NCBI GenBank assembly: GCA_036172245.1
Contig: JAYWIR010000002.1
Location: 6,572,001-6,636,000, forward strand
Direction: 5' to 3'
Length of the DNA: 64,000 bases
Origin: Raillietiella orientalis
Lineage: Eukaryota
In this document: positions 1 to 64,000 of the stretch, one piece after another
How positions within the stretch are numbered: the stretch's first letter is position 1
How the letters are laid out: every line of letters begins with the position of its first letter
Translations under genes and position numbers: made by a program
Notes under the pieces: generated by a model
What the model was told of the DNA's origin: nothing
Database searches by the model: none
What the model saw: the letters and a program-made list of their open reading frames with translations, nothing else

Positions 1-2773
1 GCAAATGAATTCGGGGACCCTATTTTCGCTTCCTTTTCAGCTAAGTTGGAAAGAAATTCTAAAACGGATTCAACTCGGATTAAAAACCTCGGGGAAGTCT
101 ACGGAGAACATCACTGACACCGCTGATGAGGCATCGCGAAGCAAAGAAATCACCAAGAGCGCTTTTCTTCGGTGAGTAAAACACGTTTGATGTGAATAGG
201 TTCCTGAAGGTTCTGGGCTGTAGTCCTTAGCTCAGTAGGATGCTAATTAACCAGTGTCACCCCATGTCATCTCACACTGTGTCCGCGACACGTCAGCTCA
301 CCAGGATGCTCAAACACAACTTCTGGGAAATGCACCCCGAGTAGGAAAGTTCTCAATTACCAGAAGCCTTCCTCTTCTTGCTGTTATCGAAATTTTTCCA
401 GAGATGAAAAGACCACTGAGCTGAAGCAGTTGATTGGCATTCATCGACTCCGGCTCCGAACTCATGCCCGGTCCTCACAATGAGCGGCTCTAAATCTTCT
501 GTCGAGTATCCGTTCGAAGGGGCTCCTGACTTGTCTCTCCCACCTTCCATCCTCACTTGCGCGATTCGATGATTTAAGATCCCTTCCCTTGTTTCCCCTC
601 CCCCCCTCCCTCCGGATTGTGGTAGCCCGAGTGCAGCGGAGCAACCATGCAGGCGGCAGAGGACTTATTGCTGTCCAAACGCATGTAATGGCAACAAGGG
701 GGTACGTGAACCCCGCTCTCTTTTTTGTCAAGCATTCGATTCCCACAAATACTTGAGGTTTCCCCGGTGCCAGCGGTGTTTGGCCAGCACTTTTTCCAAA
801 GCGCTCGTTCCTTTTTTGCTCTCCGTATGCAACCTTCTTTCTCTTTTTCCTCTGAGCTTCGCAGGTCTCGCAGCAAATCAACGAGGATTGATTGCTTTAG
901 GCGCTCACCAAGCCTTAGAGACCGTCTGAGCATCGTGGGGATGGAGTGCAAACAAGGATGCACCTTCTCAGCATTTCGAGAAAGAAAGAGTCCCCCTTGC
1001 AAGCGGAAGCCTTAAGGATGGAGTGGTTCGGCACGTCAAAAAAAAAAAAAAAAACACCCATTGACATGATTAAAGGATGGACGTTGGCGCAGTCGCAGTT
1101 TGCCTTGAGCTTCTAAATAGCGTGCTCGGACGCCCTCGGCGCAAGGAGTTTTGAAAGTGCATTTGACCATCAGAAGGACATCTGCGTGTTGTTCGCCGGG
1201 ACTTTCTTTTCCAAGTTCTCCGGACGACCGAAGTGCGTCCTGGGGAACATCCTGGAGCACGATTTCGATGCGAAAATGGAGCCAACTTTACTGCACGTCC
1301 GACAGGATTGTTTTTTCTAGAAAGCCTGCCGCGAGGGCTTCCTGATTTTTTCAACCAGGACTCATTTCCGCAAGCGGTTCGGGCTGTCATACAGCAAGGA
1401 GGTGCCCTCCCGGAAGACGAAATTCCCAGAAGCTTTCCCTTTTCGCAAACACCATGGCGATGAAAGCGTGTTGGAATTCTGGATCCACACCGAAAAAGCC
1501 GTCGGAAGGAGCAATTTAAAAGTCAATGGCTGTCTGCTGTACCATAATGAGGTTCTTCAGCAGCACCGGCAGTAGTAACAACTATCATCGTTCGAACTCC
1601 TTCATCCTCTCTCCATGAAATGAGGATGCTGTGGATGAAATCTGAAATCCTCTCCTCTTTATCTCCGCCCTCCTTGCTTCCATTAGGTGAGCCCTTCGGA
1701 GGCTGCGTTGTGCGCACACGTCATCGCGCGTAAAGAAAACCTTCTTGCATCCGTTGAGTCCAGATCCCCGCTGCGATCTCCCGCTTGGAAGGCAGACTCC
1801 AAGGACAATCCCGAAGGGGGGAGCGGAAGAGCCACTGAAGCTCGGAAAGAAGCCGGAAGGAATCAGGCGTGGGAACTGCCTCTTCCCGACTCTCGAAAAG
1901 CAGGCGCGCCGCACTCATGAGCGTAGTGGCGAGCGGTTCGCCTCTCCAGGCGGACCACGGGAGACGGATGGACGGGAGATGATGCAAGAATGCCGGGGCA
2001 GCACGAAGGAAGAAAGCACCGGCTCGGATTCGCAGCTTCGGCGTGACGGCACCGATGAAGACAGCTCAAGAGCAGAAGCGGCGGAATCCGCCTGCGGTAC
2101 GAGGAATCCAGGAGCGCGAGTCCGCGAAGAAACGTCCTGTTGAAGTGGTGGACACCTCTGCGCCGGGGAAGAAACTCCGGAGCCTTCTGAGTTCCCCGTT
2201 TCCTGAGAGGCGCGAAGATTTTCGAGAGGTGGACCGAGCAGGAGATGGCATGGCGCGTTGTGCTGCATCCACTTGCATCCGCGCGATGAGCCGTGCGCAC
2301 TACGAAAGGCGGATCTCGCAGACCAGCGAAGAATCTTCCCCGCTCGCGGTCGACCCTGTTGGTCAGACGCTCCGCTTCCATCGCAGCCGTCGGCGACGCA
2401 GCAAGCATTCCGCCTGGTCCCGTGTTCCGCGATCTCTCCGTTGTCCGCGCAACAGGAAACTCCAGCTGCGCCCAAGTTCAAAACTGGGCGCCGCGGCTCC
2501 ACGCGAAACCAAATATCAGGCGGTGTATGGCTTGGCGGAGGAGGACTGTGGGGATGCTGAGCTGGTTGCAGCGGGGATCAAAAGACCGTTCGAAAGGAAC
2601 GTTGCTGGGTGCACGCGCACCGATTTATCACTCCGGAGCGCGCACTCCAAAGCGGATGCTGTCTCTCAACTTCAAGAATCGCGAAGTTTGGATGGCAAAA
2701 GTTCAATTGCCTTTGGAGAACAATTCTGTATCAAAGAGTCTGCTCCGCTCCTTAAATTGCTACATCCGCTCCA

Positions 2774-5700
2774 TTGGTGAGGATCGATGTGTTCATTCTT
2801 AACGTCGAACGATACGATCAAACTTTTGACAGTAAAGTTCGGTCGTTTGGCTCACATCATTTCGTCTTCCGCACGGATCAAGAAGGATTCGTCATAACGG
2901 AGGCTCTCTTCAAGTCCAATAATTCTTCGATTTTCAGAGGGAGGGAAAAATGCAGGGATGACGTGGTGGGATCTCTCTTACGATTTCTTCCTTAGCATCA
3001 GGTGAGTGAAAGTCCTTGAAATACGTGCAAGAAATGGCCAACGTTCTTCCTCAGAGTCCCTACCCTTGATCCCTGGAAATTCCTTTGGGCTCTGGACCTT
3101 GCGGCGATGATGGCGATTGCGCATTTTGCAATTTTGCGCTCATCCCGCTCGCTCCTTCTGAGCCTTCAGGTTACGTTGCAAGCAGTGACAACAAGATTTA
3201 TCGTGTCTTCATTGTATTGGCAAATATCTTGCAAAGATTGTATATCTCGGATTTATTCACTTTGAACGTTCTTAATAGTAGGGTTTAGATGACAGGGAAA
3301 GGAAACCTTTTTGGAAGAGACAAGTGTCACCCACACATCCTTACACACTTCTAAATTCACAGAGGCTTTGGAGTCCTCTGTCGTGACCTGCTGTTAAATT
3401 TCCAACTTCACCTTACCCGTTTCTTGTAGCGCCTCCCTGTTTCGCTAGAAATCCTTCTGACATCCAGCGGTACAAAATGCCGCGGGCTGCCTCCTCATTC
3501 GGTGATTTGCAGTGGCCACTTTTTCTGTTGCATGCTGGATTGATGATGAGAAAATCAAGAGCGGTGGCCATCATCCTGATGTTTGCCGCTCTGGTGCCCA
3601 TAGAATTCTCCAGGCACGTGAGCGAACTCGAAGGCCGGTGCTCTCCGAGGAGTCGTTTCGGCCTTCGAACTTTTCCGGCAACTGGCAGAACAATTCAAAT
3701 TGGTCTTCCGCTTCGGCTTCATCCAGAAGCTCGAGTGAGGTGGCCGATGAGAGGATTCACCTCTTGCATGCGGCCTGCATACTGCGCCCACGTTACTTGC
3801 TATGACTTCCTTCCACCCAGTGCCGCGCTCGGATGCAGTTCACAATTTTCAGCATCCCAGTTTAGCGCTCCCTCAATACTTGGTCTGGATGAACTCAAAG
3901 TGCACCCTCGAAAGGATTGTCCGGATCCATACCAGGCCAAATAGGAATCCAAGAGGAATCCAGTCAGACCTCTGTGGACCTCTGTGTCTTCGGCTTACTT
4001 CATCCGAATGTGCCCTGCATCATGCTCACGTTGGTTTTCTTACAAAGGTGACTGGAAAAGTTCCATTGGAGCGCTTTCAAGACGTTGACCGCAGTCATCA
4101 CGGGATGAAATGTTTCATCCTGAAACCCAAAACGTCAAATATTGCGTTTTTCCTCTTTCCGGAGCATTCTGAGAAAGGAAAGATGATGACGGCCCACAAC
4201 CGGTATCCGTTCGATAAGTATCTGAAATTACCAAACGTTTCCGCTTTGCTATTCCTTGCGGAAACGCAGTGGAAAATCAGGGTCAAACACTGCTGAGGTG
4301 ATACGAGTGACCGACTGTGCTGACGTCAGTAGAATCACATCATGAGGGAAAAACTGTCCAACCTCAGTGAGATGAAGACCTCCCGAACTGACAGAAAGCC
4401 ATTCAATTATAAACAAAAGCGTTGTTTCAGCGCTCCTTTTTTTGTGGTCGAGTGGCTCAGAGATACGTGGCCTCCTGAGAGAAACGGAGGGAATAAATAA
4501 CCGACAATAATTTATTTAAGATTGCCGATGAGAGCGGGTGCTGTGAGGTGGGTTCTCAGCGCCTCCAGGTTCTGCAGCCTGGCGGCGTGTCAGCTCCCTC
4601 CATTGTGCGCTTCGAGTCGGCATGTACACATGGATGGTACGCATGCACAATCAAGCGCAGAGAAACTCGGTCCTAGGACGGTGCAGACCAAGGAGGAAGG
4701 TTCCTTTGCAAGCAGCATGTGGGGGATGCTGCGAAAGAGGAGTCGATTGCTTCGCAGGAAAGCAGTGCTGCCCGGATGCAGGCTGTCGGATACAGGTGGT
4801 CGTCAAGACGATGCCGGGCGAGCACGGAGAGCGGCTTGACTTTCAGATTTTACCTGCGGGTTTTGCACTTCGCCGTCGAAGTCCGATCGTCCCGGTGTGG
4901 ACAGTACGATTCTTAACAGCGTGCGCGGAGGATTACATAGTGACTTTTTAATGGGTTGCAGAGACAAAAATGAATACATGATTTTCGAAAATATAAAAAT
5001 AAATGAATGGAATAAAAATGCATATGTCATCATTATGCATTGGGCCTTATTCATGCATGCCTTTCTATCTGGAAATTGCGCGCTGACATTAGCAGAATGA
5101 AAGCACGGATACTTCTGGAAGAACTCCCTAGAAAGAAACAGTCCCATACCAGAAGGAAGCACGCCACAGCAAAGAATGTTTTTTTCCGGAAGTTACGAAT
5201 CGCTGAAGCGGTGCTTTATTCCCGAACCGACTGGGAAGAGAGTCGCAGGCAACCTGGATCAATGCAGCTGCCCTTGGATTCGCTTCAGAAAATCGGGAAG
5301 AGTGCTGAAAGGAATGCGAATGAGCCAAAAACAACAACAACAATCGAAAAGGAACATTCCGGAGATGAGATGAACGTTATCTCCTGAATCGGGAGCGGGT
5401 AGAATCTCTCCTCCTACCTTTTCCCCATCAAAGTTTCATGCGTGTCGAAAGCGTTTTCCCGGGTTCCCGAATACCTCCGCATCGAATGGAACCACTTCCC
5501 CAGACGGTCTGGGATGTACCGCCAGATACCGCCGCTTTGTCTACGCCGATGGGATGCAGAACTTCTTGTCTTCATGCGGTTCGTAATGTAACCAGCAGGA
5601 AAGTCTGCCTTCCGACTCCTCTTCCGCCCCGTGTTCCCGAGCGCATGCAGAAGCTGGGGTTCCCCCGATCTCTCTCCTCCGAATCACCCACCGTCGTCTG

Positions 5701-7231
5701 GGAGGAGGGGAGAAAGCGAAGGGAGGGGGGAAAAGGGGGGGGTTGATTCCTATTTCCCCTTTCTGGAAGCGTCGGATCCTCGCGCGACCCGCTCTGTCGC
5801 AGTCCCCTTCAGACGCACAGGCTCGGCGCTCACCCTGCCGGCTTTTGCGCACGATCCGAAAAGGAAGAAGCGTCACTTCGTCAAGGGACCCGAGTTCCTG
5901 GCAGCTTCTCTGCTCGCTCCTACTGCTGATATGCACGGGAACTCTTCTCCTCCTCTCCTTCTCCTTCCTTCCCCCCCTCCCACCCCACCCATGTCCCCTC
6001 CCTTCCTTGTGAGAACTTGGGATTCGCGTAGACGCGATCTCTGACTGACTTTTCCATGTCAATGAAAATCGTAGCAGGACGCCTTTTGGAATCGCTCAGG
6101 AGCTCCTTCTCCCCACCTTCCCGTTCTTGTGCTCTGAATCGACTCTCTCGAATGCTTACTTTCTAGAAAAATGTCCCGAGGGTCGTTCGGATGGGATCGC
6201 AAGAGATGAAAACTCTGCGAAAAATACATCAATCAAAAAATCATCTCCCGGAAAATTTCGATTTTCTCGTCTTCATCGAGCGTCTCCTCCAGGCTTCCAT
6301 CTACCGCAAAGGACCCGTGTCACTTCCATAGGGAGGGATCGAAAGCGAAAGTTTTGACCAACTTAACCGGGAGTTCCCGGTTACAGAGTGCCGCAGGCAG
6401 CAGAGAGTACCTGCGCTGTTCAAGGTCTCACGGACGCTGGAATGCATCCGCAATACCACTACCAAGGATGCCAGGGGTTTCCTCTGCTCGTTGTGATCGC
6501 TTCGAGGTGTCGGGCTTTCTCCTTGCGACAACGCCGTCTACCCCAGGAGTCATCCCGGCCCAGATCAACGATCATCTCCGTTCTCCGTTTCGGACACTGG
6601 TCGAAAACACCACAGTTGTTACTAAGGATAGCGTGTGTGATGGAAGCTCTCCAGACTGGCAGGAGACTCCTCCTCCTTCTGAACAACCGCTTCGGCGAGC
6701 TCTGACTGCGAGCGGAATTTTTTTTTTCCAGAAGATATGAGGAACGCTGCAAGGACAGCGCTCCGGATGCGGCAAGCAGCCGCACGTGGAACATCTTGCT
6801 CTCCCTTTCCCAACCATTTTGGGCCTCCGCGGTGCTTTCTCCTGAAACTCCCTTGGTGCTTTGTCTATTTGGAAGAAAAGCAGCAACGATAGCAAGCGTG
6901 CTGAAACGCTTCCGTTATCTATCCCGGAAGCAGGCAATTAGAGAGCTATGAGTAAGTTCAAAGAAGAGTTTCTTTTCGGGTCTGCCACGGCATTCCAGAT
7001 GTAGAGACGATTTTTTTCGTAGCTCGTTCGATGGCACCCAAATCGGATGCGAAGCGAAATGCTCTCTTCGGCCGGATGGTGACGACCTCGCGATGAGATA
7101 GGATTCCAAGCTCAGAGCCTGGGAGTCCTCTTTCGATCCTTTGATCCCATTTCCGGAAACGGTGTGCTTTTGATGTTGATTCCTGGAAGGAAAAAGAAAC
7201 AACAACAACAACACGAGAAAAAAAAAAAAAA
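2774..7231 (+). mobile_element. Decayed LINE fossil (APE-RT-CCHC remnants, poly-A tail), interrupted
   Basis: Eroded motifs in the expected order: ILNVER..K / FVITEAL (APE start, 2774-2995), RKAVLPGCRLS (~4756; cf. RGVxQGCPLS), LTACAEDYIV (~4915; cf. LAYADDIV), GCGKQPHVEHL (~6765; cf. CCHC finger), A-runs at 7218-7268. Many stops and frameshifts. Confidence 0.5.
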
Positions 7232-8683
7232 GTTGTGGTTCGCGAGAACATTAAAAAAAAAAAAAAATTTGAAAGCCACGTGGAGGAATACGTTTTCCAG
7301 AGACTGAACCAGCAGAATTTTCGATCCCAAGCTCGGAGAACGCAGCGAAATTCTTGCTGGATGCTGCGTGCTCTCCAAATATGACAGATAAATTATACTT
7401 TTCTGCTATAAGCACGGTACATTTCTGCCCCTGCTGTCGTGACTCTTGCAAAACTTATTTATTTGCTTTGAAGAACATAAATTCGGTAAAGCAGATGGTT
7501 AATAGCAGATTTATTGTAACCTACTCCCAATCTCTCTTGGCGAGGAGACATCTTGAGTCAGTTATCGCTCTTTAAATTTTGCTTTCAGGAGGCAAATTGA
7601 CAGAGGATAAAGTGAAAGAGTTTATTTCAGGTTGTCTGTGAGGAAAACCTGTTCCCTCCGTGCATTGTAAAGGTCTGGACTGACAGGTTTGTATAGGATT
7701 TGAATACCAGATGAAAAATATGTGGCACATTAATGTATTATTGCGAGGGTGGTGACAACCTCAAACCTAATCCTGTTTTACGGACATATGTTAACGAGTG
7801 TGATTCATCTCTCTCCTTTTTTCATTCCCAGTCAATTTGTGCGTACATTTTTATAGTTTCACGGGAAACCAGTTTTGGTTTTGATTGCGCTGATCACCGA
7901 ATCCCTATTCCTCCTTTGAGTATTCTTGCTATGGCTTCAACAGCATATCTGTCATCACAGATTGCATAGTTAGAGATCTCAAGAGAGGAAGAAACTCGGA
8001 CGCGACGACGGTAGGATAGCGCATTCCATCAACACCGAAAATGCCATACCCGAGCTGGCATTTGCTCTTCCTTAGACTCACTGCCCGTTTTTATTGGACG
8101 CCGCAGGAACGGGAAAGGTCATACCGGAACGAAAGCAGTTTTCGAAGATCACGGGACTTCGGCGCTGGCAATCCCGCGGGCAGGATGTCCCGTGGAGAGC
8201 GCGGGGCATCCGAAACGCGCTGCTTGAGTGAGGAGGAACCAGTGCCGTCGATGGCTCGACGGCTTCAAGCTGAAAAAACTGGAAGCTGGTGACGCCGGCG
8301 TCCACGACAGCCGTCCTCGCTCGAAGCCAACCGTCCTCCCTGGCTCGGAAACCAATTCCTCTCCGCGTGGAAGATCTTCAGCTTCGCTTTCAGCGCACCG
8401 GCAGCAGAGCCTGGATGATTCGCCGACGTTTCTTCCGAAAGCGCTTTTATTCTCAAAGTAGCGGCATCGGCCTTACCTGCGTCATCAGCAAAGAATCAGC
8501 CAGAACTGAACTCACATGCGTCTACCAAACATCAAATTCAGTTCTGCTTCAGATGAGACTCCTTTATCACTGAGTGCACGCCACCCACGAAGTTTAGCAG
8601 GTCGACGGAAATTCATCCTCCTAATAAAGTTCCAATCATGCTTCTTTTTTTTAAATTTTTTGGTTTTCTTTATTTTATATTTT

Positions 8684-9250
8684 GCCCGCGTTGGCGACCG
8701 TGTGACTGGCGGCCTCCGCGCATGGCACCAAAAGTTGCGAGTTCGAATTCCGCCCGCGGAAACCTCGACTCCAGGAAACGGGTGTGCGTCGTGGGACTTC
8801 GAGTCCCCTCACACCCGGAGGATGACTCTGTGGATCCGGGTGCGGCACTGGTGGAATCCGGAAACACCCGTTGACTGGCCTCCGGGATTGGAAGTCGACA
8901 ATCCTTGGTTCTCCCAAGATGTCGAGGAGTCGGTTCCCTTCGGGATTTCCCTCCGGCTGCGAAAACGGGATCCGTTCCATGGGGCTGGTTGGTGCCCCTC
9001 TCCCAGAAGCGCGCTGCTCCCCCTGGGTTCTCTTCATGGTAAGAGGACACGGGGAGCGGTACCCTTGCGGCCTTCTTCCGGAGGAGAAGCTCAGGAGAGG
9101 ATCCTTTCCGGGTTTCCTTCGGAAAAGAAACGAGGAGCGGCCTCCACAGCCGGCAGTCCCTTCGGAAAGAATCAAGGAGAGGTTTGCTGCGGAGTTCCCC
9201 CTACAAAACGTGAGGGGAACGGAGCTCTTCCTGGATTCATAGGATGGTAT
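8684..9250 (+). mobile_element. tRNA-derived SINE-like repeat, copy 1
   Basis: B-box GTTCGAATT at 8741 in a T-arm-like stem; collinear similarity with 15731-16300, including an identical 27-nt block CCGTTGACTGGCCTCCGGGATTGGAAG (8868-8894 = 15909-15935) and several further shared blocks. Confidence 0.75.
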
Positions 9251-9287
9251 CTCCAGGAACTGGAAGAGTGACGCGCACCCTCGAATA

Positions 9288-9337
9288 GCGCGGACGGTGT
9301 AATAGGCAGCGTGAACTACCTATTACACCGCCCGCGT
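9288..9337. repeat. Inverted repeat / hairpin
   Basis: CGGTGTAATAGG (9295-9306) is the exact reverse complement of CCTATTACACCG (9319-9330); pairing extends to ~22 positions with two mismatches and a 6-nt loop. Confidence 0.85.
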
Positions 9338-9662
9338 AGAGCTCCGTGTGCCCCCTCTGAAGAGGTGAACGGTTCTTCTCCACTTTGCGGACTCGAAAAA
9401 AAAGGAAAAGGAAATGTTTGTTCCATGATTCTGAGGGTCACATAGGGGGAATCATCAAGGGATGCGCAAAAACGACCGACCCAGCGCATTGTCGTAAGAA
9501 TCGGAAGTTGTGGGCTATCAAGTCAGGAGGGTAGATAGGGTCAATGGGTTGCAAGATTGGGATCTCTTTCGCCAGCCAGAAGAACGCTTTATTCCTCGCG
9601 CGCCATTGAAAATCAAGTTAATGCTTTTTTTTATAAAGTTTCTTATGTATTAAATAACCTAT

Positions 9663-10500
9663 TTGATTCTCCAGTTCCTCGCTGGCGCTTCAATTGCTGT
9701 AATTTTCGAATTCCCCGACTCCACTCTGCCGCTTGCCTTTTTGTGCCGGAATGGGAAACTCTTCCTTCAAGAAACCCATCCGATTGCGCGCGCTGCCGCC
9801 GCTCTCTTGTCCTCAGGTTGTCTTCTCCAGTTCGCTTCTTCAGCAAACAACTTTCAAGCTGAATTTCCATCAAGCGCAGCGTTTCCTAGAGAACCGGACG
9901 CAGGAAGATCACAGGTTTCCAAGGTGCCGAAGAAGCCGCAGAAGTTCTTGGAAATCTCAGGTGTTGAGCTGTCTTCCCTTTTGGCGATGTTCCGTCTGTT
10001 ACTTTTAATTGATGGGAAGGAAACCTTCCGGAGCTCCGCAGACATCGGATATGACGAGCGGCTGCTCTTGGACGTGGGCCGAAGGCATGAATTCTGAAGG
10101 GACTCTGCAATTGGATGCATCTTTGCCGAGAGTCTTTCCCGGGAAAAGACCCCCTGGGATAATGGAGTCTGGTAGATCGCGTTCGATGCGAGTGAACTAG
10201 GTAACGTTATTATGGAAATAAAAATGTCGCTGCATTGAATGGTAATAGTAATGTGAAAGGGGTTTTTCTCGAAAAAATAAAAATAAAAATAGAAATTAGA
10301 AGAACTTTGTGCATTTGGGGTAGCGCCAGCGGAGAGGAGTGGCGACACTGGCTGTCTCCAGCTTTTGACGACTGTTCCCGGCTTTCCTGTCATCCTTGTT
10401 TGTATTGCTTCGGCTATATTAATTGCTTCGATTAGTGATTGACTCCTGGGTGACCGCTCGGGATGTCGGGTATTTCCAATAGGCGGCATTTCTCTATCGA
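9663..10500 (+). mobile_element. Decayed LINE endonuclease (APE) fragment
   Basis: KLFLQETH (~9760) matches the APE 'xxLQETH' motif; the rest is poorly conserved. Confidence 0.35.
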
Positions 10501-10899
10501 CGTTCCGCGATGCTCCGAATCTTTCTCAGAGGCTCTTCTCTGACATCGTGGACTTTCCTGGAAGTTTCTCGTCCCATTTCATGCGCGCTTCATGCCAATT
10601 TCAATACAAATAAAACAAAAACAAACAAAAAAAAATCTGCTCTCATCAGTGGATAAAGTCTTAAAAAGAATGCTTCTGGCTGGCTTCCTCCACACGTGGT
10701 GGCTCTTTTTTGGTTCGCTCCTGCCCTGCGAGTTACAATGAATTTCGCTGATTTGAATATTCCACAGCTTTTCAATTTGCACAGATAATTCAAAGGCGTC
10801 TCGGAGATGTAATTTTCTCACCGAGATAAGCGTAAAGGTTTTCGCAGGGTTCATTATCTCGTGGTTCTCGTGGATTCAAACTCGAAACTACTAATCAGT

Positions 10900-11600
10900 A
10901 AGTGTTATCTCGACGAATTCTTCCAGATCTTATCTTTAATCATGACCTTGGAATCTAGCAGTACTTGCACGTACGCGTAATTTGTATGTCTTTGAAATAA
11001 CCTCCTCTGCATGCACAGAAGACTTCCAGATAAATTTCGCATCTTGACATCGTACGAACTGCAGTCTCTCATCGGTATACACGGCTCGTGCGCATTTTAA
11101 TGTGCACGAGTCACCTGACGCCTTTCTGCGGCAGTTATGCAGAGCTGTTGCACTGCAAAGATGACTATCGGTGTCCACGTTTGTTCTCTGTTTGCATTAT
11201 GCAGCCTTTTTCTCTTTTTGGTCCTGATAAAGGATTAGTAAATACCATCGAGGAACGGAAAACCAACTGTTAATCGGAATGCTCGAGTGCTGCTAATGGG
11301 ATCTCGCCACGACTGGGACAAAATGGATGTTGCCTGATCTTCCCAATTGTGCCCATTATTTTTTAAACTTGTGACTGCTTCGTCCTCCTGGCGTGGGGAA
11401 TTTCCTCGGCTTACCGCAAAAGCAGTGGTGCGATAAGTATGCGTTGTACAATCAAACGTGGAGCGATACACAGTACATGCGACGGTACTGACTCGACTGT
11501 TTTGCGGTGGTGGTCGGTCCGCATGCAGAACTCTCCTCTCCCCACTTTGGTGCACCCGTGCTCGTGCCAGCAATCCCACCTCCCTTCACAAAATCCTCTA
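10900..11600 (-). mobile_element. Decayed non-LTR reverse transcriptase fragment
   Basis: PQNSRVSTVACTVYRST (cf. NYRPITCLxTxYK), TRAF (cf. KAFD), RRKASGDS (cf. GxxQGDS) in the expected order on the minus strand. Confidence 0.4.
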
Positions 11601-14600
11601 CAGCGATCCTCTGGGAGCCGAAAGAAATCTGGAATCTATATAACACTTCTGACCATTCTTTGTTGTTCAAGATTGAAAAAGCCTCCTGTTATTAGCTACT
11701 CTTCCATGTACCTTCTTTCCGTACTTGTTCATAGCGGGTGCAAACTTTTCCGTCATCCCGTATACATTCTGATGATGTGTATGTGTTATCTTGTCTGTAC
11801 CTCCACACAGTACCCCGCGCCTTGGATGTGTTAGGTATCGCGGGAAGAGGGAAACTCGAAACGAAAATGAAACGCGCGGGACATGGCACAGGAAGTGCCT
11901 TGGGAAGAAGACGCACACACTTTGGAGGCAGCCACTGGTTTTAATCTGATCCCTTCGAACTTGAGGAAGCCACCGCATCTCTGTGTGGATGGTGGATTCG
12001 ACGTAGCAAACCTGATGGTGACGACTACTCCGTGGACTGCGAACCACGAGGAATCCATCCAGAAGAGGTCATTTTGATCGGGTCCTCTGTTAACCCCCTT
12101 GAGCATTGAGCCAAGTTGTCCGACCATTCGCCAAGCCAGCCTCTACCATCTTGCCCAAGTCGGTCCTCCTGCTTTTGGTGGGTGATCTCTCTGGGTCGAG
12201 TCCCGAAGAGCCTTGGTGTGGGACGCTTCGCCTTCGCATCTGAAGCGGGAAATGAGACTGGCTCCCACCCGTGTGAATCCTTGCCTCAGGGGTGAGCGTG
12301 TTACCGCCTCGATGAAAACCCCGGGATCGCCCCCGTCTCCTCGACTTTCAGCTCTTCCCTCTGTCACCGCCTCCTACGCTCCCTCGTCCCCGCCTCTCCG
12401 CCCAGACGAGACGCCTTCTGGTTCCCCTGCGTGCGTCCGAGTCCGCCATCTGAAGACAGTGCTCCTTCTGTCCGCACCTCGAGAGGGAAAATTTCGGGGA
12501 TCCTGGACTGCCGGCCACAGCAGGAGCAGATTCCGCTTCCAGCAAGGGCGCTCCCCTGGCGGTGGTGGCCCGGGTCGTCGGATGCGTCCTCTTGGGGCGG
12601 GAGGAGAGAGGGGCCGACTGGGAGGAGGGCAAGAGGGAGAGAACGGCATGCCACTCACGGGTGGGTTCGCTTGCTGAATTGCTCGGCCCGAGACGGGCGC
12701 TTCGGAGACAGGAGGAGAAATTCCTCCTCCGTACTTGGAGGGCGCCGCCGGAGCTCGGAGGAGGGCGAGGGACCCCGTGCCACTCCACGCCACTGCGCCC
12801 CGCCTTGTCTTCCTCTGCAAGACGGCGGAATTGGAAGCGGGAAATCCCCGCATCCCCTCTCCCGTTCCGCTCCTTTTTTTCCGGACCAATAGTCACGCCT
12901 CCCTTCCCTTTCCCTCCCGTTTCTGGAAATAGCCCCACTTATCAACTCGGCTTCCCCTCACTATGATGCTCCGTCATCATCGCTCTCGTGTATGTGGGAG
13001 GGATCCTTGCCGTCTCCTCCTGAGGGCGTGAGAAAGCAAAGCCAAACAATGCAGTCCGCGCAAACAGCGAGACGGCAAACGCCCAATCAGGTATGCAACC
13101 ATGACAACAACAACAGCAGCAGCAGCAATACGAAGACAACGGCTATTTCTTGCTGAAGATGAAAAATTGCACGTGAAGGGAAACGAGAGCAGATGATGCC
13201 GGTGCAGAGACCGTCCTGGAGCAGCCGCCTCCTGGCTTTCACGTACGTCCCTCCGCCCGCTTTTGGGGGAGTCAAGAAAGTCGGAAGGTTCGATGAAGGT
13301 CCGGGAAGAATTCACGGACCCCTGAGGTAGGCACGGCGTCTCCTCCACGAGGCTGGGGCCGATGCAGTGCAGCAGCGGAGGAATGGGTCCGCTGCCACGG
13401 GTGGGTTAAGGTGGCGGTGGTGGTCCTGATGGCGTTGTGGACCACCACCAGGATGACCGGATCAGCATTCTGCAGATCGGAGGCGTTCTCGAGAAAACTC
13501 GGCGACTGGTCCATGCCGTGGTCTCCCGCCGGCGCTTGGCACGGGGAGAGGGGGCAGGAGTAAAAGCTGTTGCCGAGGAGGGTGTGGACGAGACTTCCCC
13601 ACTTCCTGGAGAAGGAGAACCACGCGCCTTCGGTGAGGTTCCTCGCGGCGACAGCGACGGCCCTGTGCCAGGGAACTGAGACCTTCCTCCAGACGCACCC
13701 CAGGTGGTGCGCGGTGAAGATCAATGAGCCCACGAAGACGGTTACAAGCAGGGCGCGAAGGACGCCCGCCAGCCTCCTGCTCTCTAAGAGCTGCGCGAGC
13801 GGGAGAGGCGCTCAGACCGGCACTGCAAGGAGGTCCAGAGGACTGGCCGCGCTTCTCAGGCGTTGCCAATGTCTCCTCGTGGTCTCCGCTCTCCCGAAAC
13901 GGAGAGCTCGGTCTCTTCCCAGAGCCCTGCGCTCGGAGAGGCATCAACTCCCCGGTCAGGTTGCTTGAGGATAACCGGAACGCCGAAGGACTGCACGCCA
14001 CCGCTGCTTTCGGTGGTGGCAGCGTCGTCCGAGCACGTGGCGGGGTGCCAAGTACCAGGCGCCGGGAAGCCGAAAGAGGGAACGCATTCGCCTCCGCCGT
14101 TTCCGTCTCCTCCCTGGGCGGAGGGTGCGGGAAGGCCGCCGAACCGCTGGCGCCCCCAAAAGCGCAGCTGCGGCACGGCGCGATGCGACGCCGAAGCGTT
14201 TCGCCGCTGCGGAGCTCTCGCGCATACTCACCTCTAGGAGGAGGAAGGGGGGGGAGGGAGCTCGAACAGAAATTCGGGGCGACCTGCCCGGCTCTGCCGC
14301 GGACGAGCGGCAGCCGTTCCGCGGCGCCTCGCGCTCTTCCGGACTCCGTGTCCCGGCGAAGCCCGCTCGCTCCCTCTCGCTGCCAGCGAGCCAACCTCGC
14401 GGGACGCTTCCATCCCGTTCCGCTCGGTTCGCCCCTGAGGCGGCCCGACGTCCCAGGGAACGGACGTTGCCTCTCGCCTGTCCCCGCCTCCCCTTTTCAG
14501 AGCTCGGGAGGAAGCAGGCGGACGTGACCCTCTTCCCGCCGGTGGTGGTGTTCCGACTCCGCTCGGTCGGCCACTCGGCCATCTCGTCACGCGCGCCTCT

Positions 14601-15730
14601 TCCCGCAACCCGCATTTTTCCACGTGGGAATATCGGGAGTGGCTGACTGCTCGGACAGCTCATTTTCACCTTGGGATCTCCCCAGCCGGGGAATCTCGGG
14701 GGGAGAGCGCGCTCGCGCGCGTCTCCCCCTCTTCCCCTGAGGTGAAGTGGTCCACCCCCAAGAGGGGAGAGGGGGGGGGGAGCGCGCCTGCTGGCTCCCC
14801 CGGCTCCTCGGTCGGGCGATCGCAAACAGCAATTCATCCGGACGGGATCGTTGTCAGCAGTTGATATCGGACTTCACACCGCGGGAGACGTCCTTCCCTC
14901 CCCCGCGGCGTCATTCCACGGAGATGGAAGCGCGCGATAAGGACCGAGAGCGGAGCGGTGACGTCAGGACAGATGTGGGCCACCAGGTGTCGCGCGGCTG
15001 CCGGCGGAGCGAAAACAACAAGCGGGATAAGTGAATCAGAGACGCGCCCGTTGCGCGAATCGAAGCGGCGGGAGGACCTGCAGATTCCCGCGGAGGGCGA
15101 GCGGGCTCTTCGTGGGGGAGGAGAAGAAGCAGGAGGAGGAGGAGAAAAGATCACAACAATCGATAAGATCGCCATTGTTACTGGAGCTTTATCTTATCTG
15201 GTCATCTCATCTCCATTTGTTTAACCCCGAGAGCGCAATCACGCGGACGTTTCTTTCCTTCAACGCACGCCCTCCGCTCTCAGAGTAAACACGGCGCCTC
15301 CCAGGAACTGAATTGCGAGAGGAGGGACCTCTCCAGAGGTGCTAATGCTGGGAAGACCAACGTGTCAATAAAGCTAATTCCTAGCGATTCGTTTTAATTG
15401 GCTTCGCGACTCGACCCGTTTTTCTTTTTTTTTTTGGCTTCTTTTTTAATCAACGAGCCACGTGTTCCACCTTGTGATCACGTGATCCAATCCCATTCCC
15501 GCGAAGGAATCGGGGAAGGGGAAAATCGCTGACGACCGGAACACCCCTGAGGAACGAACTGAACCAAGAGAAGCAGGGACGGAGGAAGCGCTCGGAGCCA
15601 GTCAGGACAGATTTCGGCTCCAAAAATGCCCGGCTCCCCATACGGACGGACAGGGGGAAAGGGTTGGATCCACAGATCGCACCTCAAGACTCCCCCCGTC
15701 CCCACTTCTGATGCACGCTCGTCCTGCATT

Positions 15731-16300
15731 GCACCGGCCTTGTGGCCGCCGCCGTCGCGCATGACACTGTGCTGCGGGTTCGAATCTCGCCCGGAGAAGG
15801 ATCAACGCCGAGAATGAGGGGTGCATCGTGGGTTTTGAATCTCCCCCGGGGATGACGCTGGGTGACTTCGGATGGCTTTAGGTACGGCACTGGGGAAAGC
15901 TGGATGCTCCGTTGACTGGCCTCCGGGATTGGAAGCTGACCCTCCGGGACATCAAAGAACCCTTCAGGGTATCCTCCCTCCGGTTTCGAAAGCGAGTCCG
16001 TCCCATGGAGCTGGTTGGCACCCTCCTCCCAGGGGGGTATGTCTTCAGAGCGTCAACAAGTCCCCTTCAGAGAAACTAGGAAGCATTCCTTCGGGGGGTT
16101 CTCTTCAGTGGAGGACACCAGGAGCGGTTCTTTTGAGGCTGCCCTCCGGAGAAGAAATTCCAGGAGCGGATCCTCTCTCTTGAGAGAATAAATAATAGAC
16201 CGGCCTCCACTAGCCGGGGGGTTCCTCTGGAGAAAATGAGGGTGAGGGTTTCCTTAGGAGTTGCTTCCCAAGCGTAAGAGGAACGGAACCCTCCCTAACC
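15731..16300 (+). mobile_element. tRNA-derived SINE-like repeat, copy 2
   Basis: GCGGG-TTCGAAT-CTCGC T-arm at ~15774-15790; collinear with copy 1 (e.g. CCATGGAGCTGGTTGG vs CCATGGGGCTGGTTGG, GAGGACAC..GGAGCGGT, GGCCTCCAC.AGCCGG). Confidence 0.75.
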
Positions 16301-16339
16301 ATCGGGCTCAGTGCTGGCGAGTCCGCTGGCGAGTCCAGG

Positions 16340-19300
16340 AAATGTCCCTGGTACTCGTCACGCAAAGCTGAGGTGAGCGCTCTTCTTGACTGCCGCCTTT
16401 TTGCGAGAGAGTATCTCCCTCAAGCCATCCTTCCAGAGCGAGGTTGGTTTTGAAGCTGAACTTGGGAGCCGCGGCAGAAGTTCGCCTCGAGCTCCTGAAT
16501 CGTAATCTCCGGCGGCGTTCTGCTGTGTGCAAAGTCAGCCCCACCGAGCACGAAGGCATCCCAACATCTGCAACTGTTCCCCCTCGCTGGGAACGCGGAT
16601 CGATGGTTCCCTGCATCCACTATCAGAGAAGTTGGGAGACGATCTCGAGGTAGCTCCTTTAACGAGTTCCTCCAACTTGGGATGCTTCTCCGGGGAGGAG
16701 CTGCTGAGAGTGGACCGAACCGAATCTTCTCTGATCGATGCTGCTGCCCGGGCATTGCGTCCGCCTGTAACCTCTCCGTTGCGCGTACACGACGATGGGC
16801 CGCGAGCTGCAGGTGCTTGCGGTTCTCACCTTCCCCGTGACCTCAGCACGAGGTCCTGCCGCCAACAACCCCCAACCTGCTTTCCATAAGGATCCACGGT
16901 TCCTCTCGCTAGAAAAGAACGTCCCGGCCCACTGCAAGTTTCCAGAAGGACTTTGCTAACCTTGGGGATACAACAGTTCTACTCATCTTTTCTTTTTTTC
17001 CTCTTAGCAGCTCCATTTAACTTTTTCAGGATTTGGAACTGCGTCGCATATCCCTTTCGATAGGGGAGGAAGAAAAAGGAACTTTCGGTGCACTGGCTGT
17101 TCCGCAGTCGCCATCGAACCCTCCGCGAATAGACCATGGAGGAGTGGATGTTGGTCCACGAGCCTGCTTCACTTCAGCCACTGCGGTCGTTGTCACCCCC
17201 ACAGGAATCTTCCGATGACGGAGCACACTTTTTGGATCAGCGATTTCTTTCAATATCCCCCTATCCTGGATCTTGGGGATTCGTTTTCTCATCCACCGCT
17301 GGAGGACTCTCCTGCAGCGCTCCACCCAACTCGTGTTCCTTCGACACCTTGACGAAAGGACCTACGATGCACTCGCAGCATCCTCCAAAGCATGAACGGA
17401 ATGAACGGAGTTTATTCAAAATAAATCACGAAGGAGCGGAGTCATCAGCAAGTTCGTGGGCCCTCGTAAATGCGAACCCCGCTTTGGAGAGCACGCGCGA
17501 AGGCTTCCTCAACCCACCTGCCTGCCACTGCCGTGGAGGACCTCTTCCTCTTCACGAAAAAAAGACTCTCCCATCAGTATGCAGGTGCCGTGTTTTCTAA
17601 TCAAGATTTCCCACCGAAGTCCACGAGTGGTCACGCCCCGCTCATTTCAACAATTCGCTGGCGATGAGAGTAGTCTCTTCGTGGGCGCAGGCCCGTGAAG
17701 ATGCGGAAGGGAGGAAGGGCAGGACGTCATTGTAGCAAAGCGGTTTTGCTTTCCAGCTAGAACCAGGAAGAAGTGAGGGGCTTTGGCGAGGCTTCGAAGA
17801 GCTTGGCTTCCTCTTCTTGAAGAAGCGCTCAGACCGCTCGGGAGGATGCAGGTCGGGGATCTGTCCGTTTTCAGAGATGTCTCGGGGATGATGAGAGCTC
17901 TTTAGAGAGCCCGCCTTAGAGAGCGATGCACAGTGACGGAAACCGCGGATGATTCCACTTGGAGCAGCAGCCGAAGGAAAACGCATTGCTGCAGCGAGAA
18001 GGAAGATGAGAGCAAAGTGGATGGAAGGGAGGGGGGAGGAACGGTTCAGCAAGTGCCAGGATCGGCCAGGCAAGCCGTGAGTCATAATGGCCATTATCAT
18101 TACCATTTCGTCATAACCATAGACGGAATTTATTACAATGAGTGCGAGTTCCGCAGAAAGAAAAATGACCTCGAAATGGCTTCAGTTCATAAATAGCTGT
18201 CGCCTAGGACCGCAGCTAACGTCCGCACTTTCCGGCACCTCTTCTTTCGCTCCTCGCCCTGCTGTCTCGTTTCTGGACTGGATGCAGGCATCATGGGTCC
18301 AACAAGCAAGCGTTCGAGTCGGAAGGCCATTCCCAGCCCTTGCGGCGAAGGAATCTTCCTTCCGACCTTGGAACGGGAAGACTTTCATCCACCTGCAAAT
18401 AACCTGCTCAGGAACGCATTCCGGGACGTCCGGGAAGAAAAAAGAAAACCAAAAAGGTGAAACGCGCGGTATTTGAGGGGCGGGATACGAATCGCAGCTG
18501 AAGACCTTCGTCCACAGGGCTTTCAGAGATGGCGGGACGCAATATCAAGAAGAAGACCACGTGAGTTTTGGCCCCAATCCCTTTTCATCCCCGAGACTGA
18601 GTCCTTTGAAGATCGTTACCAGGAATTCGCTGCGAAGGATGCGGGGAGGGTTCAGCTCTAGGGCAACAGTATCGCGCCTTCCATCGTAGGGAGGGCGATC
18701 GCATGTTCGTGATCTGCCGAGATCAGCTGGACCCACATCTTCGAGGATTTCTGAGATTCCGAAGAACGCTGACCCGGAGAGCTTGGGAGTTCGCTCTGAA
18801 GCTGGCAGCTGCCGTCGTTCCTGAAGCTCCCGGAACAGCTTCCGCGCGTGCGTGTCGCAGCTGGTTAGCACAAGACGGGATGAGGAAGGCTCGAAGTGCC
18901 CACGGAGGTGGGTGAATCAATGGAGACAACGGGAGGAAGGAGGCAGAGTAGGGGACGTAGGTGACCCGGAGTGATGGATGAGGATGGTAGCCACTGTCAT
19001 CCGCGCGACAGGAAGATACTCGGCTGCGGAGTGAAAGCACCGGCTCGAACTCGGTGATGCGCGCAGCTTCCGCCTCCCATTTCGAGCTCGAGAGATCCAA
19101 GGATGGGCTCGGCGCCGGCGGACTAACCCTCCGAGATCGGCGGCGCACGCGGACGCTGTCCTCCGGAGAGATATCCGTACCGGATCGCCATTCTTTCAGG
19201 ATCGCGAGACCGAGAGCCATGCGTGCTCGGGTGTTCTCATGAACGTAAATCTTCTCAACAGTGCTTTTTTATCGATCCGAGATCTCTTGTCATACACATC

Positions 19301-20300
19301 ATTCAAGTGATGTAATCTTTTGACGGTTTGATCGGCTCTCGAATCCTCCAAGAGTGGCGACTTTCGTTTCCGTCCCCTCTCGCCGAGATTGGAAGTCCCC
19401 CCCCTCCGAACTTTTTTTTCTCCCCCCTTTTTCGCTTTTTTCCTTTCTTCCTTCCCGTGGTTTCCGATTTTCTCGATCGCTTGGCCTTCGCGATTCGGCC
19501 GCGATCTCCGTGCTGCCGGGCGCATACTGGAGCAGCAGCAGCAAACACCGGTTTACTACTGATTTGGCAAAAATGGGTTCGATGGGGATCGCCCCGGAAT
19601 CCCTGCATTTCCCTAAACCTCACGGATTCGAAAACTCCCATATTCGAATTCTATTTATAGCCTCCTTATTTGCGCAAGAATTCGAGGATTTCGTGCGGGG
19701 AGCAGTCTGCCTCTTCCATCGCGCTTCCCGATCCCCCTCTGTGGAGGCAGCACGTCAAAAAGGTTCGCTCCGTCTGGAAAACAAAGTCCTCCTTTTCCCG
19801 CTCCCCGCTTGCCATCCAGCCGTTGGGGAGAGCGCAGCCTTGCGAGGCTTGTCACGGGCGCTTCCCCTCTTCTGTTGGTGGCTTTTATGAGATTTCCGCG
19901 AGATCCCTTCAATCAAAGAAGATGGACTTTCGAAGGCTTTTCCGGGCAAACCTGCGTCGTGCTCCCGAATATCAATCAGCAGCATCTGCGTTCGAGAGGG
20001 AAGCACCGACGCCTTCTTCCAGAAGCTACACCTGAGAATAGGAATTGCCACAGCAGTCCGGATGAGCAGCAAGATGCCGCCACGCAGCACTCGCTCCCGC
20101 TTGCTGCTCTCGAAAGGGGAATACCCAGGCGGTGGCGCCCACCGGCTGCCAGAGTCCCTCACGAAATAAGAGAACTCTTTTGGGATCCTCACCTGCTGTT
20201 CTCGCTAGTTCGCCTGCCTTCCTTCAGTCTTGTTAGTGTCTTATCTCTGAAGAAGAGCTCATGGGACGACTTTGCACAAGCAAGAGCTCCAGTGGCATCG
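16340..20300 (-). mobile_element. Decayed LINE fossil (APE and linker), abutting SINE copy 2
   Basis: PPPGYSPFESSKRERVLRGGILLLIR (~20060-20145; APE 'GY..R..GGV' motif), RRVLQRWMRKRI (linker-like), EITIQELEA (cf. pre-RT 'ITxxEL'). May be more than one element. Confidence 0.4.
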
Positions 20301-20899
20301 GCGTGGGTCAACAACGCCCCTGGACCTCGTTTTCATTCTCTCTCTCGTGCGTGTTACGAATCCCAGGCGTTTCCTCCCCAAACTACTCTGTTTCCTCTTT
20401 GTGAGTTCCAGGATTTTATTTTGGTACTCAGGGGAGAGCAGTCTTCTTCCTGCTAATTTTCCTTTTGTCGACTACTCTAATGGCATTGCACGAGAGGTGT
20501 AGAGTCCTTTAGAAGCGCTCAGAGGTGAGCAAGTTCCAAAGACTCTGGAGAGTCTTCGTGCCGCTTCGGAGAAGCATGAATGATTGCCGAATACGTGATA
20601 TCAATTGCTAAGGCGAAGGGCAGCTATGAAATCAGAACACAATGCAGCATCCAAAATCCTAAGATAACGTTTGAGCGTCCAGCTCGAGAAAGTCTCCTTG
20701 AGAGTATCCCTGGATTCCTGTCCAATCTACGCCTTGTCGAGACACAAAAATACAGCACATGAACCTCATGAGCGCGTTCGAGCACATGTGCAAACAAACA
20801 CACGAGCGAAACAACAACTGAAGCTCCTGAGACGAAGGCTCACGACAACGACTCGGACATTCTGAGAGATGCTACTCGTTCCATCACTGGAGTCAAACA

Positions 20900-21800
20900 A
20901 CCAAAAGCATCCAAGTCAAGTGATAATGCCCGATATCTGAGCCTCCCTGGATGCCCGGATGACCGTGGGTGCTCTGCTGCTCCAGAAGACCTTCCTTGCT
21001 TCCAGGTCTCAGAAAGCCATGTCCTCGCCTTCTCCCCGCTCTGCCTGTGAGTGTGGGTTTCCCGTGGAACGTGTTGAACTTTGCTCTGTGCGACCTCCTG
21101 TTTGCCAAATGTCCTTGACTCATCCCTGAAAAAAATGAAGATTTACCCTAGCTTGATTCTGCCTGGAATCCCGCTGTAACGAATTTTCTGGAAGCTCAAC
21201 GTCGGGAGCAAAGTTCCTTTGCATGTGCTCGACACATTGGTATCCTCGAACGTCTCTTCGATGCGAAGCACTTCACTGTGAATGCAGCAGGGACTCTTGT
21301 GATGGCACCGAGTCCAACCACAACCCTCAGATGAATTCAGAAGCCTGGACAAGCGCATACAGCAGATTCAGGGCTCGGTTAGTCGAAGCGAAACCCAAGC
21401 CACCCTAGGACAGTGAGCCTGGAAGCACGGGGTGCAAGAAACCACTGCTCGATTGTGACTCACGCGCTCCCCCTGCAGCTGCGTTGACCACAGTCGCGTT
21501 CGGGAGCCCCGAGAGAACGCTTCTCGATACAAATAAAAATAAATAATGCCTCGATCATGAGCTGAAAAGGAGCCAAGAACTCCACAGTGTTTCTTCCTTC
21601 CGCTCTTGTGATTGTCTCCTTTTCTCATTGTCTCGAAAGAGACGCTGTGTGGGCCTTTGGAAAGAGGGAAGGCGAGTTTTTAATTTGCTTGTTCACTTAA
21701 AGAGGGACACTCCTTCCCTGGAGTAGCGAGTCACCATTTTGAAGACAAACCGCGTGCCAGCACTCGACGAGCCAAATAGTCTTTTCCCGGTGAGTATGAA
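20900..21800 (-). mobile_element. Decayed non-LTR reverse transcriptase fragment
   Basis: Minus strand AAGGCCCACACAGCGTCTCT (cf. KAYDSVS with an indel), YFYLYREAFSR, KIRYSGI (cf. IKYLGI), HPGIQGGSDI (cf. PxxxGGLGI) in order. Confidence 0.45.
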
Positions 21801-24800
21801 TTCTTTTCATTCTTAGTTTTATCCAAATTTTGCACGTGCACAGATGTTAGGGAGAAAATGCAACAGACAAACGGTAGCTGCTGCGCCCGAGGCTGTCCTT
21901 TCCAGCGTCAAACCTCCAAAACGAACACTGGAGTAGCCACTGGTGCCACCCTCAGACGTGTGGATTCCCCCGTAGACTTTGCTTCCATTAGACCGCGCCC
22001 AAAGGTTGCTTGGACGAACCCCTCCTCCGCACCAGACCTCCAGCACCACACTGGGGTAGCAGCTGGTGCCGCCGAGATTTACACTGGCAGCAGACCCCTC
22101 TGGGAGTGCTGCCTTTCCTTAGAGACGACCAACTCCCACTCGCCGGAACCTGACGTCCTCCGACGACGACGACGACGCGACTCCTGGAGGAAGGAACGGC
22201 CCTGACCCCGCAGTTGGGTACGGGCATGTGAGGATTGAGAGTCATCCATCCCCATGGACGGTCGTCTCGGCAGGAGGCCTACTGCCGATACTCCTCAACC
22301 GATTCCGACTTCAACAGCCACCGTCTTGCTCACCATGGCAACCGGCACCTCTCACGGAGTCCGATGAGCATCGCGTCGGGCGCGCTGCAGTCCAATGCGT
22401 GGTCTGTCTGCGGTTCTTCTTGACCAAGTGGTCCTGCCGGGAACTTTCACGGATCAAACAGCAGCCACAGGGTTTAAGACTAGGTCGGAGTCGTTTCGGC
22501 TCGAGGATCTCCCCCATACGTGAGCTTCCGCTTCGAGCAGAGCCCGCTATATCGAGGGAAACTTCGAAAGATTGCGGAGCATGGCAACCAGCCGCTGGTG
22601 GTTCGCCTTCCGGTCCTGAGCTCAGCGGATTTCCACCATCCCACCGGTTCTCCGCTCCTCAACTACTCCCGGTATTTCCAAAGGGTCTCCCTCTCTGAAC
22701 GAGAAGTGACACATTCGACGTCTTCAACTACACATCCTAGAAATGGTGCATGCACGAGAAAGCCATTTCTTTTTTAATGTGCACTTCTCGAAAAGTTTAA
22801 ATTCCATCCATCATTTTCCGGACCCCAAGATAGCAAGGAACTTACAAAAGCATTGCCCTTGGCTCTCTTGTCTTTTTCGGGTACTCGTTTGGAGTTAGCA
22901 TAGAGAGGCACTCCCTCTTTCGTCCTGCTCGCCTCTTCCAGCACTGCCCGTGAATGCTTGTAAGAGCAAGCGACGCCTGATAGGGTCGACTCCCTCTCGC
23001 TGTGTGGTAGTTCCAGCTTTGAGTCTATTCACGGGATGATCTGCTTGGCAGCTCCCTAATCCCATGTTTCAGGGCAGTCCTCCTGATCTGGAACAGTTCA
23101 GCTCGTCGTGCTAGTCCGCAATACCTGTCTTTCTGATGATGCATGATTGGCTATGTGACCCAGAAATCCCTTCCATCTTCCGCAGCATCTGCGGAGCCTA
23201 TCAGCTTCGTTCTCGGTGTGCAGTAATCTCACGGACTCAAGGGTGGGTAGCGGATCAAGGATGAATTTGTAAACAGCGAACCAAAAAAGTTCCTTCGTCT
23301 AATGGAAAGTGCCCTGCATCGGGAAGCTGCCCAACGTGGGATGCGGTCTTCTTACTTCAATCCGTCCACTTTTCCAATGGTGGGTGTCAGTCAGGTTGTC
23401 GAAAATCCAAAGACAGTGGTGAACGGTTGCTGTCGTTTCTCAACAACTTTATGAATACTGCTGGCTCCTCCCTTCCGTTTTGATGATCTCACGTGCCTGC
23501 GTGCTAGCGAAAGAGAGAGATCGGGACCGAGCATCATGGAGCACAATCCTTCCCTTCCAGGAATGGAGAGCCTATGGGAACGGTCAGGCAAGGGCAAGGA
23601 AGTCCTCCTCCCTTCTTCCCATCTTCTCTCTTCTCTTTCTCCTTCCTCTTTCTTCTCCTTTCCTCCTCCTGCAGGCTTCCTCTCCCCCAATTCTTTCTCC
23701 TCTTCGCCAGGATCTCCGCTGGAGAGCAGCGCACTGCAGACGCGGGAGTTTGCGCCGCCCGCGGATCAGCCTGCAATGCCGACGCGAGGAGAGGTCAGTT
23801 CCAGGGGATTCCTGCCTTCATCGTCATGCGTCCTCCCGGTGCAGCTCCTGTCTCCATTGGCCTCGTCGTTGCCCGCCACCGTGCTCGCCTTTCGGAGTTT
23901 CCGGGTCTGCGGATGAAGCTCGACCTTGGCGCTCTGGAACAATGAGGGAGGTCGCGGGGGTGCAGGGGACGCGGAGGGAGGGGCGCTGACAAAAACGAGA
24001 CGGAACAGTCGGAAGACAGGCGAAGCAAAAAAGGAAAAAAAAAGGAAAAAAACAGACGAAAAAGAGGGGTGGTTGGCATTTCTTTTTCCGCTCCCCTATT
24101 GCGCTCCCAATGAAGTCTCTATTCAGGGGAGCTGGGAGAGGGACGAGGGTCGCGTATCCCCACCAAATCTCTTAATGGGGGAGCGGAGGCAAAAAAAGGA
24201 AGAGGGCAACGGAGAAGCGGGTGTGATTTACGTCCTCCGGGACACTGAGAAGGCGATCCGGAGGTGAGGAGTAAGAATGGGGAAGGAGCGGAAAAGCTCT
24301 TTAGCGCGCGCGTCACCTTGGAGACAGTGGCATCCTGCGGAGCGCCAAATCTCGCCGTCGATGCTCCTGCCGTTGGCCCTCGACATTCCGCGCTCATCAG
24401 GAGTCACGCCTCTCCCCTGCGCTCCCGTCGTCCCCTCTGCCTCCCCTTGCGGACCTTAAGCTCGCTAACGCTCTCCCCCACCTGCGCATCGTGAGCACAT
24501 GACCTTGCCGCGTGATCCTCCCCCCCTCTTCTTCCGCCGCCACCACCCGCCGCTCACGAAAGAAGCGCGGGGGAGAGAGAATGCGTTCCGACAAGAAGGA
24601 AGAAGAGGCGAAGGGACAGGGAGAGGGTGAAAGGGCCAGATGGGAAGAAGCGGGCAGGGGAGAGACCACACCCATTGGGCTGGACCGCAGCTCGTTCGTC
24701 GCGGATAGCGCCCCAACTGCCCGCAGGAATCACTCCCCACCCTTTTGCGACACCGTTCTGCCCTCCCCCTGCATCGCGCAGTTCTCGCGGCAGAAAGAAA

Positions 24801-25279
24801 AGCCCTGCGGCCATCCAGACCGTGTCCTCCTGATCTCAGAGAGACTGGCACTCCCCGAAATTAGGGGGTAAGGACGCTCCCTCATTCGCAGGGGTGTCTC
24901 CACCATCGACTCCAACTCCCTTCCCAGTCTTTTATCTGCTTTCTTTCTGCTTCGCTTCTCTAGATGCCCACCCCTCCTTCTCCTCTCTTCTTCCCACTCT
25001 CCTCCTCCCTTCTTGCTTTTTCCTGTCTTCTCCTCTCTTCCCTCTTTTCGTTTCTGCTACTCCTTTCTTTCTCCTCACACCCATTCGAAAGAAAAGGGAG
25101 TCCGTGGTATTCATGCACTTCGACTCGTGTTCCGCTTCCCTTATTCCTTCCAACTCCTTCGCCCCGCTGGGGAGGGGGGGGGAAGGGTATTCTGTTCTTT
25201 TCCCGCTGTTCATATGCTTTCCTTGGGTGGAAGTCCACCCGTGTCAGGGCAGCAAGAAGCCTTGGCAGCAGATTGGGAG

Positions 25280-26950
25280 GGTCAAGTGACTGGAGGCGAA
25301 AGGAGACGAGGAAGACGATGGGCGCGTGAACCGGCGAGGCGCAATCCTCGCCGTCTCTCGTGTGCCAATCCGGACCGCGGGGTCCAGTAGGGGCGTCGCT
25401 CGCTTTGAAGACTGGCGACGTGTTCCAGTCGCTCATGCCCTCTGCACCTTTTCCTCCAGCCTTTCCCTGCCCTGAACTTCCCGAAAATTCCCTCACCGTT
25501 CTCGCACCCGTCGTCTTCATCGCGCGGCGCAACTGCGGTCTCCGACCGATCCCTCGTTTTCCCTTCTTGTGAAGTTTCTTCAGGATAAAAATCCTTCTGC
25601 ATCCTTTTTCCTGATGAGTCTGGAGCAGCAGAGTCGGAATCGTTAGAAGGAAGAACTGTCTCTCTCCAAATCCGTGACCTGAAGTTACGGAGGGAGGCGT
25701 GGACCTCCTGAGAACCACTGGCAAAGGTGAGTCGTCCTTTCGCAAGTGGGGGATGGAAAGGTCGCTGCTTGCCAATAGCCTCGTGTCCTCGACCGGCCTG
25801 TGCAAGTGGCGCTTCCTTCCTTCTCTCTCTGCCCCGCCGCCCTCGGGTTCGTTTCTGGGCGTGAAGATGGTGAAAGAGGCATAGCGCACGGGCGAGATGA
25901 GACGGCCTCTGCTGACGCCCCGCCCCTTGAAGGAGGAATCGGTCTAGGTCCAGCAACGGATGGTCACCACGGCGCGATGTGGTCTGGGAGGAGGCAGGGT
26001 GGAAAGAACGCCGCCATTGTAGGAGCAGTTCCTTCGGGACACCTTTCGGGTTTGCGAGGACGCCGCTACCTGCCAGGGTACACAGTCGAGGAGGACGGCG
26101 CCAGGAAGGAAGCAAATCGGAAGGATTTTACAAGTTCCAAGTAATGGGAGAGAAAAAGCAACCGAAATTCATCTCCAAGATGGCCGAGACTGCACGAAGC
26201 ATCCGGAAGGGCAGCGGGAGCATCCGACGGTGCCTGGGCGGAATCTGACCCTGGGAAGCCTCCAGCGTCCAGGTGGCGACCAGATCAGCGCTTAGCACAA
26301 GGGTGAGCGGCATCAAGTGGACCGTGGAGCAGGAAGGCTGGGAACCAACCGAGGTCTGGTATCACCGAACGCGTTGAAGCACCAGGTGGTGAGCAAAGCC
26401 GAGGGCACGGAACGAGGACACGGAGGGCGGGTGCCGGTCTCACTGACCAGGGTCGTGGTGCGGAGAGCTCACCAGTGTCTCCCCTCGAGCACTCACCTGG
26501 AAGGCGCAGTGAATCGGGAAGGAAGGACTTGGGCCAATCTTTCCACGCAACCGCAGACTTGGTAGAGGCCTGAGCTGAGCTCTCTATGCCCAACTGCGTT
26601 GCTGCCGGAGGAAATCGGTCGGTTCCCTGCCCTCTGTAGTAAAAGGACGCTTGGCGCCACGAGCCGCTGGATGCGTACGCACTCCTGGAAGAGATCCACC
26701 TTCGCCAGCAACCGTTTCTCGCTGTCTGGAGAAACCTTCCTTCGACGAGATCCCAGGAGATGCCGACCCGTTTCCAAGGAACCTCTTAAGACCGTTCAAG
26801 GTCCCACAAGATCTTTCCTTTACCCCCGTTAAGCGGAGGAGGAGCTGGAGACATCTGGCTGCGTGGAAGGTGACCGACCCACATCCCACCCTTCCTTCTG
26901 CAGTCCCTTTCCGACGCGGGTCCTCCGCAGTCAAGCTCATTTATTAATCC
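25280..26950 (-). mobile_element. Decayed non-LTR retrotransposon (RT to CCHC)
   Basis: GVKERSC (cf. GFxxGRS), LLAKVDL..AY (cf. DLxKAYD), CFNA (cf. LFNA), LSADLV (cf. FADDLV), KRCRGHERLEHV (cf. CxxCxxxETxxHV) in order. Confidence 0.45.
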
Positions 26951-29599
26951 ATTTACTGAGGAACTCTCTCGACCTCCGCTCTCCCTCCCTACTTCTTCCC
27001 TCAGTGGGGTCTGACGGCCCTCGGAGTGGGTCCCTTGCTCCGGGTAGAAATTTCATCGACCTATTTTGAATGATTTGTAGAGAGAGCCAAACCTTAAGGT
27101 GGGGAAACAAAATCAGGGTGGGGGTTGAGATGCAGTCGGCAGTGGTGATTTCCTCCTCTGCTGCGCCCGCCCGGTGCAGTGCTCCCGCCACCACAAGTGC
27201 CATTGTGAGGTCATCCTGTCCTACCCCGCTTGTTTACCAGTTAGACGGCCTCCGTGCCTCGTGCCGCTGACCCCCCTTTCTTTCCGGAATCATTTCTTAC
27301 CGTATTTTTCGTATATTTCTTTATTATTGGAAAGGAATGATCCAGAGTGGCGGGAAGAAAAGGTCGCGCCGACTCGTTTGTTTGCCAAAAGACGAGCACG
27401 CAGAGCGGGAATCGAGGTGGCACCGGGACCCCACAAAGGAGTGGACGTTCCCGATTGACAGGGAGGGAGCGAAAAGTGGGTAAATAAAAATGAATAAATC
27501 GCGGGATTAAAAGTCACCGGAGTGCTGCCCTTCTGACCCTCAGTCCTCGCGCGGCGTGGGAGGCGGAGTTCCTTACGTTCGAGTGAGGGGGGGGATATCT
27601 GCGCCACTCTTGCTGGTGCTGCCTCGCCGCAGGGAAAGCGCCGCCGCGGACGAGCCACGCGGATGCCCGCGTGGGAAAATGGCGGCTGCCGAGCCGACGG
27701 GTGAACATCCTTGCCCTGCCTCCCACCCTCCCAGCTCAGGACGCGCGGCAGGGAAAACAAGGAAGGAACCGAGGGAGGGAAAGAGGGCGATCCGGCGTGA
27801 TTCCCCAAGACCGCGGTTTCCCAAGGAGACGCGCCGGGCTCTCATTGGTCGCCCACAGGAGTGATGATTAGGCTCGTGGCGGATGCTGCGATGCTTCTGG
27901 AGGACCGCTGAGCCCTCCGCCTCCCCGAGTGCCGCTCCCAGCCCGCCGAAGGCGGCAGCGTCAGATGAGGCCCCTCGCCCCCGCAAGCAGGGCGGCAGGA
28001 GCGAGCCGCCTCCATCCATTTCTCCGAATCCGATTTCTCCGCTCCCGGCAAACATCCGCTCTCCCTGTGGCTGGGACTCCTTGCAGTCTGACAACCTTAC
28101 GCAGGGAAGGGCGGATTTCGTCACTTTCCTGTGTAGCAGACAGGCAACGGTACCTGGGTCTGGGGAGTGGCGCTGCGGTCGTCACTCCCCAGACCGACGG
28201 CTCCTTGGAGGAACGCTTGGATTGAGGAGAGGCGAGAGGCGCCCGCCGCGGTTCCAAAAAGAGGGGAGGGAAGGGGTCCTCGTGGCTCCTGAGGATCTAT
28301 GGGACGAGCCGAATGCGTCCTAGCCCGCTCGACGTGCCGCCACCCCCCCTCAAGGGAGGCGCGGATCCGAGGGACGACGCGCGAGGTGGCGATGGGGAAG
28401 CCGTCCCTACGCTTCTCTAGTTCCCGGAGATGAGAGAGGGGGCATCGGGCGTGTGAGTGTCATCCGCACTGCCCGCAGTCCAGGGGGAGGAGTCGGACTC
28501 CAAGGTTATCGCCTCGCGTCCTGAGAGCCTTCTAACACGGTCCCCTGACTACTTCCCTTACCCTTTTTCCTCTCCCTTCTCCACGGATCCCCGCGCTTGT
28601 CAGGGACCCCGTGTGCAAAGTCCCGCGCTGGCGGGAAGGGCCCGGAACTATTCCGCCAGGGAATTCCGCTGCTTTCCGATCAACCAAAACCGCCAACATT
28701 GGGCTCCATAAAGCGTACCGAGGCTATCCCGTTCGTGCTGCATGGTCATTAATGCTCCCCCCCTTTCCCCTTCCCCCCCCCACCCCTTGCGGTTGTCAGC
28801 TTGAGATGATTTAGTGGACCCGGGAGCTGGGAAATCGGCTCCTCCGGAGAGCGTAAAGTCCTCATAGGAAATTGGTGGCAACGATCGCGCACGCGGCTGC
28901 ACGGGATAACACAGCTGCGACCCCGGGATTCGATTGATACCCGGTTTTCGCAGAAGGCGGCGTGTGCTGAGGGCGAGCGCGATCTCTCCGAGGGTGCGGG
29001 AGAAAGCCACGAAGACCGAGACCACGCCTAGCAAGATCCGAAAGCACCCTGCTTGCGGATTTTCCGTCGACGGCCGCCGAGGAGGAGAAGCCGCGAAGGG
29101 ACGCATTCTCCCGCCCTGCCTTCGACTCGGGAACGCGCGAAATCCCACGGAAACCATCCTCCAGAAGCTGCCTGGCTGACCGCCCCCTCCCGGCGAAAGC
29201 GCTCGACCGGGTTCCCCGTCATCATGCTGGCGTCACTGGAATAATGATTTCCATGGATGACTTCATAGCCATGGATTTGCCCCACAGAGATTTGCTCTCC
29301 TTTGTCCCCACTCCCCGTTCCCTTCGCCGGGAGACCCATCTCGCTCGCTTGCCAGAGGACGCTGCAATCACTCACTCCGATCCATTAAGGCGACGTCTCC
29401 CTGTTGGCCGGAAGCGGGCGCAGCTTCAAACCACTCTGCCCACTCTAAACCTCTGCTGTTTTCGTTGTTGTTCGGCTACCTTTTCAGCTCATGGACCTCG
29501 GGCGCATCTGTTGAGGTCCACTCACCGATGCCCTGAACCTGCCACCTGGAATCTACAGGGTCATACGAATTCGGTGTCCTTTCCGGCTGGCAAGTTGGG

Positions 29600-31600
29600 A
29601 CTCCGGGATCGATCCCGAATTTCCAATCTTCCTGCTGTGAAAAATTCCGTGCTTTTTCGCCTCGTAAGGTCCCCTCGGCTTTCCCTCTTCCCCAGGAGCC
29701 CTCAATGCGAGGTCGCAAGCGTTTCTTCCGGCACTCTACGTGCTGTCCTTCTCCAACGCCCTTCCGCTGACTGTGGAACCACCCCGCTACCGGAAGTGCC
29801 ATGGCGGCTCGCCACTCTCGAAAAGAGCAACCCTGCACCTGACAAAGGACACCACTCGTTGGTAGGTGGATCACCCTTGTTCCGAATTCCCGGCCTCCGA
29901 ATTTCATCAGAAAAAAATTGCGAGTCAGGGACGCTCTGGAAGGTTTCTGACCAAGCAACCCAGCTAGAGCGTGGATCGCGGATTGATTGGTGCTCCATAG
30001 AGATATGCTGAGTTTAACACCTGGTAACGCTGGGGCGTTTATCGTAAAAAATAATAAACATGCATTTTTAGAGCCATCAGTTCTATATCGTCCGAAAGAG
30101 TTCAGAACCTGCCGAGAGTCCGGCACGCAGGCTCGCGAGATTTGCCCGGACAGTATAGGGGGAAGGGGCAAACAAAAATGAAAATAAAACAAAAAAAATG
30201 AGAGGAGTAGGAAAGGGACCGCTGTCCGCTGGAGGACGTTTTCAGCATCCTTTCCAGGATGCCAGCAAGTTCCATCTGAGTATGTCCCAGGTGGGATCAT
30301 CTAGCTGCCGTCCGCAGGAAGTGCAAGGCGAAGCAGATGTCGTATATAGCGCGCCGTCCTCCTCCCGCGTAGCTTCAGACCGCCACAATCTTACGTAGTC
30401 AGCAAAGAACTTCTAGGGCTGCAGCAGGCGAAAGGGCATCGGGCACGAAGAGACGCTTTATCACGTCCCTGGAATTGTTCAGCAAGGTGCATCAAGGACC
30501 GTTGCGTAAGGTAGCCACAGGGACCGGAGGGCAGCCTACAAGCAGATGCGGGAAGGATTCCCGTTCCCTGCACCTGCAGCAGTTTGAGTCCACAGCCCCC
30601 CTCGTCCAGTGATAATGGCAGGCGTTGCTGGGAAGGCCCCAGTGCAACACTAGAAATGCCGACTCCTGCCATTTCAGAGGGAGAGCCCGGTTGTTCTTCA
30701 GCGCTGGGGTCTGGGGGCCACTTGAGGTCTTCCTGTGGGATTCCCAACAGCTCGCCTCAGCTCAATAGTTCCTTCGGTGGGGCACTTGGGGTCGCAGAGT
30801 CCGTGAGCTGACCCTTGCTCCAGCCACCTAGTTCCTAATCTCGCTCCGAGATTTCACGACAGACTTCCCATTGTCCGGCTGGATGCTGCCGAGGTGCTCT
30901 CTGAAGAAGGGCAGTGCCGCTGCTAGGAAGGTTGTTTGCTCCCACTCACACGTGGTGGGCTGCACAATGGCGTTCTGTAGCGAGCAGTTCTGTGCAGCAG
31001 TCTCTGCAGCATCTCCGGGCTCACTTTGTTCTTGAACCATGCGCGAAAGGTTTCCTACAACCAGTCACTACCGTTCGCGGGCAGGCAGAAGATCCGGTTG
31101 TTGTTCCTGGTCAGCTTGGCCACTCGTCGGAGCTCCAGTTCGCAGCTGGACATGTTGCATCTCCGCCGCAGGCTGTTCACCTGAAGACGACGCCGGGAGC
31201 ATTCTTGTTCTGATCAGGTGAGAAATTCTTTTCCGACTCACTGGTCAAGGAAATCTGGGCCGGACCCAGTGCTCTTGTAGGACTTTCCATGCCCGTACGG
31301 CAGGAAGCGAAACTGTTCTTGATGTGCAGAGCTTTTCTTTGCTGTCATCACCAAGGAACGGTCCTCTTCGTGAAATCCTCAACCTAGAAGAGACATGGTA
31401 CAATGGCAGAAGGCAACTGAAGTCAGATCAGATGACCCTGTCATCTTGTCTTAAGAAAAACTCTCACTATCTCAAGGAAGATCGCTTCTCTTGGAGGTGT
31501 TTATCATTTGCAGAAACAAGAAGGATCGCAGCATTTTCCAGCAGCTTTGGCTACTCCACCCGCAACCTTTAACCTTGATCTTCACTAAACTGCGTGCGAC
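29600..31600 (-). mobile_element. Decayed non-LTR retrotransposon, probably R4/Dong-like (RT plus restriction-like endonuclease)
   Basis: PSCFC (cf. SPLxFC), SYK.LG with a frameshift (~31270), RLPLSLDEGGCGL (~30590-30625; cf. RLYLPRxEGGRGL), then HQSI, RRPGI (cf. RPDI), IEGSWG (cf. IVGxxG). Confidence 0.5.
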
Positions 31601-33149
31601 AAAGTGTCATGTGTCCGTATGCATCATGCCACTTTGATCAAAACTCCTAGGAGAAAAAAAAAATGAAAAAAATGACGAATTTCTCTTTGGTCATCATCAT
31701 CGGTCTCTATGCGCGTTTGCTTTTGGTTCGGTATTTGTTTTGGCATCTGCTGAGCCGAAAACAAAGCGGCTATTGAAGGGAACCGTTCAAATTAGCACTT
31801 TGTGTAGGATACGACCTCATCAGACCTCATCTTATAAAAAGCGGATGCTGAATTATAGCGTGCACTGGGGTCATTCCGCCCTCAGTTTCGTGTGAACTGT
31901 CGATTTTGAGTCAGCGGAGAGTATCTGTCTGTCTGTGTGTGTGACGAGCAATCACATTCTGTTTCTGCACTCATCATGAGCACTGAAACGAGCATGTGAC
32001 TGAACTCTGGGAGAGCGCTCTGGAAGCAGGTCGAAGTGCCCTCAGGTGACCTTAGCTGCGTGAAACAAGGGTGCTCGGCGTGGCGCGCGATTTCTGGAGG
32101 GCGTGACACGGTGCTGAAAGATGGATCGCGAACCTACTAAAGCAGTATGGGACAGATAGCTCGCAGAATAATGAAATAAGGAGTGCTGGATTTCTGCCTT
32201 TCCGAATTTCTTCTTAGTTTGGTACTTGCCTCGGAAACAGGGAGCGGCAACTTTTCCGAGATCGGAACAGTGGAATTTTCCCCTTTAATGCGCTCCTATA
32301 ACTGCTCGATGGATGGCGGGATTGGATGCGGAATACCCACGTTGAATTTCCCAGTCTTAGAAGTAAGTTTTTTTTCGCTGAGCTTATGGAAGGCACTTTG
32401 AAAATGGTTCCGGGGATTGATGCACTCTCTTGGAGGCGGAGCTGCAAGGAACCCGAGTGGAGTTTCCAAGTGCTTCCTTCCATTTAATAGAGGGATCGAA
32501 GTCTGAGAACCTCACCGCTGTTTTATTATGGGATGAAAATGCATGCGAGTGTAAGTTCAGCATCGAGAGTATACATGTACACGTTTCTATCTATTCTGCA
32601 CACAATGAAATTCGCCAAAGGCATTTTCTTTTTTCTTTTTCTTTTTGTTGGCAGGGTTAAGATAAATTCGTGAGCTGGGCGCATGCCCTCCTGGCCATAG
32701 AATGAATGCGCCTCCTCTTCTTGCTGTGAAGTGGTACATGTGCCGCTCAATGTGTGCCTCGTGAAAATCTCTGCTTGCTACGATGAAGACCTCACATCCT
32801 TCGTGTCGTTATCTTCACAACAGATCGCTGCAGCGCGTTTTTTTTTTTGTGTGTGTGTGTGCTTTTTTTGGTTTCCTATACGCACCTATGTACGCAACAC
32901 ACAGAGGGAGATGGGACGCCATTCACAGGAATGGATCATTAGGCTAGTCACCAGTGGATCAAATGTAATCCATCGGTTGTAGGTTGGAAGGGTTTCCTCG
33001 GGAAAAAGTTCGCTGCTGCTACCTCAACGGTTAATTACTCACAGGACGGATTGGAAATCAGTAAGGGAAGAACTTTCGTGATGCCAGCGGCGCCATTGAT
33101 CAACCGTGGTGAGTGGTAGCGCATGCATGTGTAACCTATATGTAATGGA

Positions 33150-33900
33150 CTCACATGATTAATAGTCTCATTTGGAAACGCTCATTATCGTTGCTGGCTA
33201 TTAATAGAGCCTGCGATCTGATGATGGTTTTCGTCATGGAGGAGGTGTCGTACATCTGGAATGTCATTGCCGGACTCCATACGACGAGATCTCCTGCATG
33301 CAGCTTCCTGAAATGCCTTGCTCCACTTAAGCCCTCCGTGTCGACCAGACCTATATTGAAGTATCCTGGTTGTCTTAGGCACTATCCTTTCGTTATCCGA
33401 GGGAAGACTAGCAGGTTGAAGGGAGATGAAGGCTGCAAGATGGGATGCTCGCGATGCAATGCTGCTCTCTCTGTTCCCAGAATACGTCTGCATCCGTTTT
33501 CGGATCTGATGGCGGGAGTGCGCCAGCGAACCCACTTCCAGTACTTGGAGCAGACAAGTGGGCTTTGGGGAACCGACGAACGCTGCCAGCTTCACATCAT
33601 CGAAGGACGGAAGATCTGATGAGAAAGCCGAGGAGATGCTTGCGTTTCGCCACGATTCAGTCCTCTCTTGCAGGTGATCTGCAAACCATCCTTTCGTCAT
33701 ATTGGCCCTGTGCTGTGGATTTTCCCAGAGTTTCCTGTGCTTCTCAGAGCTTCTGGCTCGAATCTTCCTTTCAGTGCTGGGACAGGCGGCCGATGCTGAG
33801 CGAGCGTTCTCCCCAGGGCAATCGGACGTCCCACTGAACTGGTCTCTGGAACAGTCCTCAACTAAGAGACCCCGTGGACGTCATAGATTCTCCGGAACCC
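33150..33900 (+). mobile_element. Decayed non-LTR reverse transcriptase fragment
   Basis: TRPIL, EQTSGLWG (cf. QxGF), AVDFPRVS..SQSF (cf. LDFxKAFDxVS) in order. Confidence 0.35.
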
Positions 33901-36900
33901 TGGGAAACGGCTGTTGCAAACGGAAGAGCTTCCCAAACCGATGCACCGCATCTGTCGCTAAGGGTTTTCCCTTTCTTCAGAGAAAGGGAAGGATGGAGGA
34001 TGGATAGTGGAAAGGAGGAAGGGGTAGGAAAGGAGGAGACAATCAAAGGAGGCCGGAAAGGTTCACTCCTCGCAGTGGAGCCGTAGCCAGGAGAAACCAA
34101 ACCTCAGAGACGCAGCAACCGCGATCCAAATAGGGGCGTGAACGTGCGGTCGTCTATTTGAACGGGCTCTCTGGATAGGCCCGTCTCTCTCACGATCGTG
34201 GAGACCACTGGCAGCGGCAGTAGACCGCTGGGTCGTTTGCCACCGCCTGGCTCTAGAGGTAACAGGCAATCAGTGCAAGCTGCAAAGAGATGTCTGGTGA
34301 CAGATTTTTGTTTATTTTCGGCTCCGCTGATTGGGAAGACACTTAAAACGTCCCTCCTCATGAAATACGGTTGCTAGGAGCATCGATGAGTTTCCAGCGC
34401 ATCGTTGACTCTCTTCTGTGGTTATCTGATCATTTGGTTCTCTAATTGCCCTCTGCGCTTGCCTCCTCGCTCTTGTCATACCCTCCTCAGCATCTGTTGA
34501 CAAATTTATTGCAAAGGACTCATAACGAATGTACGTGCTGGCCAGCTGACCTTCGCGATCAGTGCTCAAGGGTTCACAAACTGACCACCTTGTTAGGAGG
34601 AAAACTTGGATCTTCCGTAGATCTCGCAGACTCCTTTAGGAACGAGAATTCCAGAGGAAGCGTAAATCGACTTTGTCATAAGGTCCCTGTGCTTTATCTG
34701 ATGGGGATACAAATATAGATGTTTATCTATTCAGCTGCCTCTCTCGAATGCAGAGGAAGGAAAAAACAAAAAAAAACGGAAAAGAAATGACGCCACTTCA
34801 CGTTTGTTTCAGGGGGGCAGCGAGACCTCTTCCTAATTTCTGCACAAGTGCCCCGTTCGAGGATATGGGACGGACCTGCGCTCGCGCATGCCCTCAGGAA
34901 AGGCCCTCGGAGAAGGAAGAAGGCAATAGGAGAAAGCTGACGACTGAGTGGTCAGAGGGTCGCAGCCCAAGAGTGGAGGGGGGGTGGCTTCCGAGTGCCC
35001 CTGGTTGGCCAACTTCCAGGAGTGTGACAGAGGAGCAGCAAGGGTTGAGCAAGCATCTTTCTTCTCCGTGGCATCCGTATGGTCAGCGTCGTCGTTCCCG
35101 GCGGCGCGCTCATTGACTGTCTGCGTGGAGGGGACGATCCGGGTACCTTTGGAGCTCACCTGCACCTCTGGGAGTGAAAGAGCAAACATAAACTCGCGAG
35201 AGGAACCTCAGGAGAGTCGGAGTCTGCAACCACGCTTCTATTTTGGGGTCTCCGCTTTCCCATCCCCGCTTCGAGATGAATCGACTTCTTCCTTTGCACC
35301 GGAAATAACTGCCCTTCTTGGTCGTAGAGGCGTCTGCAGGAACAGCATTTCGGTGATGCTTGGCTCCTGTGGCACCAGGGTGAGGGAAAGCAGCGACCAG
35401 ATTCTGGACACGACACAGGTGCGAGAACTTTCCAAGCTCGAGGGACACGCGAGTCGCCACGAATCAACAAAGCATCGACCTCTGACTTCGGCAAAAAAGC
35501 GCAACAGCTTCGGAAAAACTGGGATCTTCTTCTGCTTCTGCTGCCTTTCTTCTCGCGCGGACCACCGCCCTCCAGCGCATCACTCTGTCCGCGATTATGG
35601 AATCAGTGGTACAGCCTCGCTGGCAGGACGCCGCAAGGGCTTCTTTGCTCTCGGAGACAGCGACTTCCGGACATTCCACAGACTGCAGAAGACGTGTTTG
35701 AACGGCGCTTCCGCGTTTCTCCTCTTCTTTAAGAAAAAGCAAATCCAAAAACACAGCTGCTTCGCTTCCTGCAAACGGCCTTCCTTTGAGACCGTTCATG
35801 CAAGAGGTGGAGTCCCTGCATCACATCCTCCGAGATGGCAAAAATCTACTGCTAGGAGTCGATTGCTGCGCCCTGGACCCTGAGCGCGGCGCAGCGATCG
35901 GGTGGCGACGACGGGGCACTAACAAAGAGGAGGGACGACTGGTGCGCGCGCAGCCTCCCTGGGGGCCGAAAAGCACACCTTCGGACCGGATGCCCAGCTT
36001 CCGGGATCTCCTTTCGGAGTCTCCTCCTTCCCTCTGTCTTATTCCTCCTCTTCCCATCTACCTCTCATCCTCTCTCTTCCCCGCCGAACGCCGAGCACGC
36101 GGCAGCGCATCGCGACGGGCGAGTTTCGCGTCGCGCGAAGCGCCTGGCTCGCATCCTTGAGCTCTTTATTAAAGATTTATTATTCGGGAAGCGAGGGGAG
36201 GGAGAGAGGGAAGAAGGGAGGGAACAAGAGGGGCGGATGCCTGGGATTTTTGCGCCCTGGATGCTCGGTGACGGACCTCCGAGAGCTGAAGCAGCACCGC
36301 CTGCTGCTGCAGGGAGAGTGCACTGTTCTCGTGCGTTCCTCTCCTTGTCGCGGGGATCCACGGTGGCAGTTGCTCCCTCTTCACGGACCGGCTCAATGGG
36401 CCATCGCCAGATTCCGGTCTCCGCACGGGGCTAGGAAACCGCAGCTGCGTCTCGACCGCCTGGGACCGCGGGAAGAACCGTGTCGCTCCCCGAGAACAAG
36501 GGTTCGAGAAGAGGTCGACAAAGGCGTGGAGGTTTGCCGCGCGGCGGTCTTCCGGAGGAGGAAAGGGAGCTTCTTGCCGGCGGATGAGTGGCACACCCCT
36601 CCTCGAAGACGGGCCCCACGTTGGTGCTCCGCCAGTTGCCCGCGACGCGATCTTCATCCACTCCCTCCAGGAGCGCGCCGTCCGCTTGGAGTCCAGAGGT
36701 TCATGATCCCGCAGCATCCTAGAAAGAGGTCGCGTGTGTGCCCGAAGGGTGATGAATTTCCGATGTTATTCTCTAGGAAGGGAGAGCAAGATTTCTTGAA
36801 CAGCTACAACCGAGACTTCAGCGGTCAGCAACGGGAGATAATGACCTCTGCTGGAAATGGATGCAACATCTACGGGAGGAGGGACAGCAATCCAAGAAGG

Positions 36901-38726
36901 GAAGGATGGCTGAAGAAGAAAGGATCCTTCCCAAAAGAAAGAATGCGAGAAGGGACGCACGCATGAGCGTGGAGAGCGCCCTCCATCGTGTGCGTCAGAA
37001 GCGCGATGGTGGGCGTCGCGCAGGTCTCCTGGAGGTTCTCGCTGCCGATGGTTTTGAGCACCGCATGGCGGCAGCCGCATCTCTGTCCTGGCAGCCGGGT
37101 CTGCGGCTGGTCGCCCAAGCACGGAGGCGGCCGGGCAGCGGCCACGCGCGCACCCTGCCTCGCGGCATTGAACTTCGACCATCAATTCACATCGAGATGA
37201 AGCGCGGAACTCGTTCCCAAGAGTGTCGAGAACCATGGAAACGGAGAGGTAGCATGCGGCGGCAGTAGCGCGAGTGTTCTCGGTTCCACTTAGGGTGTCC
37301 TCGTGGGCGTGGGGAGTGCCTCGCACGAAAGGCAGGAAGGGAGAAGAAGGGGAAGAAGGTGCCGTCCCTCAGCATGGCACAGCCGCTCATGAAGCCCGGA
37401 AGGCAAGCGAGCGGGTCTCAACCACGAGACCTTCGTTCGGGATTACACATCCCGCAGGGCGAGTCGGCGCGCGCGCCTTTTACGTGGGGCCTGTGGGGCG
37501 GGCACTCATCACGGACGCTCCCGAAAGAAAGCTCGGTGCTTCTTAGGCTGTCGGCCCTCCTCTGCCTTCCCACATCCTTCCCCACCCCAGGCATAGCCCT
37601 ACGAATCCCTTGCATTAGCACCCAATTTGCACGCGCCACCTATGCAGCACCTGGACACGCGGAGGGTGCCGGGACGCGAGCCGAGCAGATCCACCTCTGG
37701 AAACTCTCCAGACGATGGAAGTCTTGAGTGTTGTACTCCGAGGCCCGCCTCCCGGAAGCAGGTCAACGTCCCAGCGAGACCGAGAGCCTCCGTGTGGCTC
37801 CGCGGCGCAGCGCCAGACACGAGCGGGGAGAAGGGAGCGCGCGAACGGACGCAAGCTTAAGCTGTCCGACTGCGACCGACGGACACCCTCACAATAAGCG
37901 AGAGGCGAGTGAGAACAAGCCGAGCCAATGAGAGCGCTCCACGATAGCCACCCTCGCCCAAGGGGCGACTCCACAACTACAGAAACACAGGCATCACCAC
38001 GGGAACCCGGTGGTTGCCGACTTTGGGAACCTCTAGCTAGAGCCAAAAGCCGCCGCGTTCCCGAGGAGCGGATGATGAGGGGTCGCCGCGGCGACGGAAG
38101 GGCAGGCGGTGCCGGATGCGCAAGAGCGCACATCATCCCCTCCCCCCCTCTCCCTTCCCCGAAATTTATGCCGGTTCTGATCCTTCCACGCCTCTCATTA
38201 GAGAGGTACGAACAACCTTCTCGGGGCCTCTTCCGGGCTGCTCGTTGACGACGCCAGCCCTTGGAAACCGCGCCGTGTTGAAGGACAATGAGTCGTGCTT
38301 GTCTCCCCGAGGAGCGCCGCTCTCTCCCGCGCCCCCACGCAGAGGCGGGTTGGGGTGGAGGCTGTGAAAGGACGACGGAGTGAGCTCTGACGCTCTCCGT
38401 GCGATGTCCTCCGCATCCCGGCCAGGGAGCGGACTTGCGGAAGGCTCCCCGCGCCTCGCGATCCCGGCAGCGGCGGAGGACTCGTCGGCGAGGAATTCCT
38501 CCGCTGCGAGCATTCCCGTTCTGGAGGTCTGGAGGGTGTTCAAGCCCCGGGCGACCTCAAATCCCTCGGTTTTGTGATGGGAAACAAATTGAAAAACGGG
38601 GAGCATTAATCATCCCGAGCCCAGCAAGGAGTGATCTATTGAAGATAAATCATTCCATTAAATACATTTTGATTGCGTTGACGCGCTAAAGATGAATGGT
38701 GCACTTCCAAGGCGTGCAGGCACGCG

Positions 38727-39021
38727 TTTTTCTGCTTTTTTTTTTTCTTCTTCTCTTCATCTTCCTCCTCCTCCTTCTCCTCTTTTCCTCACCCTTCCTT
38801 TTCCCTCCCTCCCTCCTCCTCTTTTTCCCCTCCTCCTCCTCCTCTTTTCCTACCCTTTCCTCTTCGCTTCCTCCTTCTTTCTTTTCCCTCCTCCTCCTCC
38901 TCCACTTCCCCTTTCCACCCTCTTCCTCTTCTCTTCCCCCTTCTCCTCTCTTCCTCCTTCCTCTTCCTCCTCCCCCTTCTTCCTCCTTTTCCTTTTTTTC
39001 TCCTCTCTCTCCTTTTCTCTC
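38727..39021 (+). repeat. Polypyrimidine (CCT/CTT-rich) low-complexity tract
   Basis: ~300 bp almost entirely C/T on the + strand. Confidence 0.9.
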
Positions 39022-41139
39022 AGTTTTCATCACGACGATCCGTCTTACTGCTTCAACATCATTTTTCGAGATTCACCCCACCTTTCACACGCAACAATGA
39101 GGGAGAAGTGAACCAGGAAGGGAGCGAAAGAAGATTCGTGCTCCCAGAGGTGCCCGGCTCCTCCGCCTTGCGGCGCCCTCGGAGATTCGCCTGCGCGCGC
39201 GGACGGGCGCATCGTGGAGCTGCTCCGCCAGCTCGCCCCGGCGGACAGCTGAGGGCCTGCGCCTCGCGCGGCAGCCCGCAGACTCCCAGCCTCCTTCGCA
39301 CGTGAGCCGAGCGTCGCGGCGCGGAAGGCCCCTCCCTCGAGCCCGGGCCCCTCGCGTTTAATGACCCAGGACCCGGGCGGCGCGCGCCGCAGATGCGAAG
39401 TCGGAGGGGTTTCTCTCTGGGGTTGCCAACCAGCCCAACTTTCTTTCGTTCTTTCCGGGCTCACGCGTGCTTTCCCTCAAGGGAGGAGGGGACTGCGTAC
39501 CGACGTCGAAACTCCCCACCGGCAGATCGTCGGGAGCCAGGAATGTCATGCCGCTTACCAGCCGGGAGCGCGACCGACGCAAATGACCAGCCGTCAATTT
39601 TTCTCTGTCAGCGTGCCCCGAAGGCTGTTGCGAAGCCCCAGTTCCGAGGACGCCCGCGAGAAGGCGCCGCGAATTGATCGGAGCAGCCTCGCGGGATGAG
39701 GCGCCAGAGGAACTCCACGAGGCATAAATTTTCTTCGCAAGTGCGACGCAGACAAGCCGCGGTCCTTGTCCCAGACGACTCACTCGAATCCTCCCTGCGG
39801 CGTGCACCCGAAGACGCTTCAGCCTCCCCGCGAGCGAAGGTTCCCTGAGCTCGGAGCGGCCGCGTCCAAAATTCGGCTCGGCCCGACGGTCTTTCAGTCG
39901 TCCGAGGGCGAAATAGGCGCGGGGGACTCGGCAGCTTTGGGCATTTCCGGAAAGGGTTCCCATCTACTCTTGCTATTCGTCGTCGATCCGCGTCTTATAG
40001 GTTTGATGGGGAGGAGGAAAAAGAAGAGAGGAGGAAAAGTGGAAGTGGAGGTGGAAGAGAGGAGGAAGGGGGAAGGAGGAGGAGGAAGAAAAGGAGGGAG
40101 AGAGAGTCGAGTGCGGTGCATCATGTTCTTCGTTTTTATCTCCAGATCCGAGCAGCAGGAGCTCTGATGCGACGGCAGTTTCCACGCAGATCTTTCTCGC
40201 GATTGATTGTCCTAAATCCCGGTTCCTGCAGGATGCGTCTGTTGCCCTGTAGATGATTATGAGGGAGGGGGGGAAGAACACCGTCGACGCAGTGCATGCC
40301 AAAACGTCTTGAGACGCAGATGCCGCGTCCTGATTGCCTCCATCTCGTTTCCGCTCATCACCTTCCAGCGCGCTTCCCCGCTACGTCAACGGGACGGCGC
40401 GGTTGCGAAGGACGCGGCAGCGGCGCACTGTTGACCTTTTGGCAGCGGGGCGCAAAAGGCTTCCCGGGCCCACTGAACTTGGCTCCCAGAATCTGCTCCT
40501 GGGCGTTCCGGCGAACGTCCCGCCGCTCCCTGGACTTCAGAGGCATTGTTTAAAGCGCCTCTCGGACGGATCCGTTCCGATTCCCGGCGGCACAGGGATG
40601 GGAGGCGGGAGGAGGATGAGCTGTGACTTTTCCCGCCGGGAGACACCTACAAACGGTGGAGGGCGGGGCTTCGGCGGGAGAGAGCAGGGCGAGACGACGA
40701 GATGCTCGGCTGCTGCACCGCAGCCTCCAAACTTGCGCAAAGGGAGGGAGAGAAGCGAAGGAGATTCCTCCGCGATCGTCCGTTGCCATGCGTGGTCCGG
40801 GCTGCTGGCAGCATCTGCCCGGCGCCTACGCTGGACTTCGGCCTGCGCGGACGCGAGGACTCGTCGGCGGCTAATTGACAGACGCTGACAATGGTGGCCA
40901 CGCGGCCGAAGGGGCGGGCGGAGGAGGGCCCCTGCAGCACATCGCGTGCCTCTTCCTCACGTTTAATGACCTAATAAATAACAATCAGGAGAAACGGTCA
41001 GCACGATCCTCCGTGATTCCTGGGGTCAGGGAAGGCCTTGGCAGCCCGCGCGCCTCTCGAGACGCTGAGCGGCGACAGGCAGGCTGACCCGAGGCTGAGA
41101 AATTCCCTTTCCCCTCCCCCCCTCCTTGCCCTCTCCTTC

Positions 41140-44100
41140 TTTCTTGGAGGACCCGGGCCAACAGGACGCCCACTTCCCAATGGTCCTGCATGGAAGGCGC
41201 TCCTTCATGCCCTCGAGCACACTGGGGTTCGCTTCTCCCCCAACTGTGGTGGTTGGCGGCGCGCCGCGGACACGGGCAGAAAAGTACGGGCGAGCTGCTG
41301 CCCCGCGGCCTTGTCCATGGTGCGCGAGCACCTTAGCAAGGATGAGATGCTGATGCGACGATCTTTCCTCGCTGATCCGAGATAAAAGGAGAGAGGAGAA
41401 GGGAATGGATGGATCTTTGCGCGTCTCTGGATAGGACGCTTGGGTTGCGGGATGGGGACGAGACGAGCCCCATAGCTCGAGGGGGACACCGTACGCCGCT
41501 CCTGAAGCATTCTGGGAGCAGGAGCGCGGAAACGAGAAAAGTGCGCGCATCCAGAGGACCGGGAGGCTGGGTTGGGGATGCTTTCCTGTTGCCAAGGGTC
41601 CGGTAGGATGCCCGGAAGCACTGAAAATGGTCTCGAGGCAGCCTCCACTAGGTCCGCGACTCCTCCTCCTACCTCCGGCCCCAAGCTTTCTTTCCTTCAG
41701 GAGGAACAGAGGCAGTGGCTGCGCCTGAAAACAGTTCCGAGGAGGCCGTCGCTCCGGCAACCCACGCGTTCCTCCCCGGACGATGCGCGGCTGGCGTCCA
41801 GGGTTTCTCCAACGTGTTTCCCTGCAGCCTGCGGGACCGCCCTTCTTGATCGGCCTCGAGCTTGTCCTGGGCGGGTGGGAGTGCTCCTGCAGAACGCGTT
41901 CCAGGAATCCTCCTGGGCACCCGGACGCGATCCGCCCCTCCTTCCTCCGCGCAACCCCGGAAGACGGAAAGCGAAGAAGTGGAGAGGGTCTTTTCCGTCC
42001 GACGCAGCATTCCCGTCTTCGCCTCCAGCGGGATGCCCTCTGCTGGCAAGGTGGCCCTAGAGGGGAAAAAAAAAAGCAAGATGCATCCGTCTAGTGACTA
42101 AACAGGTGTCACGGCACTCCACAGGCGGGGTCACCACGAAGCGGGAGTCGAAAGCAGTTGGAGGCTCTCCCGTAGGTCCCCAGGGCCCCCAAAATAAATT
42201 TCTGATTGATCTTCGCGGACGCCCACCCTTTTCCCCTCCGCCCTCCGGCGTGATGAATCCTCCTTCCCTCCCCGCGGGCGCGGTGCCCCTATGCAGGTCC
42301 TGCTACCGCGAAAGGGGAGAGGGCAGCGGGCCACTGCGCCTGGGGGCATGGGAAGAGGAGGCGATGGACGATCGAGAGGGGCGGGGAGGGGAGGCGCCGC
42401 GGAAGAACTCGCTTTGACGCCTCCATGGAATCGACACGAGCGGCGCAACGGAGAAGCCGCCAAAAGGCGACTCCCTCCCTCCTTCTCCTCTTCCTTCTCT
42501 TTCCCGGTAGCTGCCCTGTCCTTTCCCTGTCCTCGAATCACAGCTGCGTTCCCTTTACGGCGAGAGCCGCAGCGGACCGGTCGCCCGCGCCAGTGGAGCT
42601 GCTCCCGCACTCCTCCTCCGGGAGAGGCCGCCCCTCCCTCTGCTCCCGCTCTGGAGCCTTCGAGGACCGCTTCCTTCCCCGCGCTATGGACCACCCGGAT
42701 GTGCTGGCGGCATGGCGGCCTTGTCTTTTTGCGGGAAAGAGGGGGTGAAGGCGTGCCCCTGCATGGGGTCCTTGGGACGCTTTCCCCGTCGCCGGCGGGC
42801 GGGAAGCGCGCCGGATCAGGATGAAAGAAGGGAGAAGAGAAAGGCAGGGGTAGTGTCCCTGCGATCCCCAGAGTCAGGGTGCCTCCCATCCCGGAGCCAG
42901 CCGCCATTGGAGCTCCTGCCGGAGTTCACGTAGAGCGCGGGTCGTTTCCCTTTCCTCCATCCACGAAGGGGTCCTCCTGGTGCCCCACCCAAAGTCCTGC
43001 GGAAACCTGGGAAGGCAGCGGCGTCACCATGCCTCCGTCTCCCCGTCCCACAGCGCTGCCTGAGCCCTGCCCGGCGCGGCGCTCCGGCTGGATGGGCGGA
43101 GCTACCCGATGGCTGAGTCCCGACCTTCGCGGAGAGGACACAAAGGCACAAAAGAAGGAGTTCCTGGGCAGGAGGGAAATACTGAGCCCCGGAGCACTTC
43201 TGGGACTCCGGTTCCGCGGCTTGGTGCTTTGCAAGTTCCCTCTAAGTCGGTGGTAGCAGGTGCTGCGGTGGACGGGCAGGAATTGGGTCAGGAGAGGAAG
43301 AAGGAATGGGGCAGTGACTGGGTCAGAGTCAGGAAGAGGGTCAGGTGTAGAATCAGGGACCGTGGGGAAGGGACTGGGAAGGGGGGAGACCCGGGAGTAC
43401 GGCCATCCCCATCCGCAAAATCGTTCGCCCCTGGCACCGACCTGGGTTAAGGCCGAGCACCTCAGGGGTCCGCGGAAGCAAAGGTCATCAGGCTCTACAG
43501 AAGCCGCTGCTCTGACCCCTTAGTAGTTGCCTGAGGAGAGCACTTGGCCAAGCGCGCCGACCTCTCGAGGACTGGTGGGAGGAAGGGCTGACCTGGCTTG
43601 GCCTCAGCGCTCGCCATCTGGTCACCCGCGGCCTCGCAGTCCACCGCCTGACTGTCTGCAGGACGCTGCCGACCTCCACGTGGCGCACGCCATCTCGGCG
43701 CTCGAAGGAGCTCTTGGAGATGGCGGGAACCAATCTCACACACCCCTTTTTCCCAAATCAGTTGGCGCCGCGGCCCGCTCCCCTGGCAGAGGTCGTGCCC
43801 TCCCCGGGCCATGGCCAGGTCAGCGCCGCCCCTGCTTCCGAAAATTCCCGGGAAGAACCCACCTGAAGGGGGCTGCTCTCGTCCTGGGCGAGGACCAGGG
43901 GCTGATGCGTAGCTGTCCTGGAGTTGCCTTCGGGCGGGATGGCGCATACTTTGGCGGCTGGCACAGGCCTTGCGACCTGGGTGGCGGTGACTGCAAGACC
44001 GCTGAAAGAATTGCCACCGGAGATCCTGAGAGCTGACAGCGAGCCGCGGGCCGATCCATTGGGAGTGGGAAAGAGCGCTGCTGCCCCCATAGCGATCGAG

Positions 44101-44400
44101 GAGGGGTGCCTTTCGTTGGCACGTAAGAGCCATCTGCTTGCACTGGACGTGCGCTGGTGAAGGGCGACGAGAAAGGGACTCAGGGGGCACCAGCACACGC
44201 TCCTGCGTGGGACCGGCCGTCTGCCCCTTTTTGGGCCTTCCTTCCTCCCGAGGACCGGTGTCAGGGAAGGGGAAGGCCTGCATCCTTTCGCCCTGGGGAA
44301 GGAGAAATCCGCTCTCAAGGGGTCTGACGAAAGACGTTCCCCGGAGGAAGGACGGCGAGGACTCCCGGGCCAAGACTCCCTCCGGAAGACTCTACTGGTG
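41140..44400 (-). mobile_element. Decayed L1/Tx1-like fossil (APE end, linker, RT start), interrupted
   Basis: LLDRY (cf. RLDR), WQFF (cf. WKFN), GKHPQPS (cf. KAPGPDG), RRISI / ILAKVLA (cf. RPISL..KILAKVLA), TFLP (cf. FxPGR). Confidence 0.35.
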
Positions 44401-46426
44401 ACCATGGACCATGCCTGCCTCCAGTGACCAAGGCGGATGTGGAAGGGCGAGAGCGGAAGGGCTGGCCGTCTTTCCCTACTGGGCCGGCTGTTACGCGGTT
44501 CTCACGACCCGCTGCCTCTGCCCACGTAGTGCCCTAGTCGGAGCCGAACTCTTTTACCTGCGCTCAGGCCGCCGGAAGAGCGGAGCAGTGGCCCTCCCGA
44601 TTTTCCCCTCTGCCATGACGCCCACCGACGCGCCCCGCCGGAACGAGAACCCGGTTCGTCCGGGCTCTACCCCGAGGAGGGGAGGGGGCTCTGAGCGGGC
44701 CGTGGGACAGGGGAGAACGGAAGCTCCTGGGAACCCCAGAGATGCACCCCAGGCTGCTGACCGCCCCCGTTCCCGAGGGCACGCTCGCCGGCACGCTGCG
44801 CGCCCGATTGGTGGATCCGAAGGCGCGCACCCTTCCCGGAGGGCCTCGCTTTCCGCGGATCGCGAAAACGCCCGATTTCTCAAGATTTCCAGGATCTCCC
44901 CGTCCTCTGCTCCGGGCGCCATCGCCGCAGCTGCCGTCGGCCGGAAACTCCCCGCGGTCTCCCGGAGGAACGCGGGCGAGCGAGCAGCGCGGCTGCCGCC
45001 GGGACGCGCATCATCGATCGGGCGGGCGCCAGGCAACTCCGGGCGAAATCGTGACGGCGCGCTCCCGGAAGGCTGCCTCATCCTCCCGGGAACGGGGGGG
45101 CCGGAGCAGTCAGTGGGGGAAGGAAGAGCCTGCGCAGCCGGTCGGGGACCCTCGCAGGCGGCAACGGAGCACCACCTCCCACCCTCTACGAGCACGCGCT
45201 TTAGCCCTTGGAACAGGCGGGACCCGCTCCGCCCCTTACGGGGACGAACGATCGGGGATGGTCGCAGTCCTCCCTTGAAACCTGTCGCACTCGCAGGCGC
45301 GGAACGAGCCTCCTCTCCGCTGCCCTTCTTCACGCTCCCGGGCCGCTTCCCCCTCCCCGCGATCGCGAGGCGACCTTCACGATCCCTCGCCCCGCTCCAT
45401 CTCCCCCTTCCACGATGCGGGGTAAGCGGGGCAGGGGTCCGCAAGACCTCTACATCCTTCCAAGGGTAGCACGCCTCTTCTGCCCTTCCTCTTCCAGGGG
45501 AGGCAGGTCGCCTCCCGGTAAGTCATGCCCCACCAACCCTCGTCCCCAGTCGCATCTTCCATCGGTAGCGGTTGCCTGGTCAGGCCGGAGGCGCTTCCGG
45601 GCCCGTGGTGGCTTTTCCCTCTGTGAGACTCCGAGGGAGGGACAAAGCAGGAGCGGATCTTCCTGGGGAATGAAAGTTCCACTCTCCCACCTGTCCCTTC
45701 CCGCCCACCACGCGCCTTCCCTGGAGCGTCCCCCGACTTTCCCAGAGAATTGAAAGGGAAAAAGAATAGGGAACGGAAGGGGGGTTGGTCTGTAGGGGAT
45801 GTAGGGGGGTGACGCCCTGAAGCGCGCGTCGGGACTGAGCGGGAGATCCCGGAGGAAAGACATGGGGAACGCGCGCGCGCGGAACCCCCTAATTGGGGCG
45901 TCCCCGCGTCCCTAATTGGACCTCACACCTCGCGGCGCGTCCCGCCCGCCGCTGCGGGGACGGCGGGGAGGAGGAGAGCGTCGCGTTCCCCCGTGCCCCC
46001 TTAGCCTTTCGCGCGCGTCCACGGCGCCCCTCCCAATTAGCGAGGCGCGAGGACGGGAAGCCTTTCTCGGGTCACGGGGACCTCCCGGGTCCCTTGGGAC
46101 GCACGTGTGCCGACGAGGGCCCACCCAGCGGGATCCTTCTCCTCCCGCTTTTCTAGCGCTGCTCACCCCCCACCCCCCCACTCTCAGCCCTCCAGGTTCT
46201 CGCGACCCGGCCCGGGGCTCACACGACACAGGGCTGCGAGGAAATCCCAATCTTCCCCCCTTCCCTTCCCCCCCTTCGTTGGGGAGAGAGAAGTGGGGGA
46301 TGACGGCACCACTGGAGCTCACACGCAGAGGAGCTTCCCGCGGCGACGGGGAGATGCCGCGCGCGTCGGCGACGGCGGCGGAGCGAGCAAGGCTCCCCCC
46401 TCCGGCCGAGCGCGCCGGCGCAGCAG

Positions 46427-46560
46427 CCAATGGGAGGCGGCTGCAGGCGGGGCTTGCGCGTGACGCACTCGCGGCGCGAGCCCGTCGCGCTCGCCGTCAC
46501 CTCCCCGCTTCCCGGGCCGCCCGCGCGCTTAAAGCTGCGGCACTGCCTCCCCGGGAGTAG
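46427..46560 (+). promoter_or_regulatory. Putative Tbx20 core/proximal promoter
   Basis: CCAAT at 46427, GC-box-like GGCGGGG ~46446, CRE half-sites TGACG 46461 and CGTCA 46495, TATA-like TTAAA 46529-46533 after a GC-rich BRE-like run; spacing suggests a TSS near 46560. Confidence 0.55.
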
Positions 46561-46707
46561 ACGGGCGGTGGCGGGCTCGCGCGGACCCTCACTGGTCTCC
46601 GCGGCAACGGGACGGCGGCGGCGAGTGCTGCAGCAGCGCGTCAGCGGGTCCCGCGCAGGCGCGCGACGAGTGTCTCCGGGGAGCGGCCGCCCGCGGCGGC
46701 GGCGGCG

Positions 46708-46900
46708 GTGGCAGCGGCGGTGGTGCTCGACGGCGGCGGCGGTGGCTCCACGGGGGGCGCGATCCCCCTGGCCAGGGGGCCCGCCACCGACTTCTCCATC
46801 GCGGCCATCATGGCCAGGGGCGCCCAGAAGGCGTCGCCCCCGCCGGCGGCGCCGAGGGCCGTCCGCCCCGCCGCAGGGGAAGCAGCCGGCGGACGACCAG
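46708..46900 (+). CDS. Tbx20: Tbx20 exon 1 (eh1 Groucho/TLE-binding motif); 5' boundary uncertain
   Basis: Encodes ...[17 protein letters not shown]...; strong donor CAG|GTGAGT at 46900/46901, phase 1, joining in frame to exon 2. In-frame TAG at 46558-46560 and no ATG before 46810. Confidence 0.85.
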
Positions 46901-49900
46901 GTGAGTCGGGGTGTTCCCCCACGTGCGGGAAAGGGACCAGGGAAGGAATGAGTGATGAAGGGGGAGGGGAGGAAGGATCTGCCCCTCACCCACCCTACCG
47001 TGGTCGTAGTTCGTGCATTCCACCGGGGGTCTTCGTGCGCCTCACCCCGTCTGCCCCTTCCTTCCCTCCCTCGCCCGGAGCTCCCGAAAGTGTGGGGGAA
47101 AATCGAGCCCCCTCCTCCTTCTCCTCTCTCGCTTTCCTCTTTTCCTTTTACCTCCCTTCGCCTGGTGGGCTCCTCTCCCTTGACCCTGCCCAAGTCCCCC
47201 GCCCAAGGTTCCTCTCAGGTAGGCCGTCCCGCCTGGCAGATCCTCGGGAGCGCTCCACCTTCGATCCCTGAGGGGTGGCCGGAGCCGGAAGGGAGGTCCT
47301 CCGCAGCCAGGAAGGAGCAACCCCGCTCTCCCCCCCTTATCCTCTTCCCCTCCCGCCCTCCCTTCCCTGAGCCACCCGGTGGGTGAGGGTCACGGAAGTC
47401 CCTGAGGGAGCAGGGGGAGGTCGCCGAGGCGCTAGCCTGCGGGCACTCACGGGTCCAGCGCTTCTGCCTCCATTCCCTCCCGGGTGTCATCGATCCTCCT
47501 TCCCCGACGGGAGGGGCAGTCCCCGGTTGCCAAGGGCAACGGCTCGGACGCGGCGGCGGCGACGGCGCCTTTCTCGCTCCGGTCCCGCGCGCCCGCCCGG
47601 CAGGCCCGCAGTGCGCCGTCTCCTCCCCCCGCTCGCCCAATCCTCTCGGGTCCGAAAGTGTCCGCGATCCTGACCCCGCCGACTCTCTCGAGGGAAAGGA
47701 GCGGCGAGGGTGGAGAAAAACCTGGGGCTGCGGTCCTGTTCCCCTCCCCGGTTCCCGGACCTTCTTTTTCCCTCCATGGCGTGGTCGGCCTTCCCTCCGG
47801 GCTGCACTCGCCGGGTCGGAGACCTAATCGGGAGAGCCCCCCAGAGCTTCTCCCTGCAGCACGGGCTCCCCATCCGTCCCCTTCCCGTGGGCACGCCGGA
47901 CTCCTCAGACTGTTCAGCGGGTAGCTCCCGACCCGCAGCGTGCGGACCTCGGGCTGCTAGGAGAAGCGGGGAAAGGTGGCGGAAGAGCCCTTGTCCGCTT
48001 CCTTTCGTGGATTTCCCTGGATCGAGGCAGCAGCTCCCTCAAGGGTGGCGGAGCGCCACCCTCGAGCCCGCTCGGGGCTCTCACCTGCCCTGCTCGGTGA
48101 CCGGACGTAAGAGGGGAAAGAGGAGGAGAAAAAGTTCCCCTTCCTGGAGGGGCGAATGGAAGGGGAGTAAAGGGGGGAGGGTGGTCAGGAGGTCAGGGAA
48201 AGGGGTCGGTTGGGTGGGTGGATTCTGCTGTCCCCGTTCTCACGATCCCTCCTTCCCTCCCGGCAGAGCGCCCCGCCGGCCCTCAGCAGCCGACGGACGA
48301 TGACGACGACGATGACGGTGGTGGCGCCGGTGGTGACACCTCGGAGGAGGTCAACGTGGATGCAGAGGAGGAGGAAGAGGAGTCCGGGTCGCCGGAGGGC
48401 GCCTGGAAGGCGGGTCGGGAGGACACCGGGTGTCCTCCCGCGGATGGCTCCGAGGACGGGGAGACGGCGGGTCAAGGGGCTCCCGGAGCTACCACCGCCA
48501 GCCCCCGCAGACCCTTCGTCAACGAGGCCATCCGTCCCCGCTGCACGTGCGAGGAGCTCAAGGCCGCCGACTGTTACCTGGAAACGAAGGAGCTGTGGGA
48601 CAAGTTCCACGAGCTGGGCACGGAGATGATCATCACCAAGACTGGCAGGTGGGTGTGGTCTGCCCCGGCCCTTCTCCGGGAGGCGCGCCATCCCCCGTGG
48701 CTCCGTTGCCGCCGCCGGCGCCCGCGGTCGCGCCCCCCGCGGGCGCGGTCTCTCCCAGCTCTCCCCTCGCGCACGCGCCCGTCACGGTCTGCTGCCGACC
48801 GCCACCCCTCCCTGCCCCATTGTGCCTGCGGGCTCCGCGCACAAAGGGGGGCGCAGAGCCCCTTCTCCCGGCCGTCCACGGGTCGCCGCGCAAGGGAGGA
48901 GACGCCCATCCCCCCCCCGGGCGCGCGCGCATCTGCCGATGCTCCTTCTGCTGCATGGCAACAGCCGTTGCTCCCCCCCATCCTTTTCCACCCCTACGGT
49001 TGAGCGGGAGCTGGGGGGAGGGGAAGAGGGGCAGCAGCAGCCGCGGAGCTGCGCCGTCGGGGTTCGCCCCCTCCCCCGCGACGAATCTCCCGGCGGACGT
49101 GTCAAAACAACTCGCCGACGTCGTTAATTAATTCGAGGGGAGCCCAGCGAGGGCGCGCAAAAGGGGGGGAGGGGCTGGTCGGCCGGCAGGCCGGATGGAC
49201 GCGCCTGCGGGGACGTTCGGCAGCGGCGCGAGCGCTCCGCCTCGGGCGCCGCTGCGCGCGGGAGCGCGAGTGGGCGGTGGCAACAACTTCCCATGTCTTT
49301 CCCTCTCAACCCGTCCGCACGTCCCCTCCCTGCCCACAAAGAGGGCGGGAGCGGGAGGAGGCGCATCCCCCCTCTGTCCCCTTCCCTCGCCTCGTCTCGT
49401 CCTTAATACTCCCCTCTTTCTCTCTGCTCCGCAGGCGGATGTTTCCCACGGTGCGTGTGTCCTTCACGGGTGTGAAGAACGAGCGGAGGTACGCGGTGCT
49501 GCTGGACGTCGTCCCCGTGGACAACAAGCGCTACCGCTACGCCTACCACCGGTCCTCGTGGCTGGTGGCAGGCAAGGCCGACCCCCCTTCCCCCTCCAGG
49601 CTGTACATGCACCCCGACTGCCCCTTCACCGGGGAGCAGCTTAAGAAACAGGTGGTCAGCTTCGAGAAGGTCAAGCTGACCAACAATGAAATGGACAAGC
49701 AGGGTCAGGTGAGTGGACCCTTTCCCCTACAGCCACGCCCCTTCTCTCTCCGCAGATCGTCCTCAACTCCATGCACAAGTACCAACCCAGGGTGCACCTA
49801 GTCATATGGAGGGACGTCCCCATCACGAGCCTGGGGTGTGAGGAGTACCGGACCTTCATCTTCCCGGAGTCCGTCTTCACGGCAGTCACCGCCTACCAGA

Positions 49901-52169
49901 ACCAGCTGGTGAGAGCGCGCGCGCACCCCCAAGGGTGGGACGACTGCCGCCGCTACCCTACTACCCCAGTCCCTGAGACTCCTCCGGGCGGCGGCGGAGG
50001 CCGAGAGGGAGAGACGCCCGCGGCAGCCTCCCTCTGGGCGTGACCTCTTCTCCTCCCGTCGCTCTTCCGTTTTTTCTTCCTTCTTCTCACCCTCCTCCTC
50101 CTCCCCTGGGAACTGCGTGCGCACCGGGAAAGCGGGAGAACGGGAAAGCGGCGGCGATGATGGATTTATTGGGATGCGCGGACTCGGCGGCCATAAAACA
50201 CCTGCCGTCCTGTGTGCGATGTCCGTTAGATGATCAGCCTCCGCCTGGACCACCGTGCGCTTTCCTCCGCCCTCACAGGGCGCGAGACGCTCGCGGCGGA
50301 ATCCAGCGGGAGCGTGTCCCTTGCGGCCCACCGCGGAAGGCAGCGGTGCGGAAGGGCGACGCCTCCGCGCGGACCCGCGCCTGGCCGCTCCAGGAGGTGC
50401 CTCGGTCAGCGTGGAGCCACATCCCTGCCGGCACGTCTTCCGCCTGCCACGTGCCGCCGGCGTCGCCCCCGGGGCTGCTCGTGCCACCCGCAGCCCCTTC
50501 CACGTGCTGCGGGCGTTCGATACCTCCACACCAACCCCGTTTAACGGACCCCTCTTCCTTCCTACCTCGCCCCGTACTGGCCAGAAGATTTTCTAGGCGG
50601 AAGCCGCCAAGGAGAGCGCTGGTCGGTTTCCAGGGCATCCCTGGATGCTCTCGTGGGAGGGCTTCCGGGAACGGAGACCCTTCCTCTCCCCCCCTCTTCC
50701 CCACACTCGGCGCCCGTGTTCCCAGGGGTCCAGCCGCTGATGCGTTGCCTTTCGCATTCCAGATCACCAAGCTGAAGATCGACAGCAACCCCTTCGCCAA
50801 GGGCTTCCGGGACTCCTCGCGGCTATCGGACTTTGAGAGGTAAGGCGTGCGTCTTCATCCCCTGAGTCGGCGAAATGGGTGGCGCCTCGTCCCTTGTCTT
50901 GCCCCCTTTCAACCCCACACCACGCCATGTCGCCACCCTCGCGTGCTTTTCTCCCTCACTTCCCCTTCTTTCTTTACGCCACCACCAGCAGCATCAGCAG
51001 CAGGGGAAGATCGAACCCCCCATCTCTTTTCCTTCCCAGCTTGCCTTTCCTCTACTCTCACCCCTACCCAACTTTTCCTCCCCTCGCCTGTCGGTCTGAT
51101 GAGGAGGAAGGAAAGACGACAGAATTTTTTTTTTTTTTGCGGCCTTCCCTTCGCCTTCCCAGGGAGCAGGGACGACGCGTTCCTGGTGGGACCAGCCATC
51201 TGTCTTCCCCGCGCGGTCACATGAGAGGTCGCATTGTTCCGCGTGACAATGCTCTGCCCCGTTGTCTTTTTTTCCCCGCTCCCCCTTCCTCTCCTGCTCT
51301 CTTCCTTTTCCTCCTCCTCCTTCCCCTCCCTCCGCCATGTCGTCGGAGCCGCCGTCATCGTCCCGGCCGCCTCGTCGTTTGGGGCGAAGCGCCAAGGCGA
51401 AAGGGCGGCTCTTCGTCCCGAGGGAAAAGAGGGGTTGGGAGGACGAGGAGGCGGGACAAGGCTTCTCATTCTCCTCCTCCTCCTCCTCGCATCCATCTCC
51501 TTCCTCCGCCGAAGACGGCGAAGGCGACGCCCGCGAGCCATCGGCACCACCGACTGCTCCTCCTGACGACCCCTCCTCCTCCTCAGGGACACGATGGACT
51601 CGCTGTTCCTGGACCGACACTACCAGCGGCAGCCGCTGCGCCCCGTCGGTGAGGCGGCGGCCGCGGCGGACGTCGAGCCCGACGCCCTGGCCGCCATCGA
51701 AAAGATGCAGCTGATGCGGGCGCAGCTGTCCTGGGGTGCCGCCCGACCTACCGCCGGCGGCGGCGGACACCATCCTAGTGCCGGAGGTGGTGGAGGAGGA
51801 GGGCCGGACGCGGCTTACGGACTGCCGTCCCACCTGACCCAAGTGTGTGCCCTCAGCAACTCGCGGCAGCTGCCCCTCACCCTGTCCGGTCACCTCTGGT
51901 CCCAGTGGACGGCGATGCAGAGCTTCAGCCAGCTGAGCTTCCTGACCGGCCTGGCCGCCTCCCAGCCCCAGGCCGCCGCCGCTGCCGCTGCTGCCGCCGC
52001 TGCTGTGTCCCTCAACTCGTCCTCCTCGGACCTGAAGTCCCCCAAGGCCGTCCTGCCGGCAGTGCACGCCCTTAACCTGCACCGCTACGCGCCGTACCTC
52101 GTCCCGCAGATCAAGGGCGGATCGCCCTTGTCCGCGGGCGACTTCCTCTCGGACCAGCCCAAGTCGTAG
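46708..52169 (+). CDS. Tbx20: T-box transcription factor, Tbx20/H15/midline subfamily; 6 coding exons join(46708..46900,48267..48648,49435..49708,49756..49908,50763..50839,51587..52169), ~553 aa, start codon uncertain
   Basis: Spliced translation gives eh1 ([10 protein letters not shown]) and a full T-box ([28 protein letters not shown]...[18 protein letters not shown]...[32 protein letters not shown]...[32 protein letters not shown]). All five introns are GT..AG with matching phases (1,2,0,0,2). Total 1662 nt = 554 codons including [19 protein letters not shown] and [17 protein letters not shown] are typical of Tbx20. Confidence 0.96.
48267..48648 (+). CDS. Tbx20: Tbx20 exon 2 (acidic linker and start of T-box)
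   Basis: Acceptor CCTTCCCTCCCGGCAG|; encodes [57 protein letters not shown]; donor AG|GTGGGT. Confidence 0.93.
49435..49708 (+). CDS. Tbx20: Tbx20 exon 3 (T-box core)
   Basis: Acceptor TCTCTGCTCCGCAG|; [10 protein letters not shown]...WLVAGKADP...[12 protein letters not shown]; donor CAG|GTGAGT. Confidence 0.97.
49756..49908 (+). CDS. Tbx20: Tbx20 exon 4 (T-box)
   Basis: Acceptor CTTCTCTCTCCGCAG|; [16 protein letters not shown]...[11 protein letters not shown]; donor CTG|GTGAGA. Confidence 0.97.
50763..50839 (+). CDS. Tbx20: Tbx20 exon 5 (end of T-box)
   Basis: Acceptor TTTCGCATTCCAG|; [25 protein letters not shown]; donor AG|GTAAGG. Confidence 0.97.
51587..52169 (+). CDS. Tbx20: Tbx20 exon 6 (C-terminal domain, poly-Gly/poly-Ala, RYAPY motif)
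   Basis: Branch-like CTGAC near 51563, acceptor CCTCCTCCTCCTCAG|; the phase-2 join gives ...[15 protein letters not shown]..., resembling the segment after the T-box in Tbx20 proteins; GC3-rich codons; TAG at 52167-52169. Confidence 0.9.
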
Positions 52170-52447
52170 GAACCGACGACTCTCCTTGGTCCTCGTGCCC
52201 GACGCCTCCAGCATCACCGCCCTCATCCCTTGCCCCGACCCTCCAGGCTCCTTGGCCACACGGAAGTGCAATAGGACCGCGTGCGTACGCGCTTTGGGGC
52301 GGTGACAGCCGACCCCCTCCCCTCCTTCCCTTCCCTCTGGTCATCCCCTGCCGCGGTCCCGGAGAGAGGAAGACTGCAAGAAGAGTGGCAGGCGGGAGAA
52401 GAGGAGAAGAATGGGAAGGGAGGGGGAGGGGGAGAGAAAAACACGGG

Positions 52448-52453
52448 AATAAA
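52448..52453 (+). promoter_or_regulatory. Polyadenylation signal of Tbx20
   Basis: AATAAA ~280 nt after the stop codon, followed by a T-run and TTGTGGTTT (U/GU-rich downstream element). Confidence 0.6.
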
Positions 52454-54427
52454 CTCGTTTTTTTTTTTTTCTCTCTCTCCTTGTGGTTTCCGCTCCTGCT
52501 GGATGAGGCCGGCCAGTGGGCCTTCTTCCCCTCTCAGTCCCCTACTTCATCCCCAGTCTCCTCTGAGATGCTGTCCTCGAGCTCGCGGGCCAGGAGAGCC
52601 CCTTCGTAGGAGCAGACCAGGGAATGGAGGGGAGCCATGCCGCTGCATCTTCCGGGGGCCTCACTCGCCCGGGCAAAGAGAGCGGCGTCCTTCCCTCCCC
52701 TCCTTCCCTCATTTTTCCAGGTGGCACGTCGCTGACGGAGGCATTCCCGCGATTCCCATCATGTCGCGGCCCCATCAAAGGAAAGTTGGGTGGTTTGGGG
52801 GCGAAAGTGGATCTGGGAGGAAGGACCCGGGAGGCAGGCAGGACCCCCGTAGCACCTCCCAACGACTTTCTTTCTCGTCGCTTTCCCCAGCCGGGTGTCC
52901 GCTTCTGGAGGTCCGGTACCTTCCGGAAAGGGTGCGGAGGTTCCCGGGCGGGGAGTCCCGACCACTCCGACCGGGCGCTCGCTGGGGAGGCGCGTCGGTC
53001 CGAACCCCTCCTGTGGCTCCCTCTTCAACGCAAGGGGAGGCATCCGGACGGCCGCCGGCCGCCGCCCGAGGGTACAGAGAAGCCCTCCACCTTCAGGTAG
53101 GGCGCGTTCCCGAACGGGTCACTGGGAAGGGAGGCCCACCACGACGGTCGTGCATGGAAGGGCGCCCGCCTACTCCGTTTCCCCCTTATTCCCTCCCTCG
53201 TTCCCGCTCGCTTCCTCCTTTTCCTCCCCTCTCCCCTTCGCCTCTCTCCCTCCTCTTCCCCTTCTCGTTATCCCGTGGAGGGAGGAGGAGCTCTGGGGAA
53301 AGGCGCCTCATCCATCTTCGCCCGCGTCCCCGGTGTTCCGCGCGCGCGCGTCGTCGTCCCCGGATGGGTCAGCGGAAGTTTCCGCCAATGGGAAAGGCGG
53401 CTCCCCACCGCCGAAGCACCGACCCCACGCGCGCGACAGAGCCTGGTGGAGGAGCGGGAAGAGAACGCTCCCGCCGCTCTCGCGAGCATCCGGGCCTCGG
53501 ACGCGCGAGGCGGGCGGGGCAGAGACGGCAGCTTATCGATTCGGGGGCTGCTGCGGCTGAGGTCGTCCTCTCGGGAGGGAGCAGACCAGCAGCCACTCCT
53601 CGCAACGGCAGCTGGCAGCGGCGAACGAATCTAAGATGGACGCCGGTGGCGAAGGCAGCGCTGCCTGCAGGCGTCTTTGGCCCTGCCGGTCGCGCGCGTG
53701 GCCCGCCCCTCCGCGGAGGCCACGGCCGCGTTCAGAGAGACCTGCGTTCCCTGAGGTGGTTCTGCCTGACACCCGCGGGTGGCGGGAGGGGGGGAGGGGG
53801 GAGAACGCGACTCTTTTCCCTCACTCCACGGCCCCGGAGCAGAGGTCTCCAGGGTTCGGACGTGCGCGCGCGCGCGCACTCCCTCGGACGTCCGGCTTGA
53901 GCGCGCGCGCCGCTCGCCCGCAAGCAGCCCCGCCGCGCGCGCTTCCCTCGCCTCCGCTCTCCCCCGCGTCCCGCGCTTCCCGCTCGCGCCAGCCCACCCA
54001 AAAGCGCATTTTCAGCTTGTTGCCCGGAGAGTCCATATTTCTTCGCTCCTCGGCTGTCAGGGCGGGACGCTCCTCGCGACACGGTGGACGGGCCTCGTCC
54101 TTCCCCCTCCCCCTCCGCCTGACGGGTGAGGTGATGCATGGAGAGATACGGCGCTCTCAGCATCCCGCCGAGGTTTGTCAGTACGGGCGCCATAAATCAC
54201 GGTCAATGTTTCAAAACTTGGCCGTCAGACAATCGTATCGATTACCTGGGTCCCCACGAGCGCGACAATGGCCCTTGTTGGCACAGCGACGCTGCCGCCC
54301 GCCGCGGCTATTAACGGGCAGGCCATTTGTACCGGGACCGCGCTCCCCCTCCCGGGGGGAGGCTGTCGCCTGCCCCCTTTCCAGCTGCCCCCCTCACCCT
54401 CGCTGCGCCAGCCCACCTTCCACCACC

Positions 54428-54430
<3 letters not shown>

Positions 54431-54460
<30 letters not shown>
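54431..54460. repeat. (CT)15 microsatellite
   Basis: Perfect CT dinucleotide run. Confidence 0.95.
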
Positions 54461-54463
<3 letters not shown>

Positions 54464-54919
54464 TCGTCTCAGCATCTCAAGCCTCCTCGGCACGATGCTG
54501 GCAGCCCGGCCCAACCCGCCTACCCAACTTCCCTCCGCTACCGCTTTGTTTTCCTCTTCGCACATCTCCCCATTTTCACCTGTCATCCGCGCGAATCGTC
54601 ACTCCCGCTCTCTTGAGCTCGGGAAGGAGAGAGGGGGAGCAACGAGGAGGGGGATGAATGGCCCGCCGACGGGGTGGGCAGAGAGAAGAAGTAGAAAAGA
54701 TGGTGCTGCATCCGATCCGTGCAGGAAGGCGGCTGACAGCCGCCGGCGAATTCCGGGGCGGGAGAGCGGCGACTAGCCCTGCCCGATCAGCGACCGACGA
54801 TCACCGAGCGGTCGTCTCCACGGAAACGAGCAGGGGGTCCGTCTGCCTCCCGTTCTTTCGGACCTCCGCTTCCTTCCTGCCCGTTTCTGAGGACGAAAGA
54901 AGCGGACAAATTCCGCGCA

Positions 54920-55398
54920 TTCTTCTTCCTCCTCCTTTCTTCTGTCTCCACCGTTCCTCCCCCCACCTCATTCCTACTTCTTTCCACCTTCTCTTCCTCT
55001 TCCTTCCATTCTTTTCTTCTTCTTCGCCCTTCATTCCTCCTCCTTCTCCATTCCTCCTTTTCTTCCTTTTTTTTTTTTCTTCTCCTCCTCTTTTCCTCCT
55101 TTCCCTCCCTTCCTTCATACCTCCTTTTCTTCTTTTCCTTCTTTTCCATTCCATCTCCTTCTACTACTTTATTCCACATTTCTTCCTTCTTCTCCTTCCT
55201 TATTCCTACTCCACTCTTTTTCCTTCTCTTCCTCCCATCCTCCTCCTCCTCTCTTTCTCCACCTTTTCAATTCCTTCTCCCTTCCTTCTCCTTCTCCTCA
55301 GTCCCGTTTCCTCCTTCCCCTTTTCCTCCATAACGCTTCCCTGTGCCTCATTCCTCCTTGTCCTCCTTCTCTCTTTCCACCTCCTCCCCTCCTCCTCT
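54920..55398 (+). repeat. Polypyrimidine (CCT/CTT-rich) low-complexity tract
   Basis: ~480 bp strongly C/T-rich on the + strand with scattered A. Confidence 0.9.
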
Positions 55399-58339
55399 CG
55401 TATCCCAGATCCGTATATGCTGCGTGCACATCCGCGCATGTAGAAGCAGGGAGCGTTGTCCTTCTCCGACTTCTCTTTCTCTCTGGGAAATATTTTTATC
55501 CCGTTTCGCTCCGGTGGCCTCCAGAGGAGTGGAGGAGGCGCGTCTGACGGGAGGCGCGCAGGGCGGCGAGGAAGGGAGGCATTTCCCCCGTTCCCCCCTC
55601 TGCTCTGGAAACTACGCCGGGCTTCTCTTTGGAAACGAGGTGGGCAGGATTTCCGTAGGTGCCTCGCGCACGCATGGCCGTTGCTGCGGTCGCGGTGCGA
55701 GAGGAACCGCCCACGGGAAGCGCTCCCGTGCACCGTCTCTTACAGCGGACAGGACGCGCCCGTGCGTCCGGGCTCTCCCGGCAAGATTTCCATTTTTCAT
55801 CACTTTGCCTTACCTCCCCCTTCCTTCTCCTTTCCTTCTCTCATGGCTTCCAGAGAGGAATCCGTCCAGGCGGCGGCAGCTGCCCCTCGCGGCTATCGGC
55901 ACCGGAGCGCGCGCCATCTTGCAAGGGAGACCCTTTCCTTCCGGAAGCGGGTGAAGGGAAGGGGCGCGGTGGGAAGAAAGAAGAAAGGACAACGACAAAG
56001 AAGAAAAACAAAAAAAAAAGACAGGAACAGCTCGTCCGTCATTCCTGTTGATTAACCCGATCTTCTTTGGAGGGAGAGCGCCACCGCGCGGTCCAAAGGC
56101 GCTCCCTGGAAACGCCCATGTCCGGGAGAGAAGGCAGAATGTTGGCCACGCCGCTCGCCGCTGGAGGGAGGGCAAAAGGGAATGACGTGGGGGATGGAGA
56201 GGAGGCCCACTTCTTGAGCGTGTCCTCCTCCCTTGCCCTTTTTTCTCCTCCCTTGCCCTTTTTTCTCCTCCCGCGCCCTTTCACGAGTCTCCTGATGGTC
56301 CCCTCCGGCGCTCCTGGACTGAGGCCGCGGGTGAGGTAGTGGCAGAAAGGGAAGGGGAAGCGCGTTGGCGGGATTCGCCTCCCAGCCGCCTCCATTCATC
56401 TCCCGCTCCGCGGAAGATGGCCGCCTACGTCGCCGGAGCGTTGTTTTCGCCACCACCCTCCCTCCCTCCCCTCCCCCCTGGTGCCTCCTTTCTCTTCCTC
56501 GTCACTCCTTTTTACGAGCGCATGGGTCTGCTTAAATGTTGTGTCTGTTTTTATGCTCTTTTAACAAAGGTGCGTGGGGCTCTTTACGGCTTGCGACGCC
56601 ATAAAGATTGCGCGGCGTCCGGCCCTCCCCCGCCACCATCCTTTCCTCCTCCCCCCGGAGACCCACGTGTGGGGCCAGCGTCTTTACGAGCCATACGTCA
56701 AGGTGAGGACAAGTCGTAAACGGGGGATTAATTGAAATGTATCCTCCGGAGCCGGGCCTCCAGAGCTCCAACAAGAGCCTCGCACTGAGAACCGAGTGGG
56801 AAAGGCGCCGGCCGGAAACCGAGCGACCTCCTCCTCCTCGCCCCGCGACGAGGGTCGTCACGCCAGCGCCAGCTCCAGGCGGACACGCACTCTTAGTGGC
56901 GCGCGGCATGGCGGAGGCAGCAGCCTCGTCGCCGTCGCGACGCTGGACCGCGCGCATTGCTCCTCCGACTGGAAGGCCGCGAGCGCGGAATCCTCTCCGC
57001 CTCTGCTACTGCATCACCCGCTATCCCTGCGAGAAGGGAGAGTTGTGGCGCCTCTCTCTGGTCCGTTTTGCTGGCCCGGTCTTCGACTTGGTCGGCGCTG
57101 CGGGAGCCACTCAGGACGGCAGGAAGCCTTCCAGGGAGGCGCTGCATCCTGAAGCCAGAGGCAGCGGAAAAGCATCCACTCTCTCTCCCCGTTCCTGATC
57201 TTTCCTTCCTGGCGCTCCTTTTGCAGTCCAACCGGGCAGGAAGTGGGCGGGGAAGTTCCAACGCTGGCGCACGCGAGCGCCGCTGCTGTGGAGCGCCTTT
57301 TTGTTTATCAGCGTCTTTTCCGCGTAAGAAAAGTGTTGACGGATGGAGGAGAAGCGTGAAATGAAGCTCATTGCTACTCCTTCCGTCTCTTCCCTTCCTC
57401 CTTCCTCCATTCCTTGTCCTCCTTCTTTCCTCCTCTTCTTCTCTTCATCCTCTATTCCTCCTCCTCCCCTCCCTTCCCCTTCATGACTTGCTCCTTCTCG
57501 GACTGCTTCCAGTCAGATGTCCCGCTCGGTTGGCAGAGGTCTTCGTGTACCGCTGTTCCCTTGCGCGCAGGCGAGTCAGTAAGAGCAGCTGAAATTTCGC
57601 GTTACTCCAGGAGAGAGCCAATCCCAGGAGCCAGTGGAGGAGAAAGCTCTGCCCACGTTCCTTCCTTCCTTTCTTTTTTTCCTCCTCTCTCCGCCCCTTT
57701 TCCATTCCTTTCATCCTCCCCCTTCTTTTTTTTTTCTTTTTGCCTTGCTCTTCTCCACGTGGAGCTGGGACGTGCATCCCATCTCTCCCGTGCCTCTGGC
57801 AGGAAGCCAAGCCGACCCGGAAGATGGCGTCCGCATCCCTCCTGACACTCTCTTCTGGCTCCCTGCCTCATCGCTGCTCCTCCCTCTTCTGCCTCCTCCT
57901 TTTATGCGCTTCTTCGCTTTCCCGAGCATTTCGCTCCTCCTTTTTCCTTCCGGGAAGAGGGTGCTGCGCCGGTCGGAGCGCCTCCGGGCAAATGGCGCTT
58001 CCCCTCGCGCGCGCGACCGGCCCTTTCCCGCTCGTCTGAGGAAGGTAAGAGGGGAGAAAGAGGGAGAAAAGAGGAAGAAAAACGTGGCGTCCCGCTTCCT
58101 CCTCCTCGTCGTTCTCTTTCGTAGGCGAGGCCTGGATTTCGCGGGCGAAGCCGCGATCCCTGCGAACGTGGCACCCGCCGGCGAGCTGTGTAAGGGGGGG
58201 GGGAGGGGATGGCCTGGCCGGAAGCCCCGGAGGCGGACCGCCTCCTACGCAGTCAGACAATGGAAAGAGAGCTGCGCGCGCACGTTATCCGTCCAGTGCT
58301 TGGCCTTTCCGGAGAAAGCGGGCGAGGAAGGGAGGAGGG

Positions 58340-58460
58340 GGGGGGGATGAAATGGAAGGAAAAAAAAAAAAAAAAAAACGGAAAGAAAGAAAGAAAAGAA
58401 AAAAAGGAGAGGAGGAGGAGGAGGAGGGAGAGGAAGGGAGGGGGAGGAGGTGGAAGAAGA
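58340..58460 (+). repeat. Polypurine tract (A-run, AAAG and GGA repeats)
   Basis: Directly visible purine-rich low-complexity sequence. Confidence 0.85.
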
Positions 58461-60329
58461 CCCAGCTGGGCGAAGCAGAGGCGGCGGCCATGAATCATCC
58501 ATTCAGCGCACTCCTCTTTTGTCCGGCGCGAAGGCTGTGCGCCTTCCCTGAAAGCCGGAGGCGAGGCTGCGCGCAGTGACGAGGCCTCGGAGGTGAAAGC
58601 AGAGGCCCACGAGAACGGCGGGGTCGAAAGTTGTCACCTCAGAGACGCCGACCCGCCGCGGAGGCAGGGGTGACTCGGCTCGGAAATTGCCCCCTCCCCC
58701 CTTTCCCCCCTTTCTCTCCCCCCTTTACCTTCACTGCCCAGGCCGAGCGCTCCTGGCTCATCCCCGAGCGGCGTGCGAAGCGAAACGGATGATGTGGTGA
58801 CAGGGCTCGTCCGCTGGCAACAAAAGCCCCGCTCCTCCCGAGGCGGAGGGAGAGGGGGGGAGGGGGCGCGCCTTTGATCCGGTGGCGCGGGGCCCCACAA
58901 TGACTGTTTTGACATCGGCTCCTCCCGTGAATGGTCGCCGCGACTCCTCCAAAAAGTCACAAAAGGGGGACCTCCTTCTCGCGTTGGGGCGGTGTAGGGA
59001 ACTCCTCGGGCGCGCGGATCACGAGAGACCGGTAGGGAGGGCGCTTCTGCCGCCCCCTCGCTTCCCCTTTCCCTCCCCCCTTCAGCCCCAGCCAGGAAAT
59101 CCCACCTCTCGGATGGGACCTCGCTCGCTGTGCCGGAGGAAGGACGGAGGCAACGCTGCCTCCTCTCTCCCCCTACTCCTTCCGCCCAAGAGGAGGCTGG
59201 GCGAAGGGAGATGAAGGGCGCGGTCGACGGCGGTCCGACACCTAAGGTGGGCAGCGAGCAGCTGGGAAGGAACCTTCTCCAGCATCTCCTTCAGCATCCC
59301 GCGGCGTGGCTGTCCGGTGGTGGACGCAGGTGAACGCCACCTGCAAGCGCGTCTCACGTTCTCACCCTCCCCTTCTTCCTCGTTTCTCCACGGGAAGGAC
59401 GGGAAGAGGGAGATGGTGGGTCGCTGCACGCGCCCACTCTCTCCTGGAGGACTCTGCGGCGGCGCTCCTGCCGACGGATTTCCCAAATTGACCCGGCATG
59501 CGCTGCCTCCCTGCGCGAGTGGCAAAAAAAAGAAAAGGGGGAGAGGCAGCGAAGGAGGGAGGAGGGAGACTTGGAGGGAGAGAGAGGATGCTGATTGATT
59601 TAATGAAAGATCCGCAATCACGAGGGAACGCGATGGCCGTCTGGAATTTATGGGGGAGGCGGCGCAAGCCACCCTCCCGGATGACGAGGGGCGAGCGTTA
59701 ACAGCACACGCACACGCACGGGAAGTAGGGAGGTGGGGAGGCGGAGGAAGGGGAGGGGCGCCTCGGAGGGAGCGAAAGGAAGAACTGCCATCCAATTTCC
59801 GGAGCGGAACTTCCCAGGTGCCGGCGCCGAAACTCGGACTCAGGGGGCGCGAAAGGATGGGCCCCGGGCGGGGGAAGGAAGTCGTCGGGACGGCGGGAGA
59901 GGGATGAGGGAGAGCGAGAAGGCTGTCAGCGAGAGGGAGCACGCGGAGACGGCGCTTCCTCCTGCCCGCAAAAACGGGGGGCCGTGCAGGGACCGGAGAG
60001 GCCTTCCCGGCTTCCGGGAGCGAGAGCGTTCCCCTCCCTCCGACCACAGGGTTCCAGGAACGTTCTCCTCCTGGAACGCTGTGGTCGGCAGGAGAACGCG
60101 ACCACCACATGGGAAGGGCCACACACGTGGCAGGGAGCCGCGACGACGGTGGCGGTGGGCCGTCCCGGAAGAAGCCTCTGTTCAGTCGGGAGCCGGAACA
60201 TCTTTCCGTCCAGAGGGCGCAGACGCATCCAGGAGGAAGAGGACGCTGAGGCAGATGAGTCCTCTCGATCCTGAGGGAGAGGGCCACTCCTCCAGCCTCC
60301 CTGAAGTTCCTTTGGAAAGAGCCACCTCC

Positions 60330-61300
60330 TTCCGTGAAGGAAGGACTCCTGCTGGAAGATTTCTCCTCTTGGGAAGAGCACTTCCCGCGGATGACCTTTC
60401 TCCTTCCAGGTCGTCCCTTCCGCCCGCGCCGAGCGGGAGCAGATGCTCGCAGCTAATTAGGGCGGGAATGCCGTTCCCGGGGAAAGCAGGGAGGATCCGC
60501 TCACCGCGCACTGGTGGCACGCCCGCTGATTGATCCCCTGCCCGTGAAAGGGGAGAGCGGGCGGCCTTACTGAGCGCCGGAACGCGGGCTCGTCGCACGC
60601 GCTCTCTCCCGAGTGCAATCCTGCGGCGGTGTCCTGCTCCCGGGCGTCTGCGAGCGATGTTCGGGCGGAGCAGCTCGGAGGCCCTTCCGCAGAGCAGAAA
60701 AAGCCGGGAGCCGCGCGCCGGAGCCTGGTCCGCGGGGTAGCATCCGGCCCTACGCCTTCGTGATGAAATGCCTTTAAGGAAGGCACCTCCCCGATGCGAC
60801 GGTCCCCTCCCGGCAACCGCTGGCGTCCGGGGACCCGCTGTCAGGCACGAAGAAAAGGACGGGGCCTCGGGTTGTTCTGGGAAGCGGGGGGTCCTCGGCA
60901 GTTCCCCCTTACTCGCTCCGAGGATGCCTTCCTGGATGGTCCGCTGACGCGGTGGCTCCTCCCGTCCGGTTCCCGAAAGAGCACGCGCGTGGCTGGCCAA
61001 GGCCCTGTTTACCCCCTCGTTGTACGCGCTGACCGTCGGTCAGGCCCTCTAGCACCGAAGAAGGAAGACGCCGGGAGTTCCGGAGCCTCCGTGCCGGACT
61101 TTGGGACGCTGAGGGAATCTCCAGTTGCAACTGGGAGGAGTGGAGGAAAGGAGGTTCATCCCGGGCGCCGCTGAAGCAGCAGCGGACCACGGATGTCTCC
61201 CCCATCCCTTCTGGAGCGAAAGCACACGAAGGACGACGAACGGGTACTTCCATTTCCCCTATTTTTAGAGGAAAGGAAAGGAAGGGGAGGAATTCAAAAC
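60330..61300 (+). mobile_element. Decayed L1/Tx1-like RT fragment
   Basis: LGRALPADDL (cf. GKAPGxDGL), QG.PV / PSLYALTV across a frameshift (~61000-61040; cf. QGCPLSPxLYxL), HTKDD (cf. YADD). Confidence 0.35.
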
Positions 61301-64000
61301 CCTGGGCACACGATTCAGAAGGGAGCGAAGTCGTCGATCCCCGCACCCGCTGCTCAGCGTCTTCCTGCCGTCCGAAGAGGAGACTGCTTGTCATCCTCGG
61401 GGAATCTGCGGTAGCGGTCCTCTGCGCGGGTTCTTCTCTGCCCTCCCTTCCCCATCCCGCCGGGCCATTAAAACTGCATGTCTCGAGGACTGGACTCTCC
61501 TACCCCGAGCGGGACGCGTCCGATGCGGGCATTAATCATGGCGCGAAGCAGCCATCATTTATAACCATCCCCGCAGCCGCCTTTAATGCACCCGAGGTCT
61601 CGATTAAGGGCCTCCTTCCTCCCTCCCCCCCCACACACTCTCGCACTCCGTCATATATTTTTAATTCCTGCGAGGAGCCAAGGTCGAGGGAAGGCGCGCC
61701 GACCACAACCCGTCCCGAGGCCTGGCCTAGCGGGGATGACACGGACGTTTCCTTTCCTCCCCCCCCCCCTTCCTCCTCTCTGACCTTTCTCCCCTGCACC
61801 CGGAGTGCCCGAAGGAACCTGCAGGAGCAAAGAACCCCTCCTCCCGTATTCGGCGCTCGCTCGCGAGGAACGCGCCTTCTCCCGGTAAGCCGCCTGAAGA
61901 GCGACCGAGGTACCTGCTCTCCCCCGGAGGCCTCGCTCCCGCCAAAAGCTCCTGCAGGAGCGTTCGGCAGAGCGACCCGAACAGCCGACCGACCTTTTTC
62001 GGCTATTGGTCTTCGCGCGCGAGGGTTCCTCCCTGGACTCTTCAATCGGGAGGGCCTCGCTTTCATCCGCGCGATGGGTAAGCCATCAAGCATTCCCCGA
62101 TAATTAGCTCGCAGGCGGTGTTCCCACCGGCGCGGAGTGCTGCGTCTACCAGGCGCAGGGGGGGTGAGGGGAGCCCTCGCAGGACTGGAGCGATTCCCAT
62201 CCGGAGGAACAATGGCCTCCACCTCCGAGGAAATTTATGTTTTCGTTTTTGTTCCGCCTCATTGTCCACCTCCCTCTCTGCGCGTCTTCTGTCTTTTTTT
62301 GGGCCTCATTGTGAGGCGCCGAGATGTTTACGGGGTCCCATCCGACCTCCTGAGAAACCGACAACGCCGGTCCTCTCTTGCTGCGGGACACAAAACGCGG
62401 AGCTACCACCAAAGCCACCACCTGGGACTCGCGGAGCACGTCGCCAAGGGAACCCGGGGGGCCTCATTCAAGAGGAGTAGTGATGTATGGCTGAAAGGCG
62501 CGCGCGACGGTCAGCGAACCGTGCGCACAGAGACCGAGGCTGCCCTTGGCAGGTCGTGCGCGCTCTCTCCCGCGGAGCCAACACGGAACGGAGGTCAAAC
62601 CAGAGGAACGGCCCCGTTCTCTCCTCCTCCGTGCCAGGCGGCATCTCCCACTCCCCGCCTTCCTCCCCACCGACGGGAAGAATCGAAATCTGACCCGCGT
62701 CCGGAACCGCCCCTGGTCTATCTTGGCTGATTCGTAGGCACGAAGAGCACGCCTCCGGCTCCCGAGGAAAGCGCAGAAGCAGTAGCAGCAGCCCGCGGGC
62801 AGCAGTTCTTGGACGGGGGCAAAGAGGAAGAGGCGTTGACCCCCACGTGGGATTTCATTCCCAGGGGAGAAGACTTCGAAGGCAGCATTCCCGATCCTTC
62901 CTGAAGGAGCGCATGCTTTCGCCCCTGTGGAGCTTTGGATCCTCTAGCAGCTCTTCTCCCTCCGTTTCTTCCATCCATCAAGCTAGAGACGAGACCCTCT
63001 TCCAGCTGCTTCCGCGAAAGAATCAACAACAGATGAAGAAGAAGAGGTAGTAATTGCGTTTGTCAAACAAGAAGTGCTGCCAAATTAATGGATTCTTAAC
63101 GGGAGCGGCAAGCCGAATGTCCTTCCTCCGCCACCCAGGAACACGTGCATTAATTGCACGGTTCGCACGCATGGGTGCGTTCCCTCTTGTTTATCCGAAG
63201 CATCTGCTTAGAGCGCGCGCATCCGAAGCGAGGAATGCGCGCTGCGCGCATTCTTGCTGCGCGACAAACCCGAGCACAGCCAGCGGTCGTGGTAGTCCAG
63301 CGGCCTCCCTTGGAGCTCGCGCGCGCACACGCGCGGAAGGAGGGAGGCAGGGAAGGGGGGATGACCGCAGGGCAGGCCCCGCTCGGGGCGTGGCAGGATC
63401 CCTCCCGCGCGGCCCTCCCGCGAAGCCATCGGAACCTCGGAAGCGGAGCCGCAAGAGATCGGCTGACCGCGGCAGTAATTTGTTCGGTTTACAAGCCTCC
63501 GAAAGGTCACTCCCCGTTCCGTAAACAACGGGTAATGGAATTTGCGGGTCACCGTAAACTTTTGCGCGGATTCAATTAGGCCCAAATCAATAAGGCGCGC
63601 TTCGTGGCCGGGGTTGTTTACCGGCGGGCGGCCACGAGGGCGCGCGCGTGCTCTCCCGGACGCTTTTCAGAGTCCTGGGAGGAACGGGTGGTTCTGCGAG
63701 CGCGGAAAGGTTTCGGGAGTGGGAACGACGCGGCCAGCCCTGCTTCCTGCGCCGCTCTCGACCCACTCCTCTAGCCAGCCCCCCGACCTAGATGGCTGGC
63801 GCGGCATTCCTCCTCTTCCCATTCAGGACCCTCTTTGTTTTACTCCGCAAGCTGTTCCCGCTCATAAAAAGATCCCGGATGCCCGCCCAGGAAGCTCGAA
63901 TTCATTACATCCTCCGTCACCCAAGGCGAGTACATTAAAATCCGCATCGCAAGGAGGCATTGTGAACGCGGCTCTTCGGGAGGGAGACCTCCCTCCCGAC

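What the first reader, a model, noticed from the sequence alone, without database searches (positions are those of the whole stretch)
46558..46815. Tbx20/H15 exon 1 has no AUG before its eh1 repressor motif: candidate GTG start and translational switch for the Groucho-binding motif
Seen: the eh1 frame is closed upstream by TAG at 46558-46560, and no ATG occurs in any frame from there until 46810, which is the last residue of FSIAAIM itself. In-frame GTGs at 46708 and 46720 sit in strong context (GCG-GTG-G: -3 G, +4 G) and are followed by very GC-rich sequence. CCAAT and TATA-like elements just upstream suggest this is the first exon. Established: eh1 recruits Groucho/TLE, is conserved at the Tbx20 N-terminus, and near-cognate initiation is leaky. 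Inference: GTG initiation gives the eh1-containing repressor, and leaky scanning to AUG 46810 gives an eh1-less T-box protein from the same mRNA.
Basis: partly seen in the sequence, partly recalled or inferred. Interest (0 to 1): 0.78.

Follow-up and report, generated by a model that had tools for sequence, protein, structure and literature searches.

The report
T-box gene start codon reads GTG
An intact crustacean-type Tbx20 (H15/midline) gene has GTG where its relatives have the ATG start codon, so its co-repressor-binding motif is made only if translation starts at a non-ATG codon or the assembly is wrong, and no read or RNA data were available to decide.

Summary
In the eh1 frame there is a TAG at 46558 and no in-frame ATG until 46810, the last codon of FSIAAIM. 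No ATG occurs in any frame from 46433 to 46809. That ATG-free gap is not unusual here: P is about 0.19-0.27, and the window has 33 gaps of at least 300 nt.

The gene is a complete six-exon Tbx20/H15-midline orthologue with GT-AG introns and 548 codons counted from GTG 46723. It matches all 106 T-box columns that are invariant in 77 relatives.

GTG 46720 and 46723 lie 24 and 23 codons before the eh1 Phe. Nine of 9 insect-like genomic loci have their ATG 22-25 codons before it, in the same exon. V-L-D-G aligns with the orthologues' M-L-x-G. No credible splice acceptor lies between the stop and the motif.

The ancestral start therefore reads GTG in this assembly. Real GUG initiation with leakage to AUG 46810 is my best reading (0.4). 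A base or repeat error or a rare allele, AUG-only use, and a hidden upstream exon remain open. A regulated switch has no support. No reads, RNA or close relatives could be obtained.

The parts
46427..46431 (+). CCAAT string, overlapping the out-of-frame ATG at 46430
   Evidence: Read directly. Promoter function was not tested.
46529..46534 (+). TTAAAG, a weak TATA-like string
   Evidence: Read directly. Not tested, and no transcription start data exist.
46558..46560 (+). TAG that closes the eh1 frame upstream
46693..46746 (+). Imperfect GCG/GGC trinucleotide array that contains all three GTG codons. A 19-nt two-copy repeat lies at 46714-46753.
   Evidence: Tandem Repeats Finder: period 3, 17.7 copies, 75% matches; period 19, 2.0 copies, 85% matches.
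46708..46710 (+). In-frame GTG (G at -3, G at +4, C at +5), 28 codons before the eh1 Phe
46720..46725 (+). Two adjacent in-frame GTG codons at the position where orthologues have their ATG. They lie 24 and 23 codons before the eh1 Phe.
   Evidence: Alignment A1 puts V46723-L-D-G under M-L-x-G. Insect-like loci have their first Met 22-25 residues before the Phe.
46734..46789 (+). Predicted stable stem-loop downstream of the GTGs
   Evidence: ViennaRNA gives -30 to -36 kcal/mol for 50-60 nt windows starting at 46734-46740. The region is not more stable than shuffles of the same composition.
46783..46818 (+). [12 protein letters not shown] block; the eh1 core FSIAAIM is 46792-46812
   Evidence: All 12 residues match many arthropod orthologues. 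G+C by codon position over 46780-46821 is 0.50/0.64/1.00.
46810..46812 (+). First in-frame ATG (A at -3, G at +4); it is the last residue of eh1
46723..46900 (+). Coding part of exon 1 if read from GTG 46723. The donor is CAG|GTGAGT, with GT at 46901-46902 and phase 1.
48267..48648 (+). Exon 2: acidic linker and start of the T-box
   Evidence: Pfam T-box match, tblastn, splice junctions.
49435..49708 (+). Exon 3: T-box
   Evidence: Pfam PF00907, E = 6.1e-29.
49756..49908 (+). Exon 4: T-box, preceded by a 47-nt intron
50763..50839 (+). Exon 5: end of the T-box
51587..52169 (+). Exon 6: C-terminal region with the LWSQWTA and NLHRYAPY blocks, and the stop codon

Best explanation
Exon 1 is the first coding exon of an intact, constrained pancrustacean Tbx20 (H15/midline) gene. 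Its ancestral AUG has been replaced by GUG inside an imperfect GGC/GCG repeat.

Proposed mechanism, all of it inferred:
- A scanning 43S complex crosses an AUG-free, roughly 80% G+C leader.
- It meets three in-frame GUGs with a purine at -3 (46708, 46720, 46723).
- It is slowed by a stable stem-loop that begins 8-23 nt after them.
- A minority of complexes start there. They make a protein of about 548 residues with the Groucho-binding eh1 motif at residues 24-30.
- The rest scan on to AUG 46810 (A at -3, G at +4). They make a 519-residue T-box protein without eh1.

Shown: the sequence anatomy, the homology of position, and the intactness of the gene. Inferred: every translation step, and that the G is real.
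For: (1) Gene model. Six exons, five GT-AG introns, one terminal stop, 548 codons from 46723. The best hits are arthropod Tbx20/H15/midline at 79-88% identity.

(2) Not a pseudogene. The window differs at 0 of 106 T-box columns that are invariant in 77 relatives, and at 1 of 128 columns that are at least 95% conserved.

(3) Motif conservation. [12 protein letters not shown] is identical to distant arthropods. The 30 codons from 46720 to 46809 have G+C of 0.70/0.67/0.97 by codon position. The 53 codons before them have 0.81/0.83/0.81. So the coding signature begins at the GTG cluster.

(4) Position. GTG 46720 and 46723 are 24 and 23 codons before the Phe. In 9 of 9 insect-like loci (about 3 lineages) the first Met is 22-25 residues before it, in the same open frame with a stop upstream. 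V-L-D-G aligns with M-L-[A/V/L/D]-G/T.

(5) No alternative route to an ATG. The 9 AGs in 46561-46791 have a pyrimidine fraction of at most 0.50, against 0.85-0.95 at real acceptors. No ML.G- or MEDNC-like start peptide lies between 20000 and 46800.

(6) eh1 is functionally required elsewhere. A two-residue EH1 change in mouse Tbx20 is embryonic lethal and parallels the null (PMC10629681, passages). Drosophila Mid needs eh1 to repress (PMC9167623, passages). Silent loss is therefore unlikely.

(7) Precedent. DAP5/eIF4G2 starts only at GUG and TEAD1 only at AUU. Downstream hairpins and CGG repeats raise GUG and ACG use (PMC5666671, passages). The predicted stem of -30 to -36 kcal/mol exceeds the published -15 to -21 kcal/mol threshold (PMC11165317, abstract and Discussion part 1).
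Against: - No read, RNA, ribosome or peptide evidence exists.
- All orthologues seen have ATG, so the GTG is not shown to be conserved. No close relative was found.
- The GTGs lie in a trinucleotide array and a 19-nt repeat. Assemblies err there, and the V-L-D-G match could be low-complexity chance.
- The NAT1 enhancer motif is not met: G or A replaces the critical C at -7 (PMC13754004, sections 6 and 7).
- GUG was a poor starter in the structure-assisted assays (PMC11165317, Discussion part 1).
- The fold is no better than shuffles.
- With AUG 46810 in strong context, most product would lack eh1. That is hard to reconcile with an essential motif unless a paralogue compensates.
Confidence: 0.4

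Rival explanations
1. Assembly artefact or rare allele. The organism's normal gene has an ATG here. Either the G at 46723 (or 46720) is a base error. Or an imperfect-repeat segment that carried the ATG was collapsed. Or the sequenced haplotype carries a rare, possibly heterozygous, start-loss allele.
For: The site lies inside a 17.7-copy imperfect GCG array and a 19-nt two-copy repeat in roughly 80% G+C DNA. That is the kind of place where assemblies err. One A-to-G change explains everything. Perfect motif conservation is expected under this reading. Mouse heterozygotes for an EH1 mutation are viable (PMC10629681, passages), so a heterozygous allele is tolerable.
Against: About 1.6 kb of coding sequence in six exons shows no frameshift, no stop and no change at 106 invariant columns, so local quality looks good. 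The window has no N. By my own rough estimate rather than any call, a random error hitting this one base is about as unlikely as a real non-AUG start.
Confidence: 0.25
2. The GTG is real, but translation starts only at AUG 46810. This copy now makes an eh1-less T-box protein. The motif is a recent relic, tolerated because a paralogue still supplies the repressor.
For: AUG 46810 has A at -3 and G at +4 and is the first AUG after a 380-nt AUG-free stretch. Arthropods often have two or more Tbx20 paralogues, as in barnacles, cockroach and scorpion. A predicted locust isoform (P0011) lacks eh1.
Against: All 12 motif residues are intact, and 29 of 30 third positions before the AUG are still G or C, against 0.70 and 0.67 at positions 1 and 2. 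Untranslated sequence in an 80% G+C background should lose its A and T at positions 1 and 2. This fits only a very recent loss. eh1 is required for Tbx20 and Mid function (PMC10629681 and PMC9167623, passages). No paralogue lies in the window, and the rest of the genome could not be searched.
Confidence: 0.2
3. An unseen upstream exon carries the ATG and splices into 46561-46790. Alternatively, the true start lies further 5' in sequence arranged differently from this model.
For: Nine AG dinucleotides exist in the interval, and CCCCCTGGCCAG|G at 46775 is the least poor. No cDNA is available to exclude it.
Against: All 9 AGs have a pyrimidine fraction of 0.30-0.50, against 0.85-0.95 for real acceptors. 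In 9 of 9 orthologous loci the ATG and eh1 share one exon. The region homologous to the ancestral start (V-L-D-G) is still in place and contiguous with eh1. No start-like peptide was found upstream.
Confidence: 0.1

Closest known systems
EIF4G2 (DAP5/NAT1), which starts only at GUG, and TEAD1, which starts only at AUU
   Same: The main ORF of a regulatory protein has no AUG before conserved coding sequence, and a near-cognate codon has a purine at -3 and G at +4 (PMC5666671, passages).
   Different: Their non-AUG codons are conserved across vertebrates, whereas all relatives seen here have ATG. The NAT1 context GCCGCC at -9 to -4 is replaced here by GCGGCG or GCAGCG (PMC13754004, sections 6 and 7). 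That motif is reported as mammal-specific.
FMR1 CGG-repeat-associated initiation at upstream ACG/GUG (FMRpolyG), and structure-assisted (START) initiation such as PTEN-beta
   Same: GUG codons lie just 5' of a GGC-type repeat read as glycines, with a stable downstream structure 8-23 nt after the codon (PMC5666671, passages; PMC11165317, abstract and Discussion part 1).
   Different: Only about 5 GGC/GGT units follow the GTGs, far fewer than in expanded repeats. The product would be a normal protein, not a homopolymer. The structure is only predicted and is no better than shuffles.
Leaky-scanning isoforms of transcription factors (C/EBP alpha/beta type)
   Same: One mRNA and two in-frame starts, with the shorter protein lacking an N-terminal regulatory module (PMC11109482, seen only as a search listing and the start of its abstract).
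   Different: There both starts are AUG and the isoform ratio is known to be regulated. Here the upstream start is hypothetical and no regulation is shown.
Tbx20 / Midline / H15 eh1-dependent repressors
   Same: T-box, N-terminal FSIAAIM and C-terminal blocks.
   Different: There is no ATG before the motif.

Membership tests
Tbx20 / H15-midline subfamily of T-box factors | T-box DNA-binding domain | tested here: met
   Pfam PF00907 on exon 3 (E = 6.1e-29) and exon 2 (E = 3.6e-07). The window differs at 0 of 106 invariant columns.
Tbx20 / H15-midline subfamily of T-box factors | Closest relatives are Tbx20 orthologues rather than other T-box classes | tested here: met
   The best 120 of 4056 hits are almost all arthropod TBX20/H15/midline at 79-88% identity. 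In the tree the gene sits inside a pancrustacean group, beside barnacles with support 89/86, which is not strong (33 of the 120 proteins, chosen by hand).
Tbx20 / H15-midline subfamily of T-box factors | N-terminal eh1 motif | tested here: inconclusive
   The motif is encoded perfectly and in frame with exon 2. Whether it is translated is the open question.
eh1 (Engrailed homology 1) Groucho/TLE-binding motif | FSIxxI[LM]-type heptapeptide | tested here: met
   FSIAAIM is identical to the orthologues; 76 of the 120 listed proteins carry an eh1-type heptapeptide within their first 150 residues. The consensus wording is recalled; the orthologue match comes from the calls.
eh1 (Engrailed homology 1) Groucho/TLE-binding motif | Binds the Groucho/TLE WD domain | not testable with these tools
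   Known for mouse Tbx20 and fly Mid (PMC10629681 and PMC9167623, passages). No Groucho sequence from this organism was available.
Genes whose main ORF starts at a non-AUG codon | Conserved coding sequence with no in-frame AUG between it and the upstream stop | tested here: met
Genes whose main ORF starts at a non-AUG codon | Near-cognate codon in good context (purine at -3, G at +4) | tested here: met
   46708 and 46720 have G at -3 and G at +4. 46723 has G at -3 and C at +4.
Genes whose main ORF starts at a non-AUG codon | The non-AUG codon and the extension are conserved in related species | not testable with these tools
   No close relative was found and no genome is held. Distant relatives have ATG.
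Genes whose main ORF starts at a non-AUG codon | Direct evidence of initiation (ribosome profiling, N-terminal peptide) | not testable with these tools
   No sequencing run was listed.
NAT1-motif-enhanced non-AUG sites | GCCGCC at -9 to -4, with C at -7 and G at -6 critical, and a base other than G at +5 | tested here: not met
   The -9 to -4 bases are GCGGCG (46708, 46723) or GCAGCG (46720). Position -7 is G or A and -4 is G. G at -6 and a non-G at +5 are met (PMC13754004, sections 6 and 7).
Structure-assisted (START) initiation | Structure of at least -15 to -21 kcal/mol beginning about 14-23 nt after the codon | tested here: inconclusive
   Stems of -30 to -36 kcal/mol are predicted to begin at 46734-46740. 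That is 23 nt after GTG 46708 and 8-15 nt after 46720 and 46723. This is prediction only, and z = +0.56 against shuffles.

The most novel reading that the evidence does not exclude
A lineage-specific AUG-to-GUG change, produced inside a GGC repeat, has made the Groucho-binding motif of an essential T-box repressor depend on near-cognate initiation. The ratio of eh1-bearing repressor to eh1-less protein would then be set by start-codon stringency (eIF1, eIF5 and 5MP levels, helicase activity). That would be a translational rheostat on a developmental selector gene.
Probability: 0.15. Interest if true: 0.65.

Novelty: new member of a known kind. Interest (0 to 1): 0.36.

Why it matters
If the GTG is real and used, this would be a natural experiment. 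A developmental repressor's co-repressor motif, essential in fly and mouse, would be placed behind a weak start codon, with an eh1-less protein as the default product. That would give a direct handle on how much Groucho recruitment a Tbx20 factor needs. It would also add an arthropod transcription factor to the short list of proteins made only from non-AUG codons. In practice, automatic annotation will call ATG 46810 and silently delete the motif. If the GTG is an assembly error, the finding is only a quality flag for GC-rich repeat-bearing first exons.

Tried and rejected
- Sequencing runs: none was listed for 46300-50900, neither RNA nor DNA holders. Read laying could therefore not be used, and the G/A question and the transcript 5' end stay open.
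- Whole genome: none is held, so a paralogue search was impossible.
- Earlier scan notes: nothing was found.
- Exon-1 protein search among proteins of 102-328 residues: 249 candidates, none at E <= 0.01.
- Close relatives: none above 88% identity in the most conserved exon, so conservation of the GTG could not be tested.
- Upstream start-like peptides (ML.G, MEDNC and similar) at 20000-46800 on the + strand: none.
- tblastn of 11 orthologues against the window: only this one gene, and no second eh1 exon.
- "ATG desert" as evidence: rejected as uninformative.
- Exceptional RNA structure: rejected, z = +0.56.
- NAT1 motif: not met.
- RNA editing restoring AUG: rejected from general knowledge, because A-to-I editing cannot turn G into A.
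- The long frame +1 ORF from ATG 46430 as the true start through a frameshift: rejected. It would add about 120 unconserved residues, whereas orthologues have 12-62 residues before the motif.
- Literature: searches for non-AUG with Tbx20 (2 papers, unrelated by title) and for midline, H15, T-box and start codon (1 paper, a millipede genome) found no description of such a start. Subscription journals and supplements were not searched.

Full report
**What is there**

The window is eukaryotic and G+C-rich: 46-71% per 2 kb, and 71% at 46-48 kb. Translating from 46558 gives a stop, then an open frame that ends in ...[18 protein letters not shown]....

A listing of + strand ATGs shows 46300 and 46354 (frame 0, before the TAG), 46430 (frame +1), and then nothing until 46810. 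ATG 46810 is the M of FSIAAIM. TAG 46558 is the only in-frame stop in 46258-46905. In-frame near-cognate codons include GTG at 46708, 46720 and 46723.

**How unusual is it**

The 380-nt ATG-free stretch is not unusual. It is 79% G+C, and 1.65 ATG are expected, so P(none) is 0.19. In a local first-order simulation, 0.267 of 5000 runs had none. The window has 33 ATG-free gaps of at least 300 nt. Only the in-frame statement carries information: conserved coding sequence with no ATG before it.

**The gene**

Six exons on the + strand form one frame:
- exon 1, ending at 46900
- 48267-48648
- 49435-49708
- 49756-49908
- 50763-50839
- 51587-52169

All five introns are GT-AG (1366, 786, 47, 854 and 747 nt). 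There is a single terminal stop. Counted from GTG 46723 the frame is 548 codons; counted from ATG 46810 it is 519. The exon 1 donor (CAG|GTGAGT) leaves one G, which joins AG of exon 2 to make GAG. The eh1 frame is therefore the real reading frame.

Exon 3 retrieves 4056 proteins at E <= 0.001 among 4161 candidates. The best 120 are almost all arthropod TBX20/H15/midline at 79-88% identity. Pfam finds a T-box in 2 of the 150 longest ORFs of the window and nothing in the other 148. tblastn with orthologues finds no second T-box gene.

A maximum-likelihood tree used 33 proteins picked by hand from the 120. It places the gene inside a pancrustacean group, beside barnacle sequences, with support 89/86. 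That support is not strong.

For the constraint test I kept the 77 of the 120 hits that have both T-box landmarks; P0001, P0003, P0004 and fragments were dropped. The window differs at 0 of 106 invariant columns and at 1 of 128 columns that are at least 95% conserved. The gene is intact and constrained, and the local assembly shows no disruptive error.

**Where relatives start**

Of the 120 proteins, 76 carry eh1 within the first 150 residues, with the Phe at residue 13-63. The ML.G-type proteins have it at 16-28.

I aligned eleven N-termini with the window. V46723-L-D-G falls under M-L-[A/V/L/D]-G/T, and T, D, F, S, I, A, A, M are invariant. The tool printed the first GTG as M under the table 11 start rule.

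A scan of metagenome contigs for ATDFSIAA gave 480 pattern matches. Nine were confirmed. Seven of the nine are near-identical, so they represent about three lineages. In 9 of 9, the ATG and eh1 lie in one open frame with a stop upstream, and the first Met is 22-25 residues before the Phe.

In the window, GTG 46723, 46720 and 46708 lie 23, 24 and 28 codons before the Phe. The GTG pair therefore occupies the ancestral start position.

One caveat applies. The GTGs lie in an imperfect GCG array (46693-46746, 17.7 copies, 75% matches) and in a 19-nt two-copy repeat (46714-46753, 85% matches). The short V-L-D-G match could therefore be low-complexity chance.

**Coding signature**

G+C by codon position is as follows:

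| Region | Position 1 | Position 2 | Position 3 |
|---|---|---|---|
| 46720-46809 | 0.70 | 0.67 | 0.97 |
| 46561-46719 | 0.81 | 0.83 | 0.81 |
| Other exons (position 3 only) | n/a | n/a | 0.81-0.92 |

Periodicity begins at the GTG cluster. The test is weak, because 46810-46899 is certainly coding yet shows 0.83/0.83/0.80.

**An upstream ATG exon?**

The exon 2 acceptor has 0.85, and the tract before exon 3 has 0.90-0.95. The exon 4-6 acceptors are visibly pyrimidine-rich. No start-like peptide occurs upstream. An upstream exon is disfavoured but not excluded.

**Context for a GUG start**

Codons 46708 and 46720 have G at -3 and G at +4. Codon 46723 has G at -3 and C at +4. AUG 46810 has A at -3 and G at +4.

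The NAT1 enhancer is GCCGCC(A/G)NNXXXG, with C at -7 and G at -6 critical. It is not met, because the -9 to -4 bases here are GCGGCG or GCAGCG. That motif is also reported as mammal-specific and weaker in Drosophila (PMC13754004, abstract and sections 6 and 7).

Stems of -30 to -36 kcal/mol are predicted to begin at 46734-46740. That is 23 nt after GTG 46708 and 8-15 nt after 46720 and 46723. Published optima are:
- 14 nt (Kozak)
- 18 nt (PTEN-beta)
- 20-23 nt with a threshold of -15 to -21 kcal/mol (START)

These figures come from PMC5666671 (passages) and PMC11165317 (abstract and Discussion part 1). However, 142 of 200 shuffles fold at least as well. GUG also performed poorly in the START assays. 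The anatomy is compatible with a GUG start but not diagnostic of one.

**Why the motif should matter**

A two-residue EH1 substitution in mouse Tbx20 is embryonic lethal and parallels the null, while heterozygotes are viable (PMC10629681, passages). Drosophila Mid recruits Groucho through eh1 and needs it for repression (PMC9167623, passages).

**Weighing**

Four readings all explain a perfect motif without an ATG.

(a) A real GUG start with leakage to AUG 46810. This fits the position, the coding signature, the intact gene and the importance of eh1. I give it 0.40.

(b) An error, a collapsed repeat or a rare allele. The repeat context raises this reading and the clean exons lower it. I give it 0.25.

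(c) AUG-only use, with a very recent relic motif. This requires that almost no time has passed since the loss. I give it 0.20.

(d) A hidden upstream exon. I give it 0.10.

The weights rest partly on my own rough base rates, not on any call. A predicted locust isoform (P0011) that lacks eh1 shows only that eh1-less forms are modelled elsewhere.

**Known or new**

Proteins made only from non-AUG codons are known: DAP5 from GUG and TEAD1 from AUU. So are repeat- or structure-assisted GUG starts, as in the FMR1 leader (PMC5666671, passages). If real, this is a new member of that kind. Two searches found no report for Tbx20, H15 or mid.

No reads, RNA, genome or close relatives were obtainable. 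The claim stays a hypothesis.

Noticed in passing
window 46430-46951, + strand, frame +1: ATG 46430 overlaps the CCAAT string and opens a 174-codon frame that stays open across all of exon 1 and past its donor. If transcripts began upstream of it, this would be a long ORF overlapping the main one and would block it. This argues that the cap site lies 3' of 46430.
   Followed up: partly
window 46714-46753: A 19-nt two-copy tandem repeat (85% matches) spans the GTG GTG pair and the following glycine codons. It suggests slippage or duplication as the way the ancestral ATG was lost, or as a place where an assembly could collapse.
   Followed up: partly
window 49709-49755: A very short (47 nt) GT-AG intron lies between T-box exons 3 and 4, while the other four introns are 747-1366 nt.
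   Followed up: no
window 1-46000 and 52500-64000: Apart from two ORFs that overlap the T-box exons, none of the 150 longest ORFs (148 aa or more) in the window has a Pfam match. The gene sits in what looks like a gene desert, as is common for developmental regulators.
   Followed up: partly
window 54000-58000: Strongly strand-skewed low-complexity DNA lies downstream of the gene (GC skew -0.24 and AT skew -0.30 at 54-56 kb). It has long C/T-rich tracts that read as poly-Ser/Pro/Leu/Phe in several frames.
   Followed up: no
L001-L007 (metagenome contigs): Seven near-identical contigs from metagenomes carry an insect-type Tbx20 exon 1 (MLLRTMQEDG...[12 protein letters not shown]). This is animal DNA inside metagenome assemblies.
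   Followed up: no
P0011 (locust TBX20-like isoform X2): This predicted isoform starts inside the acidic linker and lacks eh1. Eh1-less forms made through alternative first exons may therefore exist in insects.
   Followed up: no
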